Source: an uncultured Spirochaetota bacterium
GTDB taxonomy: Bacteria > Spirochaetota > Brevinematia > Brevinematales > JAOACQ01
DNA: 64,000 nucleotides
Direction: 5' to 3'
NCBI GenBank assembly: GCA_963783575.1
Contig: CAWAOD010000006.1
Coordinates: 95,758-159,757 of the forward strand
A program made the position numbers and the translations under genes. Positions 1-64,000 of the stretch are shown here, one piece after another (position 1 is the stretch's first letter; every line of letters starts with the position of its first letter). The notes below the pieces were generated by a model that saw only the letters and a program-made list of their open reading frames with translations, did no database searches and had not been told where the DNA came from.

Positions 1-132
1 GCACTGGTAGTCATTTATCGATGAATAAACCGTGTCAAGCTTTGCGAGAATACTCTCGGGAGTTATTTCCTGCGCGATAAGTCCATTAATTGTCATAAAT
101 AAAATGATAAAAACGAAAAATGATCTGATCAT
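1..132 (-). CDS. 5' part of a secreted protein, possibly LolA-like; runs off the window start
   Basis: Manual translation MIRSFFVFIILFMTINGLIAQEITPESILAKLDTVYSSINDYQC: signal peptide, GGAGG RBS upstream on the minus strand. Confidence 0.5.
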   Translation of the reverse strand, partial: MIRSFFVFIILFMTINGLIAQEITPESILAKLDTVYSSINDYQC

Positions 133-249
133 ATGCCGCCTCCGCCAAAATCTTATTTTATCCGGTATTCTGATTTTACCCCAACACCGGAATAAAAGCA
201 AGATTTGTCTTCGACAGAGGTCTTTAAGACTGCAGTCTTTTCAAATTTG

Positions 250-278
250 TTGACTAAAATATTTTTAAAAATTATATT
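250..278 (+). promoter_or_regulatory. Putative sigma70 promoter for 319..2013
   Basis: TTGACT-N17-TATATT about 40 nt upstream of the ATG. Confidence 0.4.
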
Positions 279-318
279 ATATGATTCTAAATATAGTTGA
301 TGGAAGAGGAACTTTTGT

Positions 319-2013
319 ATGAATTACAGAAACTTTAACGCGGCGATCTTTTTCACGGAAATGGATGTCTCTTCGTTTAAGGACAGGCAACAACTGGAAA
401 CTGAATTTGCTGGGGTTGAAAAGAATATCAGGGTGGGGAAGGTCTATCTTGAGACATTCCGATCCGATCAGACTGTTGATAAAAAGCAGATATTTATGCT
501 CAATGACTTTTTTAAAAGTAAAGGTATAAAAACCTCCGGCGCAATAACCACAACGCGCGCTTCAAAAGGGATATGGAAGACTTTCTGCTATTCCGGCAGC
601 GAGGACAGGGAAAAATTGAAAGAAGTGGTAAAACTGACCGCTTCGATTTTCGATGAAATTATACTTGACGATTTTTTCTTTACAAATTGCAAATGCGAAT
701 CCTGCATTGCCGGCAAGGGCGAAAAAACCTGGGCCGAATACCGGGTGAAACTCCTTAACGATGCGGCCGTAGAATGCGTGATAAAGCCCGCAAAGGAAAT
801 CAACCCGGGAATTAACCTGATTATCAAATTCCCGAACTGGTATGAGCATTACCAGAATGACGGCTATAACCTGAAGGACGAACCGGCAGTATTCGATATG
901 ATCTATACCGGGACGGAAACAAGAGACCCTGAGTATACCCAGCAGCATCTCCAGAGCTACCTGAGCTATTTTTTAATGCGGTATATGGAGAATGTCAAGC
1001 CCGGAAAAAACGGCGGCGGCTGGTTTGACACTTTCGATTGCTATAATCCCGTTAATTATATCGAGCAGTTAAACCTGACGCTTTTTTCAAAGGCGAAAGA
1101 AGCGACGCTTTTCTGCTATCATCTGATTAAGGATTCTTTATATCTCTCTCTCGCGGGTTTCGCGTTCGGAAAAACCGATAATTTTCTCGGTAAGCTTGGA
1201 AAACCTGCCGGGGTTTCCTGCTATAAGCCGTATCATTCTTCCGGCGAAGACCACCTTTACGACTCTATCGGGATGCTTGGAATTCCGCTGGAACCGTATC
1301 CCGAATTTCCGGCTGATAAAGATATTGTCTTTCTCACCGCCAGCGCTGCCCAAGATGATAAAATAATGGACAAAATGAAAACTTTTCTAAAAAAGGGCGG
1401 TAAGATTGTGATTACTTCCGGACTTGTTGAGAAACTTATTGGAAAAGGCATCGAAGATCTTGCTGTTTTGAAAAGAACGAATAGAAAAGTTTCAGCCCGG
1501 CAATTCGGTGTTAATCGCCAGATTTGCGCTTACCAGGATTATCATTATTCCGACATGGATATTTCACTGCCGGTACTTGAGTATTCCACAAATGAATCCT
1601 GGCCTTTTATCGATGCGATTGACGGCCATTATTCCGCTCCGCTTCTGCTTTATAACACATACGCGGCCGGTAAGATATATATTCTGGTCATACCGGACAA
1701 CTACGAAGGACTTTATCACCTTCCCCCGGAGATATTAAACGTTTTAAGAGATATTATAACGCCGGATTTTCCCGTTCAAATTGAAGGAAGGGCGAGGATC
1801 GGCCTTTTTGTTTATGATAATGATACCTTTATCGTGGAATCTTTTCTGCCATATAATGCGGTTGTTAACCTGAAAGTCCGGGTTAATGACGCAAGGCTTA
1901 GGTCTTTGACTGATGAAAAAGAACTAATACCCGCGTTATTCAATGATAAAAATTCTATTTTCAGCGTCATGCTTGAGCCAGGAAGCTACCAGGCGTTTAA
2001 GATAGTAAGATAA
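319..2013 (+). CDS. Conserved hypothetical protein, glycoside-hydrolase-like TIM barrel with a possible beta-galactosidase trimerisation-like C-terminal domain
   Basis: 564-aa ORF with RBS; IILDDFFF-x-NCKCESC motif. Confidence 0.5.
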   Translation: MNYRNFNAAIFFTEMDVSSFKDRQQLETEFAGVEKNIRVGKVYLETFRSDQTVDKKQIFMLNDFFKSKGIKTSGAITTTRASKGIWKTFCYSGSEDREKLKEVVKLTASIFDEIILDDFFFTNCKCESCIAGKGEKTWAEYRVKLLNDAAVECVIKPAKEINPGINLIIKFPNWYEHYQNDGYNLKDEPAVFDMIYTGTETRDPEYTQQHLQSYLSYFLMRYMENVKPGKNGGGWFDTFDCYNPVNYIEQLNLTLFSKAKEATLFCYHLIKDSLYLSLAGFAFGKTDNFLGKLGKPAGVSCYKPYHSSGEDHLYDSIGMLGIPLEPYPEFPADKDIVFLTASAAQDDKIMDKMKTFLKKGGKIVITSGLVEKLIGKGIEDLAVLKRTNRKVSARQFGVNRQICAYQDYHYSDMDISLPVLEYSTNESWPFIDAIDGHYSAPLLLYNTYAAGKIYILVIPDNYEGLYHLPPEILNVLRDIITPDFPVQIEGRARIGLFVYDNDTFIVESFLPYNAVVNLKVRVNDARLRSLTDEKELIPALFNDKNSIFSVMLEPGSYQAFKIVR

Positions 2014-2066
2014 TTGTTTTGCCGTAAAGCCACGGCATATGGCTTTATTCCTTTCTTTCTGTGGCG

Positions 2067-3792
2067 TTGTCTGTCGAAAAATCCGAAAATATGATATAAT
2101 AGTTAGTTGCAAAATTAAAGAGGGGAAAGACAATGGCGAGATATAAGAGAGGAAATCTAGACCAGGGAGAATTGTTAGCCATCAATTTGCAGGAACAATT
2201 CGATGAATACAGCCGTGAAGTCCTTCTAAAAAAGTTTGTGGCGAAATACATTGATATACAAAGGTTTGATAAATATTATTCCAATGATGAAACAGGGCGG
2301 AAAGGGAAACATCCTCAAGATGTTATATCTGCGATTCTCTATGGTTATTTGCAAGGAATCCATTCCAGCCGCAAGGTAGAAAATCTTCTCAGAACCCACA
2401 TAGGATTTATGTATGTATCAAACCGTCTTAGCATAGATCATTCAAAGCTTTGCGATTTTAAAATCCAGTTTGATGACGAAATTACAAATCTGTTTGCGAC
2501 AATTCTTTTTTTATTAAATAACATAGGAGAGATTGATTGGGATGTAGTTGTGGGGGACGGAACGAAAATCAAAGCCAATGCATCAAAGTCAAAGACGATG
2601 ACCAGGGAAAGAGCCGACAAAGTGATGAGAACTTACCGCAAAATGGCAACCAAAGTAGTTAAAAGGAGTTTGGAGACAGATGAGAAACTAAATCGTGGTG
2701 AATTGGAAGAAGAAAAGTATATGGCTGAAAAAAAGCGTATAGAACGTCAGGAAAAGCTTTACAACAGAGTGATGGAACAGGTGGAAGTTTATCAAAAGAT
2801 GCTTGAAGAAGAAAGATTAAAAGAAGGAGACAAAACCATTACAGGCAAAGATCATTATAATTTAACCGATCCCGACAGCTCTCTTACATTGGGGCCTGAC
2901 AAGAGCGGATATATTCAGGGATATAATATAAGAATGATGATCAGTAACAATGACATAATACTAAGCTGTGAAAACGATAAATTGAATGAGAAATACAGTG
3001 CGAAACCCATGATCGAGGAAGTGGAAAAGCTTAAAGAGGAATTGGGGGTAAAGCAGGAAAGTAAGTACCTGCTGGATTCGGGATTTCAAAATATGACAGA
3101 CATTCTGGAAATGGAAGAAAAAGGATTGGATTGCTATATTGATATAAAAGAGAGAGATTTTGGGAAAGAGGTACAAAAGAGAAAGAATTTTGAAATCATA
3201 AAAGGTGATAACAGAGAGTATCGGTTAAAGTGCTGTGGTGGATTAAATACCAAAGGATACATTGATGATAAAAGAGGCAAAATCCACTTTTTCTATAATC
3301 GATCACAATGTAAGGAATGTGAAAATAATAAGGAATGTTATACGAACATAAATCCCAGCAAAAACCAAAAGACTGTAAATTTCAATCTGTTTGAGTTAGA
3401 GAACAGAAAGGAAATCGACAGTTATCTTAATAAATTGAGAAGTGATGAAGGGCAAAAGATATACAGCAAGAGAATTGGAAAGGAACACAATTTTGCCAAC
3501 CTTAAAACGCAGAAAGATTTTTCTCAAACCTATTATCGTGGAAAAGAAAAAGTAGAAATGGATTGGCTCTGGAATTCCACTTCACATAATTTGGGAAAAT
3601 ATTTTCAGGCTGTAATATGCAAAGGATTGAGTATATGAGAATGATATAAAATGGTATAGGAGTGTAATTATGTAATTTAAGCTATAATAAATTGTATATG
3701 AGATTAATTTTCGGATATCTTAGAAATCAAATGTGATATCCGAATGTTATAGAAAATCGCTTTTTCTCTTTTTATAGTTTTTCGACAGACAA
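2067..3792 (+). mobile_element. IS1182-family insertion sequence with 15-bp perfect TIRs and 4-bp target duplication
   Basis: TIRs ttgtctgtcgaaaaa (2067-2081) and tttttcgacagacaa (3778-3792); GGCG direct repeat at 2063-2066 and 3793-3796. Confidence 0.9.
2133..3638 (+). CDS. IS1182-family DDE transposase
   Basis: LYGY-x-GIHSSRKVE, DGTKIKANASK, TDPDS, GYN, LLDSGF, YSKR-x3-EHNFANLK motifs. Confidence 0.9.
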   Translation: MARYKRGNLDQGELLAINLQEQFDEYSREVLLKKFVAKYIDIQRFDKYYSNDETGRKGKHPQDVISAILYGYLQGIHSSRKVENLLRTHIGFMYVSNRLSIDHSKLCDFKIQFDDEITNLFATILFLLNNIGEIDWDVVVGDGTKIKANASKSKTMTRERADKVMRTYRKMATKVVKRSLETDEKLNRGELEEEKYMAEKKRIERQEKLYNRVMEQVEVYQKMLEEERLKEGDKTITGKDHYNLTDPDSSLTLGPDKSGYIQGYNIRMMISNNDIILSCENDKLNEKYSAKPMIEEVEKLKEELGVKQESKYLLDSGFQNMTDILEMEEKGLDCYIDIKERDFGKEVQKRKNFEIIKGDNREYRLKCCGGLNTKGYIDDKRGKIHFFYNRSQCKECENNKECYTNINPSKNQKTVNFNLFELENRKEIDSYLNKLRSDEGQKIYSKRIGKEHNFANLKTQKDFSQTYYRGKEKVEMDWLWNSTSHNLGKYFQAVICKGLSI

Positions 3793-4095
3793 GGCGAACA
3801 GAAAGAAAGGAATCGAAAGAAAGATTCGCCCCTTCGCATTAACACCATTTCATGTCAAGCTATCTGTTTATTCCGAAGTGTTGTTATTCCGATCTGATTT
3901 AACATTCTTTTTTATTAAAGAGCCTCACTTTGCAGTCCTGCTACGTTCGGGTCGCAGCCGTCCTGGCTGCGAAATACGAACGTATCGATTTATTATTAAA
4001 GGGGAATAACAACAATTTTAGTACTGAGCATTTTCAATGTAATAACTAAGGCTCAATCAGAAATGGCGTTAATGCTGCGGGGGCAATTAAGCAAT

Positions 4096-4354
4096 CTTCG
4101 GTCACTGAGTAGCGTCTTGTTTATGGTCACTTCGATACGGGCTGAAGCCCTACTCAGTGACCGAAGTATTTCTTAAAAGATGGAGCTAAACGCGTATCGA
4201 AGTGACTGTCATGACAGCTTTTATAGTACATTTTAGAAATATAAACAAAGCCCTCTTCGCTCCCCGAGTGATCGCGATAGCGATCGTATCGAGGGGGTGT
4301 CATGACGATCGCCTCGATACAATTTTTGCTTCGCAAAAATCACTCGGCGACCGA
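4096..4354. repeat. Cluster of nested REP-like palindromes
   Basis: Perfect IR cttcggtcactgagtag 4096-4112/4150-4166, interleaved with IR gtcacttcgatacg 4126-4139/4193-4206; two further related units at 4257-4354. Confidence 0.75.
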
Positions 4355-4648
4355 AGCCAGTTCTATACAAATCAATACTGATAACTTGACTTGTTTTATC
4401 ATAAGCATTATGATTTCCCGGCATATGACATGTATTTGTGGACAACTTTTTGTGGTAATGCGTTTACTTGGGCGATGGTGGGCTGGAGGTTTTTTTGGGG
4501 GGGTGTAACTTCGCCTCCGCCCAGTGGCTGGTAAAAAGGTTGAAAATATTGGATAATATTTATTAATTGAACATAAAAAATCATCAATTTTAAAGCAAAA
4601 AAATATTACCTATTAGTTAATGTTTTTTTAAATAGGTGGATATGAAAT

Positions 4649-5653
4649 ATGGATTCCAGTTTACATGAAAGATTATACAATAATGAAATTAACAAAGAAA
4701 ATTTAACATCGCTATTAAAAGAATACAACCCAGATCAACACATTGCATTTATCGGATCAGGAATTAACACAACAATAAACGATATCCCTAACTATAGTCT
4801 ACTTTTTAATAAATTATGTAATGGAATATATAATGAAAAAGATAATAATAAAATTAATCCAGATTCTTTTTCTAGATTATATGAAAACTATAATGATATA
4901 GAAAATTTTGATAGGAAGGTTTTTGATATAATAACTCCTAAAAATACAAGTGGTTCTATGACAAGTATTGATATTACCCGAGCTTTTAATTGTTTTGTAA
5001 CAACAAATTATCATGAACCAATAGAAGAAGCTTTTAAAAAGAAGCAGATTATAGCACAAGAATCACCCGCAGAGTTGAAATTATTTTATTTTTCTTTTCC
5101 AACAACATTAGGGCAGCCTTCAAAACACACATTAACATATTTACATGGTAATTCGGCTATTGGGTTCTGTATTTTAAGACAAAAAGATTATGAATACTTT
5201 TATCCTTCTTTATATCAAAAACATCTTGGAGTATATGTACTTGAAAATAGTTTATTTGATATTTTCACAAAAAAAAGTGTAGTTTTTTTAGGTTGTTCAT
5301 TAGAAAAACATATAAAAGAGTATTTGAATTATCTTATTAATAAAAAGATAAATCAAATGAATCAAAAAATAAACAGGGAGAAAAAATTAATTTGTAATAC
5401 CCATTATTGGATTAATAATGACATCGATATCAATCAATATTTAAGAGGAATTCCTAAACAAGAAAAAGAAAATAAATATAAAGAATATGAAAATAAATAT
5501 TTTGAAAATTTTGCAAGAATAAAAATTAAACCAATAATTTATACAGGATATCATATTTTCATAGAAGATATATGTAAATTGTTAATTCATAAGGGTGAAG
5601 ATAAAAAGACACTCAAATTTGAGCAAAGCTTTGATCCAACAAAAGGAGTTTGA
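4649..5653 (+). CDS. SIR2-like (SIR2_2) domain protein, putative NADase defence effector
   Basis: AFIGSG-x-N...IPNY, VTTNYH, YLHG and VVFLGCSL motifs; very AT-rich. Confidence 0.8.
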   Translation: MDSSLHERLYNNEINKENLTSLLKEYNPDQHIAFIGSGINTTINDIPNYSLLFNKLCNGIYNEKDNNKINPDSFSRLYENYNDIENFDRKVFDIITPKNTSGSMTSIDITRAFNCFVTTNYHEPIEEAFKKKQIIAQESPAELKLFYFSFPTTLGQPSKHTLTYLHGNSAIGFCILRQKDYEYFYPSLYQKHLGVYVLENSLFDIFTKKSVVFLGCSLEKHIKEYLNYLINKKINQMNQKINREKKLICNTHYWINNDIDINQYLRGIPKQEKENKYKEYENKYFENFARIKIKPIIYTGYHIFIEDICKLLIHKGEDKKTLKFEQSFDPTKGV

Positions 5654-5659
5654 TAATAT

Positions 5660-8600
5660 ATGAGTTATTATGAATTATTAAATGATCTAGAGAAACTTAT
5701 TATAGAATTTAGTAATGATAATGCTGCTAAAATTTTAATGCTTATTCAACAAGATAATGCACTAGAAACTGAATTATTTAGAAGACTAAAATCTTGTTTG
5801 TGGTTTATGTGGTTAAGAGATTCTGGATTCTTTAAACCTGAAAACATTAAATATAATTCCAAAGGTTATGCTATTTATTGGGATATTGTCGATTATCTTG
5901 AAAAAGTCTCGGAGCAGGTTTCCCAAAATCCCGAATACGGAAAAGAACTAATCGACATTATTAAAAATACGGTTGAATTTTCCATTGATAAAAAAAAGAT
6001 AATAAACAATTTTTATATCTGGCAGTATTTTGTAAAGATCATTAAAAATATCCCAAACCCTATTATTGTGGAAAATTTCCCAATGGAAAACCGTGAAAAG
6101 GATGGAAATATTTCATACGGTTTCCGGACATGGTTATTTACTTTAACTGAAGCAACAAGAGATAGTGATTTTATTATTAATGATATAGCGGATTTGCTTC
6201 TGGGCAAATTCCTTGAGGATGACAACACCATAAAATATGCGGAAGCTATTATGGAATTGATGACATGGATTCAGCCGAAAAATTATAGGAGTTCAATAAC
6301 CGGAAGGGATGATGCTGTGATGAAGTGGAATTCATACTGGATATTGGAAGCCTTTAAAAAGAACCGCATCAACATCGGAAAGAAATGTTCCAAAGACTCA
6401 ATTGTGGATATTGCCGGGAAACTTGAAAAAGCACTGGAGTATGAACAGAGTTTTTACGATAGAATTATTGAAACAGAGCAGGGAATATACCGGTTAAAAG
6501 TTAGCAGGGTTAAAGATGAAAAAATCGGGGAAAATGAGATCGGATTTATTGAAAATACTTTTGAAAGTGATCTTAGCCGATATGCGTCTAAACAAATTGA
6601 AGGAATTAATTTAAAGGAAGACCCCTGGCCGCTTTACCATATCGAGCCTGAAACAGGGCTGCAAAATTTCCGTATGATCGCAAAGGATAAAGAAACATTT
6701 ATTCTAAAATTGAAGGATAATTTATCCTCTTTCATTAAAAACCTGGAAACGGGAGAATTTGAAAAGGAAACCGGCCAAATGTTCGATGGATTATTTGAAG
6801 ATTATTCAAATCTCTGGGCAAAATCCCTATCCGGAATAGATGAATTAAACACAAATAATGCCAAAAATGTCATATCAATTATTTTACGAGATATTCTTAT
6901 CGCAAAGTGTGAAGTTGACATTGAGATAGTAAGAGAAATTTTGAACATATTTTTAACTGATAAATACCGTTTCCCGATATTCCGAAAGTTTGTACTATTT
7001 TTCGTCCATAAGCAATGGGCTTATCAGGAATTATTATATAAATTCTTTGATATTACATCAAATCCCCTGGAAAAAGCGAATTATAATGTTGAACTATATG
7101 ATATCCTGCATAACAACTATGATAATTTTACATTTGAATTTAAAGAGCATATTAAAAAACAGATTTTCAAAATCCCTGATTATTTTAATAAAAAGGAAGC
7201 TTCATATATAGCTTATTGGCAATACCGATGGCTTTCGCCTCTTTCCGGTCATCCCGAATTTTCAGAAGCATATTCAAAAGCCAGAAAGGAAGCGGAAGTT
7301 GAAGAAGACAGGCCATACGAGCCGGAAAGGTCTATGAAAATCAGCGCAGGTTTTGTAGGTCATGTATCGTCTTTGTCAAAAGAACAGATACTTCAAATGC
7401 CTATTTCTGAATTAATAAAATACATAAATGAATTTAAAGAAGTAGATTCAAACAAAAATCCTTTTGATAATAAACCGGACAGAGAAGGTTTGGCCAGAGT
7501 GCTGCAGTCCGCTGTTGCGGAAAATCCCTCAAAGTTCTGTAATGAAATTTCAGTTTTTTTACAAGTTGATTATTACTATCTTTATCATATCTTCAGGGGC
7601 TTTATTGATGCATGGAGATCGAAAAAAGAACTGGTTTGGGGTAATTTATTTGATTTTATCATTAAATACATGGAAAAAGGTGGGGATGAAATTCTTAAAG
7701 AGGCTTTGAAGGCCCAGGGTGATGATTTCGGGAATGGAAGATATATTTGGATGGTTGAAGTTATTGTTGATTTAATAGAGGAAGGTTCCAGGGATGATCA
7801 TAGGGCTTTTGATCATGCTCTATTTTAATCAGGTTGATCAAATATATGAATTAATCCACACACTCCTGAAAGGCGAAAAACAGCCCAACACTCAAAGGGA
7901 TGCCATCACTTACGCGTTAAATACAACATTGGGGAAAACAATTGAGTCTTTTATTATATATTCTTTGAGACGTGCAAGAGTAACAGGGGTAAGAATTGAA
8001 AATTGGGGCAAAACAAAGTATGATAGGTATTTTGATATCGGCGTCGAAGCCTATATCTGGTTCGGCCGCTTTTTGGCGAATATAAACTATCTGGATGAAG
8101 ATTTTACCCGTGAAAAGATCAAAACTTTAGCTGAAAACCGGATAGACGAATATAGCTGGCGGAATTTCATGGGCGGATATTTATCCGGGTCGCAGGTTTA
8201 TAAAGATATATATTCCTATATGAGGCCGAATTATTATAAAGCCGTGGAGTATGGCAAGTTTGATGAAAATGTTGATTCAAGGCTTGTCAATCATATCGCC
8301 ATTGGTTATCTATACGGTTACGATCAATTGGATACTAACAATCTGGATGGAAATCCCAGCCTCTTTTACAAGATGCTCAATGAAGCTGTGAGAGTGGAGA
8401 AAAAGAAAAGATGGGAAGAAACGGTCAATTTTTTCTGGTCTTTGTCGGGAAGGACTATCCATAAAAAAGATATTGAAAATAATGATGAAATAGAAGAAGA
8501 AACAAAAAGTAAAATAATAGATTTCTGGAGATGGACTTATGAAAATCGAGAATATATCAAAGAAATGCTGGATAATGAAGATTATCATTTATTTCTGGGC

Positions 8601-8954
8601 AGCATTTCTCAATTAGTAATTGTACTGAATAAAATTGATGATAACTCATCAGATTGGATTGAGTTATGCGCCCCTTATATAAATATTCACCAAAATTCCT
8701 CATTTTTTATTGAATATTTAACAAAGTTTGAAGACGATGAAAGCATCAAACATATTGGAAATATATATCTGAAAATTCTTGAATATTTTATACCTACTTT
8801 CGGGGAAGAAGATATAAAGCAGACTATTGAAAAATTATATAAGCTTGGCGTAAAAGATGCCGAAGTAAAAAATGTCGCTGATAATATTTGTGAAATTTAT
8901 GGCCGCCGTGGGATTCATATTTTGAAAGATTTGTGGGATAAGTATAATACTTAA
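5660..8954 (+). CDS. Large (~1090 aa) predicted alpha-helical protein, partner of the SIR2 gene; split by a frameshift near 7800-7825
   Basis: Overlapping ORFs 5660..7828 and 7794..8954; starts 6 nt after the SIR2 stop; no catalytic motif recognised. Confidence 0.7.
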
Positions 8955-9003
8955 TAATTATGAATTGAATCACTTTATTTTTGAATAGATTTATTATTAC
9001 CTG

Positions 9004-9219
9004 TCAGTTGACAAATAAGCTATATTTGAAAAAACTAAGGTTCCTTTGCTCCCAGATAACAACCGGAACGTTTTTATCCATCAGTTTTTCCATTAGTCCG
9101 GGACTGATTGAACCTGTCTCAATGGCGGTGGATGAAGCTACATTTGTGATTATCATTTTTTCCAGATTTTCAGGGTCTTTCAGGTTGGGATTGGATAGGA
9201 TTAAAGGTATATTTTTCAT
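9004..9219 (-). CDS. Small protein resembling Fic antitoxins
   Basis: 71 aa containing SSTAIETG, similar to the Fic-inhibitory (S/T)xxxE(G/N) motif. Confidence 0.4.
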   Translation of the reverse strand: MKNIPLILSNPNLKDPENLEKMIITNVASSTAIETGSISPGLMEKLMDKNVPVVIWEQRNLSFFKYSLFVN

Positions 9220-9302
9220 ACATTAATTATAAACAGCTATTGTAATAAAGTCAATCGACATAGAGAAACAAATTTAGGGGGAAGCTCATCCAATGCCCGA
9301 TA

Positions 9303-9647
9303 ATTTTGCTCCCCGCAGCAGGAGCGCCATTTCTGATTGAGCCTTCATTTGACTAAAAGAAATCTCAGTATAACAATCGTTGTTATTCAAAATTAACATG
9401 AACTGAACAAGTTTAAGGGTTTCAGACAGGAGGTCTGAAACCGAGGAATCAGTCTAGGACGGACTGATGACGAGGCGATTACTAAAAGACATGTTTAAGA
9501 AAACCCGAATAACAACACCTCAGTACTTAAAGACAGCTTAACATGAAATGGTGTTCATGCGTAGGGGTGGCTTTTTTCTTTTGCTCCTTTTCTTTTTTGG
9601 CCAGTTCAAAAAAGAAAAGGAGAGAGCCCCATTGCCGCTTCCGGCAA
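9303..9647 (+). repeat. Copy B of the ~340-nt structured non-coding element (intact)
   Basis: Inverted homologue of copy A; stem gttgttattc 9379-9388/gaataacaac 9507-9516; GGA-loop hairpins 9418-9442 and 9448-9468; mirror repeat/hairpin 9568-9622. Confidence 0.85.
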
Positions 9648-10271
9648 TCAATAAATTTTATATTTTTTAAGAAACTGATCGGCAGTTTTACGTGTTTTAG
9701 GGCTTCCGCTTTCAAGACCTTTTTTCACGAAACGTGCGATTTCTTCCTTATTTAGAGCCTTAGGATATAATTTTTCAAAAGCCTCAATAACATAAGCCTT
9801 GATAAGGTTCTTACGGCTTTGAGTTTGATTTGTTTTTTCAATTTCCAGCAGTGCCCCGATTATATCCGGTATAAGCCCGGGCTTAAATTCTGCGATAACT
9901 GCGGCGTTTATTGCTATATGTGACGCCACCATAACCGAACCGCAGTCAAGCTGCGCGAAGTAATCCTGGAAATCCCTTTCGAATTTATTTTCCCGGTCAA
10001 TTTTTGTAAGATTTGCTATGACATAAAGCGCCGCGTATTGCGAAAAACCATTATCGCTTTTAAGATAATCCATAAAAATTTCCCATTTGCCGTATAAAAG
10101 TTCCGGGTTCTTAATACTTAATTCAATTAAAAGCGGGATGAACAGTTCCCTCTCTTCCATTTTCTTCTTTTCCGGGGATATCCCGTCAATTGCTTCCATT
10201 AAATAGCTTCCATCGGAAATAGCCTTTTTATAAATAACAGGATCTATTTTAACCTCTCTGCTTCCGCTCAT
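9648..10271 (-). CDS. Hypothetical HEAT/ARM-like helical protein
   Basis: 207-aa ORF with GGAGG RBS; helical repeat pattern. Confidence 0.65.
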   Translation of the reverse strand: MSGSREVKIDPVIYKKAISDGSYLMEAIDGISPEKKKMEERELFIPLLIELSIKNPELLYGKWEIFMDYLKSDNGFSQYAALYVIANLTKIDRENKFERDFQDYFAQLDCGSVMVASHIAINAAVIAEFKPGLIPDIIGALLEIEKTNQTQSRKNLIKAYVIEAFEKLYPKALNKEEIARFVKKGLESGSPKTRKTADQFLKKYKIY

Positions 10272-10321
10272 TATCCCTCCTTTTATTTTTATTAAGAACT
10301 GGATAATTATAACATGATATT

Positions 10322-10341
10322 CCTGACAACGATGTGTCAGG
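10322..10341. promoter_or_regulatory. Palindromic operator CCTGACA-N6-TGTCAGG
   Basis: Perfect 7-bp inverted repeat in the promoter region of 9648..10271. Confidence 0.55.
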
Positions 10342-10703
10342 GAATAAATTTTTATTGAATAATTTTATAATAATAATTATAATTATTCTTCAATTCAAAA
10401 TGGAGGCCTGTTATGGCGAAGATAGCATTAAATTCCGGAAAGGGATTTTATCTGTCCTGACCGTTTGACAGTCTTTTTGAATCTGGATAATTTGACTATA
10501 GTAAATTTTTTGATTGATTTATCAAGGTTTTTAACCTTTTCCAAACTGTCATTTAATTTCATTTCAGGAAAACATCCCTTACCGGAGATAATCTAATTTA
10601 TATATTCAGGTTACATCGGCATTTCATTTCAATCTGCCGTTGTATTATTTGTTTGTCTTTCAGCTTTTTCAGGCTGAAATCTAATATTTAAGGAGCAAAA
10701 ATA

Positions 10704-11780
10704 ATGGAAATAAAAAAACTTGGCTGGGATGATTATTTTGAAAAAGCTTTTCAAAACTTAAAAACTTAAGATTGTATACCCGGGAGAATTATCTGCTGTA
10801 ATCGCGGGTTATATCGTATTTCGGCCGAAGACGGGGAATTCCTTGGAGCCGTTTCCGGAAAATTCAGGAATGATGTAAACACAGGCCTTGATCTTCCTGT
10901 GACCGGGGATTGGGCCGCTGTTCGGAAAATACCGGATATGGATAGGGCTGTCATTAAAGCAATTTTACCGAGAAAAACCTGTTTTTACAGGGAAAACGCG
11001 GGCCTAAAACCCGGCGAACAGGCTGTTTCCGCAAATATCGATTATTTATTTATTGTAATGTCTCTTGACCTTGATTTCAATTTAAACAGGCTGGAGAGAT
11101 ATCTTGTGCTGGGATGGAACAGCGGCGCAAATCCGGTAATTGTTCTGTCAAAATCCGATCAATGCGGTGATATTGAAATTAAAAAAGTGACGGTGGAATC
11201 CGCTGCGCCTGGCATACCTGTTGTAACTGTGAGCGCTTTTACCGGTGGAGGGCTGGAAGAACTTTTTCCTTATTTAAAGCCCGGTAAGACAATCGCTCTG
11301 GCAGGCTCCTCAGGTGTTGGTAAATCAACAATTATTAACAGTTTGATAGGCGCTGAGGTCCAAACCACGCTGCCCGTCCGCGGGAATGACTGCCGCGGCA
11401 GGCATGCGACAACCGGTAGGGAATTGTTCATACTGCCCAATGGAGCTATTATTATAGATAATCCTGGTATGCGGGAAATTGGGTTAACGGGAAACGATTC
11501 CATTCTTACGAGAACATTTAAAGATATATACATTATAGCAGGTTCATGCCGTTTCCGCGACTGTTCGCATCGGGAAGAACCCGGCTGTGCAGTCCGGGAA
11601 GCATTGAAAAACGAGGAGCTAAGTTCAACCCATTATAACAATTTTCTGAAATTATTAAAAGAGGTCCGATACCAGGAATCCAGGACTGACGCTGAACTAC
11701 GCCGGGAGATAAAGGAAAAATGGAAAAATATATCAAAATATGCCAAAAGCATAAAAAAAAATTACTTACAGGAGAAATAA
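10704..11780 (+). pseudogene. rsgA: Ribosome small subunit-dependent GTPase A with in-frame TAA at 10767-10769
   Basis: MEIKKLGW start with AGGAG RBS, in frame with ORF 10899..11780; GSSGVGKST, GRHATT, DNPGMRE, CRFRDCSHREEPGC. Confidence 0.85.
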
Positions 11781-11781
11781 T

Positions 11782-13053
11782 ATGAGTAACAAAATTTTGA
11801 AATACAAAATTAGTGGAAATCTGAAATTAAACTATCCCCATAATAAAAATGATGTTGCCAGGCTTGCCGAATTTAACGGCAGTATTCATGGGGAGGGAAT
11901 ATCTGACTTGACGCATCGTTTAATGGAAAAGCATCCGTCGTGCAGGAGGGAATATTTTATTTATCTTGAAGATACCCTGGAAAACAGGATTGTTTCATCA
12001 TTATGTCTGATCCCTTGGGAATTGAACTACTGCGGTATTAAATTAAAAACGGCTGAAATGGGAATTGTCGGGACAAGCCCCGATTACCGCGGCCTTGGTT
12101 TGTGCGGTTTATTGACAGAGAAATTTGATGAACTGGTTGTGGAAAACGGATTTGATCTTTCGCTTATAAAAGGCATTCCCAATTTTTACAGGCGTTTCGG
12201 GTATGAATATGCTATTCCGCTTGATAATGATAACCGGCTTGAACCGGATGCGGTTCCAATTCCAGGCGATTATTCCGAATACAGGTTTGTCCCGGCGAAT
12301 ATGAGTGATATTCCTTATATAATTGAAGCAGAATCGCAGGAATTGAAATCCTATGGAATTTCTGCGATCAGGGATGAATCCGTATGGAATTATTTATTCG
12401 ATCAATCTGTGCAGAGTGAAACGGCGATTGACAGATGGATAGTTTACAAAAAAAATGAAAGAAAGGGTTATTTTGGAATTGCCAGGCAAGGTCTTTTCGA
12501 TGGGTTAATCCTGTCAGAAGGAGCAATTTCCGGTTTACAGGACATAACGGCAGCTCTTGCTAAAATTAAAGAGATCTGTATTGAACGGAAGAAACCTTAT
12601 ATCCGTCTTGATCTGCCAGTTAATAATCCAATAGTGATTACCGCGATTCGGTACAATTGCAAAATAAAAATCCGGTATGCCTGCCAGATAAAAATTTATG
12701 GATTTTACCGCTTTCTTCAAAAAATAAAACCGGTTCTTGAAGATCGTGTTTCGAAAGGGATTTTTGCAGGATTGACCGGTTCCAAAATTATCAACCTGTA
12801 TGGGGAAACTATCGGGATTGAGTTTTCAAACGGTAGAATCGCTGAAATTTCAGAGGAGAAGGGGATTCCATATAATCCGGGCATTACTGGCGTTTACATT
12901 CCGCCGGGACAGTTCATGCAGATGATTATGGGCTACAAATCACCGGAGGAGGTAAGCTCCTTTTATCCCGATTTTCAAGCCGGTGATGAGGAAAAGGCTT
13001 TGCTTGCGGTTTTGTTCCCGAAGATGGACGGATATATATATTCAATATATTAA
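11782..13053 (+). CDS. GNAT family acetyltransferase (Eis-like)
   Basis: VGTSPDYRGLGL acetyl-CoA motif, FYRRFGYE; 423 aa. Confidence 0.8.
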   Translation: MSNKILKYKISGNLKLNYPHNKNDVARLAEFNGSIHGEGISDLTHRLMEKHPSCRREYFIYLEDTLENRIVSSLCLIPWELNYCGIKLKTAEMGIVGTSPDYRGLGLCGLLTEKFDELVVENGFDLSLIKGIPNFYRRFGYEYAIPLDNDNRLEPDAVPIPGDYSEYRFVPANMSDIPYIIEAESQELKSYGISAIRDESVWNYLFDQSVQSETAIDRWIVYKKNERKGYFGIARQGLFDGLILSEGAISGLQDITAALAKIKEICIERKKPYIRLDLPVNNPIVITAIRYNCKIKIRYACQIKIYGFYRFLQKIKPVLEDRVSKGIFAGLTGSKIINLYGETIGIEFSNGRIAEISEEKGIPYNPGITGVYIPPGQFMQMIMGYKSPEEVSSFYPDFQAGDEEKALLAVLFPKMDGYIYSIY

Positions 13054-13186
13054 AGACTAAAAAATTTATTTAACAAGCGTGTTCCTCTGGTTGGCAGCGT
13101 GCTTTTAAAACTCAGGAAACCTGCTGCCAATTTTATTATAGTCAGCCAAAATTAAGTTTTTTAATTTATTCTTTATTCTTCCATAA

Positions 13187-14564
13187 TTATCTCAAGAAAA
13201 GTTTTAAAATCCATAGCTTCCTTTTTGCCGGAGGGTAACGGAAAGGGAAATCAATAATAAAGGAATTCCTGTAGATGGCTTTTAAATGGCTTAAGCTGTT
13301 GAATCCGGCCAAGCCATGACATGATCCCATACCGCTATTGCCAATGCCTCCGAAAGGAAGGTAGGGATTTCCGAAGTGCGCCTGTGTATCGTTTATAGAA
13401 CAGCCGCCGGAAGATGTACCGTTTATAATTTGTTTTTGTTTTTGCCGGTTGTTCGAGAAAAAATAAAGCGCCAGCGGATTAGGACGGCTGTTAATAAAAA
13501 GGATGGCCTCGTCCAGGGCATTGTAATCAATTACCGGCAGGATCGGTCCGAAAATCTCCTCCTGCATAACCGGATCATCCACTGAAATTTCATCTAAAAT
13601 CGTAGGAGCTATATACCGGCTTTCACTATCGAACTTACCTCCTGTAACTGTTCTGCCTTTCTTTAATAATCCGGCAAGTCTTTCCATATGCTTATCATTT
13701 ATTATCCTAGAATAATCAGGACTTTTCTCCGGATCATCCCCGTAAAAATGCTTTAAGTATTCTTTCATTTTTATAACAAGATCCTGTTTTATGCTTTTAT
13801 CGACCAGCAGATAATCCGGAGCGACACAGGTCTTGGCCGGCATTAAGAAATTTTCCCCAGACAATCCTTTTTGCCGTAAGATCAATATTCGCTTCACTGT
13901 CAACAATAGCCGGGCTTTTTCCGCCAAGCTCAAGAAGAACCGGTGTAAGGTTTCTTGAGGCGGCTTCCATAACTTCCTTTCCGACATCCGGGCTGCCTGT
14001 AAAAACTATAAAATCGAATTTTTCCCGGAGCAGTTGTTGATTTACATCGGAGCCGCCCTGGAAAACAGAGATATATTCCTGGCTGAAATATTCACCTATC
14101 ATATCATTAATTACCTTCGAAACCGCCGGTGAATATCTGGAAAGCTTTAATGCGGCGCAGTTTCCGGCTGAAAGGACGCTAACAAGCGGTGATAATGCCA
14201 GCATGAAAGGATAATTCCATGGCGATATAACAAGTACGATTCCATGGGGTTCGGGATAAACCAGGCTTTTACCCGGGAATAAAAAAATCGGTGTATAAGC
14301 TTTTCTGGGTTTTGACCATGAACTTAAATGCCGGATGTGAACACTGATTTCATTTAATACAAGCCCTATCTCGGTAGCGTATGACTCGAAATGCGACTTG
14401 CCGAGATCATCGAACAACGCTTTCGCAATTCTGTCTTCATACCTTTGAACTGCTTCCTTAAGCCGTTTAAGCATTATCAACCTGTATGAAATTTCTTTTG
14501 TCCGGCCGCTTTTAAAAAACTCCCTTTGTTTATTAATAATCTCTTTGATATTTGCATCATTCAT
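13187..14564 (-). CDS. Aldehyde dehydrogenase (ALDH3/YwdH-like), frameshifted near 13820-13835
   Basis: PWNYP, FTGS, LELGGKSP, GKFLNAGQ/TCVAPDY, EEIFGP across two ORFs. Confidence 0.9.
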
Positions 14565-14694
14565 AAAAGAGCCTCCGGTAATTCTTTAAAAATAATTCAA
14601 AAATTTAAAAAAAGGTTATATTATTATATAATTAATTATAATAAAGATAAATTTGTTTATCCATAAAATAAATATAAATTTAAAAGGATATGAT

Positions 14695-15579
14695 ATGAAA
14701 TTTGATGATAAGATTGAAAAGGTGACCCGATATCTGAATAATATTTTAAAAAAGGAAAGCTCATATTCTGGATACCTTCTTGATGCGATGAAATATAGCC
14801 TGAATATAGGCGGGAAAAGGATTCGTCCGTTATTAACTATTTTATCATATGAAATATTCAGAAGCGATATTGAACGGATCATACCTGTTGCGGCGGCTAT
14901 CGAAATGATCCATACATATTCCCTCATTCATGACGACCTCCCGGCGATGGATAACGATGATCTCAGGAGAGGCAAACCCTCAAACCATAAAGTTTTTGGA
15001 GAAGGTATGGCGATCCTGGCCGGAGACGGCCTATTAACCCTTGCTTTTGAAGTGATGGGAAACGCCGTAAAGGATTACGGCCTACCTATGGGAATTCTGA
15101 CTCTTATTGCCAGGAAAAGCGGCCCTTTTGGAATGGTCGGCGGGCAGGCATGCGACTTAACATCGGATGTTAAATCAATAAATAGCGCTGATAAAAGTAG
15201 TTTTGAGCTTCTGGAATTTATCCATCTTCATAAAACCGCGGATTTAATTTGCGCCAGTGTGGTTTCGGGCGCTTTGGGGGGCGGAGCCGAGAGTGAAGAT
15301 ATAAAAAGTCTGGGAAATTTTGCCGAAAAAATCGGTCTCTCCTTCCAAATAACCGATGATATTCTTGATGAAACCGGAAGTTCTGAAAAACTGGGGAAAT
15401 CTGCGGGAAAGGATAAAAAACAGAACAAACTTACTTATTCATCCTTATACGGAATTGAAAAATCAAGAGAGAAAGCTGAGATCCTTTTAAATGAAGCCCT
15501 GCGGGAAATTGAAAGCTTCTCTGAAAAAGCTGCAAACCTTTCCGAGGTTGCAAAAATTATCATTCAACGTGATTTTTAA
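14695..15579 (+). CDS. ispA: Geranyltranstransferase (FPP/GGPP synthase)
   Basis: GGKRIRP, SLIHDDLPAMDNDDLRRGKP, FQITDDILD. Confidence 0.92.
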   Translation: MKFDDKIEKVTRYLNNILKKESSYSGYLLDAMKYSLNIGGKRIRPLLTILSYEIFRSDIERIIPVAAAIEMIHTYSLIHDDLPAMDNDDLRRGKPSNHKVFGEGMAILAGDGLLTLAFEVMGNAVKDYGLPMGILTLIARKSGPFGMVGGQACDLTSDVKSINSADKSSFELLEFIHLHKTADLICASVVSGALGGGAESEDIKSLGNFAEKIGLSFQITDDILDETGSSEKLGKSAGKDKKQNKLTYSSLYGIEKSREKAEILLNEALREIESFSEKAANLSEVAKIIIQRDF

Positions 15580-15657
15580 CTGGATTTGCAATATTTTTGC
15601 AAATGTAGGATAATAAACCGGCGGGTGTTGGCTGCTAACTTAAGCAGGCAGGTAATT

Positions 15658-16063
15658 ATGAAAGGAAATATGATTCTGGATGCGCTTGTTTTATATGTTG
15701 AAGATGGACGATATGACCAGGGATGAAACTGTAAAATTCCTGAAATACTGGATTAAGAAAATTGACTGTGCAAAAAATGGAAAAGAAGGACTGAATCTTT
15801 ACTTAGAAAAAAAACATGATATAATAATTACGGATATCAAAATGCCGGTTATGAACGGTATAGAAATGTCATATGAAATAAAGCAAAATAACAGTAATAC
15901 ACCCATAATCATTACTTCCGCTTATAACGACTCGGATTTTATTGATAAATGTACAAAAATAGGCATTGATCAATTTATTTTAAAGCCCGTCAATTTCTTA
16001 ATCTTAATTGAATCTATCCGGAAATGTATGGATAATATAGTTAAGGAAAAATATAATTCATGA
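15658..16063 (+). CDS. Single-domain response regulator (N-terminal frameshift near 15707)
   Basis: VLYVED in one frame joins DIIITDIKMPVMNG...FILKP. Confidence 0.8.
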
Positions 16064-16087
16064 AATTAAAAGTCATGGGGTGTTGGC

Positions 16088-17179
16088 ATGGATAACTTGA
16101 TATATTATACCGGATTGAGCTGGAATAAATTTATAGGACCGAAAAGATACTCAAAAATCAGAAACGCATTTGACTCATTAAGTGAGTTTTTTATTTTATC
16201 TCCTGAAGAACAATTAGGCTTTCTTGGCATAAAACAGGAAGACGCATTAAATATTTTTAAAAATATGATGGCAAACGGCGAAAGAATATTAAGTTTCTGC
16301 AGGAAGAATTCGATTATGCTTCTTACGATGGAAGACCCGGCATATCCCCCAAGGCTAAAAGAAATACCCGATCCTCCGTTTCTGCTTTATAAGCTTGGCG
16401 ATCTTAATTATTCAATGCATATGGTCGCTGTAGTCGGAACAAGGGACCCAACGCCTGAAGCCAAAACGGTCAATGAGTTTTTCGTTAAAGAAATGGTAAG
16501 CTATAATATCGGCATCGTCAGCGGTCTAGCTATGGGTCATGACGCGATTGCCCAAAAAACCGTCATAGATTTCGGCGGTTACACAATAGCTGTTCTCGGC
16601 TGCGGAGTTGACCGTGCATACCCTGCGCAAATGAAAGATCTTTATAATTCAATAAAGATTAATGGTGCAATCATATCCGAATACCCTCCCGGTTCAATAC
16701 CACTAAAAGGGAATTTTCCTTTAAGGAACCGCATCATCAGTGGTTTATCCGATGCGGTGCTTGTCATTCAGGCGCCGGAAAGATCCGGGGCATTGATTAC
16801 CGCAAAGTATGCGGAAGTCCAGGGCAGGGAACTATATTCAATACCGGGCAATCCATCCGATCTTCATAATACTGGCTCGAACCACCTCATAAGGAATGGA
16901 GCAAAAATAGCCTGCCACCCGGAAGATATAATATTTGATGTTTTAGGCGGAAAAGCCAGGAAAATTTCTGCAACGAGCATAGATAGCAGCCCTTCATACA
17001 GCCAGGATGAAAAAAAAGTTCTTGAGTCTATTGAGGTGGAAACCTGCATTGACGAGATTGCCGGGTTAACTGGTATTTCCGTACAGAATCTCTATCATAT
17101 TTTGACAACGCTTGAAATCAGGGGTATTGTGACCCAATACCCCGGCAATTTTTATGTTAAAAACAAGACTATTTGTTAG
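16088..17179 (+). CDS. dprA: DNA-processing protein DprA
   Basis: YPPRLKEIPDPP, AVVGTR, VSGLAMG, FPLRNRIISGLS, SGALITA. Confidence 0.95.
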   Translation: MDNLIYYTGLSWNKFIGPKRYSKIRNAFDSLSEFFILSPEEQLGFLGIKQEDALNIFKNMMANGERILSFCRKNSIMLLTMEDPAYPPRLKEIPDPPFLLYKLGDLNYSMHMVAVVGTRDPTPEAKTVNEFFVKEMVSYNIGIVSGLAMGHDAIAQKTVIDFGGYTIAVLGCGVDRAYPAQMKDLYNSIKINGAIISEYPPGSIPLKGNFPLRNRIISGLSDAVLVIQAPERSGALITAKYAEVQGRELYSIPGNPSDLHNTGSNHLIRNGAKIACHPEDIIFDVLGGKARKISATSIDSSPSYSQDEKKVLESIEVETCIDEIAGLTGISVQNLYHILTTLEIRGIVTQYPGNFYVKNKTIC

Positions 17180-18959
17180 CCATAGATTCGGCGAGCTTAA
17201 TACCCAATTCTTCAAGCTGTTTTTGAACTACTTCGGAAGGTGTGTCGCACATCATATCGGTACCTTTTTGAGTCTTCGGGAAGGCAATAACGTCGCGTAT
17301 ATTTGACAGTCCCTGGAATTCCATTACCATCCTGTCAAGGCCGAAAGCCAGCCCGCCATGGGGCGGAGCGCCGAATGTCAAAGCGTCCAGAAGGAATCCG
17401 AATTTTATTTTTGCGTCCTCATCCGTCATTTTTATAAGACTGAATATTTTTTTCTGAACTTCCTGGCTGTGTATTCTGATACTGCCCCCTCCAAGCTCGA
17501 TCCCGTTCAATACAAGATCATAGGCATCCGAACGGACTTCCCCGGGATTTTTATCCAGAAGTTCCATGTCCTCGGTTTTTGGAGATGTAAACGGGTGATG
17601 TACAGCGTCATAACGGTTCTCTTCTTCATTCCATTCGAAAAGTGGAAAATCAACAACCCAGACGAACCTGAAGTTCGATTTGTCCCTGAGCCCGAAACGC
17701 TCACCTAAATTCAGCCTTAAATTTGAAATCGAATCATAGACGATCTTTTTATTAACATCGCCGATGAATAACAGTGTGTAATCTTCTTTAGCCTGTGTTG
17801 ATGCGATTAATTTATTCTGAATTTCCTCAGAAAAATACTTAACAATATTTGATTCGAGTTTTCCTGCTTTAACCCGCATCCATGCCATTCCTTTGGAGCC
17901 GTATTTTCCGACAAAAGCTATCAGATCGTCTAGGTCTTTCCTTGAAAGGCGGCTTCCTTCCGGTACAGGCAGGCATTTTATCATACCGCCGCTTTTAGCC
18001 ACATTTTTAAAGACCGAGAAATCGCTGTTTTTTACAATATCTGTTACGTCGGTAATTTCCATGGCGAAACGGAGATCGGGCCGGTCCGTTGCGTATTTGT
18101 CAATAGCTTCTTTATAAGTCATGCGGTTAATGGGAAGATTTACTTTAATACCATAGTTTTCATCAAGAACTTTCGCAATCATTTTTTCCATTATGCCTAT
18201 TATATCGTCCATTGTTATAAATGACATTTCAACATCGATTTGGGTGAATTCAGGCTGCCTGTCCGCGCGCAGGTCTTCGTCACGGAAACATTTGGCTATC
18301 TGGTAATACCTGTCGACCCCTCCAACCATTAAAAGCTGTTTGAACAGCTGCGGCGATTGCGGAAGCGCGTAGAACTTTCCATGTGAAAGCCGCGACGGTA
18401 CAAGAAAGTCCCTTGCCCCCTCCGGTGTTGATTTATTAAGGATAGGGGTTTCTATTTCCAGGAATCCGTTTGAGTCAAGAAAGTTCCTTACGGTATTTGT
18501 AATTTTATGCCTCATATAGAGGTTATTATACATTTCAGGCCGTCTGAAATCCAGGTAGCGGAATTTAAGCCTGACTTCCTCATTAATATCTTCCTGATCG
18601 ATCTGAAAAGGCGGGGTTTTTGATTTGTTTAAAATTTCAATAGTATCGATCTTTACTTCAAATCTGCCTGTTGGAATTTTTGGATTTATATTTTCCTGTG
18701 TTCTTAAAAGAACGGTTCCCGATGCTGAAATAACATCTTCGCTTCTTGCCTTTTTAGCCGTTTCATGAGCCTTCGGGTTGGCCTGGGGATCAAATACGAG
18801 CTGAATTATACCTGTTTTATCCCTGACATCAAGAAAAGTTAAGTCTCCATGATCCCTGTAATTATGTACCCATCCGTTGACGGTTAATCTCTTCCCAACC
18901 AGTTCATCCCTGCTGACCTCACCGCAATAAAGCGACCTCTGCAAAGCTTTGGTAAACAT
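17169..18959 (-). CDS. aspS: Aspartyl-tRNA synthetase, likely non-discriminating
   Basis: RDHG, STPEGARDFLVPSR, LPQSPQLFKQ, FRDEDLRADRQPEF, PPHGGLAFGLDR. Confidence 0.97.
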   Translation of the reverse strand: MFTKALQRSLYCGEVSRDELVGKRLTVNGWVHNYRDHGDLTFLDVRDKTGIIQLVFDPQANPKAHETAKKARSEDVISASGTVLLRTQENINPKIPTGRFEVKIDTIEILNKSKTPPFQIDQEDINEEVRLKFRYLDFRRPEMYNNLYMRHKITNTVRNFLDSNGFLEIETPILNKSTPEGARDFLVPSRLSHGKFYALPQSPQLFKQLLMVGGVDRYYQIAKCFRDEDLRADRQPEFTQIDVEMSFITMDDIIGIMEKMIAKVLDENYGIKVNLPINRMTYKEAIDKYATDRPDLRFAMEITDVTDIVKNSDFSVFKNVAKSGGMIKCLPVPEGSRLSRKDLDDLIAFVGKYGSKGMAWMRVKAGKLESNIVKYFSEEIQNKLIASTQAKEDYTLLFIGDVNKKIVYDSISNLRLNLGERFGLRDKSNFRFVWVVDFPLFEWNEEENRYDAVHHPFTSPKTEDMELLDKNPGEVRSDAYDLVLNGIELGGGSIRIHSQEVQKKIFSLIKMTDEDAKIKFGFLLDALTFGAPPHGGLAFGLDRMVMEFQGLSNIRDVIAFPKTQKGTDMMCDTPSEVVQKQLEELGIKLAESMANK

Positions 18960-19038
18960 AATTCCTCCGGGCAATACAATATTAGTCATATATTTTAAAG
19001 AATTAATGAAAATATCTCAAGGAATGCCTCCCGATCGA

Positions 19039-19104
19039 TTTAAAAATTGAAAATTTAAAAAATTGAAAATTTAAAAAATTGAAAATTTAAAAAATTGAAA
19101 ATTT
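19039..19104. repeat. Tandem repeat, 4 x 16 bp (tttaaaaaattgaaaa)
   Basis: Directly visible in the aspS/SPOR divergent intergenic region; the first unit is one A shorter. Confidence 0.9.
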
Positions 19105-19182
19105 TATAGATTGGTAATTTTAACTTAACATTTTTTTTAATCTTCCGAAAATCTAATAACTTTCTTTTTATGATCTTGAAAT

Positions 19183-20142
19183 TTGAAAGTAATAATTAAT
19201 TGGAATAGTCTGAAAATGGAGGAAATTATGAGCGAAACGGAATTTATTGATTTATTTCCGAATTCAAATGCAACTTCTAAAGAAGCGGCTTCTGATACCC
19301 CGGAATACAATCTGGATGAAGAAGTATTTAATCCGGGCAGAAGTAAGATAAACGATTATAAACATTCAAGTAAAACAATACAGCATGGAGCAGGTTCCGG
19401 TGGAAATAATTTTTACGGCTCACAGCCTCCATCTTCAGAAAATAAGAAGTACCTGAATGTAAGCGATGAAAGAATCGTATGGGCCGGAGCTATTTTTGTG
19501 TTTTTCGGGGTCTTTGTTTTTCTTGTGGGATATTGGCTTGGTAAAACTTCGATTAAAGATATAAGTTTAATAAATAAGCAATACCAGCAAAAGGTTGAAG
19601 AAAAACTGGATCAGAAGAAACTTGAGAATAATATGATTCTGAGCGCTCCCGTTACCGGAGAGTCGCCAAAAATAGAAAATGTGCCTGCTCCTTCGGAAAA
19701 CGACAATAAACTTAACGAAAGCAAACAGCTTGTTTCTTCTCCGGCAGTCAGCCCTTTAAATACGGCAAACCTTCCAAAAGAAAATGTTCTTACGGCCCCT
19801 CAGATTCAGGGTGCAAAATCAGTGGAGAAGAATATCAAGCTTCATACCGCTTCTGCTAAAAAGGGCGAAGTCAAATTAAAAACTGAAAAGCCGGGAATAA
19901 ATGGAGCTGATTATGCGATACAGGTTTCGGCATATACGGCTATGGATAAAGCGCGCTCACTTGAAGATATTTTGAGGAAAAAGGGTTTTCAATCCTATCT
20001 TGTTGAAGCCGATGTAAACGGTGTAACATATTACAGAGTCCGCGTCGGGAAATTTTCAGGGAAGGAAGATGCGCTGGCCGCTTTGACTAAAATAAAGGCT
20101 TCCGAAATGGGGAAAAACAGCTTTTTAATGAATTTAAAATAA
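19183..20142 (+). CDS. SPOR domain cell-division protein (FtsN/DedD-like)
   Basis: One TM helix, low-complexity linker, C-terminal YAIQVSAY...YYRVRVG. Confidence 0.85.
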   Translation: MKVIINWNSLKMEEIMSETEFIDLFPNSNATSKEAASDTPEYNLDEEVFNPGRSKINDYKHSSKTIQHGAGSGGNNFYGSQPPSSENKKYLNVSDERIVWAGAIFVFFGVFVFLVGYWLGKTSIKDISLINKQYQQKVEEKLDQKKLENNMILSAPVTGESPKIENVPAPSENDNKLNESKQLVSSPAVSPLNTANLPKENVLTAPQIQGAKSVEKNIKLHTASAKKGEVKLKTEKPGINGADYAIQVSAYTAMDKARSLEDILRKKGFQSYLVEADVNGVTYYRVRVGKFSGKEDALAALTKIKASEMGKNSFLMNLK

Positions 20143-20154
20143 GCGACATAATTT

Positions 20155-21780
20155 TCACAATTTTTTTGGGTTCAGTATATAAACATCATCATCCAGCAAA
20201 ATCCAATCTTCTTTTCCGTCTTGATTTACATCCTGTATTATAAAAGTTGCATCCCCGGTTTTTAGAAAAAAATTAACCTTTTCTGCATACATTTTATCGG
20301 GATAAAAAACAGTAATGCATATTTCATTTGTGCTGTTAAACCCGTAAAAAACATATCCCCAGGAACCTGAGATTTCATTGAATTTATTAATATTAATCAA
20401 ATACGTAAAATCCGAATTCAGAGAATAGATCAAATTTGACTGGTTTGTAATAATATCGTTTGAAAGAATATTATCATTTGAATTGGATGTAATAATATAT
20501 CTGTTTGTCGGCGATAAAATCAAAGATATAGTATTACTGCAGTATAATTTCGGCATCGGAAAAGACATTTCAGGGAAACGGTTCACAACATTACTTACGC
20601 CAAGGATACATTCCGTTAAAAGAATAAAAGAATTTGAATTATAATCCATATAATCTTCAAATACCGGTGAATATGCGTTCTCGTTCTTATCACTCCTGCT
20701 CTGTCTTTTTTCGAATAATGGAATCTGTAGTGATACGCTCTTTTTTCTATCTATTGATTGAATATTCTTTGAAAAGTATAATATATTCGGATATATATCA
20801 AAACCGTAAGTTAATTTCAAATCCATTGAGAAAGTGGGTTTTTTCAACATCCGGTTCAAATAAATCATCTGATTGCAAGCTTTGATATGATACTTCTTTT
20901 GTTTTAACATCATTAAAATGCTTGACGATTTTTTCAAATATTGTTCGGCTTCCTGAAATTCTCCGTCATGCACATAAACCGGAAGGAGATCATAATTCTT
21001 ATAAAACCTAGCCGGATCTATATCTATAGCAATCTGGCAGGTTGTGTATGCGATATCTTTATTGCCCAGTTCCCATTCAAGAATTGCTTTGAATACTAAA
21101 AAATCCTGCCTGCCGATGTATAAATCTTCCGGGTTTATTTTATCGATATAATATTCGGAGCCGTTTAAATCTTTTTTATAATAATATTTAATCATTGCTA
21201 AATAATAAAACAGTTCTGAATTTTCAACATTTTCCAGAATTGCCAGATTTAAATATTCATCGGATTGCTGATAATTTTTCATTTTGAAATAACATTCACC
21301 TATTCTTTGATGCAGAAAGCCTGCCTCTTCTTCAAATTGATTTGTCATCTGCTCATATAATGAAATAGCTTTTTTTAAACTTTTTTCCCTGGAAAGCTGA
21401 AAACCATCGAATTCATTCGTTAATGCGTTTAAAAAATCATCATTGGATATTGTATATTCTTCATTTGTTAATTTACATTGATTATTCCTGAAAATATGAT
21501 AATTATACTCGAGTGAAGTGCAGTCGATATTAATTTCAGAAGAAATTTCTTTGCTTATATCGGTAATCGCCGTTCTCAGTTCAATGTGATTGGCTGCGGT
21601 TTCATTATAATTTGAGATATTTGTAAACTGGCTGGTTATTCCAGATGATTTATTTGTATTCTGATCCGGTTCCTCTGCTTTAACATTAACAGGCGGTTGC
21701 AGCGGTTTTTCTTTTTTTATGGGCGTGCTGTTACATGAAGCAATTAAAAATAGTAATATTAATATTATAAATATTTTCAT
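20155..21780 (-). CDS. TPR-repeat lipoprotein
   Basis: Lipobox MKIFIILILLFLIASC; TPR-like IGECYFKMKNYQQS...LFYYLAMI. Confidence 0.7.
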   Translation of the reverse strand: MKIFIILILLFLIASCNSTPIKKEKPLQPPVNVKAEEPDQNTNKSSGITSQFTNISNYNETAANHIELRTAITDISKEISSEINIDCTSLEYNYHIFRNNQCKLTNEEYTISNDDFLNALTNEFDGFQLSREKSLKKAISLYEQMTNQFEEEAGFLHQRIGECYFKMKNYQQSDEYLNLAILENVENSELFYYLAMIKYYYKKDLNGSEYYIDKINPEDLYIGRQDFLVFKAILEWELGNKDIAYTTCQIAIDIDPARFYKNYDLLPVYVHDGEFQEAEQYLKKSSSILMMLKQKKYHIKACNQMIYLNRMLKKPTFSMDLKLTYGFDIYPNILYFSKNIQSIDRKKSVSLQIPLFEKRQSRSDKNENAYSPVFEDYMDYNSNSFILLTECILGVSNVVNRFPEMSFPMPKLYCSNTISLILSPTNRYIITSNSNDNILSNDIITNQSNLIYSLNSDFTYLININKFNEISGSWGYVFYGFNSTNEICITVFYPDKMYAEKVNFFLKTGDATFIIQDVNQDGKEDWILLDDDVYILNPKKL

Positions 21781-21970
21781 GCAATGTCCTGAAAAATTTT
21801 CAAGATATGTTTTTAAATTATGATTAATTAGAATTATAATTTGTGTATAATAAAAACACAAAAAAGTCAGTTCATTCCGGGGAGTTTTCAACAAGATCGA
21901 AATGCCATAATAAACAAACAATTTCCAAAGTTTTCGTGTTATGGTATTTTATACTTTGACCAATATTCAT

Positions 21971-22756
21971 TCAATTACTCAAGGCTTTGCAGGGACAGAA
22001 ATGAAATTCAAATTCTTCAGATAGTTTAGTAAATTTAATTCGGTACGCTTCTTCAAATTCAATGCTTTCTTTTTTCCAATTGCTCTTTGAAAAAAATACC
22101 GGGCTGTCAATAACTATTTTTATTGTACCGGATTTCAGGCTTAATAATGAATTTTTCTTCGATAAAATATTTTCACTCCCCAATATATATAAAGGAAGAA
22201 CAGGAGAACCGGTTCGAGCTGCAGTGATAAAGGTTCCCGGAGCAAAAGGAAGTAAATTTTTCCCGCTTCCCCTTGTTCCTTCAGCATAAATTAATACACA
22301 ATCTTTTCTTTTTAGAAAAGAAGAGATTTTATAAAAGTTTTCACTTGAAATTGATTTATCGATAACTGGAATATATTCATAAAGTTTCATACCATAACCA
22401 AAAAATAATATTTTAAAATATCCTTCTTTCGCAAGAAAATGAATTTGTAGTAGAGGGAAATTAGCTATTATTGAAAGCTGATCAAACCATGAACGATGAT
22501 TTGCTACAATTATATAACTTTTATCTAAAGGGATATTATATGGATTCTCTAATATAACATTAACATTAAACAATTTCAATGCCTTACTGTTATATCGTAT
22601 TAAATCTTCGTAATATTGAGACCACTTTTTTTTAAGAATTTTACTTTTTATAATCGGTTTAGAAAACATATAATAAAATGTATAAATATAATAGATTAAC
22701 CATAAACTCATTATATGTATTTTCTTAAATAAACTGTTTTGTGAAGTTTTATTCAT
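21971..22756 (-). CDS. plsC: Lysophospholipid acyltransferase (PlsC family)
   Basis: NHRSWFD (HX4D), YAEGTR, PVLP. Confidence 0.88.
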   Translation of the reverse strand: MNKTSQNSLFKKIHIMSLWLIYYIYTFYYMFSKPIIKSKILKKKWSQYYEDLIRYNSKALKLFNVNVILENPYNIPLDKSYIIVANHRSWFDQLSIIANFPLLQIHFLAKEGYFKILFFGYGMKLYEYIPVIDKSISSENFYKISSFLKRKDCVLIYAEGTRGSGKNLLPFAPGTFITAARTGSPVLPLYILGSENILSKKNSLLSLKSGTIKIVIDSPVFFSKSNWKKESIEFEEAYRIKFTKLSEEFEFHFCPCKALSN

Positions 22757-23960
22757 CTATGTACCTCTCAACTTTCTCTAAATCAATTGAAAATTCTTCT
22801 TTTGCAATCTGTAGCAGTATTTTAAGATCATATTTCCGGGGATTATTGAAAGTTCGTTGGGAATATACAGTTACATTCCGAATTATTTTCTTATAATCAT
22901 TATATTTTATATAATGACTCAGATATGGCGGAATATTCAACCTTTGGAGAATATTCTGGAATCGATCCGGCATTGATTCTTTATCCAATACTTCAAAGAT
23001 TGAACAAATATATTTAATAGCTGAGTTTAAAGGTTCTATACCCCTGGAATCCAGGCATTCATCCTTATGACATTGCTGATTAAATTTCCAAACTATAGGT
23101 AAATTTAAAAATACGGCTAAACCATGGGGGATAGAATGATTTGCGGTTAGTTGATATGAAAGAGCATGGGCTAAAGTAGTTTTAGAAATATTAATAGCTT
23201 TGCCTGCTAAATAGGCGGCATTTTGCATTTTTTCAATTAATATTATTGAATTCATTGATCGATTTTCAAAAAAAGGTAATAAATAATAAATTTCTTGAAT
23301 TGCCTTCTGGGCATTACTAATTGATTCTTTTGAAGAATGTATTGCCCATAAGGATTCAATTGCCTGAGATAAAGCATCCAACATTGTCATTACTTGAATA
23401 TCAAATTTGATGTCAAATAGCCAGTTTGCAATAAAAAAAACCACCTCTGGAAGTAAGAAATCAGATTCAATATTATACTTTTTTTTATTTTGATATATAA
23501 CACTAAAATTAGTAGCTTCCGAACCAGTTCCTGCGGTAGTAGGTATTGCAAAAAGAACCGGGTTATTATTATAAAGATAGTCTTTTTCTTGAGAACTATG
23601 AATAATTTCAGAAACCTTGGTATGTGTTGCATAAATATATCTTAAACATTTACTTAAATCTAAAACACTGCCGCCACCAATTGCAATAATTAAATCTGGA
23701 ATAAAATTTTTCCCGATCTCTTTATATTTAAATTCTAAATCTGTGACACTAAACAACTGAGTTGAAAATAATATATGTTTTATTTGATACTGAAATGATA
23801 AATGTTTAATCAACTTAAAAATATCTTGATTATTCACTGCACTTTTAAAAGTTATAATTAATATTTTATTTATTTTTGATTCGGCCAGTTTAATCTGGTC
23901 AAGAATAGGCTTGATATTTTGACCTTTAATAACAACTTGTTCCACTGCCGTCACTCCCAT
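22749..23960 (-). CDS. Iron-containing alcohol dehydrogenase, phosphonoacetaldehyde-reductase/HEPD-like
   Basis: IGGGSVLD, AIPTTAGTGSEAT, DALSQAIES, AGKAINISKTTLAHALSY, IPHG. Confidence 0.85.
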   Translation of the reverse strand: MGVTAVEQVVIKGQNIKPILDQIKLAESKINKILIITFKSAVNNQDIFKLIKHLSFQYQIKHILFSTQLFSVTDLEFKYKEIGKNFIPDLIIAIGGGSVLDLSKCLRYIYATHTKVSEIIHSSQEKDYLYNNNPVLFAIPTTAGTGSEATNFSVIYQNKKKYNIESDFLLPEVVFFIANWLFDIKFDIQVMTMLDALSQAIESLWAIHSSKESISNAQKAIQEIYYLLPFFENRSMNSIILIEKMQNAAYLAGKAINISKTTLAHALSYQLTANHSIPHGLAVFLNLPIVWKFNQQCHKDECLDSRGIEPLNSAIKYICSIFEVLDKESMPDRFQNILQRLNIPPYLSHYIKYNDYKKIIRNVTVYSQRTFNNPRKYDLKILLQIAKEEFSIDLEKVERYIDE

Positions 23961-24010
23961 ACATATAGCATTTGATTTCCAGCTTTGAATCCAAAATATA
24001 ATAATTTAAA

Positions 24011-25132
24011 TTAGTGATTATTAATATCTTTATAATACAAACAATATTCATGAAGATTTTTCTTAGCGTATTTTAAATAGCCGAATGACAAAGCATCTTC
24101 AGCAATGAGCGCAATAATTAGTGGGATGTTTAGTTTACTCACCTTTAACAGGCCTGAATATGCCATAGCTGTGCCAAGTCCATTATTCTTTTTTATTTCA
24201 TCATGGGTAATACCAACATATATATTGACTATTGATAACAATTTTTGGTTTATCTTTAAATACCTTAAGATACTGGTATTACTATCAGGCATATTAACCA
24301 TCCAATGATAATTTGGTATTGAAATATTAAAACCAACCGTTCTTCCTGCAGGATTTATGGCTAAATATGCGAAGTCGGGTATTAAAACCTGTTTTAAGTT
24401 TTTAAATAATTCGATAAATATTCTAGAATCCAATTTATGATAACCAATAAAATCAGAATATGAATCATTTATCAACTCATTTAACAATAAAAGTTCATTA
24501 TCATAATTATTTATGTCCAATTTGCGAAATTGATATCCTTTTTTTAAAAGACGATGGTTTATTTTTCCTATCCTGTTAATCAATTCGTTAATTGAATCCT
24601 CACTAAAAGTACCTGAATACCATTTTTTTAAAGGTTTAAATCCGATTTGCTCGAAGAGTAACGGATAATAAGATTTATTATATGGTTCTTTAAAAAATGG
24701 GACATCTTCAAAACCCTGTGTCATAAAACGATATGAATACCACAATGTACCATTCATTGGAGCCCACACGGTGGATATATTTTGCATTTTAAGCCAATTA
24801 CAAGCTTTATCAATCAACATTGAGGCTGCCTTGATGTCATTTTCACACTCAAAAAAGCCTATACTGCCTAAAGGTTTATCATTAATTATCAATAATTTGT
24901 TAATAAAAGCCGTAGCTCGCCCGATAATTCGACCAGAACATTCTATTAAAAAGTTTTTATGATCTAAAAATGTATTAAAAGGATGGCTTCGATTAAGAAA
25001 TTTCTCAAGATCGCTTTTAGATGGTGTTATCCATTTTTCCGATTGTTTATACAATCGCTTGGGTAATGAAATAAAATTATTAATATTTCCCTTTTGTTCA
25101 TCAAATTCAAAAATCTGGTATACTTTTCCCAC
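24011..25132 (-). CDS. GNAT-fold acyltransferase of the YghO/bacterial ceramide synthase (bCerS)-like family
   Basis: FISLPKRLY...W, IIGRA, GSIGFFECEND, EPYNKSYY pattern; 373 aa. Confidence 0.65.
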   Translation of the reverse strand: MGKVYQIFEFDEQKGNINNFISLPKRLYKQSEKWITPSKSDLEKFLNRSHPFNTFLDHKNFLIECSGRIIGRATAFINKLLIINDKPLGSIGFFECENDIKAASMLIDKACNWLKMQNISTVWAPMNGTLWYSYRFMTQGFEDVPFFKEPYNKSYYPLLFEQIGFKPLKKWYSGTFSEDSINELINRIGKINHRLLKKGYQFRKLDINNYDNELLLLNELINDSYSDFIGYHKLDSRIFIELFKNLKQVLIPDFAYLAINPAGRTVGFNISIPNYHWMVNMPDSNTSILRYLKINQKLLSIVNIYVGITHDEIKKNNGLGTAMAYSGLLKVSKLNIPLIIALIAEDALSFGYLKYAKKNLHEYCLYYKDINNH

Positions 25133-25248
25133 TAAAAAGCTACCCCATTAATTATTTTTGCGTTTCCACTAGAAGATGTTTCCAGTAGTTCTGACTTTAA
25201 TACCTCAAGTTTCTGCCTTCAGGATTTTTTATTTTAATACAATCCACA

Positions 25249-25839
25249 TTAAACGATCTTTTTTCTTACTCCAATAATAAATAGTAAAATGTTCATCAAA
25301 AAGTGCACTATAATTCCAATAATAATAAATAATAAAAAAATGGTCATACCTGGAATATAGAATATAAGCATTGCTAAAGAACAACCGATCACTGAATCAG
25401 CTTGATCAATAAAAATAAACAATAATCCTAATGCCCCTTTTCCGTGTTCGCCGGGTGCGATCCGTAATCTTCTTTTAAAAAAACTATTGGGAAGTTCAAA
25501 TAAAACATAGGAAAAACCCCATACCGCCCCGAAAATAAATATGGAGAAAATAGAATGAAATTTATAAAAGGGAATTAATGATAGTCTGGCAGCCCAGGGA
25601 AAAGTAATTGCAAGAATATAAAATAAAAAAAACCAAAATGATGTAAATACAATCATTCCAATGAAGAATTTCCATGATTTATTATTACCAAATAACCTTT
25701 GTCCATCTGATAGAATAATATTTAAATCTATAGGTCTTTTCAAAAAATTAAAATACGGTGTTTTAATAAAAATCATATTCGTTGTACCTGCAAGTATCAA
25801 AGGTAACATTAAATATATAACTTCTAAAATCCGACTCAT
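25249..25839 (-). CDS. CarS-like (CDP-archaeol synthase family) membrane cytidylyltransferase
   Basis: P-x4-GTTNM, PID, DGQRLFGNNKSW, ELPNSFFKRRL-x-I-x-PG, IDQADS. Confidence 0.8.
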   Translation of the reverse strand: MSRILEVIYLMLPLILAGTTNMIFIKTPYFNFLKRPIDLNIILSDGQRLFGNNKSWKFFIGMIVFTSFWFFLFYILAITFPWAARLSLIPFYKFHSIFSIFIFGAVWGFSYVLFELPNSFFKRRLRIAPGEHGKGALGLLFIFIDQADSVIGCSLAMLIFYIPGMTIFLLFIIIGIIVHFLMNILLFIIGVRKKIV

Positions 25840-25948
25840 TTATTCTCCCTATTTTATATAATAATTATTGAAAAATTCTTATAGTAAAATTTCTGATGGT
25901 TATATTTACATCCATCAAAACATGAACTTTATTTGTGTCATTGATAAA

Positions 25949-26569
25949 TTATTCAAATTTCAAGTGTAAATAAAAAAACGCTAATATAATAACTACAAGG
26001 ATAATAGTAATTAAAATGTATTTCTGTGGTTTAAAAAATGGTTTATTCAATATCATAAAGAAACTAAAAGTAATTAACAATAGATTACTTATAGTAATGA
26101 ACACCAAATGTTTTGTTATGAAAGAAAGACCAAATAAAAATAAAAGAAGAAAAAGACTCCAAAAAACTGGAAGACCGGTATAATATAATTTGCTTCCTTC
26201 TTTTAAATTACCAATAATATTAAATTTAGAGAGCCTTAATATTCCAGAAGTAATAAATATGAAGAAAATTATTAGAGATAATGGATCTTTATTACCAAGA
26301 ACATATAAAAAAAGAACTGGAGCGATCAAATACCCGATTAAATCGATGAACCCATCTAAATATCTCCCGAATTCTGATTCAATATTTAATTTTCTGGCTA
26401 TCATACCATCAAAATTATCAGCAAACATACCTATAAACAATAATGAAATAGCAAAATAAAAATTTTTGGCAAATATTTGAACCAGAGCAAAACTGGAAAA
26501 AAACAATGCTGACAACGATATTAAATCAGCTAAATTAAGACGGATAATAAAAACTTCCTTTTTTTCCAT
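25949..26569 (-). CDS. pssA: CDP-alcohol phosphatidyltransferase (PssA-like), copy 1
   Basis: DNFDGMIAR-x7-GRYLDGFID motif; LRLSKFN; YTGLP. Confidence 0.8.
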   Translation of the reverse strand: MEKKEVFIIRLNLADLISLSALFFSSFALVQIFAKNFYFAISLLFIGMFADNFDGMIARKLNIESEFGRYLDGFIDLIGYLIAPVLFLYVLGNKDPLSLIIFFIFITSGILRLSKFNIIGNLKEGSKLYYTGLPVFWSLFLLLFLFGLSFITKHLVFITISNLLLITFSFFMILNKPFFKPQKYILITIILVVIILAFFYLHLKFE

Positions 26570-26579
26570 AGTATTACCT

Positions 26580-27497
26580 CTAATATTTATTAAATGATTT
26601 CCCAATGTGAGAACCAACTTTTACTAACGTTTCAATCCCTTTTTGAGAATAAAACTGTATATCTTCATCAATGATAATAGTGTTGGGTTTAAAAAGCAAA
26701 ATAATAGTGGACCCTCCATACTCAAAATAACCTTTTTCTTCTCCTTTTTGAAAATAACCCCCATATCGTTTATTTTGAATTATTTTCCCAACCGTCATCG
26801 CACCAACTTCAATTTGTATTACTTCTCCAAATTGTTCAGTATATAATATGCAATATTCCCGATAATTAAGGTGATAAAGAGGAAAGTATTTATTTATTAA
26901 TGGTTGAGGCGCTGAAGCATGATAATCACCTTTAATGGTTATTATAGGCCCTTGATTTCCATTATCAATATAACAAAATCTATGATAGTCAGAAGGAACG
27001 AGTCGAAAAATAAGACATAATCCATTGTAATAATTTCTTATTAGCTCTTTATTATTTATTAGCTCAAAATAATAATAATTCTTACCTTTCACCATAAGTT
27101 GTATTTCATTTTCTATACATCCAACTAGTAGACGACTATCAGCTGTTGAGATCAATGACTTAGCATCCTTATTAATCGGTCTTGCCGTTGGTTTTAATTT
27201 TCTAATAAAAAAATCGTTTAATGTAAGATAAGAAGAAATTGGCTGCTCAATTTCTTCAATATTAATTTGATATTTTTTAATAAGGTTGTTAATCCTATGC
27301 CTACTTTTTTGCCCCCTTTGAAACATTCCATATAGTTTATTAAATAACTTTCGTTTAAAAATTAAGTTGATTGCTATTCTACCCAAGAAAGTTCCATATA
27401 ACTTCTCTTTTAACTCTTTACTATATATTAATTCTTCTTCTATTATAGATCTTTCACGATTATATATTTTAATTTTTGAATTTGCTAGTTTTGACAT
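26580..27497 (-). CDS. psd: Phosphatidylserine decarboxylase, copy 1
   Basis: NDFFIRKLKP-x-ARP, FRLVPSDYHRF, EVGAMTVGKI, GYFEYGGST. Confidence 0.9.
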   Translation of the reverse strand: MSKLANSKIKIYNRERSIIEEELIYSKELKEKLYGTFLGRIAINLIFKRKLFNKLYGMFQRGQKSRHRINNLIKKYQINIEEIEQPISSYLTLNDFFIRKLKPTARPINKDAKSLISTADSRLLVGCIENEIQLMVKGKNYYYFELINNKELIRNYYNGLCLIFRLVPSDYHRFCYIDNGNQGPIITIKGDYHASAPQPLINKYFPLYHLNYREYCILYTEQFGEVIQIEVGAMTVGKIIQNKRYGGYFQKGEEKGYFEYGGSTIILLFKPNTIIIDEDIQFYSQKGIETLVKVGSHIGKSFNKY

Positions 27498-27545
27498 ATT
27501 AACATTCTCCTTAATTACCTTATTCCACAAAGTTTCAATAAGCGT

Positions 27546-27725
27546 GCCCCTTCGATTCCTCAGGGCGGGCTAACTTGACCCGGGTATGATTCCCCGCAGT
27601 TTACGGAATTTATCCCGAGCAGAACCTGCCCTGAGTTTATCGAAGGGTCAAGGGGCTATCTATCAAGTTGGCTTCCTGCTATTCTGCATTTATAATACCT
27701 CGCAGCTTGCTGTGGGGGTAGTTTA
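27546..27725. repeat. REP-like palindrome cluster
   Basis: cccttcgattcctcagggc vs gccctgagtttatcgaaggg inverted pair; acctcgcagcttgctgtggggg hairpin. Confidence 0.6.
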
Positions 27726-28296
27726 TTGAATTCCGTTGCTATACCCCGCTATAATCCGAATTGTAGTCAATCGCCATCATACCGATTTTAATCAAGCTAT
27801 GTTGTCTTCTTTACTATTTAGGTTATGAAACACCATAGAAATCGTCGCCGATAATTTATCCACAAGTTTGTAAAATCGCTGTCTCTAGCACTATAATGAT
27901 GTAACATACTAGGCGGTTCCCATAAATTGATGTTCCAGACTTTGAACATTAAATTGAACTCCAATTAATTGGATTTATTCTAATAAGCAGTCAGAAAAAA
28001 AGCAAGATGAAAAAATGAAAAATGATTCCAATCAAAAATCAAATTTTATCTGAGACATTATCAGGCAATGTTTTTTGTTATAATTAATAATTATATAAAT
28101 CATATATAAATCGGTAATCGGTTATTCAATAGTTATTCTTTCATTATAAATTTATTGGCTAGATTTGATAATTAGTAGTTGAATCTTTATAATATAAAAA
28201 GTTTGTTATTGTTTACATTTAATCTAAACGAGTGCAAGAAGCAATCTATTTTCGGTTTAAATTTAATAAGTGAATAAAGAATAAGGAGGCAAAAGT

Positions 28297-28920
28297 ATGT
28301 TTATAGGTTATATTAATCTACCTAATATTGTAACTCTTGCCGGGCTTGTATTATCAATAACCGCATGTTTTCTCTCCTATAACCAGAACTTGGAATTCGC
28401 GATTGTTTTTTTTATTTTTGCCGGTTTAAGTGATTTATTTGACGGCTTATTAGCGCGAAAGGTAAATATAAATCCTGAACAGAAAGCTTTTGGTGAGCAA
28501 ATCGATTCTGTAATCGATATTGTCAGTTTCGGAGTTACTCCGGTAATAATACTCCTTAATTCGGGATTCAACGATTTCATTTCTTTGGTTATTTTTTCAA
28601 TCTATTGCATCTGCGCAGCTATGAGACTTGCCTATTTCAATGTTAAAAAAAATTATTTGATAAAAGAAGAAGCAATGAATGGTTATGTGGGTCTTCCGGT
28701 AACTTATACTGCCCTTATTTTTCCTATTGTTATGACCACTAAATATTTTATTGATATAACTATATATCATATCATTATTTACATGGTTATAATCATTATA
28801 TCTTTCTTTTTTATATTTAAAATCCATTTCCCGAAAGTCAAAGGAATATTCTATATAATTTTTCCCATAATAGCATTAGCCTTAATTATTACTTGGGTCC
28901 TATTGTATCTGAAAAGGTAA
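28297..28920 (+). CDS. pssA: CDP-alcohol phosphatidyltransferase (PssA-like), copy 2
   Basis: DLFDGLLAR...FGEQIDSVIDIVSFGVTP, MRLAYFN, YVGLP. Confidence 0.85.
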   Translation: MFIGYINLPNIVTLAGLVLSITACFLSYNQNLEFAIVFFIFAGLSDLFDGLLARKVNINPEQKAFGEQIDSVIDIVSFGVTPVIILLNSGFNDFISLVIFSIYCICAAMRLAYFNVKKNYLIKEEAMNGYVGLPVTYTALIFPIVMTTKYFIDITIYHIIIYMVIIIISFFFIFKIHFPKVKGIFYIIFPIIALALIITWVLLYLKR

Positions 28921-28926
28921 TAACCT

Positions 28927-29841
28927 ATGAGACTTCTAAAATCGGATCTGACAGATATTACATTGTATAATCTTCAAACCGGGAAACTGGAGAAAGAAAA
29001 GATTTTTGGGCAAAAAAAAATGGATCTCCTATATGGATCATGGTTCGGACATCAACTAACTAATATTTTTATATCTCAGCCCTTATTCTCAAAATTCTAT
29101 GGCTACCTTCAGAAAAGGAAAAAATCCTCCGGGGATATAGACAGTTTCATAAAAAAATATAACATTGATACTTCCGAACTAGAGAAACCAGTTAAAATGT
29201 ATAGGAATTTCAACGAATTCTTCATTAGAAAACTAAAACCGGAAGCTCGGCCCATCAATCAAGATCACAATATACTGATTTCACCGGCGGACAGCCGGTT
29301 ACTAGCTTATCAATTAAAATCCGGTGTCGTTTTACCAGTTAAGGGCAGGTATTTTTCCGTAATCGAAGTAATATCGGAAAAAAAGCTGGCTAAAGAATTT
29401 GATAATGGTATATGTCTTGTATTCAGACTCGCACCTTCGGATTATCACAGGTTCTGCTATATAGATGATGGACAACAAGATCCAGTGACTTTTGTTCGGG
29501 GCAGACTTCACTCCGTTAGCCCTCTATCACTCAATCGTGGTATCAGGGTTTTTCCTACAAATTTCCGTAATTATTGTGTAATGCATACTAATAATTTTAT
29601 GGATATTATCCAAATTGAAGTTGGAGCTCTAACTGTGGGAAAGATTGTCCAGAATAATCCGCTGGGTCATAATTTTAAGAGGGGTGAGGAAAAGGGTTAT
29701 TTTGAGTTTGGCGGTTCGACAATCATCCTTTTTATAAAATCGGATATTGTTATAATTAATGATGATATTATGGAATATTCATCAAGGGGAATAGAAACGA
29801 TCGTTAAGTATGGTTCTCCTATAGGGTCAAAGAAAAAATAA
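28927..29841 (+). CDS. psd: Phosphatidylserine decarboxylase, copy 2
   Basis: FNEFFIRKLKPEARP, SPADSR, FRLAPSDYHRF, GYFEFGGST. Confidence 0.92.
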   Translation: MRLLKSDLTDITLYNLQTGKLEKEKIFGQKKMDLLYGSWFGHQLTNIFISQPLFSKFYGYLQKRKKSSGDIDSFIKKYNIDTSELEKPVKMYRNFNEFFIRKLKPEARPINQDHNILISPADSRLLAYQLKSGVVLPVKGRYFSVIEVISEKKLAKEFDNGICLVFRLAPSDYHRFCYIDDGQQDPVTFVRGRLHSVSPLSLNRGIRVFPTNFRNYCVMHTNNFMDIIQIEVGALTVGKIVQNNPLGHNFKRGEEKGYFEFGGSTIILFIKSDIVIINDDIMEYSSRGIETIVKYGSPIGSKKK

Positions 29842-30005
29842 TAGTGATTCATGCTGTTACATAACCTGAATTATCCTCTCACAGCATTCAAAAAAGTTTT
29901 GATTTTAAACAATATTCTTTAATTTTGCATTTCTTTATTAATTGTTCTAGAATATTTTGACAAGCGCCGTCTGTGCTCTTATTCAAAAATAGCAGGAGGA
30001 TTATC

Positions 30006-33000
30006 GTGAAGTTCGCAGAATATCTATCACGTGGCGACATCTCTTTGGCAATGGCTTCACGCATTGGTGTGGACATAGGTTCTCTCTTCTTGAAAGTAGC
30101 TTACCTCGATGCTAATAGTGCTTTGATCGGCGCGCAATACAAGCCCCACGGCGGTGAGCCTGAAGCGTACTTACAGCGAATCATTGCGCATTATCCGACC
30201 CGGTCTATCTCAATCACTGGATCAAGCCTTGATTTTAACATTGCCCGGGTTTTCCCACAACATGATCTCGTTAATGCAACCATTCAAGGGGTATTGCATT
30301 TGCGTCCAGATGTTCGTAATATCATCGACCTTGGGGCAAGCTCAGCGACCTTAATCGAGCTCGATAGCCGTGGTCGTTTCCGCTCGCTCAGCCAGAATAC
30401 TTTGTGTGCCGCCGGTACCGGTTCCTTCATCGACGAGGAGTTGGCACGGTTAGGAATATCGTACGCCGATCTTGCAGCGTTGCCCGTTGTAAACAAACCA
30501 CCAGTTATAGCTAGCCGTTGTGCTGTGTTTGCTAAGACGGATATGATACACCGTCAGCAGGAAGGGCACAGTAAGAACGAGGTTCTAGAAGGCCTATGCC
30601 GAAGCATGCTGCGAACTTGTCTCGACGTCCTGCTCAAGAGCAAAACACTATATGGTCCGACAGCCTTGGTTGGTGGCATTGTGGAGAATCCGAAGATTGT
30701 CCGCTGGCTAAACCATGACTATCCAGTTGGAATAGTAGCCATAGCGCTCGGTCCTATTGTGAGTGCCCTGGGTGCCGGACTGATAATGGGAGAGTCGGCA
30801 AAAGCCACTGTATTTTCGGTAAATACAAAGAGCGTACTACCACAAAGGCCATTGCTCAAAATGACTCGCACTCACTATCCCTCTTGGGAGACATATGCCA
30901 GTCATCTTGAAGAAGGCACCGAGGTACGTGAACTTGTGAAACTTGTACCGGGCCGGCTTCAAGCCTATGTCGGACTTGATATAGGCTCAACGAGTACCAA
31001 AGCTGTGGTTATGGACTGTGAAGGTCGGTTGCTACTCGATCTCTATCGTAAGACTCAGGGCGATCCGGTGAGCGCCACAAGGAAACTATTTGAGATTCTT
31101 GAACGAATAATTCTTGCCCACGGGCTTATGTTTGAAGTTCTTGGTATTGGTACAACTGGATCGGGACGCAAGCTAATTGGGGAGCTAATTGGCGCCGATC
31201 TCGTGGTCAATGAAGTGTCGGCACATGCCTTGGGTGCAGCGTGGCACTCTCCGGACATCACCACTGTCTTTGAGATTGGTGGTCAAGACGCTAAGTACCT
31301 ACGGTTATGGAATGGGCATGTCATCGATTCGAATATGAATTACGTTTGTGCTGCTGGCACAGGTTCATTTGTTGAGGAGCAGGCACGTAAACTTAGCTAT
31401 AAAATTGAAGACATTGGTGATGCCGTGCTCGGTATTTCACCACCTATCACTTCTGATCGATGTACCATCTTCATGGAGCAGGATATCCGCAAACTCTTGC
31501 GGCAAGGAGCAACTCGTGCGGAGGTACTAGCCGCAACGATCTACTCAGTAATCCAGAACTATCTCGCCAAGGTTGTCGGCAATCGGCCGGTTGACGGTGA
31601 ACGCGTAATGTTCGTCGGCGCGACTGCACGTAACAAAGGATTAGTGGCAGCAATAGAGCAATTGCTTGGCGTCGAGGTAGTGGTCCCTTCATACTGTCAT
31701 GTTATGGGTGCGGTTGGTGTGTGCCTCGAACTTGCTGAAGTGAGCCTCAAAACACGTGAACCATCAAAGTTTCGCGGCTTTGCTGCAATGCAAGAAGAAG
31801 TTAACCTTTACGACCAAGACTGCAATTTATGTACAAACTTCTGCCGTATTACCGAGTTGCAGACGCCCAGCCTGCATGAAAAGGTGTCATGGGGTTACAT
31901 GTGCGGGCGTGAGCCATCGGCAGTTCGGCAACGTGAGATTCCAGGACTCGCTCTTATGCGGCAGCGTGATCGACTTTTACAAAGCTACAAACGCCCTATT
32001 AAATCAGGGCGTCCGACCATTGGAATTCCGATGTCGCTCGCCACATACCAGTTCTTACCGTTATGGTCGGCATTCTTTGATCAACTTGGTTACAATCTAG
32101 TGGTCTCTCGCCCCTCCAGTAGCATGACGCGGTTGCGAGGTGACAATCTTGCAGCTCCGGACTTTTGCTTTCCTGCGAAGGTAAGCTTAGGTCATGTGGC
32201 TGACTTACTTGATAACGCACAGGTAGACCACATCTTTTTACCATCGCTCCTCGAGAACCAGCAAAACGACGCCACGAGCCGCAGCTACCTCTGCCCCATG
32301 ATAATCAACATGCCATATTACTCAAAGGCGGCGCTTGTCGACCACACAAACATCAAACATATTCTCTTTGCTCCCTTTAATTTTAACTGGCCCGAAACGA
32401 GACAACTCAATTTCCTCGAGCAACACCTCGGTGGTAATCTTAATGTCTCACGTAGGCAACTCCAAGCTGCATTCCATGAAGGCATAGCCGCACAACAACA
32501 GTTTACAGCAAACTGCCAAGAGATCGGTCAAAACTTTCTGATGACTCTTGACACTACATCGCGTGCTCTTGTCGTCTTAGGGCGACCGTACCTGCTATAC
32601 GACTATGAGATAAACCTGCATCTTCCCCAGACCATCGCGTCATACGGACACACAATTTTACCGGTCGATCTCATGCCATTCAACGATATAACACGAGAGG
32701 AACTGCGCGAGAATTTTAACAACATGTACTGGCACAATGGTCAAATGATCCTCAATGCTGTTGAGTTCGTACGCGAACACCCGCAGCTAAACGCCATCTT
32801 TCTAACGAGCTTCAATTGTGGCCCGGACTCTTTCCTTGTTTCTTACGCTGAGAACGCTATGGGACACAAGCCAATGATCACCCTCGAGCTCGATATACAT
32901 TCCTCGGCAGGGGGCTACATCACCCGTCTAGAAGCTTTCTTCGACAACATCGCAAAAAATCCTATCCGTAAGGTGTCAAAGTACCATGCTGGTATAGAGA

Positions 33001-34200
33001 TTATTTCGCTTAATAACTTGAGCGATGAAGAAGAAATTGTTGCACAGAATAATCCAGATCCACTACCATCTGTTTACGTAAGTGCCCTGCGCCACGCAGG
33101 CTACCGCGCACATGTTCTTCCGCCGGCTTCAGCCGATACTTACGCCCTTGGTATGAGATACATGAAGGGTACTGAATGCTGCCCGGCAATTGCCAGCGCC
33201 GGTGCAATCCTCGACGAGGCGCTTAAAGCCGATAATCAGCCCTTCAACGTTTTTTTTGCCCGCACCTGTGGTCCCTGCCGTCTCGGCCAATATATCTACA
33301 AGTTCAATACTATACTAAAAGAACACCGCCAGGGTGTGAGCCGTTTTGTTACATTTAAACTCAACATCGATCAACAGGATAGCTTTGGAGTAGATCTCAA
33401 GCTCTCGGTATTCCGCGGGCTCGCCGCTCTCGATGTGCTGGGCAAACTAGTGCAACGCACACGGCCCTATGAGCGTATAGCAGGCAACACCGACCGGGTG
33501 TATGAGGTATATCGCTCTGAGATCCTCACAGCTGTCGAGATTGGTGACCCCGTGGACGTCATTATTGCCCGTGCCGCAGCCGAGTTTACCACGATCCCTG
33601 TGAATCGCCGGAAACGGCCTATTGTCGGCATTGTTGGCGAGTTTTTTGTTCGGGCCGACAGCTTCATTAACCAAGACTTGGTACGCTGCATTGAGGCGAA
33701 CGGCGGTGAGGCATGGCTCGTCGACACGACAGAATGGCAAATTTGGGGTACCTCACGCTCGTTACCCGAGTATGGCGAATATGGTGAAGGAGTAACGGAT
33801 ACTGATGGTGCAATTCCTCCCGCCAAGGTGCTTGCAGAGCTCGAGGCAGAGCAGGATAGGCTCATAACTCTTTGTGGTGATCTCTTATGTGACCGTCACG
33901 AACCGAACATGCGCGATGTTTATTCGGCGGCCGAGAAGTACGTAGATATAACATGTTCCTGATGAAATCTTACCGGTTGTTGGCCGCGGCATCCTCTTCG
34001 CTTTGCGTGACCATGTATCGTTAGTTATCAATACAAAACCCTTTTCATGCTTGCCTGGCAATATGGCGGGTGCAATCCTTAACCGCTTATGTAGTGAGCT
34101 AGATTTCGCGTTTCTCGATATCGCCTATGAAGGCAGCGGTGATCCCAACGCCCCGGTGCGTACCCTGCTTGCTAATCTCCGCACTATGGATCCGGAATAA
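30006..34200 (+). CDS. Multidomain acyl-CoA dehydratase activase/reductase (two BadF/BadG/BcrA/BcrD ATPase domains, DUF2229-like and HgdD-like regions), PlsAR/Ger-like; frameshift near 33950
   Basis: Two G(V/L)DIGS...CAAGTGSF...RC(A/T)(V/I)F modules, CNLCTNFC, CFPAK, FNCGPDS, CGPCRLGQY; C-terminal PFSCLPG lies in ORF 34003..34200; AGGAGG RBS before GTG at 30006. Confidence 0.85.
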
Positions 34201-34327
34201 ATAATATTACCCGAACTTATTGACTTTTCGTGCCGGCACTTACAATTTTAATAGTCATATATTATCAATGGATAAACCGCCTTATCATCAAAACCAAACA
34301 AGGTAAAACTCAAAATCCCAACACAAT

Positions 34328-36160
34328 TTATTTTGCCCCTGCCGCGATGAGAACATTCACAATGTCAGCATGAGCATTATTTGCTGCATACATCAATGCC
34401 GTCCTGCCATCTTTATCTGCTTTATTAACATCGGACTTTGCTTTGATCAATATATTGATTATTTCCGAATAGCCTTTGTCGGCCGCATACATTAAAGCCG
34501 TCATGTTGTCTTTATCTGCTTTATTGACGTCAGACTTTGCTGAGATTAATTCTTCAACTGCTCCCGATTGTTCACTTATTGCAGCCAGTATTAAGGCGGT
34601 TAAGCCATTATTATCAGTCATATCGATGCTTTCTCCTGCTTTTATCAAAGCTTCAACTGTATCCGGCTGGCCTTTGCCGGCCGCGTACATCAAAGCCGTC
34701 ATACCATCTTTATCAGACTTGTTAACTTCGGTCTTAGCCTTAATCAAGGCTTCAATGGCAGCGGTTTGTCCTTTATCGGCTGCGAACATTAAGGCCGTCA
34801 TACCGTTTTTATCAGACTTGTTAACTTCGGCCTTAGCCTTAATCAAGGCTTCAACTGTACCGGTTTGTCCTTTACCGGCTGCGAACATTAAGGCCGTCAT
34901 GCCGTTTTTATCAGACTTGTTAACTTCGGCCTTAGACTTGATCAAAGTTTCAACTGTACCCGTTTGCCCTTTATTAGCAGCTAAAACTAAAGCCGTCAGG
35001 CTATTATTATTTACTGTGTCGACACTGGCTCCGGCGATGATTAAAACATTAACCGCATCTGAATAACCGTTGCCGGCCGCGTACATTAAAGCCGTTATAC
35101 CGTCCTTATCCGCCTTGCTGACATCGGCTCCGGCTGCGATTAGCACATTAACCGCATCTGAATAACCGTTGCCGGCCGCGTACATTAAAGCCGTCATACC
35201 GTCCTTATCCGCTTTGCTGACATCGGCTCCGGCCGTGATCAATGAATTAACCGTATCTAAATAGCCTTTATCTGCCGCATACATCAAAGCCGTCATACCA
35301 TCTTTATCTGCATCATTGAAATCAGCCTTTGCCTTAATCAATGCTTCAACCGAGCCCGTTTGAACATTGTCGGCCGCCAATATTAATGCCGTCATTCCAT
35401 TGTTATTTACAGTATTGACACTTGCCCCGGCTTTTATCAATGCTTCAACCGCACTAGGCTGGCCATTGTCGGCCGCGTACATCAAAGCCGTCATACCATA
35501 TTTATCTGCCAAATTTACTTCAGCCTTCGCTTTTATCAATGCTTCGACCGTATTAGTTTGGCCATTGTCGGCCGCATACATCAAAGCTGTCATACCGTCT
35601 TTATTCGCCTTGTTGACATCAGACTTTGCCGCTATCAATGCTTCGACCATACCGGATTGTACATTATCGGCCGCATACATCAAAGCCGTATAACCTAAAA
35701 AGTCCGTTTTGTTTATATCAGGCTTTGCCGCAATAATATCTTTCACTATGTCGATTCGGCCATTTTTAACCGCCAGCATCAGAACCGTCATACCGTCTTT
35801 ATTCGCCTTGTTGGCATCAGACTTTGCCTTGATCAATGTTTCAACCGCAGCGTTTTTTTCACTTGTAACCGCTAACATCAATGCTGTCCATCCATTATAA
35901 TTTTCCTTTTTCACATCGGCTCCGGCCGAAATTAATACTTTAATTACTTCTGAATTACCATCATTAGCAGCGTACATCAAAGCTGTCCAGCCATATTCAT
36001 CCAAAGTATTGACATTACCCTTTTCAATAAAAATATAATTTGATAAATCTTCAATGTTTCCCTTTAGTACCGCATTATAAATACCTGTTTTAGAGTATAC
36101 CATAGAAAAAGTAAATAGCATTGCGAGCAAGATACTGGTAATTAATCTTACAATTTTCAT
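34328..36160 (-). CDS. Secreted ankyrin-repeat protein (17 repeats)
   Basis: Signal peptide then 33-aa G-x-TALMYAA-x2-G repeats. Confidence 0.93.
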   Translation of the reverse strand: MKIVRLITSILLAMLFTFSMVYSKTGIYNAVLKGNIEDLSNYIFIEKGNVNTLDEYGWTALMYAANDGNSEVIKVLISAGADVKKENYNGWTALMLAVTSEKNAAVETLIKAKSDANKANKDGMTVLMLAVKNGRIDIVKDIIAAKPDINKTDFLGYTALMYAADNVQSGMVEALIAAKSDVNKANKDGMTALMYAADNGQTNTVEALIKAKAEVNLADKYGMTALMYAADNGQPSAVEALIKAGASVNTVNNNGMTALILAADNVQTGSVEALIKAKADFNDADKDGMTALMYAADKGYLDTVNSLITAGADVSKADKDGMTALMYAAGNGYSDAVNVLIAAGADVSKADKDGITALMYAAGNGYSDAVNVLIIAGASVDTVNNNSLTALVLAANKGQTGTVETLIKSKAEVNKSDKNGMTALMFAAGKGQTGTVEALIKAKAEVNKSDKNGMTALMFAADKGQTAAIEALIKAKTEVNKSDKDGMTALMYAAGKGQPDTVEALIKAGESIDMTDNNGLTALILAAISEQSGAVEELISAKSDVNKADKDNMTALMYAADKGYSEIINILIKAKSDVNKADKDGRTALMYAANNAHADIVNVLIAAGAK

Positions 36161-36212
36161 ACCGTTCTCCTTAGATTAATGGATCAGTATAAACAAAACA
36201 CTGAAAATTATT

Positions 36213-37787
36213 TTATTCCCTTGTAACTTCCATTTCACCAATAATGAGCCTGAAATTGCCTGTACTGGAAGGCCTTTCAGATGAATTCATTTCAAAATCC
36301 AGACTGAATAGGGGATAATCTTTTTTTCGGAATTTAAATGAATTCAGGCGAATTGATATTTGTTTCCAGCCTTTCCAGTCATCTGTCAGCCAGTATCGGT
36401 ATTGTTCCTTACGTTTGGCAACAAGCTGAACAAAATAGGATTTATGAGTCTGAGTGCCATAAATCCATATTTTGATTGTATTCATATCGGACCAATCCAT
36501 TTTATCATAGCCGAAATTTAAACTGACCCTTGAATATCCTCCTTTATTTGCTGTATTAATAGGAACATTGAAATCAGCGAAAACGGATTTCTTTCCATCC
36601 GTTACAAAATTTGTATATGCGGTCATTTCTATACTGCTGTTGGTACTATGATAATAATAATAATAATATGAATTTGTGGAATAATCGATCAAAATTAATT
36701 TCTTTTTAGGAAGTACAAGATTCTTGAATTCTCTATCCGATAAATGGAAAGAATCGGTATATCCGCTCTTATTTCTGTCAATTACTTTGATAATATGTTC
36801 CCTTTCGGCAGGAAGGTTTGAAAGGGCTTCATTTAAAGGTATTTCTTTATCGTCAAGGAAAATCTTAAAATTTTCACCCGGGGCTTTATTATTGATAGAA
36901 CACCGGATATTCCCAAGAGCTGAATGGGTTATATTTGTTGTTTCTCCCGGCTTCAATATTAAAGGAGTATCAAAAACGATGGTGTTATCGGATAGGTTTT
37001 TTAATCTTACTGAATAAATCGCATTCGGCAATATTTTCAGATTCAGTGAAAAATTATCATTTGTTATTTTTGCCGCAAGCTTATTATTAATCTCAAGTGA
37101 ATAAGATCCATTCCCTATTTTGAAATTTCCGATATTAAGATATGCGATTTTTACTTCTTCATTTAGAGTTAACTTGATAATCTGAGAGAGCATAGCATCG
37201 ATTGTGTCGAAAATGTCGGCATCTATGGAAGTTTTATATTCATGTGTGTTCATTTTACCGGATGCTTTATTCCATATATTGAGGTTTATTTGTGCCGTCG
37301 GATCGGTTTTACTGCCAGTAAGAATGTAATTTCCGAAAATAATTATATCAGCTTGATAGTTGCTGTAAATCTCCTGCCGGCTTATTCCATCCCGGCTTAA
37401 GAATTCGGAATTCATCCCTGCCATTTCGGTTTTTTCAGGCACTTCGAAGGATGGCACAATGTAAAGGAAAGCGTATAATTCACTCAGCATGATTGTATTT
37501 ACGATTTTAGCGTTAGGATACTTTGTTTGATTTGCTTTATTCTCAAACGGCAGTATCAGTAATTTCATTTTATTCGAAATTTCAACCGTTTCTTCTGTGG
37601 TAAAAACTTTGTTTGTCTCTATATTAACATATTCTTCCGATATGGGATTTTCTTCATTAGTTTCAATGTTTATATATTCTTCCGATATGAGATTTTCCTC
37701 TTTTACTACAGATTTCTGTCTGCAAGACGTTATTGATAATAAATAAATTATACATATGATTATTTCAACATATATTATTGTTTTCAT
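36213..37787 (-). CDS. Lipoprotein with TolB_N/CsgG-like region and C-terminal CBM11-like module
   Basis: Lipobox SITSC; LLILPFEN; DWSDMNTIKIWIYGT...WKGWKQISI; 45-bp internal duplication at 37610-37700. Confidence 0.55.
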   Translation of the reverse strand: MKTIIYVEIIICIIYLLSITSCRQKSVVKEENLISEEYINIETNEENPISEEYVNIETNKVFTTEETVEISNKMKLLILPFENKANQTKYPNAKIVNTIMLSELYAFLYIVPSFEVPEKTEMAGMNSEFLSRDGISRQEIYSNYQADIIIFGNYILTGSKTDPTAQINLNIWNKASGKMNTHEYKTSIDADIFDTIDAMLSQIIKLTLNEEVKIAYLNIGNFKIGNGSYSLEINNKLAAKITNDNFSLNLKILPNAIYSVRLKNLSDNTIVFDTPLILKPGETTNITHSALGNIRCSINNKAPGENFKIFLDDKEIPLNEALSNLPAEREHIIKVIDRNKSGYTDSFHLSDREFKNLVLPKKKLILIDYSTNSYYYYYYHSTNSSIEMTAYTNFVTDGKKSVFADFNVPINTANKGGYSRVSLNFGYDKMDWSDMNTIKIWIYGTQTHKSYFVQLVAKRKEQYRYWLTDDWKGWKQISIRLNSFKFRKKDYPLFSLDFEMNSSERPSSTGNFRLIIGEMEVTRE

Positions 37788-37869
37788 TATCTTCTCCTGT
37801 AAATTTAGATATTATCACTAAATTCATTTTATACCAAATACTGCTATCCTGTCAAATTTAACAAGCGTG

Positions 37870-37982
37870 AACTGTCTGCCGTCTACCTGCCGGAGATCCC
37901 GGCGTAGGCAGGCCAGGCAGGCTGCTTGACCGGGTTCTCGCAGCTATGTGGAGTTTATCCCGAGTTCAGCCGAGGGAATTCC
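37870..37982. repeat. GC-rich palindromic REP-like cluster
   Basis: cctgccggagatcccggcgtaggcagg; ggagtttatcccgag shared with ~27605 (ggaatttatcccgag). Confidence 0.5.
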
Positions 37983-38136
37983 AATAGAAGATGCTTTCAG
38001 TTTTTCTGATTTTAATACTTGAGACTCTGCCTCGAGGATTTAATCCTGAATTGAAAGGTAATAGGCGATAATTAAAGGGTTTCAAAAGAAACAGGATTTG
38101 ATTACAGTTTTGAACATGGCTGATAGTTAATCCCAT

Positions 38137-38170
38137 AAAAAACCCCTCACGGTAATTAACCTTGAGGGGT
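38137..38170 (-). terminator. Intrinsic terminator of tRNA-Val
   Basis: acccctca...tgaggggt stem followed by a T-run on the minus strand. Confidence 0.7.
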
Positions 38171-38191
38171 AGCTGCAAATAGTCATTAGAT

Positions 38192-38266
38192 TGGGCGTTA
38201 TAGGAGTCGAACCTATGACCCTCTGCTTGTAAGGCAGATGCTCTAAACCAACTGAGCTAAACGCCC
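38192..38266 (-). tRNA. tRNA-Val(TAC), CCA not encoded
   Basis: GGGCGTTTAGCTCAGTTGG...TCTGC-CTTACAA-GCAGA...GTTCGAC...AACGCCCA cloverleaf. Confidence 0.97.
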
Positions 38267-38283
38267 ATTTATTAATGGGAATA

Positions 38284-38312
38284 ATTTTATAATGTTTCCA
38301 GATAACCGTCAA
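38284..38312 (-). promoter_or_regulatory. Sigma70 promoter of tRNA-Val
   Basis: TTGACG-N17-TAAAAT. Confidence 0.7.
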
Positions 38313-38565
38313 CTTTTTATCAAAATTAATGTTATAGTAAAAAAAATCTTGTTGAAATTCCAGATTATTCGGATTAATTGATCGAAGATTCAATATAGCC
38401 TTCCAGCTCTTTAGCCAGGGCTTCTGTTAAAAGAGTTAGGGCTATATTTCTTGTAGTTAAATAAGAAATCGGTTAAAATTATTATAAACTCTATTTATAT
38501 TTTTGAATAAAGCATCCTGGGATCGACAAGCGGACACACTTGAAAATCAGGCGGGAGGTTTTATT

Positions 38566-39519
38566 ATGTTTAAATTTGTAAAAACATTCTCAAAATACTT
38601 CTCAAGATGGTTCAATGCCGATTATAATATTGAATCAGAATCCGTAAATGTCAAAACGGGAATTGACTGGGTTGGGGCCACACCTTTTCTACTTTTCCAT
38701 TTAATGTGCTTTGGAATAATCTGGGTCGGCTGGAGTCCTCTTGCAATCTGGTTTACCGTAATCTTTTATATTATAAGGATGTTTGGGATCACAGGTTTTT
38801 ATCACCGGTATTTTGCACACCGCTCTTTTACAGCCAACCGTTTTTTTTCATTCTTGTTCGCTTTTTTAGGGTGCTCGGTCATGCAGCGAGGGCCTTTATG
38901 GTGGGCCGCAATACACAGGCATCATCACAGGTTTGCGGATACGAAAGATGACATTCATTCGCCATTATTTAGAGGATTCTGGTGGAGCCACATCGGCTGG
39001 ATTCTGGCAAGGGAGAACAAAAGAACTAGGATTGAATATTTAAAAGACTGGCTTAAATATCCCGAAATCGTTTTTCTGGATGAATATGCGCTTTCAATTC
39101 CTTTTATAACGGCATTTCTTGTTTATTTCACAGGGGATTTTCTCTACCATTATTTTCCGGTATTGCATACGAACGGTCTTCAACTATTAATCTGGGGGTT
39201 TTTTGTTTCCACTGTTTTATGCAGCCATGCTACTTTTTCGATAAATTCAATAGATCATATGTTCGGAAGCCGTAGGTATAATTTACCGAATACAAGCCGT
39301 AACAATATTCTTATGGCGATTTTAACCCTTGGCGAGGGCTGGCACAATAACCACCATCATTATCCGGTTACGGCTAAGGCTGGTTTTTACTGGTGGGAAA
39401 TCGATATTACTTATTACCTTCTGGTTGCTTTGTCATGGCTGCATATCGTAAAAAATCTCCGGCCGTTACCGAAAGAAATCCGGGATAAAAATCATATTGT
39501 TAATAAGCGTGGCGCTTGA
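38566..39519 (+). CDS. Membrane acyl-CoA (delta-9-type) desaturase
   Basis: His boxes HRYFAH, HRHHH and GEGWHNNHH. Confidence 0.9.
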   Translation: MFKFVKTFSKYFSRWFNADYNIESESVNVKTGIDWVGATPFLLFHLMCFGIIWVGWSPLAIWFTVIFYIIRMFGITGFYHRYFAHRSFTANRFFSFLFAFLGCSVMQRGPLWWAAIHRHHHRFADTKDDIHSPLFRGFWWSHIGWILARENKRTRIEYLKDWLKYPEIVFLDEYALSIPFITAFLVYFTGDFLYHYFPVLHTNGLQLLIWGFFVSTVLCSHATFSINSIDHMFGSRRYNLPNTSRNNILMAILTLGEGWHNNHHHYPVTAKAGFYWWEIDITYYLLVALSWLHIVKNLRPLPKEIRDKNHIVNKRGA

Positions 39520-39610
39520 CTATTTTAAAAGGACAATTACTCTTCTGACGGTAACGAGATACTCTTTATAATGAATCTAAGTCTTTTCAATTGCTAAAGA
39601 AATTGGGTTA

Positions 39611-39904
39611 TTAAATTGCTGAACCTTTAATATTTGTATTTGTAAAATAAACCGGCTCAAAGAGCTGATAACCGATGCCGATAACCGGGATAACTATAGA
39701 TTCAAAAAAAATTATGGAGCAGATAACTGTTCCTGCGCTTACTTCATAAGCGACTTCGGGATTTTTCCCGGTATCCATATTAAATAAACCATAAGGTTCA
39801 ACTCTTTCAACCTTGTTTGTCCGGGGATTTTCCAGGTATCTGTATGAAGCGCAAGATGTTAGGACCATACTGGCTATTATAATTAAAGCTGCCAAAAGTT
39901 TCAT
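39611..39904 (-). CDS. Small lipoprotein
   Basis: Lipobox LTSC; GGAGG RBS. Confidence 0.65.
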   Translation of the reverse strand: MKLLAALIIIASMVLTSCASYRYLENPRTNKVERVEPYGLFNMDTGKNPEVAYEVSAGTVICSIIFFESIVIPVIGIGYQLFEPVYFTNTNIKGSAI

Positions 39905-40016
39905 AATTTGCCTCCATAATTCGAATAATTTTTAAAGAACAATTTGCAATGATAAATTATAATAAATTTTCTTATAAATAGTCAATAGGGGTAGATGTTA
40001 TAATAATTGAAGTATG

Positions 40017-41522
40017 CTATCCACCGGTCCCGAACATCAGCGATAAGCCCGCGGTATAATTGATAAAATCATTTTGATTACCGTGAACCCTTGAAGTGTA
40101 TGTGTAGCCTGCCGTCAGCCCGATCTCCATAAATGATACAACGCGGAAAGCAATCAATAAAGTCGGTTCGACTACAAAAAAAGAACCGGAATCTTTTACT
40201 ATATTCTGGGCTTGATTTGTATTATTTCCATCCTGCATGGATTTAATTGCTTTATTATCGGTTATTCCGTATCCGCCTGCTCCAATCAGACAATTGATAT
40301 CAAACCTGATCCACTTTATTCTGTAGTAAACGTCAAGTATAAGCCCGCCATAACCCATTCCAAGCGAATAATCTTCCGTTGAGCTGTTCAAAAGGAATCC
40401 GCCGTAGCCGCCTCCTCCAATACCGAAGAAACGGTTTATCATCCATATTCCCCTTCCACCGACAAAAAGCATGTTGCCACGGAGATTATAATCCGAAAAG
40501 TTGATTTCATTAAAACCATATTTGATGAGTGGGCCACCCATACCGCCCATATAATTTTCTTTCTGCCCTTCATTATTTTCTTTACTGACGTTTTCCTCAG
40601 AAGATTTATTTTCAGATGGAGGTTTTTTTCCTTTATTATTCTTTATATAATTGTCCCTGTTTTTCTTCACATTATCAACATAGTTATCAAGGTATTCCTC
40701 ATCCGTACCGTTTTTATTTTCATCGACCGATGATGAATTAGTCTGGCCTGTTTGCTGGTCTATGGAATCCGGATTGCCTTTTGAAGCTGTATTTTCAGAA
40801 TTATTAGTAGGGTTATCATAATTTTTTATTATAATTGAGGGTTTTTTTCCGCCTATTATAGGAATATTATCAATGTTAATATTCATTTTATTTAAGAAAT
40901 AATTGACTGTTGAGTTGACAAAATCCGTGATATCAGTTGAAAGTCCAGCAATTTTCTGATTAAAAGGTTTATCCTGTTTTGTATTTTCACCGGGTTTGGA
41001 TTTATTGTTTTCATTAACACCGGATGTTCCGGCATCATTGCCCATCATCCTTGATATTATTTCCCTGCAGGCATCGGATATTCCCGATTGAGAAGGGGAT
41101 TCCGAGGTGTCGCCGAATTCCATTACACCGGTTTCAACATCAATCACCCTGGCATTGATATAGTAATAATCTTCCATTTTAGAAATTGTACCCAGGAGTA
41201 TTTTTTGTGCCGAAAGGAGTTTTCCGACCTTTGCCGCGTATTCGCTTCCTGTCAATCCTGCCAGCTCGAGCTTTTGTTCATCCAGTATCGTTGTCATATC
41301 TTTTCTTTCTACTATCTTATATTTTTGAGTTTTAAAAAGCTCGATCCTTATCCTTTCTGTTACAAAATCAGCCAGATCGGTTGAAACACCGCTTTTCGGT
41401 TCGAAGTCCAGGACAGCTATAACGGGTATGTTTACTTTATCGGCTGATTGAGAAAATGTATATCCATTTATTAAAATTATGCCGGAAATTAATATCGCTG
41501 TATATTGAATCCTCCCCATCAA
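40017..41522 (-). CDS. Secreted protein with CsgG/FlgO-like N-terminal domain and beta-barrel-like C-terminus
   Basis: IAVLDF...IVERKDM-x2-ILDEQ...VGKLL; Gly/aromatic-rich beta strands at the C-terminus. Confidence 0.7.
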   Translation of the reverse strand: MMGRIQYTAILISGIILINGYTFSQSADKVNIPVIAVLDFEPKSGVSTDLADFVTERIRIELFKTQKYKIVERKDMTTILDEQKLELAGLTGSEYAAKVGKLLSAQKILLGTISKMEDYYYINARVIDVETGVMEFGDTSESPSQSGISDACREIISRMMGNDAGTSGVNENNKSKPGENTKQDKPFNQKIAGLSTDITDFVNSTVNYFLNKMNINIDNIPIIGGKKPSIIIKNYDNPTNNSENTASKGNPDSIDQQTGQTNSSSVDENKNGTDEEYLDNYVDNVKKNRDNYIKNNKGKKPPSENKSSEENVSKENNEGQKENYMGGMGGPLIKYGFNEINFSDYNLRGNMLFVGGRGIWMINRFFGIGGGGYGGFLLNSSTEDYSLGMGYGGLILDVYYRIKWIRFDINCLIGAGGYGITDNKAIKSMQDGNNTNQAQNIVKDSGSFFVVEPTLLIAFRVVSFMEIGLTAGYTYTSRVHGNQNDFINYTAGLSLMFGTGG

Positions 41523-41563
41523 TGTCCTCCAATATTAATATTTTAATGACAATATATTTAATA

Positions 41564-41579
41564 TGCAAAACTTATGCCA
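41564..41579 (-). promoter_or_regulatory. Sigma54 (-24/-12) promoter
   Basis: TGGCATAAGTTTTGCA (GG-N10-GC) about 40 nt upstream of the 41522 start. Confidence 0.7.
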
Positions 41580-41949
41580 TTAACAAACCTTACGTTTGAT
41601 CAATTCGCATTTTTTGAGTAGATATATAGATAATTCTATTATTAGAATTAAATAAAATGCAAAAAAAGTGTAAAGTTAAAAGTACTAAAAAGCTGTCCAA
41701 TGAATGTTTTGACAGAACCTTAACCGAGGAATTGAATGGGCTCTCAATTAAGTTTTTATCCGTAATGATATATCAATAATGATTTAAATCTTATAATTCA
41801 TTTTTCTTTATACTTCGGCTTTTTTTGCAAATTATTCTTATTTTATTTAGAATTAATCGAATTGATTGAAAATTTTCCAAAAATCACATTATTTTTTTCG
41901 AAAATATTTACCGGTTTAGGACAAAAGTTTCTACCCCTGGGAGGATTCT

Positions 41950-44031
41950 TTGATTATTAATTCTGGAATTACTAAAGTTAGGTATTTCTTTGTTTTTGTT
42001 TTAACCGCTTTAATTATTTCATTGGGGCAATGCTTATACGCAGCTAATAATTCTTCATTTATTAAATTAAATGAGGGATGGGAATACAGCCGGGGAGATT
42101 TCCCCGGATCAGCAGAAATTAACAATACCGCTGTTCAATGGGCATCTCTGGAAGTACCTTTTAATCCTAAGCCGGGAAACGTGAATCAAATTGTTTGGTT
42201 TAAAATAATCCTGCCCTCTCCTAGGGATTGGGATCAATCCTGGGAGACACCGAGCCTGTTTATTAAAAATGCCGCTGAAAAATTTGAAGTTTACACGGAT
42301 GAAGGCCTGGTTTTTAATAATCAGTCTGATAGTCCTTTTTTGAAATGGTATCTTATTCCCATCTCAAGCGCTAACGCAGGAAGAACGCTCTATATCCGGA
42401 CAAGTTATGAGAATCAAAACGGCTTCGGGTTTATAACCGGTATTGAGCTTGGAGCCAGCACTGATTTTATCAAGAGAATGATCCGTGAAGATATTGATTA
42501 TATAGTTCTGGGAACATTTTTTTTCCTTATAGGAATTTCCATTTGTTTCTTATTTATTTTTATGAGAAGATCCGAACAACTGGCAATGTTATCCCTGGCT
42601 TTTTTCGCGATCTGCGGGGGATTATTCACTTTTACCCAGGCGGAAATCAAACAATTGTTCATATCAGTACCTGAAATATGGTTTTACATTAATACAGTAT
42701 CTTTATTTCTTTACCCTGTGGGTATTGCCGTTTTTGTTGAATTTGTTTTTGGCGGCAGGCTCCGTTTTATATTAAGGTTTTTATGGGTTGTTAACATTAT
42801 TTATTCAATTTTTGCAATTGACTCGATTATTAAGAATCCTTCCGGTTTGAATATCAGCATATATATCCCTTTCTGCATACTGGTGCTTGTGCAATTTACG
42901 CTTAATATTATGATGGTCGCGCGTGATGCGATAAAAGGAAACCGTGAGGCTTTGATATTCAGCAGCGGTATGGGAATTTTTGCATTATTCCTCTTGCTTG
43001 ACTTAATACGTTTTTATCTTTCCGGCAATTTGATGTTTTCAACTTTGAGAATGACGGAAATTCATTTTACTTTTCAATACGGTATGTTTTTCTTCCTGCT
43101 GTCGCTGGCGCTTATACTCACGCTCCGTTTTGTCGAGACTCACAATAGTCTTGAAGCTTATTCAAAAGATCTTGAGGACAAAATAAACGAAAGGACTCTG
43201 GAACTTTCCCAAGAAAGAAATAAGCTGAAAATCAGAAACGAAATTATGGAAAATGAACTTTCGATGGCAAGAGAGATACAGCTTGCCATGATTCCATCAC
43301 AGAGTCCAAATCCGAATATTTCATTTTTCTATAAATCAATGGACCAGGTTGGAGGGGATTTTTACGATTTCATTGACTTCGGCGATAACATAAGAACCGG
43401 TATATTTCTGAGTGATGTATCGGGACATGGAGTACCTGCGGCTTTTATAACTTCCATGATAAAAAGTTTTATTTTAAAATCAATGGAAATGAGAAATGAT
43501 CCGGCATGGCTCCTCACATACCTTAATGATGCGCTGGTTAAACAGACAGGGGGTAATTTTATAACCGCGTTTTACGGGATTTATAATAATAAAACAAAGG
43601 AATTTACATATTCCAACGCAGGGCACAATCCGCCATACCTTATTAGGAATGCTAACGGCACTTCTTCCGGGATGGAACTTCTTGGTTCCAGTAATAAAGG
43701 GATTCCTCTGGCAGTTTTAAGCAGCGCAGATCTTCAAACTCTGAATAAGAAATACTCAAATTCAACGGCGTCTTTATCTGAATACGGTAAACTATTTTTA
43801 TATACCGACGGTCTTGTTGAGGCTGTAAATATTAAAGATAAGGAACTTGATGAAAACACATCCGACTTTGAAAGCGCCTGCCTTGAACAGGCTGTATCGG
43901 ATTACCGGGGGCTTCCGGCAAAGGACTTTGTTGACAGGATCGTTGAAAGGCTTATAGAATTCAGGGGGAGTGATAAATTTGAGGATGATGTCTGTATGAT
44001 CTGCCTTGATTTATTGACCGCGGAGGCATAG
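41950..44031 (+). CDS. 7TM-DISM-like sensor with PP2C/SpoIIE (RsbU-like) phosphatase
   Basis: VGGDFYD, DVSGHGVPAA, NAGH, LYTDG, DDVC; multiple TM helices. Confidence 0.88.
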   Translation: MIINSGITKVRYFFVFVLTALIISLGQCLYAANNSSFIKLNEGWEYSRGDFPGSAEINNTAVQWASLEVPFNPKPGNVNQIVWFKIILPSPRDWDQSWETPSLFIKNAAEKFEVYTDEGLVFNNQSDSPFLKWYLIPISSANAGRTLYIRTSYENQNGFGFITGIELGASTDFIKRMIREDIDYIVLGTFFFLIGISICFLFIFMRRSEQLAMLSLAFFAICGGLFTFTQAEIKQLFISVPEIWFYINTVSLFLYPVGIAVFVEFVFGGRLRFILRFLWVVNIIYSIFAIDSIIKNPSGLNISIYIPFCILVLVQFTLNIMMVARDAIKGNREALIFSSGMGIFALFLLLDLIRFYLSGNLMFSTLRMTEIHFTFQYGMFFFLLSLALILTLRFVETHNSLEAYSKDLEDKINERTLELSQERNKLKIRNEIMENELSMAREIQLAMIPSQSPNPNISFFYKSMDQVGGDFYDFIDFGDNIRTGIFLSDVSGHGVPAAFITSMIKSFILKSMEMRNDPAWLLTYLNDALVKQTGGNFITAFYGIYNNKTKEFTYSNAGHNPPYLIRNANGTSSGMELLGSSNKGIPLAVLSSADLQTLNKKYSNSTASLSEYGKLFLYTDGLVEAVNIKDKELDENTSDFESACLEQAVSDYRGLPAKDFVDRIVERLIEFRGSDKFEDDVCMICLDLLTAEA

Positions 44032-44064
44032 AATTATTTAAATGTCCGAAAAGGGGAGGATTGT

Positions 44065-44547
44065 ATGAAAATTTATCTTATCCGCCATGGAGAGGCGATT
44101 GATAATAAAAATGATGATCTCAGGGTATTAACAGATTCTGGCAGGAAGCAATCCGGATCAGTCGCCTCTTTTTTAGCAAAATCAGGAAAGATTAAAATTT
44201 CAGCAATTTATCACAGTACAAAAAAAAGGGCTGGAGAAACCGCTCTGATTTTTGATAAATATTTAAAGCCTACCGGTGGTATTAAAGAGGTTTCGGGTTT
44301 AAAACCTGGAGATGATCCCGGTATATGGGTAAAAGAAATAAAGCGAATAAAAGAGAAAGAAAAACCGGACGGGATAATGCTGGTTGGGCATTTGCCCAAT
44401 ATTGAAAAGCTTGCGGAAAAATTGCTGAAAGCAGAGTTGGGGGATTTTATTAAATTTCCCTGCTCGGGAGTTGTCTGTCTTGAAAATACGGATGATGACG
44501 CCTGGAAATTGTTTTGGATGATAACGCCAGAAATTTTACCCAAATAG
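44065..44547 (+). CDS. sixA: Phosphohistidine phosphatase SixA
   Basis: YLIRHGEA, HS-x3-RA-x-ETA, LVGHLP. Confidence 0.85.
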   Translation: MKIYLIRHGEAIDNKNDDLRVLTDSGRKQSGSVASFLAKSGKIKISAIYHSTKKRAGETALIFDKYLKPTGGIKEVSGLKPGDDPGIWVKEIKRIKEKEKPDGIMLVGHLPNIEKLAEKLLKAELGDFIKFPCSGVVCLENTDDDAWKLFWMITPEILPK

Positions 44548-44580
44548 CTGATCTATGATAAAATATTACCGTGGGAGGAC

Positions 44581-47500
44581 TTGATGTTTTTGAATAAAAT
44601 AAAGCTTGGTCCAAAATTTATAGGCGGATTTTTAATTGTAGCTTTAATTTCGGGTATAATCGGATATATCAGTATAATCAATTTCAGCAGGTTTGATGCA
44701 AACGATGAGCTATTATATGAAAAGCTCACGAAACCCATGTCCGATCTTTTATATATGAGTGAATCTTTCCAGCTTGCAAGGGTTAATATGCACAAAATAC
44801 TTCTCGGTAAAACCGATCTGGAAATACAGAAATACAGCGGCAATATCAATGATATTTTAAAATTGTCCGATAAGCACGAAGAAGCCTTTGAAAAACAGAT
44901 TTTTACCGAAAAAAGCCGCCAGTATTTTAACAGCTATCTTTTTACAAAGAAAAAATATCTTGAGCAACTCAATCTTATCGTCTTTCTTGTAAAACAAAAT
45001 AAAACTGCGCAAGCAAATCTTATTGCCGATGGTACCGGATTGGCCGCGGCCGAAGCCCATCAGGCTTCAATTGAAAACATGGTGGAATATAAAATCAAAC
45101 AGGCAGATGAGATTACCGCAAATAATGATATTATACTCAGAAATTCTACGATTTTGATGCTAATTATAACCGCTTTCGGTTTTATTCTTGCATTATTTAT
45201 TGGAGTGCTTCTGACATTATCAATAACTCGTCCCCTGGACATGGCCGCAAAAATTGCCGATCAAATAGCTGAAGGAGATCTTAATATAGTTAATCCGGAA
45301 TTTAAGCGGGATGATGAGGTCGGGGCACTTATGAAATCATTCAACGAAATGACTATAAGCCTGAAAAGGCTTGTATTTCAGGCAGACGCAATCGCCGATG
45401 GAAATTATAATGTTGAAATAATCCCAGTAAGCGATAAAGATATTCTTGGTAATTCAATGAAAATCATGGCCCAAAACCTTCACAGGAATGAACTTGAAGA
45501 TGAAGAGCAGAACTGGCTCAAAGACGGTCTGAATAAACTTGTGATGTCATTAACTGAAGATTTCACTCCCGGCGGGATTTGCGATCATGCGGTTAGCTTC
45601 ATCTGCAGGTATATTCAGGCAGGAATGGGAGTTCTATATATTTATGAGGCTGAAAATGAGAATTTAAAACTCATGGGGACATATGCTTTTACAAAAAGAA
45701 CGGAATTATCAAATATTTACAAAATCGGTGAAGGTGTTATCGGCCAGGCGGCACTTGAGAAAAAACCGATACTCCTGAAAAATATCGAACAAAAAGGCCT
45801 TAAAATCATTACCGGTACAACTTCCGAACCATCTTTGAACACTTATACATATCCTCTGATTTTCGAGGATGAACTGATCGGAGTGATAGAATTGGCTTCA
45901 TTTATACCGTTTAACAAAATTGTGCAGGAATTTCTGTTTGAAGCGGATAAAATCATATCCAGCGACCTTCATTCGGTTATACAGAATACCAGGATAAAAG
46001 AATTACTTAAAGTAGCAGAGGAATCTGCCGAAGAAGCTAAAAGAAAAACCTCTGAAGTCCAGAAAGCCAACTCATTGCTTGAGGAACGGCAGCAGCAGCT
46101 TCAGCAGCAGAGTGAAGAACTTCAGCAGACCAACGCGCTTCTTGAAGAACAGCAGCAGCAGCTTCAGCAGCAGAGTGAAGAACTTCAGCAGACCAATGCG
46201 CTTCTTGAAGAGCAGCAGCAGCAGCTTCAGATGCAGACCGATGAACTTCTGAAAAATAATGAAAGTCTGGTCCTTGCTAAAAAAGAATTGGAGATGGTAA
46301 ATCAGTATAAAACTCAATTTCTTGCCAATATGTCACATGAGCTCAGGACACCGCTTAATTCAATAATTCTGCTTTCGAAAATAATGAGCAGAAACGAAGG
46401 TAAAAATTTTACCGATAGGGACATTCAGAAACTCGATGTGATCTATCAGTCAGGCAATGAACTCCTGCGGCTGATAAATGATGTTCTTGACCTTTCAAAA
46501 ATAGAAGCCGGTAAAATGCCGGTTCATTTTACAAGCTTCCCTGTTCAGGATTTAACAGATGAATTTCATGGTATGTTTGATTCAATAGCCAGAGAAAAGG
46601 GATTGAAATTTATTATAGAGAATGAGATTTCCGAAAAGTTAATTTCTGACAGGGATAAACTCTCGCAAATAATAAGAAATTTATTGTCAAATGCCTTCAA
46701 ATTTACAAAAAAGGGAAAGGTTGAACTTAAATTTTATGAAACCGGAGGACAGGAATATCCTGTAAAAATATCTGTTTCTGATACCGGTGCGGGTATACCG
46801 GAAGATAAACATGAGAAAATTTTTGAGGCTTTTCATCAAATTGACGGCACAGTATCCAGACAATTCGGGGGATCTGGCCTTGGCCTATCAATAGCGAAAG
46901 ATATGGCGGCGTTGATCGGCGGTATTATTTCGGTGGAAAGCGAGGAAGGTAAGGGCAGTATATTTACCCTGTCTTTGAAAAAGGATATGGAAAATTTCAG
47001 GCAAATGAGTATTTCTATAAAAGAAGTATTGCCGGTAAAACCGGGAAATGGTTCTATAAAAGATGATAGGGATAATATCGGTGAAACCGATGAAGTAATT
47101 CTAATCATTGATGACGATGAAATATTTGCTGAAAATGCGGCTGAAGTTGTTTGGAGAATGGGTAAAAAAGCTCTGATTGCCCTAAACGGTAAGGATGGAT
47201 TATCATTAATCAGGAAATACAGGCCCAAAGGGGTATTTCTTGACCTTACACTGCCGGATATTGATGGTTTTGAGATCTTACGCGAGGTTAAGAGTACCCG
47301 TGAATTAAAGAATATCCCTATTCAGATTATTTCAGGCAGGCAAATTGAGGATAAATATGAAAAAAATGGGGCCGTGGGGTATCTTCAAAAACCGGTCGAA
47401 CCTGAATTACTGGAAAAATCTATTGTTCAGCTTCTTCAGCTCTCAAATACCGGATTAAAGAATATCTTACTTGTTGAAGACCATAAGGAACAACGGGAAG

Positions 47501-48255
47501 CGATAAAAGAACTGCTTTCGGGTCTGTATGGAAAGATTTTTGAAGCAAGTTCTGAGGATGAAGCTATCTTATTAATCCGGAATAATAATATACATCTGAC
47601 AATAATTGATCTGGGACTTGAAAAAGGCGACGGATTTGAAATCTGTAAATATATAAAAGAAAAAGGAATTGCCGTTCCCGTCATTATATATACCGGTAAG
47701 GATTTAACGGAACAACAGGGGAAAAACCTGAAAAAATATGCCGAAAGTATCATTATCAAAACCGTTAATTCAGATGAAAGGCTCTTAAAAGAAAGCCGGT
47801 ATTTTCTGGACAGAAGCTTGCCGGAAGGAAAAACTCGGCTACAGCCGTTTTCAGGGGATATTCAATCTTTAAACCTTAACAAAAAGTCTATAATGATTGT
47901 GGATGACGATATAAAAAATGTGTTTGTTCTGACAAGCGCTCTGGAAAATCTTGGGGCAAGCATATACGATGCCCAGAACGGCAGGGAGGCTCTGGAATTG
48001 CTCAACCATATTAAAGCAGACCTTGTTCTGATGGATATAATGATGCCAGTGATGGACGGATACCAGGCCATTAAAGAAATCCGAAAAGACTTGAGGTACA
48101 AAGATCTTCCGATAATAGCTTTAACGGCAAAAGCTCTGAAAGACGATAAAGAAAAGTGCCTTGAAGCGGGGGCAAACGATTATATCACAAAACCGATCGA
48201 TTATGACGCCCTTCTGCATTTAATACAGGCCTGGATTGTTAAAAATAAGGGGTGA
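44581..48255 (+). CDS. Hybrid histidine kinase (4HB sensor, HAMP, GAF, Q/E coiled coil, HisKA, HATPase, three REC)
   Basis: FLANMSHELRTPLN, NLLSNAFKFT, GGSGLGL; three receiver domains. Confidence 0.92.
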   Translation: MMFLNKIKLGPKFIGGFLIVALISGIIGYISIINFSRFDANDELLYEKLTKPMSDLLYMSESFQLARVNMHKILLGKTDLEIQKYSGNINDILKLSDKHEEAFEKQIFTEKSRQYFNSYLFTKKKYLEQLNLIVFLVKQNKTAQANLIADGTGLAAAEAHQASIENMVEYKIKQADEITANNDIILRNSTILMLIITAFGFILALFIGVLLTLSITRPLDMAAKIADQIAEGDLNIVNPEFKRDDEVGALMKSFNEMTISLKRLVFQADAIADGNYNVEIIPVSDKDILGNSMKIMAQNLHRNELEDEEQNWLKDGLNKLVMSLTEDFTPGGICDHAVSFICRYIQAGMGVLYIYEAENENLKLMGTYAFTKRTELSNIYKIGEGVIGQAALEKKPILLKNIEQKGLKIITGTTSEPSLNTYTYPLIFEDELIGVIELASFIPFNKIVQEFLFEADKIISSDLHSVIQNTRIKELLKVAEESAEEAKRKTSEVQKANSLLEERQQQLQQQSEELQQTNALLEEQQQQLQQQSEELQQTNALLEEQQQQLQMQTDELLKNNESLVLAKKELEMVNQYKTQFLANMSHELRTPLNSIILLSKIMSRNEGKNFTDRDIQKLDVIYQSGNELLRLINDVLDLSKIEAGKMPVHFTSFPVQDLTDEFHGMFDSIAREKGLKFIIENEISEKLISDRDKLSQIIRNLLSNAFKFTKKGKVELKFYETGGQEYPVKISVSDTGAGIPEDKHEKIFEAFHQIDGTVSRQFGGSGLGLSIAKDMAALIGGIISVESEEGKGSIFTLSLKKDMENFRQMSISIKEVLPVKPGNGSIKDDRDNIGETDEVILIIDDDEIFAENAAEVVWRMGKKALIALNGKDGLSLIRKYRPKGVFLDLTLPDIDGFEILREVKSTRELKNIPIQIISGRQIEDKYEKNGAVGYLQKPVEPELLEKSIVQLLQLSNTGLKNILLVEDHKEQREAIKELLSGLYGKIFEASSEDEAILLIRNNNIHLTIIDLGLEKGDGFEICKYIKEKGIAVPVIIYTGKDLTEQQGKNLKKYAESIIIKTVNSDERLLKESRYFLDRSLPEGKTRLQPFSGDIQSLNLNKKSIMIVDDDIKNVFVLTSALENLGASIYDAQNGREALELLNHIKADLVLMDIMMPVMDGYQAIKEIRKDLRYKDLPIIALTAKALKDDKEKCLEAGANDYITKPIDYDALLHLIQAWIVKNKG
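46078..46249 (+). repeat. In-frame 63-bp tandem repeat (~2.7 copies) encoding LEEQQQQLQQQSEELQQTNAL
   Basis: Units start at 46078, 46141 and 46204. Confidence 0.9.
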
Positions 48256-50027
48256 TTGTGAAAATTCAAACCGAACTGATACATCATATATGGCACATTT
48301 CCGTAACCGGAGTGTTTGAGTCCGATGAGGATATTGAAGAACTTTTGCAGGGCCTTGATTCAATCGATGTTAATACCGGGAAAGAAACTAATGTAAATTC
48401 GGTAGCGAATGTAAATTCGGTACATATAACTTTCTTTGACACAAGGGTTCTGCCTTTGAAAATTTTTGAAAAGCTGGCTCTTATGATGAATGATAGGGCC
48501 TTGAAGAAGAATAAAGCTAACTCGAAGATCAATGAATCAAACAGCCTGTTTGTTAAAATTTATGTCCTCCAGAGGTTTCTTTCATCATATCTTTTAAAAT
48601 TGGGTGTCAGGAACACCTTTGTCCCATCTAAAACACTTAGAGAGCAAAACACATTTTTTATAAAGGCTATTGCTATAGGCGGTTCTGCCGAGAGCCTTGA
48701 AAAAATATTTACCATTGTTGAAAATCTTCCTTCCGCTAATATTTCAGTGTTTATTGTCCAGCACATTAAAGATGATGTCCCAAATCTTCTTGGGCCGCTT
48801 TTAAAAAAACGGACATCTTATAATGTTTTGACTCCCAATAAAATAATCCGGATAGAGGAAAATACGATTTATGTCGCTCCTTCCGGATGTCATATGAAAG
48901 TATCCGACGGCTTCATCTATCTTACAAAGGAGCCTCCAGTCAATTATGCCAGGCCTTCAATTGAAATATTATTTGAGTCATTATCGCATGAATACAGGGA
49001 TGGACTACTTGCTATAATACTTTCCGGGTACGGGAAGGACGGGTGTAAAAGCCTCGGATTATTAAAAAAAAACCGGTCGAAGATTATTGTTGAAGATCCT
49101 GATGAATGTATTGCAAAGGACCTGCCGAAAAACTGCATTGATACGGGTAATTTCGATCATAAATTTAAAATGAATCAAATTGTGGATTTCATATCCGGCC
49201 AGTTAAACCGTTACAAAATCAGCGATAGTGATCTTGAAAGGTTTCTAAAGAATCTTTATTCCATTTATGGGTATGATTTTAGGGATTATCAGAAGGAAAG
49301 CATAAAACGAAGGATAAATTTGGTGATGATCGATGAAAAATTTGAAAATTTCATCTCGTTTCAGATGGAAATTCTTAATAATCAGGAATTGTTTAAAGAC
49401 CTGTTTCTCGGATTTTCCATTAATGTTACTGAATTTTTCAGAAATCCTGAGGTTTTTCGCGGCATTAAAGAAAATGTTTTTCCAAATCTCAAATCTTACC
49501 CTTATGTCAAGATATGGTGTGCAGGCTGTTCTACCGGTGAGGAGATTTATTCTCTTGCGATCCTTCTTGAGGAAGCCGGGCTGTTAAATAAAACACAGAT
49601 TTATGCTACCGATTTCAATCCATATGTTCTGGAAGAAGCAAAAAACGGACTTTATCCGGCCGGGATATTTAATCGGCTTCAAAATAAATATTTTATTGCC
49701 GGAGGTGTAAAAAAGTTTGAAAATTACTTTGAAAACCGCAAACAATATGTTAAAATAAATGATAGTCTGAAGAGGAACATTCTTTTTTTTCAGCATAGTC
49801 TGGTGGGAAGCGGAGTATTAAATGAATTCCAGCTTATTCTATGCAGGAATGTTTTAATATATTTTAATCAAAGTCTTCAGGAAAGAGTATTCAAATTATT
49901 TTCAGACTCGCTTGATATCAGCGGTTTTCTTATTCTCGGCGATAAAGAGGATATAAATATAGGGAGCGGGAACCGTTATTTTTCAATTTGCTGCAGGGAT
50001 ACAAAAATTTATAGAAAAATAAATTGA
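48252..50027 (+). CDS. CheB methylesterase-CheR methyltransferase fusion
   Basis: IGGSA, VQH, RPSI, SGYGKDG (CheB); GYDFRDY, INVTEFFR, IWCAGCSTGEE, ILCRNVLIYF (CheR). Confidence 0.9.
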   Translation: MIVKIQTELIHHIWHISVTGVFESDEDIEELLQGLDSIDVNTGKETNVNSVANVNSVHITFFDTRVLPLKIFEKLALMMNDRALKKNKANSKINESNSLFVKIYVLQRFLSSYLLKLGVRNTFVPSKTLREQNTFFIKAIAIGGSAESLEKIFTIVENLPSANISVFIVQHIKDDVPNLLGPLLKKRTSYNVLTPNKIIRIEENTIYVAPSGCHMKVSDGFIYLTKEPPVNYARPSIEILFESLSHEYRDGLLAIILSGYGKDGCKSLGLLKKNRSKIIVEDPDECIAKDLPKNCIDTGNFDHKFKMNQIVDFISGQLNRYKISDSDLERFLKNLYSIYGYDFRDYQKESIKRRINLVMIDEKFENFISFQMEILNNQELFKDLFLGFSINVTEFFRNPEVFRGIKENVFPNLKSYPYVKIWCAGCSTGEEIYSLAILLEEAGLLNKTQIYATDFNPYVLEEAKNGLYPAGIFNRLQNKYFIAGGVKKFENYFENRKQYVKINDSLKRNILFFQHSLVGSGVLNEFQLILCRNVLIYFNQSLQERVFKLFSDSLDISGFLILGDKEDINIGSGNRYFSICCRDTKIYRKIN

Positions 50028-50042
50028 TAGTGGTAAGGATTT

Positions 50043-51161
50043 TTGGGAGTTTTTATGAACAAAACGACCATCCTGATCGTTGATGATAATCAAAATAATT
50101 TATTTACCTTGAGGACACTTATTCAGGATCATACCGATGTGAATGTTGTTGAGGCATCTTCAGGAGAGGAAGCCCTGAAGAAAGTCTCGGTTTTTCCGGT
50201 TGACTTAATAATTCTGGATATTCAGCTTACGGGTATTGATGGTTTTGAAACCGCTTCCCTGATAAAACAGAGGAAAAAAACGGCTGATATACCTATTATT
50301 TTTTTAACCGCGGAATATATAACAGATGAGTTTGAAAAAAAAGGATTTAAGATCGGGGCTATCGATTATCTGACAAAGCCGATAGAAGAATATCAGCTTG
50401 TCAATAAAATCAATCTATACCTGAAATTGATTGAAAAGAATAACGAACTCAAGAGGAGCAATGAAGAATTGGAGAGGTTTGCGTATGTAATTTCGCATGA
50501 TCTTCAGGAACCTTTAAGAACAGTCACAAGTTTTGCCCAGCTTCTTGAAAAAAGAAATTCCGGGAATTTAGATGCCGATTCTACTGATTTTATCAGAAGG
50601 ATAGTGAGCGGTACAATCCGGATGAAGAATATGATCGATGATCTGCTGGAATATTCACGTGCCGGTAAGATAAATCATCCGCTTGAGAAAGTCGATAGCC
50701 GTAAAATCATTCAAAGGGCGATTGATAACCTAAAAAATTCCATAACAGAAAATGATGCGAAAATTACATATGAAGATCTTCCGGTTATATACGGCGATAT
50801 TTCACAATTGATCCGGCTGTTTCAAAATCTGATCGGCAATGCTATTAAATTTCATGGGAATATACCGCCGGAAATTAATATATCGGCAAAGAAGAGAGAT
50901 CATTCAACTAAAACCTGTGATGATATATCAGGAAAGGAATGGCAATTTTCCATCATGGATAATGGGATTGGGATTGAAAGCGAATTTTATGATGATATTT
51001 TTGAGATTTTTCATAGATTAAATTCTCAGCAGCAGTATACGGGGACTGGAATAGGGCTGGCTATTTGTAAGAGAATTGTGGAAAATCATGGGGGTAAAAT
51101 TTGGGTGGAATCAAAACCAGGTGAAGGATCGGTTTTTCATTTTACATTAATGTCAATTTAA
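50043..51161 (+). CDS. REC-HisKA-HATPase hybrid kinase
   Basis: ILIVDD; FAYVISHDLQEPLR; NAIKF; GTGIGL. Confidence 0.9.
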   Translation: MGVFMNKTTILIVDDNQNNLFTLRTLIQDHTDVNVVEASSGEEALKKVSVFPVDLIILDIQLTGIDGFETASLIKQRKKTADIPIIFLTAEYITDEFEKKGFKIGAIDYLTKPIEEYQLVNKINLYLKLIEKNNELKRSNEELERFAYVISHDLQEPLRTVTSFAQLLEKRNSGNLDADSTDFIRRIVSGTIRMKNMIDDLLEYSRAGKINHPLEKVDSRKIIQRAIDNLKNSITENDAKITYEDLPVIYGDISQLIRLFQNLIGNAIKFHGNIPPEINISAKKRDHSTKTCDDISGKEWQFSIMDNGIGIESEFYDDIFEIFHRLNSQQQYTGTGIGLAICKRIVENHGGKIWVESKPGEGSVFHFTLMSI

Positions 51162-51198
51162 TTGACCTGAGCCTGAAATACTTAGAGAGGATAATCCC

Positions 51199-51860
51199 AT
51201 GACAAAGAATAACCCCATACATGTATTGCTAGTTGAGGATAATCCGAATGATGTTGCATTGATGAATGAATATATTAAAGAAATTAACAGTAATATACAT
51301 ATTTTAACGACTTATGAATTAAATTATACGGAAAACATGCGTGATACCGGTGATTATCTTTATAAAAATCATACCGATATAATTATTCTTGATCTTGACC
51401 TGCCAGATAGTACCGGGATCAAGACTCTTTCAAAGATCGGCGGTTATTTTAGGTATATACCGGTAATTATACTAACGGGCCATAATGATGAAAGTATGGG
51501 GATAGAATCAATTAAAATGGGGGTCAGGATTTTTTGATAAAAGGAAGCATTCAGCCTGAACTTTTATATAAATCCATGAGATATGCTGTTGAAAGATTTT
51601 CCATTTTAAAGGAGAAGGAAGATTTAATCAGAAAACTCGAGGATTCGGCATCAAAAGTTAAAACCCTGAGCGGGCTTATACCGATTTGTGCAAACTGTAA
51701 GAAAATCAGAAATGATAAAGGATACTGGGAATTGCTGGAGAATTACCTGCATTCGCATTCTGAGGCCGACTTTACTCATGGTATTTGCCCAGAATGCGAA
51801 AAACTACTTTATGACGATTTGAAAATGAAAAATCATAATAATTCAGTGCCGGTAAAGTAA
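51199..51860 (+). CDS. Response regulator with C-terminal Cys-rich domain, frameshifted near 51520
   Basis: LLVEDN...LDLDLPD joined to IKG...ICANCKKIRND-x-GYW...HGICPEC. Confidence 0.8.
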
Positions 51861-51880
51861 ATGATAATTATTTATAAAAG

Positions 51881-52792
51881 ATGGTGAATATGAAACAGGA
51901 AGATGCATTTAATATTATTCTTATTGAGGATAATCCGGATGACATCAAGCTTATCGAAACAATGATTTCCTGCAATAATGGTAAGTTTGGCGATGACGGT
52001 GAATTGGCGCTTATAAATTTTGAAAGCTTGAAACCGGCTAAACAATATCTTGAAAAAAATTGCGTCGATGTCATTTTACTTGATCTGGCGTTATCGGATA
52101 GTATTGGAATTAATACTATCGATAAGCTGAGGGAAACTCTCTTCAAAATTCCAGTGGTTATTTTAACCGGATCAAGCGACATCAATACTGCGGTGTATGC
52201 TCTTCAGAGAGGAGCTCAGGATTATCTTATTAAAGGAGAATTTGACGACAAATTGCTTATGCGGGTAATCCGGTATTCGATTGAAAGGCATAAACTGATA
52301 TCAAACCTGAAAGATCTTTCTCTGATTGATGAATTAACCGGGCTTTATAATCGCCGGGGTTTTTTATCCCTTGCAGAAAATCATTTGAAACTCATTAAAA
52401 GGAGATCCGGAGGGCACGCGGCTGTTTTATTCATTGACCTGGATAAATTGAAAGCGATTAATGATGAATACGGTCATAAAACGGGTGATAACGCTTTGAT
52501 TGATGCCGCAAACATACTGAAGGAAAGCTTTCGAGGTTCCGATATCGTCGGCAGGATAGGCGGCGACGAATTCGCTGTTTTTGTGCATGAACTTCTTGAA
52601 AAAGATTTCGGTAAATTATGTGAAAGAGTGGGGAAGTATACAAAGCAGATTAATCATCGCGGTAAAAAGAATTACCGGATTTCTTTAAGCATCGGAACGG
52701 CTTATTATAAACCCGAAAATATGCAGACAATTGAAGATTTACTGGTCGAAGCCGATCAATCCATGTATGAACAGAAAAAGAATAGAATGTAA
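51881..52792 (+). CDS. REC-GGDEF diguanylate cyclase
   Basis: DELTGLYNRRG, RGSD I-site, RIGGDEF. Confidence 0.92.
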   Translation: MVNMKQEDAFNIILIEDNPDDIKLIETMISCNNGKFGDDGELALINFESLKPAKQYLEKNCVDVILLDLALSDSIGINTIDKLRETLFKIPVVILTGSSDINTAVYALQRGAQDYLIKGEFDDKLLMRVIRYSIERHKLISNLKDLSLIDELTGLYNRRGFLSLAENHLKLIKRRSGGHAAVLFIDLDKLKAINDEYGHKTGDNALIDAANILKESFRGSDIVGRIGGDEFAVFVHELLEKDFGKLCERVGKYTKQINHRGKKNYRISLSIGTAYYKPENMQTIEDLLVEADQSMYEQKKNRM

Positions 52793-52821
52793 ATTCCTGA
52801 ATAAATATCTCCGGGTAAATA

Positions 52822-53493
52822 ATGGCTTTTATTAAATTGCCGGGCTTAATCGGGAAAGTATATGTCCCGGATAATGTTGAAACAAAAAAACATCCCTGCG
52901 GGGATTGCTTTTCCTGCCAATGGTGCACCGATTTACGCTGCCGGGTATGTATGCAAAGAAATAAAAAATATGTTTCGGAGGTTTATATGAAAAAGATTCT
53001 CAAAATGTTTACCTTCTATAATAAATCGGCAAACGAAAAATTGATTCAAATTCTGGTAGGCCTGACTGCCGATCAAATCAAAAAGGATTTGAACGGTTTT
53101 TATCATTCGATACTCGGAACATTTCAGCACATATTAAAAACCGATATTATGTGGCTTAAAAGGCTGAGGAAATCGTTTCCGGCAATTGCCTGCTTATCCG
53201 AAGACAATATTCCGGATTTAAAAACAGTCGAAAATGAGGATTATAAAGAACTTTTCCCTGTCAGAAGGAAGCTGGATGAAATATTTGAGTCTTTTTCCGG
53301 TGAGATTCAGGAAAAAGATCTTGAATCGGTAATTTCATATGCAAATATGAAAGGCGATAAAATAGAAAAGGAATTATGGCTCTGCCTGATCCATCTTTTC
53401 AACCACCAGACACACCACAGGGGCCAGATTGCAGTAATGCTTGATATGATCGGCGTTCAAAACGATTATTCGGGCATATTAAACTACCTTTAG
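52822..53493 (+). CDS. DinB-family protein (own start at 52987) preceded in frame by a Cys-rich mini-domain
   Basis: SILGTFQH, HLFNHQTHHRGQ; N-terminal CGDCFSCQWC-x4-CRVC. Confidence 0.8.
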   Translation: MAFIKLPGLIGKVYVPDNVETKKHPCGDCFSCQWCTDLRCRVCMQRNKKYVSEVYMKKILKMFTFYNKSANEKLIQILVGLTADQIKKDLNGFYHSILGTFQHILKTDIMWLKRLRKSFPAIACLSEDNIPDLKTVENEDYKELFPVRRKLDEIFESFSGEIQEKDLESVISYANMKGDKIEKELWLCLIHLFNHQTHHRGQIAVMLDMIGVQNDYSGILNYL

Positions 53494-53673
53494 CGAGATC
53501 GTGTCGTTGCGAACTATGCGCAATCGTTGCGCTGCCGAACTTGCGTTCGGCAATACTATTAAATTAAAAAAAGTTATCATGGAACATCCTTGTTCCCTAG
53601 GTAACTTTGGCCTAACGAATTATGCGCAATCGTTGCGCTGCCGGACTTGCGTTCGGTAATACTATTAAATTAA
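53494..53673. repeat. Palindromic MITE/REP-like element with a 58-bp direct repeat
   Basis: 53510-53567 and 53616-53673 differ at 3 nt; central hairpin ggaacatccttgttcc. Confidence 0.85.
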
Positions 53674-54051
53674 TAAATTTTCGAGTTCTGACTCCATAGA
53701 AAAATTCATGAACAAGCGGATATTTGCGTGGTTCCATATTTTCTTTACAGTTTTTGTCAATATCCCTTTATGGTTCTTTGTTAAAAGTTTACCCGCCGGC
53801 TTCAATATTCTATAGAACTCCCGGAAAACTCCAGGCTGGTATTCTTTGGGAATTTGGAATATTGAATAAAAAGAGATAATTCCGTCGCAAAAATTATCGG
53901 GTAAATTTGTATGAGCCATGTCGGCAAGATGAAATTTCATTCCCGGATGTATAAACCCGGCAATCTCGATGCATTTCTCCGAAATATCCAGACCATGAAC
54001 ATTGAACCTTTTATCGAACAAATAGCCGCCGATTTGTGCCGATGGCCTGCA
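53665..54051 (-). pseudogene. Class I SAM methyltransferase fragment
   Basis: Begins at a degenerate motif I (CRPSAQIG), then GLDISE, ADM, ILKPAG; no N-terminus. Confidence 0.7.
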
Positions 54052-54313
54052 GCTATTAAATTGAAAAAATAATAAAATATTCGAATCTTCCCGGTTTCTG
54101 CGTTATAATTAACCGGGCTGGATTATTTAATAATTTTAAATATTTATTTTAATTTTAGCAAATTCATCGCATGGTTTTCTGATAATGAACTGGAATGTCT
54201 CAGATTGGCCATTGCCTGATTTTCATAATTTGATTATATTATAATATAAGGTTAAAAACTTCATCAATTATTAACAGGCACTTCTAAAAATGAATTTTAG
54301 TGTCCTTTGAAAT

Positions 54314-54868
54314 ATGGAGAGAAAAAATATGTCAATCGCTACCGAAATAAAAAATGTTATTCCTGAAATTAAGAAAATAGATCTGGGTACAAGGATTCTT
54401 CATGACAGTTTTGAGCTTGGAATTTTTATGAAAGGAATTAACGGGCTGCTGGAAATTGCAGGGGGGATCCTTCTTATGTTCATAAGTCCTGTGAGACTGG
54501 ATAGAATTATCAAGCTTTTAACCCAGCATGAACTGGCAATAGATCCTAATAATTTTTTAGCGAATTTTATTCTTCATTTAAGTCATGGCTTTTCGGTCAG
54601 CGCTCAGCATTTCGGTGTTATTTATCTTATATCTCACGGGATTGTTAAAATAATCCTATTTGTTATGCTCTGGAAAAAAATATTATGGTCTTATCCATTA
54701 TCCATTATTTTCTTTATTCTTTTTATTGGCTACCAGATGTACCGGTATGCTTACCATCATTCCATATGGATGATAATTCTGACGGTCTTTGATCTGATTA
54801 TAATATTTTTAGTGTGGAACGAATATTTAAGGATCAAGGCTAAACAGGCGGGATTAATTGTCAAATAG
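54314..54868 (+). CDS. DUF2127-like membrane protein
   Basis: KGINGLLEIAGG, YLISHGIVK, FD-x7-W-x-EY. Confidence 0.75.
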   Translation: MERKNMSIATEIKNVIPEIKKIDLGTRILHDSFELGIFMKGINGLLEIAGGILLMFISPVRLDRIIKLLTQHELAIDPNNFLANFILHLSHGFSVSAQHFGVIYLISHGIVKIILFVMLWKKILWSYPLSIIFFILFIGYQMYRYAYHHSIWMIILTVFDLIIIFLVWNEYLRIKAKQAGLIVK

Positions 54869-54875
54869 AGGAATT

Positions 54876-55757
54876 ATGAATTACGTAGAAGATTTTGAGA
54901 TTTACCTGTCGTATGAAAAACATCTCTCAAAAAATTCAATTTTAGCCTATAAAGCAGATATCACCGAATTTTTTTTATTTTTAGGGCGAGATGTTAACCC
55001 GGAAAAAATTTCCAGGGATGATCTTCTTGAATTCATCATAAACCTTAACGAGAACCAGATATCAAACCGGAGCATTTCAAGGAAGATAAGCAGCCTTAAA
55101 AGCTTTTTTATATATCTTTTAAAATTGGAAAAAATTACGGAAAATCCGGTTGAACTGATTGATTCTCCCCAGTATCTTAAAAAGCTTCCCAATTATCTTT
55201 CGCTTGAAGAGGTTGAGACGATGATAAACCTAGAAGGTAATTCTCCTTCGGGAATCAGGGACTCCTGTATCATAGAATTGATGTATTCGTCCGGATTGAG
55301 GGTTTCGGAACTATGCGGGGTAAAAATCGGGGACATATCATTTGAAAACAGGGTTATTAGGGTATTCGGAAAAGGAAGTAAGGAAAGGATTATCCCTATA
55401 GGAACTGCCGCGCTTGAAAGAGTAAAGAAATATTTGATTTATAGAAAAGAGTTTACAGGCAGGGCTTTTTCATCGGACTATTTAATCCTTTCGCGTCTGG
55501 GGAAAAAGATTTCAAGAGTTTCAGTTTGGTCGATCATCAAAAAAAGGGCCCGCTCGGCGGGAATTATAAAAGACATTACTCCGCATACCCTCAGGCACAG
55601 TTTCGCGACGCATTTGATTAACGGAGGCGCCGACCTCCGCGCCGTTCAGGAAATGCTCGGACATTCCGATATTTCAACAACTCAGATTTATACTCATGTT
55701 TCATCGGAACTATTAAAGGAGACCCACAGAAAATTTCACCCCCTTGAATCCGAATAA
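54876..55757 (+). CDS. xerD: Tyrosine recombinase XerD
   Basis: LS-x-NS-x2-AY, GLRVSEL, GKGSKER, TPHTLRHSFATHL, LGHSDISTTQIYTH. Confidence 0.88.
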   Translation: MNYVEDFEIYLSYEKHLSKNSILAYKADITEFFLFLGRDVNPEKISRDDLLEFIINLNENQISNRSISRKISSLKSFFIYLLKLEKITENPVELIDSPQYLKKLPNYLSLEEVETMINLEGNSPSGIRDSCIIELMYSSGLRVSELCGVKIGDISFENRVIRVFGKGSKERIIPIGTAALERVKKYLIYRKEFTGRAFSSDYLILSRLGKKISRVSVWSIIKKRARSAGIIKDITPHTLRHSFATHLINGGADLRAVQEMLGHSDISTTQIYTHVSSELLKETHRKFHPLESE

Positions 55758-55776
55758 TCCATTTTAGGAGGTTAAT

Positions 55777-56574
55777 ATGGATCAAAATAAATTTGTGCTG
55801 ATAACAGGCGCATCAGCAGGGATAGGATTTGAAATGGCAAGGATTTTTTCAGCCAGGGGATATTCATTGATACTTGCCAGCCGCAACCTCAAAAAACTCG
55901 AGGAAGTCAAAAAGGAGATGGAGTCCTTATACAGGGTCAAGGTTTTTATTATTTCTGCAGATCTTTCAAAAGCCGATGCTGCTGAAAAATTATATTTTGA
56001 AATTGAAAAGATGGGAATAAGTGTTGAAATTCTTGTTAACAACGCAGGCTCGGGCTTAATTGGAGAGAGCGTTGAGAAAAATACCCATGAAATTGAGAAC
56101 ATGCTTACTCTTAATATATTATCACTAACAACGCTATGCAATCTTTTTGGAAAGAAAATGAAAGAAAGGGGATCAGGTAAAATCTTAAATGTCGGTTCTT
56201 TGATCGGATTTTACCCGGTACCATGGTTTTCATCATATGCGGCAAGTAAGAGCTACGTATTGAGCTATTCCATTGCTTTAAGAAGCGAGCTTAAAAGTTA
56301 CGGGATTGTTGTAACCTGTCTTCTTCCGGGATTTGTAAAAACAAACTTTGACGATAATGCCGGTATAACAAGCTCTAAATACAAAAAATACTCGAATTCG
56401 AATTCTACCCCGCCGGGAAAAGTTGCCGCCACAGGAGTTAAAGCCTTATTTGCCGGGAAAGCCTTTGTCGTTGCGGGATTCGGGAATAAGATTTTACGTC
56501 TTTTATCATCGGCTATGCCGCGTAAAACGATCGCAGGATTATTCAAGTCTTTTATATCGGGTATGCTTAAGTAA
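55777..56574 (+). CDS. Short-chain dehydrogenase/reductase
   Basis: TGASAGIG, NNAG, YAASK. Confidence 0.9.
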   Translation: MDQNKFVLITGASAGIGFEMARIFSARGYSLILASRNLKKLEEVKKEMESLYRVKVFIISADLSKADAAEKLYFEIEKMGISVEILVNNAGSGLIGESVEKNTHEIENMLTLNILSLTTLCNLFGKKMKERGSGKILNVGSLIGFYPVPWFSSYAASKSYVLSYSIALRSELKSYGIVVTCLLPGFVKTNFDDNAGITSSKYKKYSNSNSTPPGKVAATGVKALFAGKAFVVAGFGNKILRLLSSAMPRKTIAGLFKSFISGMLK

Positions 56575-56588
56575 AAAACAGCAAACTC

Positions 56589-56617
56589 TTGCAACAGTTA
56601 TTAACTTATTATATAAT
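56589..56617 (+). promoter_or_regulatory. Sigma70 promoter of tRNA-Ala
   Basis: TTGCAA-N17-TATAAT. Confidence 0.7.
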
Positions 56618-56629
56618 AATCGACTTAAT

Positions 56630-56702
56630 GGGGATGTAACTCAGCTGGGAGAGTACCACAATGGCATTGTGGGAGCCGAGGGTTCAAATCCCTTCATCTC
56701 CA
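56630..56702 (+). tRNA. tRNA-Ala(GGC), CCA not encoded
   Basis: GGGGATG/CATCTCC acceptor with G3:U70; CCACA-ATGGCAT-TGTGG anticodon arm; GTTCAAAT. Confidence 0.95.
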
Positions 56703-56732
56703 AATTTATCCATCATACCGTTGCAGAATAAG

Positions 56733-56768
56733 AAGCTCCCGTTTTATGATGCGGGAGCTTTTATTATT
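56733..56768 (+). terminator. Intrinsic terminator after tRNA-Ala
   Basis: aagctcccg...cgggagctt stem followed by a T-rich tract. Confidence 0.7.
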
Positions 56769-56909
56769 TTAATTCAAAATCAAAAAACAAGTATACTTTT
56801 CATATTGACAAATAATAATAAATGTTATAATATTATCGAAATGTTTTAATATTAAAACCCATTTCTCTCTTGACATCGCTTCCTAATTTTAATTTAGTTA
56901 CAACAATTC

Positions 56910-58046
56910 TAGTGCTTAATTGCGTAAGTTAACGATAGTATTTCTTAATTGAGAACCTTTCACTTCCCGTTTTCTCCACACAAAAGGTTTTGCGGTTTCA
57001 GTGTATGCTTTAACAAATGCATCTATTGCTTCTCTCAATTCTTCCGTGTTTTTAAAACTGGCGCCTCTAAGAGCTTTTCGGCTCATAATACCAAACCATA
57101 TTTCCACCTGATTTAACCAACTTGCCGAAGTAGGCGTGTAATGAAAAAAAACATTCTTATTCCGGGATAACCATTCATCGTTCTTTTTGTGAATACAATA
57201 ATTGTCTAAAATTACATGAATTTCTTTATCTTTTGAAACATCTACCACCACTCTATCCATAAACTCAAGAAATTCAATACGTCTTTTGTATTCAGTAGTT
57301 TGGGTGTGTATTAACCCTGTAGCTACTTCCAGCGCAGCAAATAGGTTCAGCGTTCCATTTCTTTTATATGTACTTTTGTATCCTCTTACAATTTTTCCAT
57401 TATCCGTCTCTACATAGCCGGTTGTCCTTTCCAACGCTTGAATACCAGGTTTTTCGTCTACAGATATAACCAATGCATTCATCGGCGGATTTAAATACAA
57501 CCCAATAATATTTGTGGCTTTTGTCGAAAATTCAGGATCAGTGCTGACACACCAACTTCGCTGTCGGGATAAGCAAATTCCTTCTTTTCTTAAAACCCTC
57601 CATACCGCATGCGTTGATGTGTTTAAATGTTTTGCTAAAGCCGGACCATCCCAAATTGCCTGCCCGATAGGCGGTGTTTTTTCCAGAGTTTCTAAAACTT
57701 TGTCCCTGAAATTCTGCCCATATATTTTTGGCTTTCCTGACCTGGGCAGATCATACAATCCATCAATTCCTTTTTGCTGAAATCTTTTTTTCCAATCAAT
57801 AACCGTATTTGGTCTTATGTGAAGGTCAGCCGCAATCTCAGATACATTTTGTCCTTTCAGGCTATTGACAATTATTTTCGCCCTCTCTACAAGTCGCGCT
57901 TCCATAGTTCGGCTTCTCACCCAACTATCAAGAATAATTTCATCCGCTTTGGTGCATGTTATAACTTGCGTTTTCTTAGACATACAACCTCCTTTTTTAT
58001 GTCTAAGATTATAATTAATAACGCTTATTATTGCAATTAAGCACTA
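56910..58046 (-). mobile_element. IS630-family insertion sequence inserted at a CTAG site
   Basis: Ends cTAgtgcttaattgc (56909-56923) and gcaattaagcacTAg (58033-58047). Confidence 0.9.
56916..57983 (-). CDS. IS630-family transposase
   Basis: HTH, SVDEKPGIQAL, YKRNGT, ILDNY-x2-HK, SWLNQVE. Confidence 0.93.
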   Translation of the reverse strand: MSKKTQVITCTKADEIILDSWVRSRTMEARLVERAKIIVNSLKGQNVSEIAADLHIRPNTVIDWKKRFQQKGIDGLYDLPRSGKPKIYGQNFRDKVLETLEKTPPIGQAIWDGPALAKHLNTSTHAVWRVLRKEGICLSRQRSWCVSTDPEFSTKATNIIGLYLNPPMNALVISVDEKPGIQALERTTGYVETDNGKIVRGYKSTYKRNGTLNLFAALEVATGLIHTQTTEYKRRIEFLEFMDRVVVDVSKDKEIHVILDNYCIHKKNDEWLSRNKNVFFHYTPTSASWLNQVEIWFGIMSRKALRGASFKNTEELREAIDAFVKAYTETAKPFVWRKREVKGSQLRNTIVNLRN

Positions 58047-60319
58047 GCAGTTCGAGCAGCGGGCAGAGTTCAGCTTCAATTAATAATACCCCGCCGGTTA
58101 TTAATATAACATCGCCGACAAATGGCGAAAAAATAGGAACAAATTTCACTGTGACAGGAAGCTTTACAAACGGGGGTTCCGAGGTAACCAATATCTGTAT
58201 ATATATTTCATTAAATGGAAGCGGTGTTACCAATATTTATAATGCTCCGAGGTTAAATAATACTTTTTCTTCAACTCTCAACTTGCCCTCATACGGTTTT
58301 TATTACTTATGCGCGAAAGCGCTGGATTTAAACGGCAATACTGGAATATCGGCAGCAATAATGATAAATGCCGCACAGGTTCCATCAATAACAGTTTCTT
58401 CCCCGCTCAACAGCGGAATTATTATTACCAATAGCCAGCTTATTACGTTCACCGGGACGGCAGGTTTAACGGGCGCGTCGATTACAAATGTAATAACGGT
58501 TATAAACGGAGCAACCAATAGCGCAGTGGGTACGAATAGTTGGTCATATGCGGCCTCTCTAGCTGCTAACCAGACAAACAGCATAATCATCTTTGCTTTG
58601 TCCGATAACGGCGAGAAAAGCCAGGACTTAGGGTTTACTATACTCGTCGATACGGTTCAGCCTGTAGTTACTGTATAGCCAATTCCTCAATATACAAATT
58701 CAGGAAGTTTTACCGTAACCGCGCCTGCTAGCGATAATTTTATTGGGATATCTAACTGTTATTACCGTAAAGACAACAGCAGCATATCACCTTTTACAAA
58801 TGGTATTACATTAAACGGCCTTACGGATGGCAGCCATACGCTCGAAGCCTGGGCTGTCGATTATGCCGGAAATACAAGTTTAACGCAAAGCGCGGCCTTT
58901 GTTGTCGACACAGTGAAACCGACGGTGGCTATTACAAGCCCTGCCGGCGGAATGTTAACCAATTCGTCGAATATTACCGTTATAACCGGAACAACAAACG
59001 ACGCTTCTCCGTCAAGCGGTATAAAATCGTTTAATGTATGGCTAAACGGGGTACAGGAAACAATCTCCGGAAACTGGCTGGTAATTGTTGCGAATTTTAC
59101 CGCAAATATTACAAACACAGTCATCGCCGAGATTGAAGACAACGCCGGCAATATCAGTAGGGCGACAAACCTTGTTGTAGTTGATACTACGCCCCCCACC
59201 TGCACGATTCTGTCGCCGGCTAACAATCAATTGGTCGGGCAGCATTTTCAATTGAATATTTTGAACAGCGATAACATGAGATTATATCAATTATCTATAC
59301 TGACAAACGGAGTACTTTACACAAATATTATTAACCCGGGAAATTCAGTCAATTTAGCGATGGGTTTTTCTGTAAGCACTTCAAATAAAATACAGGCTTT
59401 TACGGTCGATACGGCAGGTAATTACAGCATTACTAATTCGGTCAGCATTTCAAATGTCTTCACCGGGGCCCAATTTTACGAGGCGACTCCCAACGCAGCA
59501 TTTCATTCGAGGGAATACCACACCAGCCTGACGAACAATAATTTGATGTGGGTAATAGCGGGATGTCCGAACTCCGGTGGTACGAATGACGTATGGTATT
59601 CTTCGGACGGGACGAACTGGAATTGCGCGACCAATGCCGCTGCTTTTCCTGCAAGAAACTCTCAATCCGGAGTTTTATTTAAAGGCAGTATGTGGGTGAT
59701 AGGGGGTTACAGTGCCAGTGGTACGACTAATGATGTATGGTATTCTTCCGATGGGACGAACTGGTTCTGCGCGACGAATAATGCGGCTTTTTCCGCCAGA
59801 TGCAGTCATGCAAGCGTTGTATTTAACGGTAATATGTGGGTGATCGGCGGCGGCAGCGCTGTCGATATGAACGATGTATGGTATTCTCCGGACGGGACCA
59901 ACTGGAATCGTGCTACATCTGCCGCGGCTTTTTCAATCAGGGACTCTTTTACCTCCCTGGTTTATGATAATAAGATTTGGGTGATTGGAGGTTTGGTTTC
60001 TGGAACAACAAAAACAAATGATGTTTGGTATTCATCCGATGGAACCAACTGGACCTGCGCAACGAATGAAGCGTCTTTTTCCGGCAGGTATCTTTCGGCA
60101 GGAACAGTATTTGACAATAAAATGTGGGTGATCGGCGGAAGCTCAAGCATGAGTCTCAATGATGTATGGTGTTCTACAAAAGGTACAAACTGGACTTGCG
60201 CAACTAATAGTGCAGGATTTTCAACAAGGGACGGTCATGCTGTGCTGCCGTTCAATAATACTATCTGGGTTATCGGCGGCAATGGCGGCTCAGGTAACGA
60301 CGTCTGGTATGGGGAATAG
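58047..60319 (+). pseudogene. Ig-like (Big) repeat plus Kelch-like beta-propeller surface protein, lacking a start and with an in-frame TAG at 58676-58678
   Basis: ORFs 58031..58678 and 58913..60319 share a frame and the gap translates openly; DT-x2-P-x-V-x-I-x-SP repeats; six WVIGG...NDVWYS-x-DG-x-NW-type repeats. Confidence 0.8.
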
Positions 60320-60340
60320 ATTACGGCCGGGAATATATTT

Positions 60341-61528
60341 CTACGCAAATCCCGGCCAGGGCTGGCCGCAGAGCATTAATTGGTAGCAGCGGTTACAGGC
60401 AGGGAAAAGACCGTTAGGGCTTTCCTTGAGAGCTTTTCTGTATTTGACAGCCTTACTGTCATTATAAATTTTCAAAAGATCGTTTTCCATTATGTTGCCG
60501 ATCGAATAATCAGGGTAATCCGCGCAAAAATAAACTTCGCCGTTATAATCAATATTTGTGGAGAACCAGGGCGCAAGGCATCTGTAACGGACAAGCTCCT
60601 CAAGTTCCGCATAATACATCCCGATTTTTTGCATGCCTGATCACGGGAACAGTTATAATCGGGTAGCCGTTATCAATACTATGAACTTTTTCAAGGATTT
60701 TACCGAATTTTTCCCCATCAATCCCCTCATTAAAGCCGCTTGTAAACCCTTTCCAATAAGCAGGCTCTATCCCTAGTTTTTTCCTGACCCATTTTGTATG
60801 GGTATCACCGATTTCATTCGTCGTATAGGTGCCGAGGTTTATGATATGCCAGGACAGGCCTTTGTCTGCCATAGCTTCCGCAAGTTTATCAAGATACATA
60901 TAGTTCATATTACTTATGGTTGTTACTATTCCGACATAAGGCAATTTTGAACCCCGTGATTTTTTTTCTTTTTTCAGAGCGTCAATTCCCGCCATAACAC
61001 GCTGATATGTTCCTTTTCCCCTTATCGAATCGTTTACATCTTCAAATCCGTCGAGAGAAATAAAAATTGCCGTCCATTTATCCCGTACTATCCTTTCGGC
61101 ATTTTCAGCCAGGAATGTCCCATTTGTATTTATCGTGAACATAATTTTTTTTGACATATACCCCGCCAGATCCATAAAATTCGGGTATAAAAACGGTTCG
61201 CCTCCCCATACGTAAAAAACCTTGGTTTTTCCTGCTACTTCATCGGTTAATTTCTATATCTTTCTATGGGAACAATCTTACCGGCTTCTTCCTTTACCCT
61301 GTCCTTAAGTGTTCCATTTATTCCGTTCTGTCCGCACATAACGCAGTGGAGGTTGCAGACCGGTGTAATTTTGAAGGTGATTAGAGGGATATGACCGCTT
61401 TTTCCTTTATTAAAATTATAATCGAACAATCTGGCTCTGGTGACATCCGTAAATGCCTGCGCAAGCTTTATTGCCATCCGGGGATTGTCTTTCAGAACCT
61501 GAGTAATTACAGAAGAATTTTTCTTCAT
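60341..61528 (-). CDS. Radical SAM/SPASM protein, two frameshifts
   Basis: CNLHCVMC, WGGEP, NTNG, ISLDG, C-x-APW...GEVYFC-x-D...CNRC across three ORFs. Confidence 0.85.
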
Positions 61529-61821
61529 GTGATGCCGCCTTTAATTTAATAGAGTAAAATTGTAAGTTTAATTCAAATAAATGTCCAGATAGATATGTAT
61601 TTATTTATTGTCCGATCGGTAGTTATGGTTAATTGTTATCGGCGGTTTGAAGAGGTCTTCCCGATCTTCCATGGACTATTTTGTAAGCATAAATTATAAT
61701 TTGAGTTTTTGCAGTATCGCCATAAATAATGTAAAATAATAATTCTTAAAATTCCGGCAAAAACCGGACTGTTTTACCGGAAATCAAAAGACATAGTGTC
61801 ATCGGTTATCGGAGGATTTAT

Positions 61822-63256
61822 ATGGATTATGAGGTTGTTATAGGTCTGGGAGTTCATGTACAGCTGAATACCAGAACAAAAATATTCTGCAATTGTTCCA
61901 CTGAATTCGGCGCAGAACCGAATACGCATGTCTGCCAGGTCTGCATGGGCCAGCCGGGTGTGCTTCCTGTTATGAATGAAGAAGCATTATACAAAGCTAT
62001 AAAAGCCGGACTTGCTTTAAATTGCAATATTTCGGATTATTCAAAATTTGACAGGAAAAACTATTTTTACCCGGACTCTCCAAAAGGTTATCAGATATCA
62101 CAATTCGATTACCCGATTGCACAGAAGGGATATCTTGATATAGACCTTCCCGGAGATGTTGTCAAAAGAATCGGCATAATGCGAGCGCATATCGAAGAGG
62201 ATGCCGGGAAACTTGTCCATACCGAAGGAATACCGGTAAGCTATGTTGATCTGAACCGCGCCGGTACGCCGCTCCTGGAGATTGTTTCGGAGCCGGATAT
62301 GCGTTCAAGCGATGAGGCTTATTATTATTTGGAGACTCCGGAATATAATGAAATGCATCGGGGTCAGCGATGTTAATATGGAAGAGGGAAGTCTCAGATG
62401 CGACGCGAATGTCTCAATCCGACCCAGGGGGGAGAAAAAACTTGGCGTTAAAGTTGAAATAAAAAATATGAACTCATTTAATGGCGTTAAAAAGGCCATT
62501 GATTATGAGGTTGAGCGCCAGATTTCATGTTCTGAGAGCGGACAGCAGATAGTCCAGGAGACAAGGAGCTTCGATTCAAAGCAGAATAGAACATTTCACT
62601 GGCAGCAAGGAAAAGGCTAAAGATTACAGGTATTTGCCGAGCGATCTTCCGCCCATTATTCCAGATAAAAACATTGTCAAGGAAATTCATGACAATCTTC
62701 CCGAACTACCGAGAAAAAAGAAAATACGGTTTATGAAAGAATATAAGATTACTTTAATTGATGCCGGGACATTGACTGATGATTCAGAGCTGGCGGAGTA
62801 TTTTGAAGAATCCTTAAAAAACGCTAAATCGGAACCGAAAATGATTGCCAATGTCCTGTTAACGGAATTTATGGGACAGGTAAATTTGAGAAATATGGAT
62901 ATAACAAAAGCATCGGCAAAAGTTCCGCCTAATGCTTTAAAAGAGCTTGTGGATTTTGTAGGTGATGGGAATGATCAGCGGAAAGCAATTGAAAGAACTT
63001 CTTCCCGAAATGTTTAAAACGGGGAAAAGTTCCAGGCAGCTCATAGATGAAAAAAGGGATGAAGCAGATTAACGATACCGGAGAACTTGATAATATGGTT
63101 GATAAAGTTATCACATCAAACCCGGAAGCTGTAGAAAAATATAAATCCGGTAAAACAAATCTTATTGTATTTTTTGTTGGAGAGGTTATGAAACTTACCG
63201 GCGGACAGGCTAATCCGAAATCGGTCAATGAGATTTTGAGGAAAAAATTAGGATGA
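61822..63256 (+). CDS. gatB: Asp/Glu-tRNA amidotransferase subunit B, multiply frameshifted
   Basis: VIGL-x-[36 protein letters not shown]-x-[10 protein letters not shown]. Confidence 0.93.
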
Positions 63257-63754
63257 AAAAATTTAAAACCCTTGTTTTAGTTTTTATAATTTTGACGCTT
63301 ACCGTAAGCTGTGACCAGGTAACAAAAAGAATAGCAAAAATTAAGCTATCCGGTGGACCGGTTTATTCATATTTTTATGATACCGTCCGTCTGATCTATG
63401 TCGAGAATACCGGGGCTTTCCTCAGCTTTGGGGCGAATTTCCCCGATAGCTTCGGCTGCTGGATTTTTATTGCTTTTCCGCTTATAATGATGGCAGTTTT
63501 GCTGATCTATATTGTTCTATCGAAAAGATTGCCGTTGCAGGTAACCATAGCTTTTTCCCTGATTGCCGGCGGCGGCATAGGCAACCTTATTGATAGGATA
63601 GCTCATCACAGGCTGGTTATCGATTTTAATGAATCGAGGAATCGGCAGTTTGAGGACCGGTATTTTCAATTTTGCGGACTTTTTCGTTATGACCGGGACT
63701 TTTATTCTGGTTTTAACAAGCATTTTTACAGGTAATCCTGATAAAACAATATAA
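63253..63754 (+). CDS. lspA: Lipoprotein signal peptidase, frameshift near 63630
   Basis: DQVTK, NTGAF, GGIGNLIDR, VIDF; GIFNFAD in an alternate frame. Confidence 0.88.
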
Positions 63755-63804
63755 AGTTCAATGCACTAAAGCCAGAAGTTGATGCTCCATGAGTATTAAG
63801 AATT

Positions 63805-63896
63805 AAGTAACCATGGGCACACAGATGTTCCATCAGAGTTTTACTTTTACAAAGTAAACAATGGCGAACATCAGTTCGCCAAACGACACGATGTCG
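63805..63896 (+). repeat. Dispersed element related to 53494-53607 (opposite strand)
   Basis: aagtaaccatgggcacacagatgttccat vs aagttacctagggaacaaggatgttccat; agttcgccaaacgacacgatgtcg vs agttcgcaacgacacgatctcg. Confidence 0.7.
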
Positions 63897-63911
63897 TAGG
63901 GAGGTTTGCTA

Positions 63912-64000
63912 ATGGACATATCAATAATCGGCGCGGGCGGTTGGGGAACGGCCCTTGCCATTCAGGCGCTTAAAAACAATCATCATGTCACCCTCTGGGC
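63912..64000 (+). CDS. gpsA: NAD(P)H-dependent glycerol-3-phosphate dehydrogenase, 5' part
   Basis: MDISIIGAGGWGTALA...HVTLW with GGAGG RBS. Confidence 0.85.
   Translation, partial: MDISIIGAGGWGTALAIQALKNNHHVTLW

Follow-up and report, generated by a model that had tools for sequence, protein, structure and literature searches.

The 64,000-nt window, the whole stretch of DNA analysed here, comes from a Spirochaetota genome (G000) and contains a small gene block that is bracketed by two copies of a folded repeat. This cargo lies on the plus strand (4649-8954; inner GC 0.32) and consists of a SIR2-domain ORF (4649-5653) followed by ORFs 5660-7828 and 7794-8954, which match consecutive parts of the Dsr1 profile and are split by a frameshift near 7800. 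None of 57 candidate metagenome relatives of the cargo could be confirmed. To its right, copy B of the repeat is intact (9303-9648, plus strand), while copy A, to the left and on the minus strand, is in two pieces (3797-4092 and 2017-2066). The initial annotation let both elements begin at the stop codons of flanking genes. They do lie at these stops, but with their 3' ends: that of copy A is 3 nt away from the stop of ORF 319-2013, that of copy B coincides with the stop codon of the minus-strand ORF 9648-10271; both 5' ends point towards the cargo.

Copy A is interrupted by an IS1182-type insertion sequence (2067-3792, plus strand; transposase 2133-3638) whose terminal inverted repeats are 15 bp long and which is flanked by a 4-bp direct repeat (2063-2066/3793-3796), its transposase matching the IS1182 type with 222 bits, below the cut-off of 270 bits. 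The insertion sits in the loop of the 3' hairpin, and six of the seven full-length copies of this IS in the genome occupy the same repeat loop. Directly 5' of copy A lie REP-like palindromes (4093-4370); several other copies of the repeat are preceded by the same palindrome. In five relatives the left flanking gene has another neighbour and no element match, and the right flanking gene was not found, so that they say little on the empty site; none was found in the comparisons made.

As the initial annotation had proposed, A and B are homologous along their length; they align end to end, with 68.9 % identity over 296 nt by blastn (E 2e-17), and every stem and loop that it had named is found in them. 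In copy B a closing stem (9311-9334 with 9545-9567, plus strand) surrounds a basal stem (9379-9388 with 9507-9516) and two GGA-loop hairpins (9418-9442 and 9448-9468) that form a TwoAYGGAY-like core; then come a predicted H-type pseudoknot with a triple helix (9568-9622) and a terminal hairpin (9631-9648). The longer piece of copy A holds the closing stem, the basal stem, the two GGA hairpins (hairpin 1, 3953-3971, minus strand, with the loop AGGAC) and the 5' half of the 3' module, the shorter one the pseudoknot loop, the purine arm and the terminal hairpin. The claim that the fold is under selection has held up: the folding z-score of copy B is -6.0 on the plus strand versus -3.9 on the minus strand, and in an alignment of 30 copies drawn from three genomes pairing across 44 pairs stands at 87.7 % versus 71.6 % after shuffling. 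Covariation in the same alignment reaches 0.44 versus 0.185, a value attained by none of 500 shuffles, which ignore kinship among the copies. The covarying parts are the closing stem, the basal stem and the two GGA-loop hairpins.

The 3' end is predicted to form a pseudoknot with a triple helix. In copy B, 9568-9571 would pair with 9600-9603 and the 3' hairpin would join 9584-9598 with 9608-9622, while a third strand (9572-9582) matches the purine arm (9608-9618) in parallel at 11 of 11 positions. The triple helix is predicted because such a parallel pyrimidine strand accompanies the purine arm in all 83 scorable metagenome and viral hairpins. Covariation of the third strand is 0.505 in the parallel versus 0.017 in the antiparallel register, and an alternative antiparallel pairing was rejected on this ground. 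Triple helices are known from telomerase-type pseudoknots and from the ENE. The likeness lies in a pyrimidine loop predicted to run across the major groove of a U-A-rich stem (U.A-U and C.G-C triples); here, however, the module, a prediction, ends a dispersed bacterial repeat. Triplex-type modules occur across distant bacteria at loci with a GC content of 26-70 %. Model R1 misses 27 metagenome loci and two loci of genome G139, and the tie to distant elements is therefore one of shared modules, not of homology over the whole length.

Judged by sequence and predicted fold, the architecture of A and B is that of an extended TwoAYGGAY-type RNA, so that the repeat, which the initial annotation could not assign to a named family, does have kin. 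The TwoAYGGAY RNA motif (Rfam RF01731; PMC2864571) sets two hairpins one after the other on a shared basal stem, and so does the repeat. The extended form adds an elongated basal stem, further hairpins and a 3' pseudoknot, a likeness drawn from the text of the preprint (bioRxiv 10.64898/2026.09.22.753630). As far as its main text goes, this form is largely confined to Pseudomonadota, varies strongly in copy number, has REP-like neighbours and 5' GMTBT(T) repeat arrays, and forms divergent doublets with a median spacing of 249 bp. The present repeat is likewise multicopy, variable among relatives and found in divergent doublets, and it too has REP-like neighbours. In contrast to what that text describes, however, the copies are in Spirochaetota, their loops are mostly AGGAN or ANGGAN (AGGAC/AGGAG in A and B), strict AYGGAY being confined to some copies, and the doublets are 1-10 kb apart with genes inside. 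Neither A nor B reaches the cut-off of any Rfam family; at the gathering and the E-value thresholds the search gave only tRNAs and chance matches. With RF01731, A and B have no match at E<=10, and three sister copies score 37.2, 35.3 and 27.5 bits (cut-off 43). At metagenome locus L233 an RF01731 match above the cut-off is followed 17 nt further on by the same 3' hairpin. Bacillaceae-1 (RF01690) gave at best 21.2 bits, below 35; for HEARO/omega RNA, group I and II introns and other Rfam families there was neither a match nor an associated nuclease or reverse transcriptase ORF. One lead, GGAM, was dropped, GGAM-1 being the name of a guanidine riboswitch. An exact scan of the genome contig collection for the 5' motif gave no matches.

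GGA in a hairpin loop is the established CsrA motif. Of the CsrA idea in the initial annotation, the loops stand, two per element, in a genome that encodes CsrA; binding at both, if the element is transcribed, is a prediction. The repeat might thus be first of all a regulatory RNA that sequesters CsrA, is stabilised by the 3' triple helix and is kept beside defence loci as a link between Csr control and either their expression or phage infection, with spread being secondary. Of the 30 aligned copies, 29 carry GGA in both hairpin positions, the plus strand folds better, and CsrA binding has been proposed for TwoAYGGAY (PMC4333381). We nevertheless hold this explanation to be quite improbable, since copy number within one family ranges from none found to more than 50, many copies are cut short or carry insertion sequences, and no promoter above chance points into A or B. 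The sponge RNAs CsrB and RsmZ also present GGA in hairpin loops where CsrA is present, but here there are only two sites per unit and the units are multicopy and dispersed. Nothing convincing was found for a role of the elements as intrinsic terminators or promoters.

The repeat is not a two-copy device of the SIR2 locus, as the bracketing had suggested, and a search for further copies and their contexts, which the initial annotation had recommended, showed it to be multicopy. G000 has 41 curated copies, A and B included; G001 has 57 matches and G011 32 anchors. Two relatives are rich in related repeats, two more have 3'-end matches only, and in 30 of the 35 genomes of the order no element was found. 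Most copies are 65-85 % identical over 350 nt, and the partners of a pair are not most closely related to each other. Groups of copies have 100-190 nt in common upstream of the 5' motif, and some 3' flanks are also common to several copies.

The 5' end points at anti-phage genes in three related genomes far more often than chance. Counts come from these three genomes, which are kin and not independent samples: 11 of 19 N6_Mtase loci have an element within 4 kb with its 5' side towards them (2/5, 3/3 and 6/11) and none has one on the 3' side, the expectation being roughly 4-10 % per locus; the other eight, among them one large G011 island, lack an element nearby. Hand counts gave 6/10 for N6_N4_Mtase and 2/5 for SIR2_2 on the 5' side, and 0/41 (5' side) and 1/41 (3' side) for glycosyltransferases as a control. 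Genes of this control class are often accessory. With a 10-kb cut, picked after the data were seen, G000 has eight divergent, two tandem and no convergent neighbour pairs (p 3.5e-4; 0.10 at 5 kb). Within 11 kb, G001 has eight divergent, six tandem and no convergent pairs (p 0.007), and G011 shows no divergent enrichment (two divergent, three tandem; p 0.39). Divergent pairs enclose 1-10 kb, and Dsr1, restriction-modification genes and a CRISPR I-E operon are among the cargo near elements; the low-GC ORFs inside two G000 pairs match nothing in Pfam or PADLOC. The cargo of C16 was rejected as a Dsr1 relative (E 0.12). Flanking DNA has a GC content of 0.335 on the 5' side versus 0.378 on the 3' side, 31 of 39 copies having the lower value at the 5' end (p 4e-4). 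In the six G011 singletons examined, one of the two ORFs nearest the 5' end is a restriction-modification gene, a kinase or another low-GC ORF, beyond which host-like genes resume. Many copies unrelated to cargo would have made the bracketing a coincidence; instead, accessory or defence genes are found repeatedly between divergent pairs.

This polarity suggests that the repeat likely helps to move or dock such genes. We tentatively favour, at somewhat less than even chances, a protein-free folded repeat in about 40 copies that is a likely non-autonomous mobile element. Its pseudoknot with the predicted triple helix would be the fixed outer end, and its open 5' end would capture or dock adjacent foreign DNA. 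The moving form would be single-stranded RNA or DNA, with a putative enzyme acting in trans; single copies may give rise to one-ended units of cargo plus element and divergent pairs to two-ended ones, and recombination inside the repeats could swap cassettes between sites. A bolder version, which we consider doubtful, takes TwoAYGGAY-type repeats in general as the termini of a gene-capture system not described so far. In it the triple-helix pseudoknot would mark the outer end for a putative enzyme, incoming DNA would be recruited at the 5' end, and divergent pairs would be exchangeable cassettes by which restriction-modification, Dsr1 and entire CRISPR-Cas operons rotate through the chromosome.

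The repeat may instead move alone and carry nothing, inserting or surviving one way round at the edges of islands acquired before, either through target choice or because the opposite orientation would disturb transcription of the host or the island. The elements are indeed lineage-specific and the cargo diverse, pairs join unrelated copies, many islands have one element or none, and IS1182, IS21-like and IS110-like elements accumulate at the same sites. Moreover, all G011 anchors carry one lineage-specific motif, so cargo was not evidently brought in with donor-type ends. But a low GC content of the neighbouring DNA would not by itself account for the exclusive orientation of the 5' end towards it, the direction of cargo transcription differs between copies (towards the element in some, away from it in others), glycosyltransferase genes show no link and upstream flanks are common to distant copies. 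We rate such a passenger as rather unlikely. Dispersed copies might also serve as homology arms through which DNA that arrives between a divergent pair replaces a resident cassette by homologous recombination; defence cassettes would then rotate at fixed sites with no dedicated transposase. Hybrid copies, which belong to one subfamily at the start and to another further along, would fit, as would the enrichment of divergent doublets in Pseudomonas too and the two G000 pairs that enclose different Dsr1 genes; at 65-85 % identity over 350 nt, however, the copies are poor RecA substrates, and one-ended cases are common in G011, which makes this route improbable.

Against the favoured mobile element, clustering of neighbours gave only insertion sequences, and no mobilising gene travels with the repeat. 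The tie to Y1/RAYT-like genes is weak: two of them and a weak third lie inside G000 pairs, two of the three carrying palindromes of their own and looking broken; G005 has five Y1 genes, yet no element match. REPs are about 25 nt long, and REPINs are mobilised by a cognate RAYT (Y1 HUH). As in REPINs, two inverted structured units form a larger one, with RAYT-like genes inside three G000 pairs, but the units here are about 350 nt. A term search of the REPIN/RAYT paper PMC3116915 gave neither R200 nor toxin. One-ended capture is known from IS91/ISCR elements, and inverted non-coding pairs round cargo from integron mobilisation units and MITE composites. The repeat resembles these in its proposed fixed end, the supposed capture of DNA on the other side and the inverted pairs, but differs in that no Y2 transposase, terminal inverted repeats or target duplication was seen. 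Single copies have unlike ends in place of the inverted repeats and target-site duplications of MITEs, no duplication is evident at the outer ends of eight pairs, and plasmids gave no blastn match. Of the mobile-element reading in the initial annotation the non-autonomous element remains likely, but inversion or mobilisation of the cargo finds no empty site, inverted allele or enzyme.

TwoAYGGAY repeats are widespread, and the preprint's main text leaves their mobility and purpose open. That text mentions no cargo, restriction, RAYT or triplex; the polarity and the triplex-type pseudoknot go beyond it. Strict polarity towards defence genes gives a means of testing how defence islands come together at particular sites, and the predicted, covarying triple-helix pseudoknot can be probed and used to search for the family across distant bacteria. 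Even as a passenger, the repeat would mark candidate defence genes. In G022 a unit of about 490 nt has an outward-pointing 3' module at either end, which fits the favoured reading; it counts against that reading that these units, like the TwoAYGGAY copies of G139, sit among housekeeping genes.

In the window, two homologous elements in inverted orientation bracket the SIR2/Dsr1 locus, as the initial annotation had proposed. Copy A lies on the minus strand (4092 to 3797, continued from 2066 to 2017) and copy B on the plus strand (9303-9648); they align end to end with 68.9 % identity over 296 nt (E 2e-17). Copy A is interrupted at 2067-3792 by an IS1182-type element, which is flanked by a 4-bp duplication. 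Since copy B has a fold z of -6.0 on the plus strand, B-plus and A-minus are taken as sense. The 5' ends of both copies face the enclosed genes, and their 3' ends abut the neighbouring genes at the stop codons; the elements had been thought to begin at these codons, a contact that is real but made by their 3' ends, the 5' ends being turned towards the cargo. The intervening 5.2 kb contain REP-like palindromes, an ORF with a SIR2 domain and two more that match successive stretches of the Dsr1 profile. In this three-ORF Dsr1-like locus (4649-8954), the SIR2 ORF is followed by two in-frame stops, and the frame shifts near 7800; another Dsr1, interrupted by an IS, lies inside a different divergent pair (locus L108). 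The palindromes cluster at 4093-4370, directly 5' of copy A; the genome has about 15 occurrences of related ones, several of them immediately 5' of other element copies. A 564-aa ORF at 319-2013 is 42-64 % conserved in all five relatives searched and has no match in Pfam or NCBIfam.

A and B do not form a unique pair. A profile search of their genome (G000) gave 59 hits, which merge into 40 loci; the working set comprises 41 copies, with split duplicates removed and diverged or 5'-only copies added. The nearest relatives of A (80–82 %) and of B (80 %) are copies on other contigs, so the two did not arise by local duplication. Of 35 genomes of the order, five have matches to a sequence-only model (G000, G001, G011, G004 and G022); in G004 and G022 these are mainly to the 3' hairpin, and G001 has as many as 57 though its assembly is 57 % complete. 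Named records with the same 3' hairpin are Spirochaetota assemblies, Brevinematales among them. An element-owned ORF is absent from every copy examined, and only inserted ISs encode ORFs. Of the seven full-length copies of the window's IS, six sit at the 3' hairpin loop of an element copy. Repeat copies are also interrupted by another IS1182-like element (494 aa, about 34 copies in G000), an IS21-like element (about 15 copies in G000) and an IS110-like element.

Selection for fold, suspected from A and B, is supported by 30 copies from three genomes, which are kin rather than independent: five helices (44 pairs), based on copy B and the consensus, are 87.7 % paired versus 71.6 % in shuffles, and 35 of the 44 pairs have changed on both sides. 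Sliding the structure lowers pairing to 41–53 %. The central hairpins indeed keep their loops on differing stems, with GGA at both positions in 29 of the 30 copies.

The 3' module folds as an H-type pseudoknot, and U.A-U and C.G-C triples are predicted for its first loop. A pyrimidine tract precedes its long pyrimidine/purine hairpin and mirrors the hairpin's 5' arm. Read in parallel with the purine arm, the tract matches over 7–12 nt in 65 sense-strand rows, chosen partly by composition, versus 2–8 nt in opposite-strand readings. An unbiased test came from a scan of metagenome and viral contigs that left two stem positions free. Among the matches listed there are at least 109 distinct hairpins, 83 with a scorable tract and 26 without; in the 83, purine GA goes with CT in 44/44 cases and AG with TC in 39/39. 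In a gap-free alignment of 38 hairpins, chosen from the matches listed for their 6-nt loop, covariation is 0.505 in the parallel register (0/500 shuffles as high) but only 0.017 in the antiparallel one. The hairpin loop also pairs with the five bases just 5' of the tract (85 % paired, double changes in four of the five pairs). Pseudoknot and predicted triples resemble those of telomerase RNA. A second pseudoknot is possible, as in many G000 copies (e.g., window 2017-2045) the loop of the 3' terminal hairpin is complementary to the bases immediately preceding that hairpin.

A and B had not been recognised as a described family, and neither reaches the cut-off of any Rfam family. The TwoAYGGAY motif (RF01731; PMC2864571) scores 37.2, 35.3 and 27.5 bits on three sister copies, below its 43-bit cut-off. 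It matches in 5 of 151 genomes of the phylum (2 above cut-off). Of 40 metagenome loci, two contain matches that reach the cut-off, three in all; at metagenome locus L233, a 56-bit match stops 17 nt before the 3' hairpin. Extended TwoAYGGAY, largely confined to Pseudomonadota, has additional hairpins and a 3' pseudoknot, varies widely in copy number and forms divergent doublets with a median spacing of 249 bp (bioRxiv 10.64898/2026.09.22.753630); that preprint's main text, searched by term, does not mention cargo, restriction, RAYT or triplex. The window elements are a real feature and belong to an extended, TwoAYGGAY-like repeat that is kept outside RF01731; what they add is the defence-gene polarity and the predicted triple-helix pseudoknot, and our literature search on the family found neither in print. 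CsrA binding has been proposed for TwoAYGGAY (PMC4333381), and G000 has one csrA. A match to the Rfam sRNA Bp1_684, which PMC3521395 lists as RT-PCR validated, overlaps the end of one metagenome pseudoknot/triplex hairpin (L228:3021-3128) and hints, weakly, at transcription of some relatives; the sRNA itself may represent the tail of one such repeat. A regulatory RNA role seems the least likely reading of the repeat.

Neighbouring copies within 10 kb in G000 form 8 divergent, 2 tandem and no convergent pairs (p 3.5e-4; p 0.10 at 5 kb). The uncurated list has 8, 4 and 2, both convergent cases being an element's own stem arm. G001 has 8 divergent, 6 tandem and no convergent pairs (p 0.007), and G011 has 2, 3 and none (p 0.39). 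Recognisable defence genes occupy five of the eight G000 pairs: Dsr1 loci (two), type I restriction-modification with HerA and RhuM-Fic, a type II methylase with an AAA ATPase, and a HIT/radical-SAM/PDC-M30A cluster. In one other pair the only gene is RAYT-like, and the last two enclose low-GC ORFs that lack annotation. Low-GC ORFs inside divergent pairs at L107:2862-5629 and L111:2561-4802 are candidate defence genes, with no match in Pfam or PADLOC. Five of the eight G001 pairs examined enclose HNH, SoFic with IIG restriction-modification, OLD-like ATPase or type I systems, the other three an IS with beta-lactamase-like fragments, a PTS permease or an ORF without identity; G011's two pairs enclose a type I-E CRISPR operon and a type I system.

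Single copies share this polarity. In 31 of 39 G000 copies the 5' flank has a lower GC content than the 3' flank. Of 19 N6_Mtase loci in three genomes (split matches merged, three identical hits in G011 treated as one), 11 have a 5' end within 4 kb and none has a 3' end that near. By hand count, the 5' side has 6/10 N6_N4_Mtase loci (one sharing an island with an N6_Mtase locus, one below cut-off), 2/5 SIR2_2 loci and 0/41 glycosyltransferases. The polarity is not general, however: eight N6_Mtase loci, one a large G011 island, have no element nearby. Oriented insertion of the repeat at the edges of existing islands is a possible but rather doubtful account of this polarity. We tentatively prefer, at somewhat less than even odds, a non-autonomous mobile element: its structured 3' end would be the fixed end, and its open 5' end would capture or dock foreign DNA. 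Shared upstream flanks, hybrid copies and a two-ended unit in G022 fit such an element; exchange between repeat copies serving as homology arms appears improbable. The mobile element around defence cargo suggested initially gains from the many copies and from 5' ends turned towards defence genes, but a search for a moving enzyme, an empty site or a target duplication found none. RAYT is only weakly linked to the repeat as a partner, through RAYT-like genes inside pairs. Two such Y1 genes, at L090:1159-1602 and L108:11412-11765, both inside divergent pairs, are 85 % identical; one carries a frameshift, the other is truncated, and each is accompanied by palindromes of its own.

Two further genomes also speak against a general link to defence genes. 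In G022, the units have a 3' module at either end and lie next to housekeeping genes; in the unit of about 490 nt seen at L147:1700-2210 and 4020-4510, the pseudoknot/triplex modules point outward. In G139, which has near-identical rod-shaped TwoAYGGAY copies (L130-L145; 32 matches, 17 above cut-off), no 3' module was found in the 11 loci viewed, and the sole methylase hit, a weak one, lies 18 kb away from the closest copy. These MITE-like rods have long inverted arms and lie among housekeeping genes. Methylase-containing ORFs of about 1200 aa at L157:1850-5470 and L148:3623-7150 have an internal Y1_Tnp-like match.
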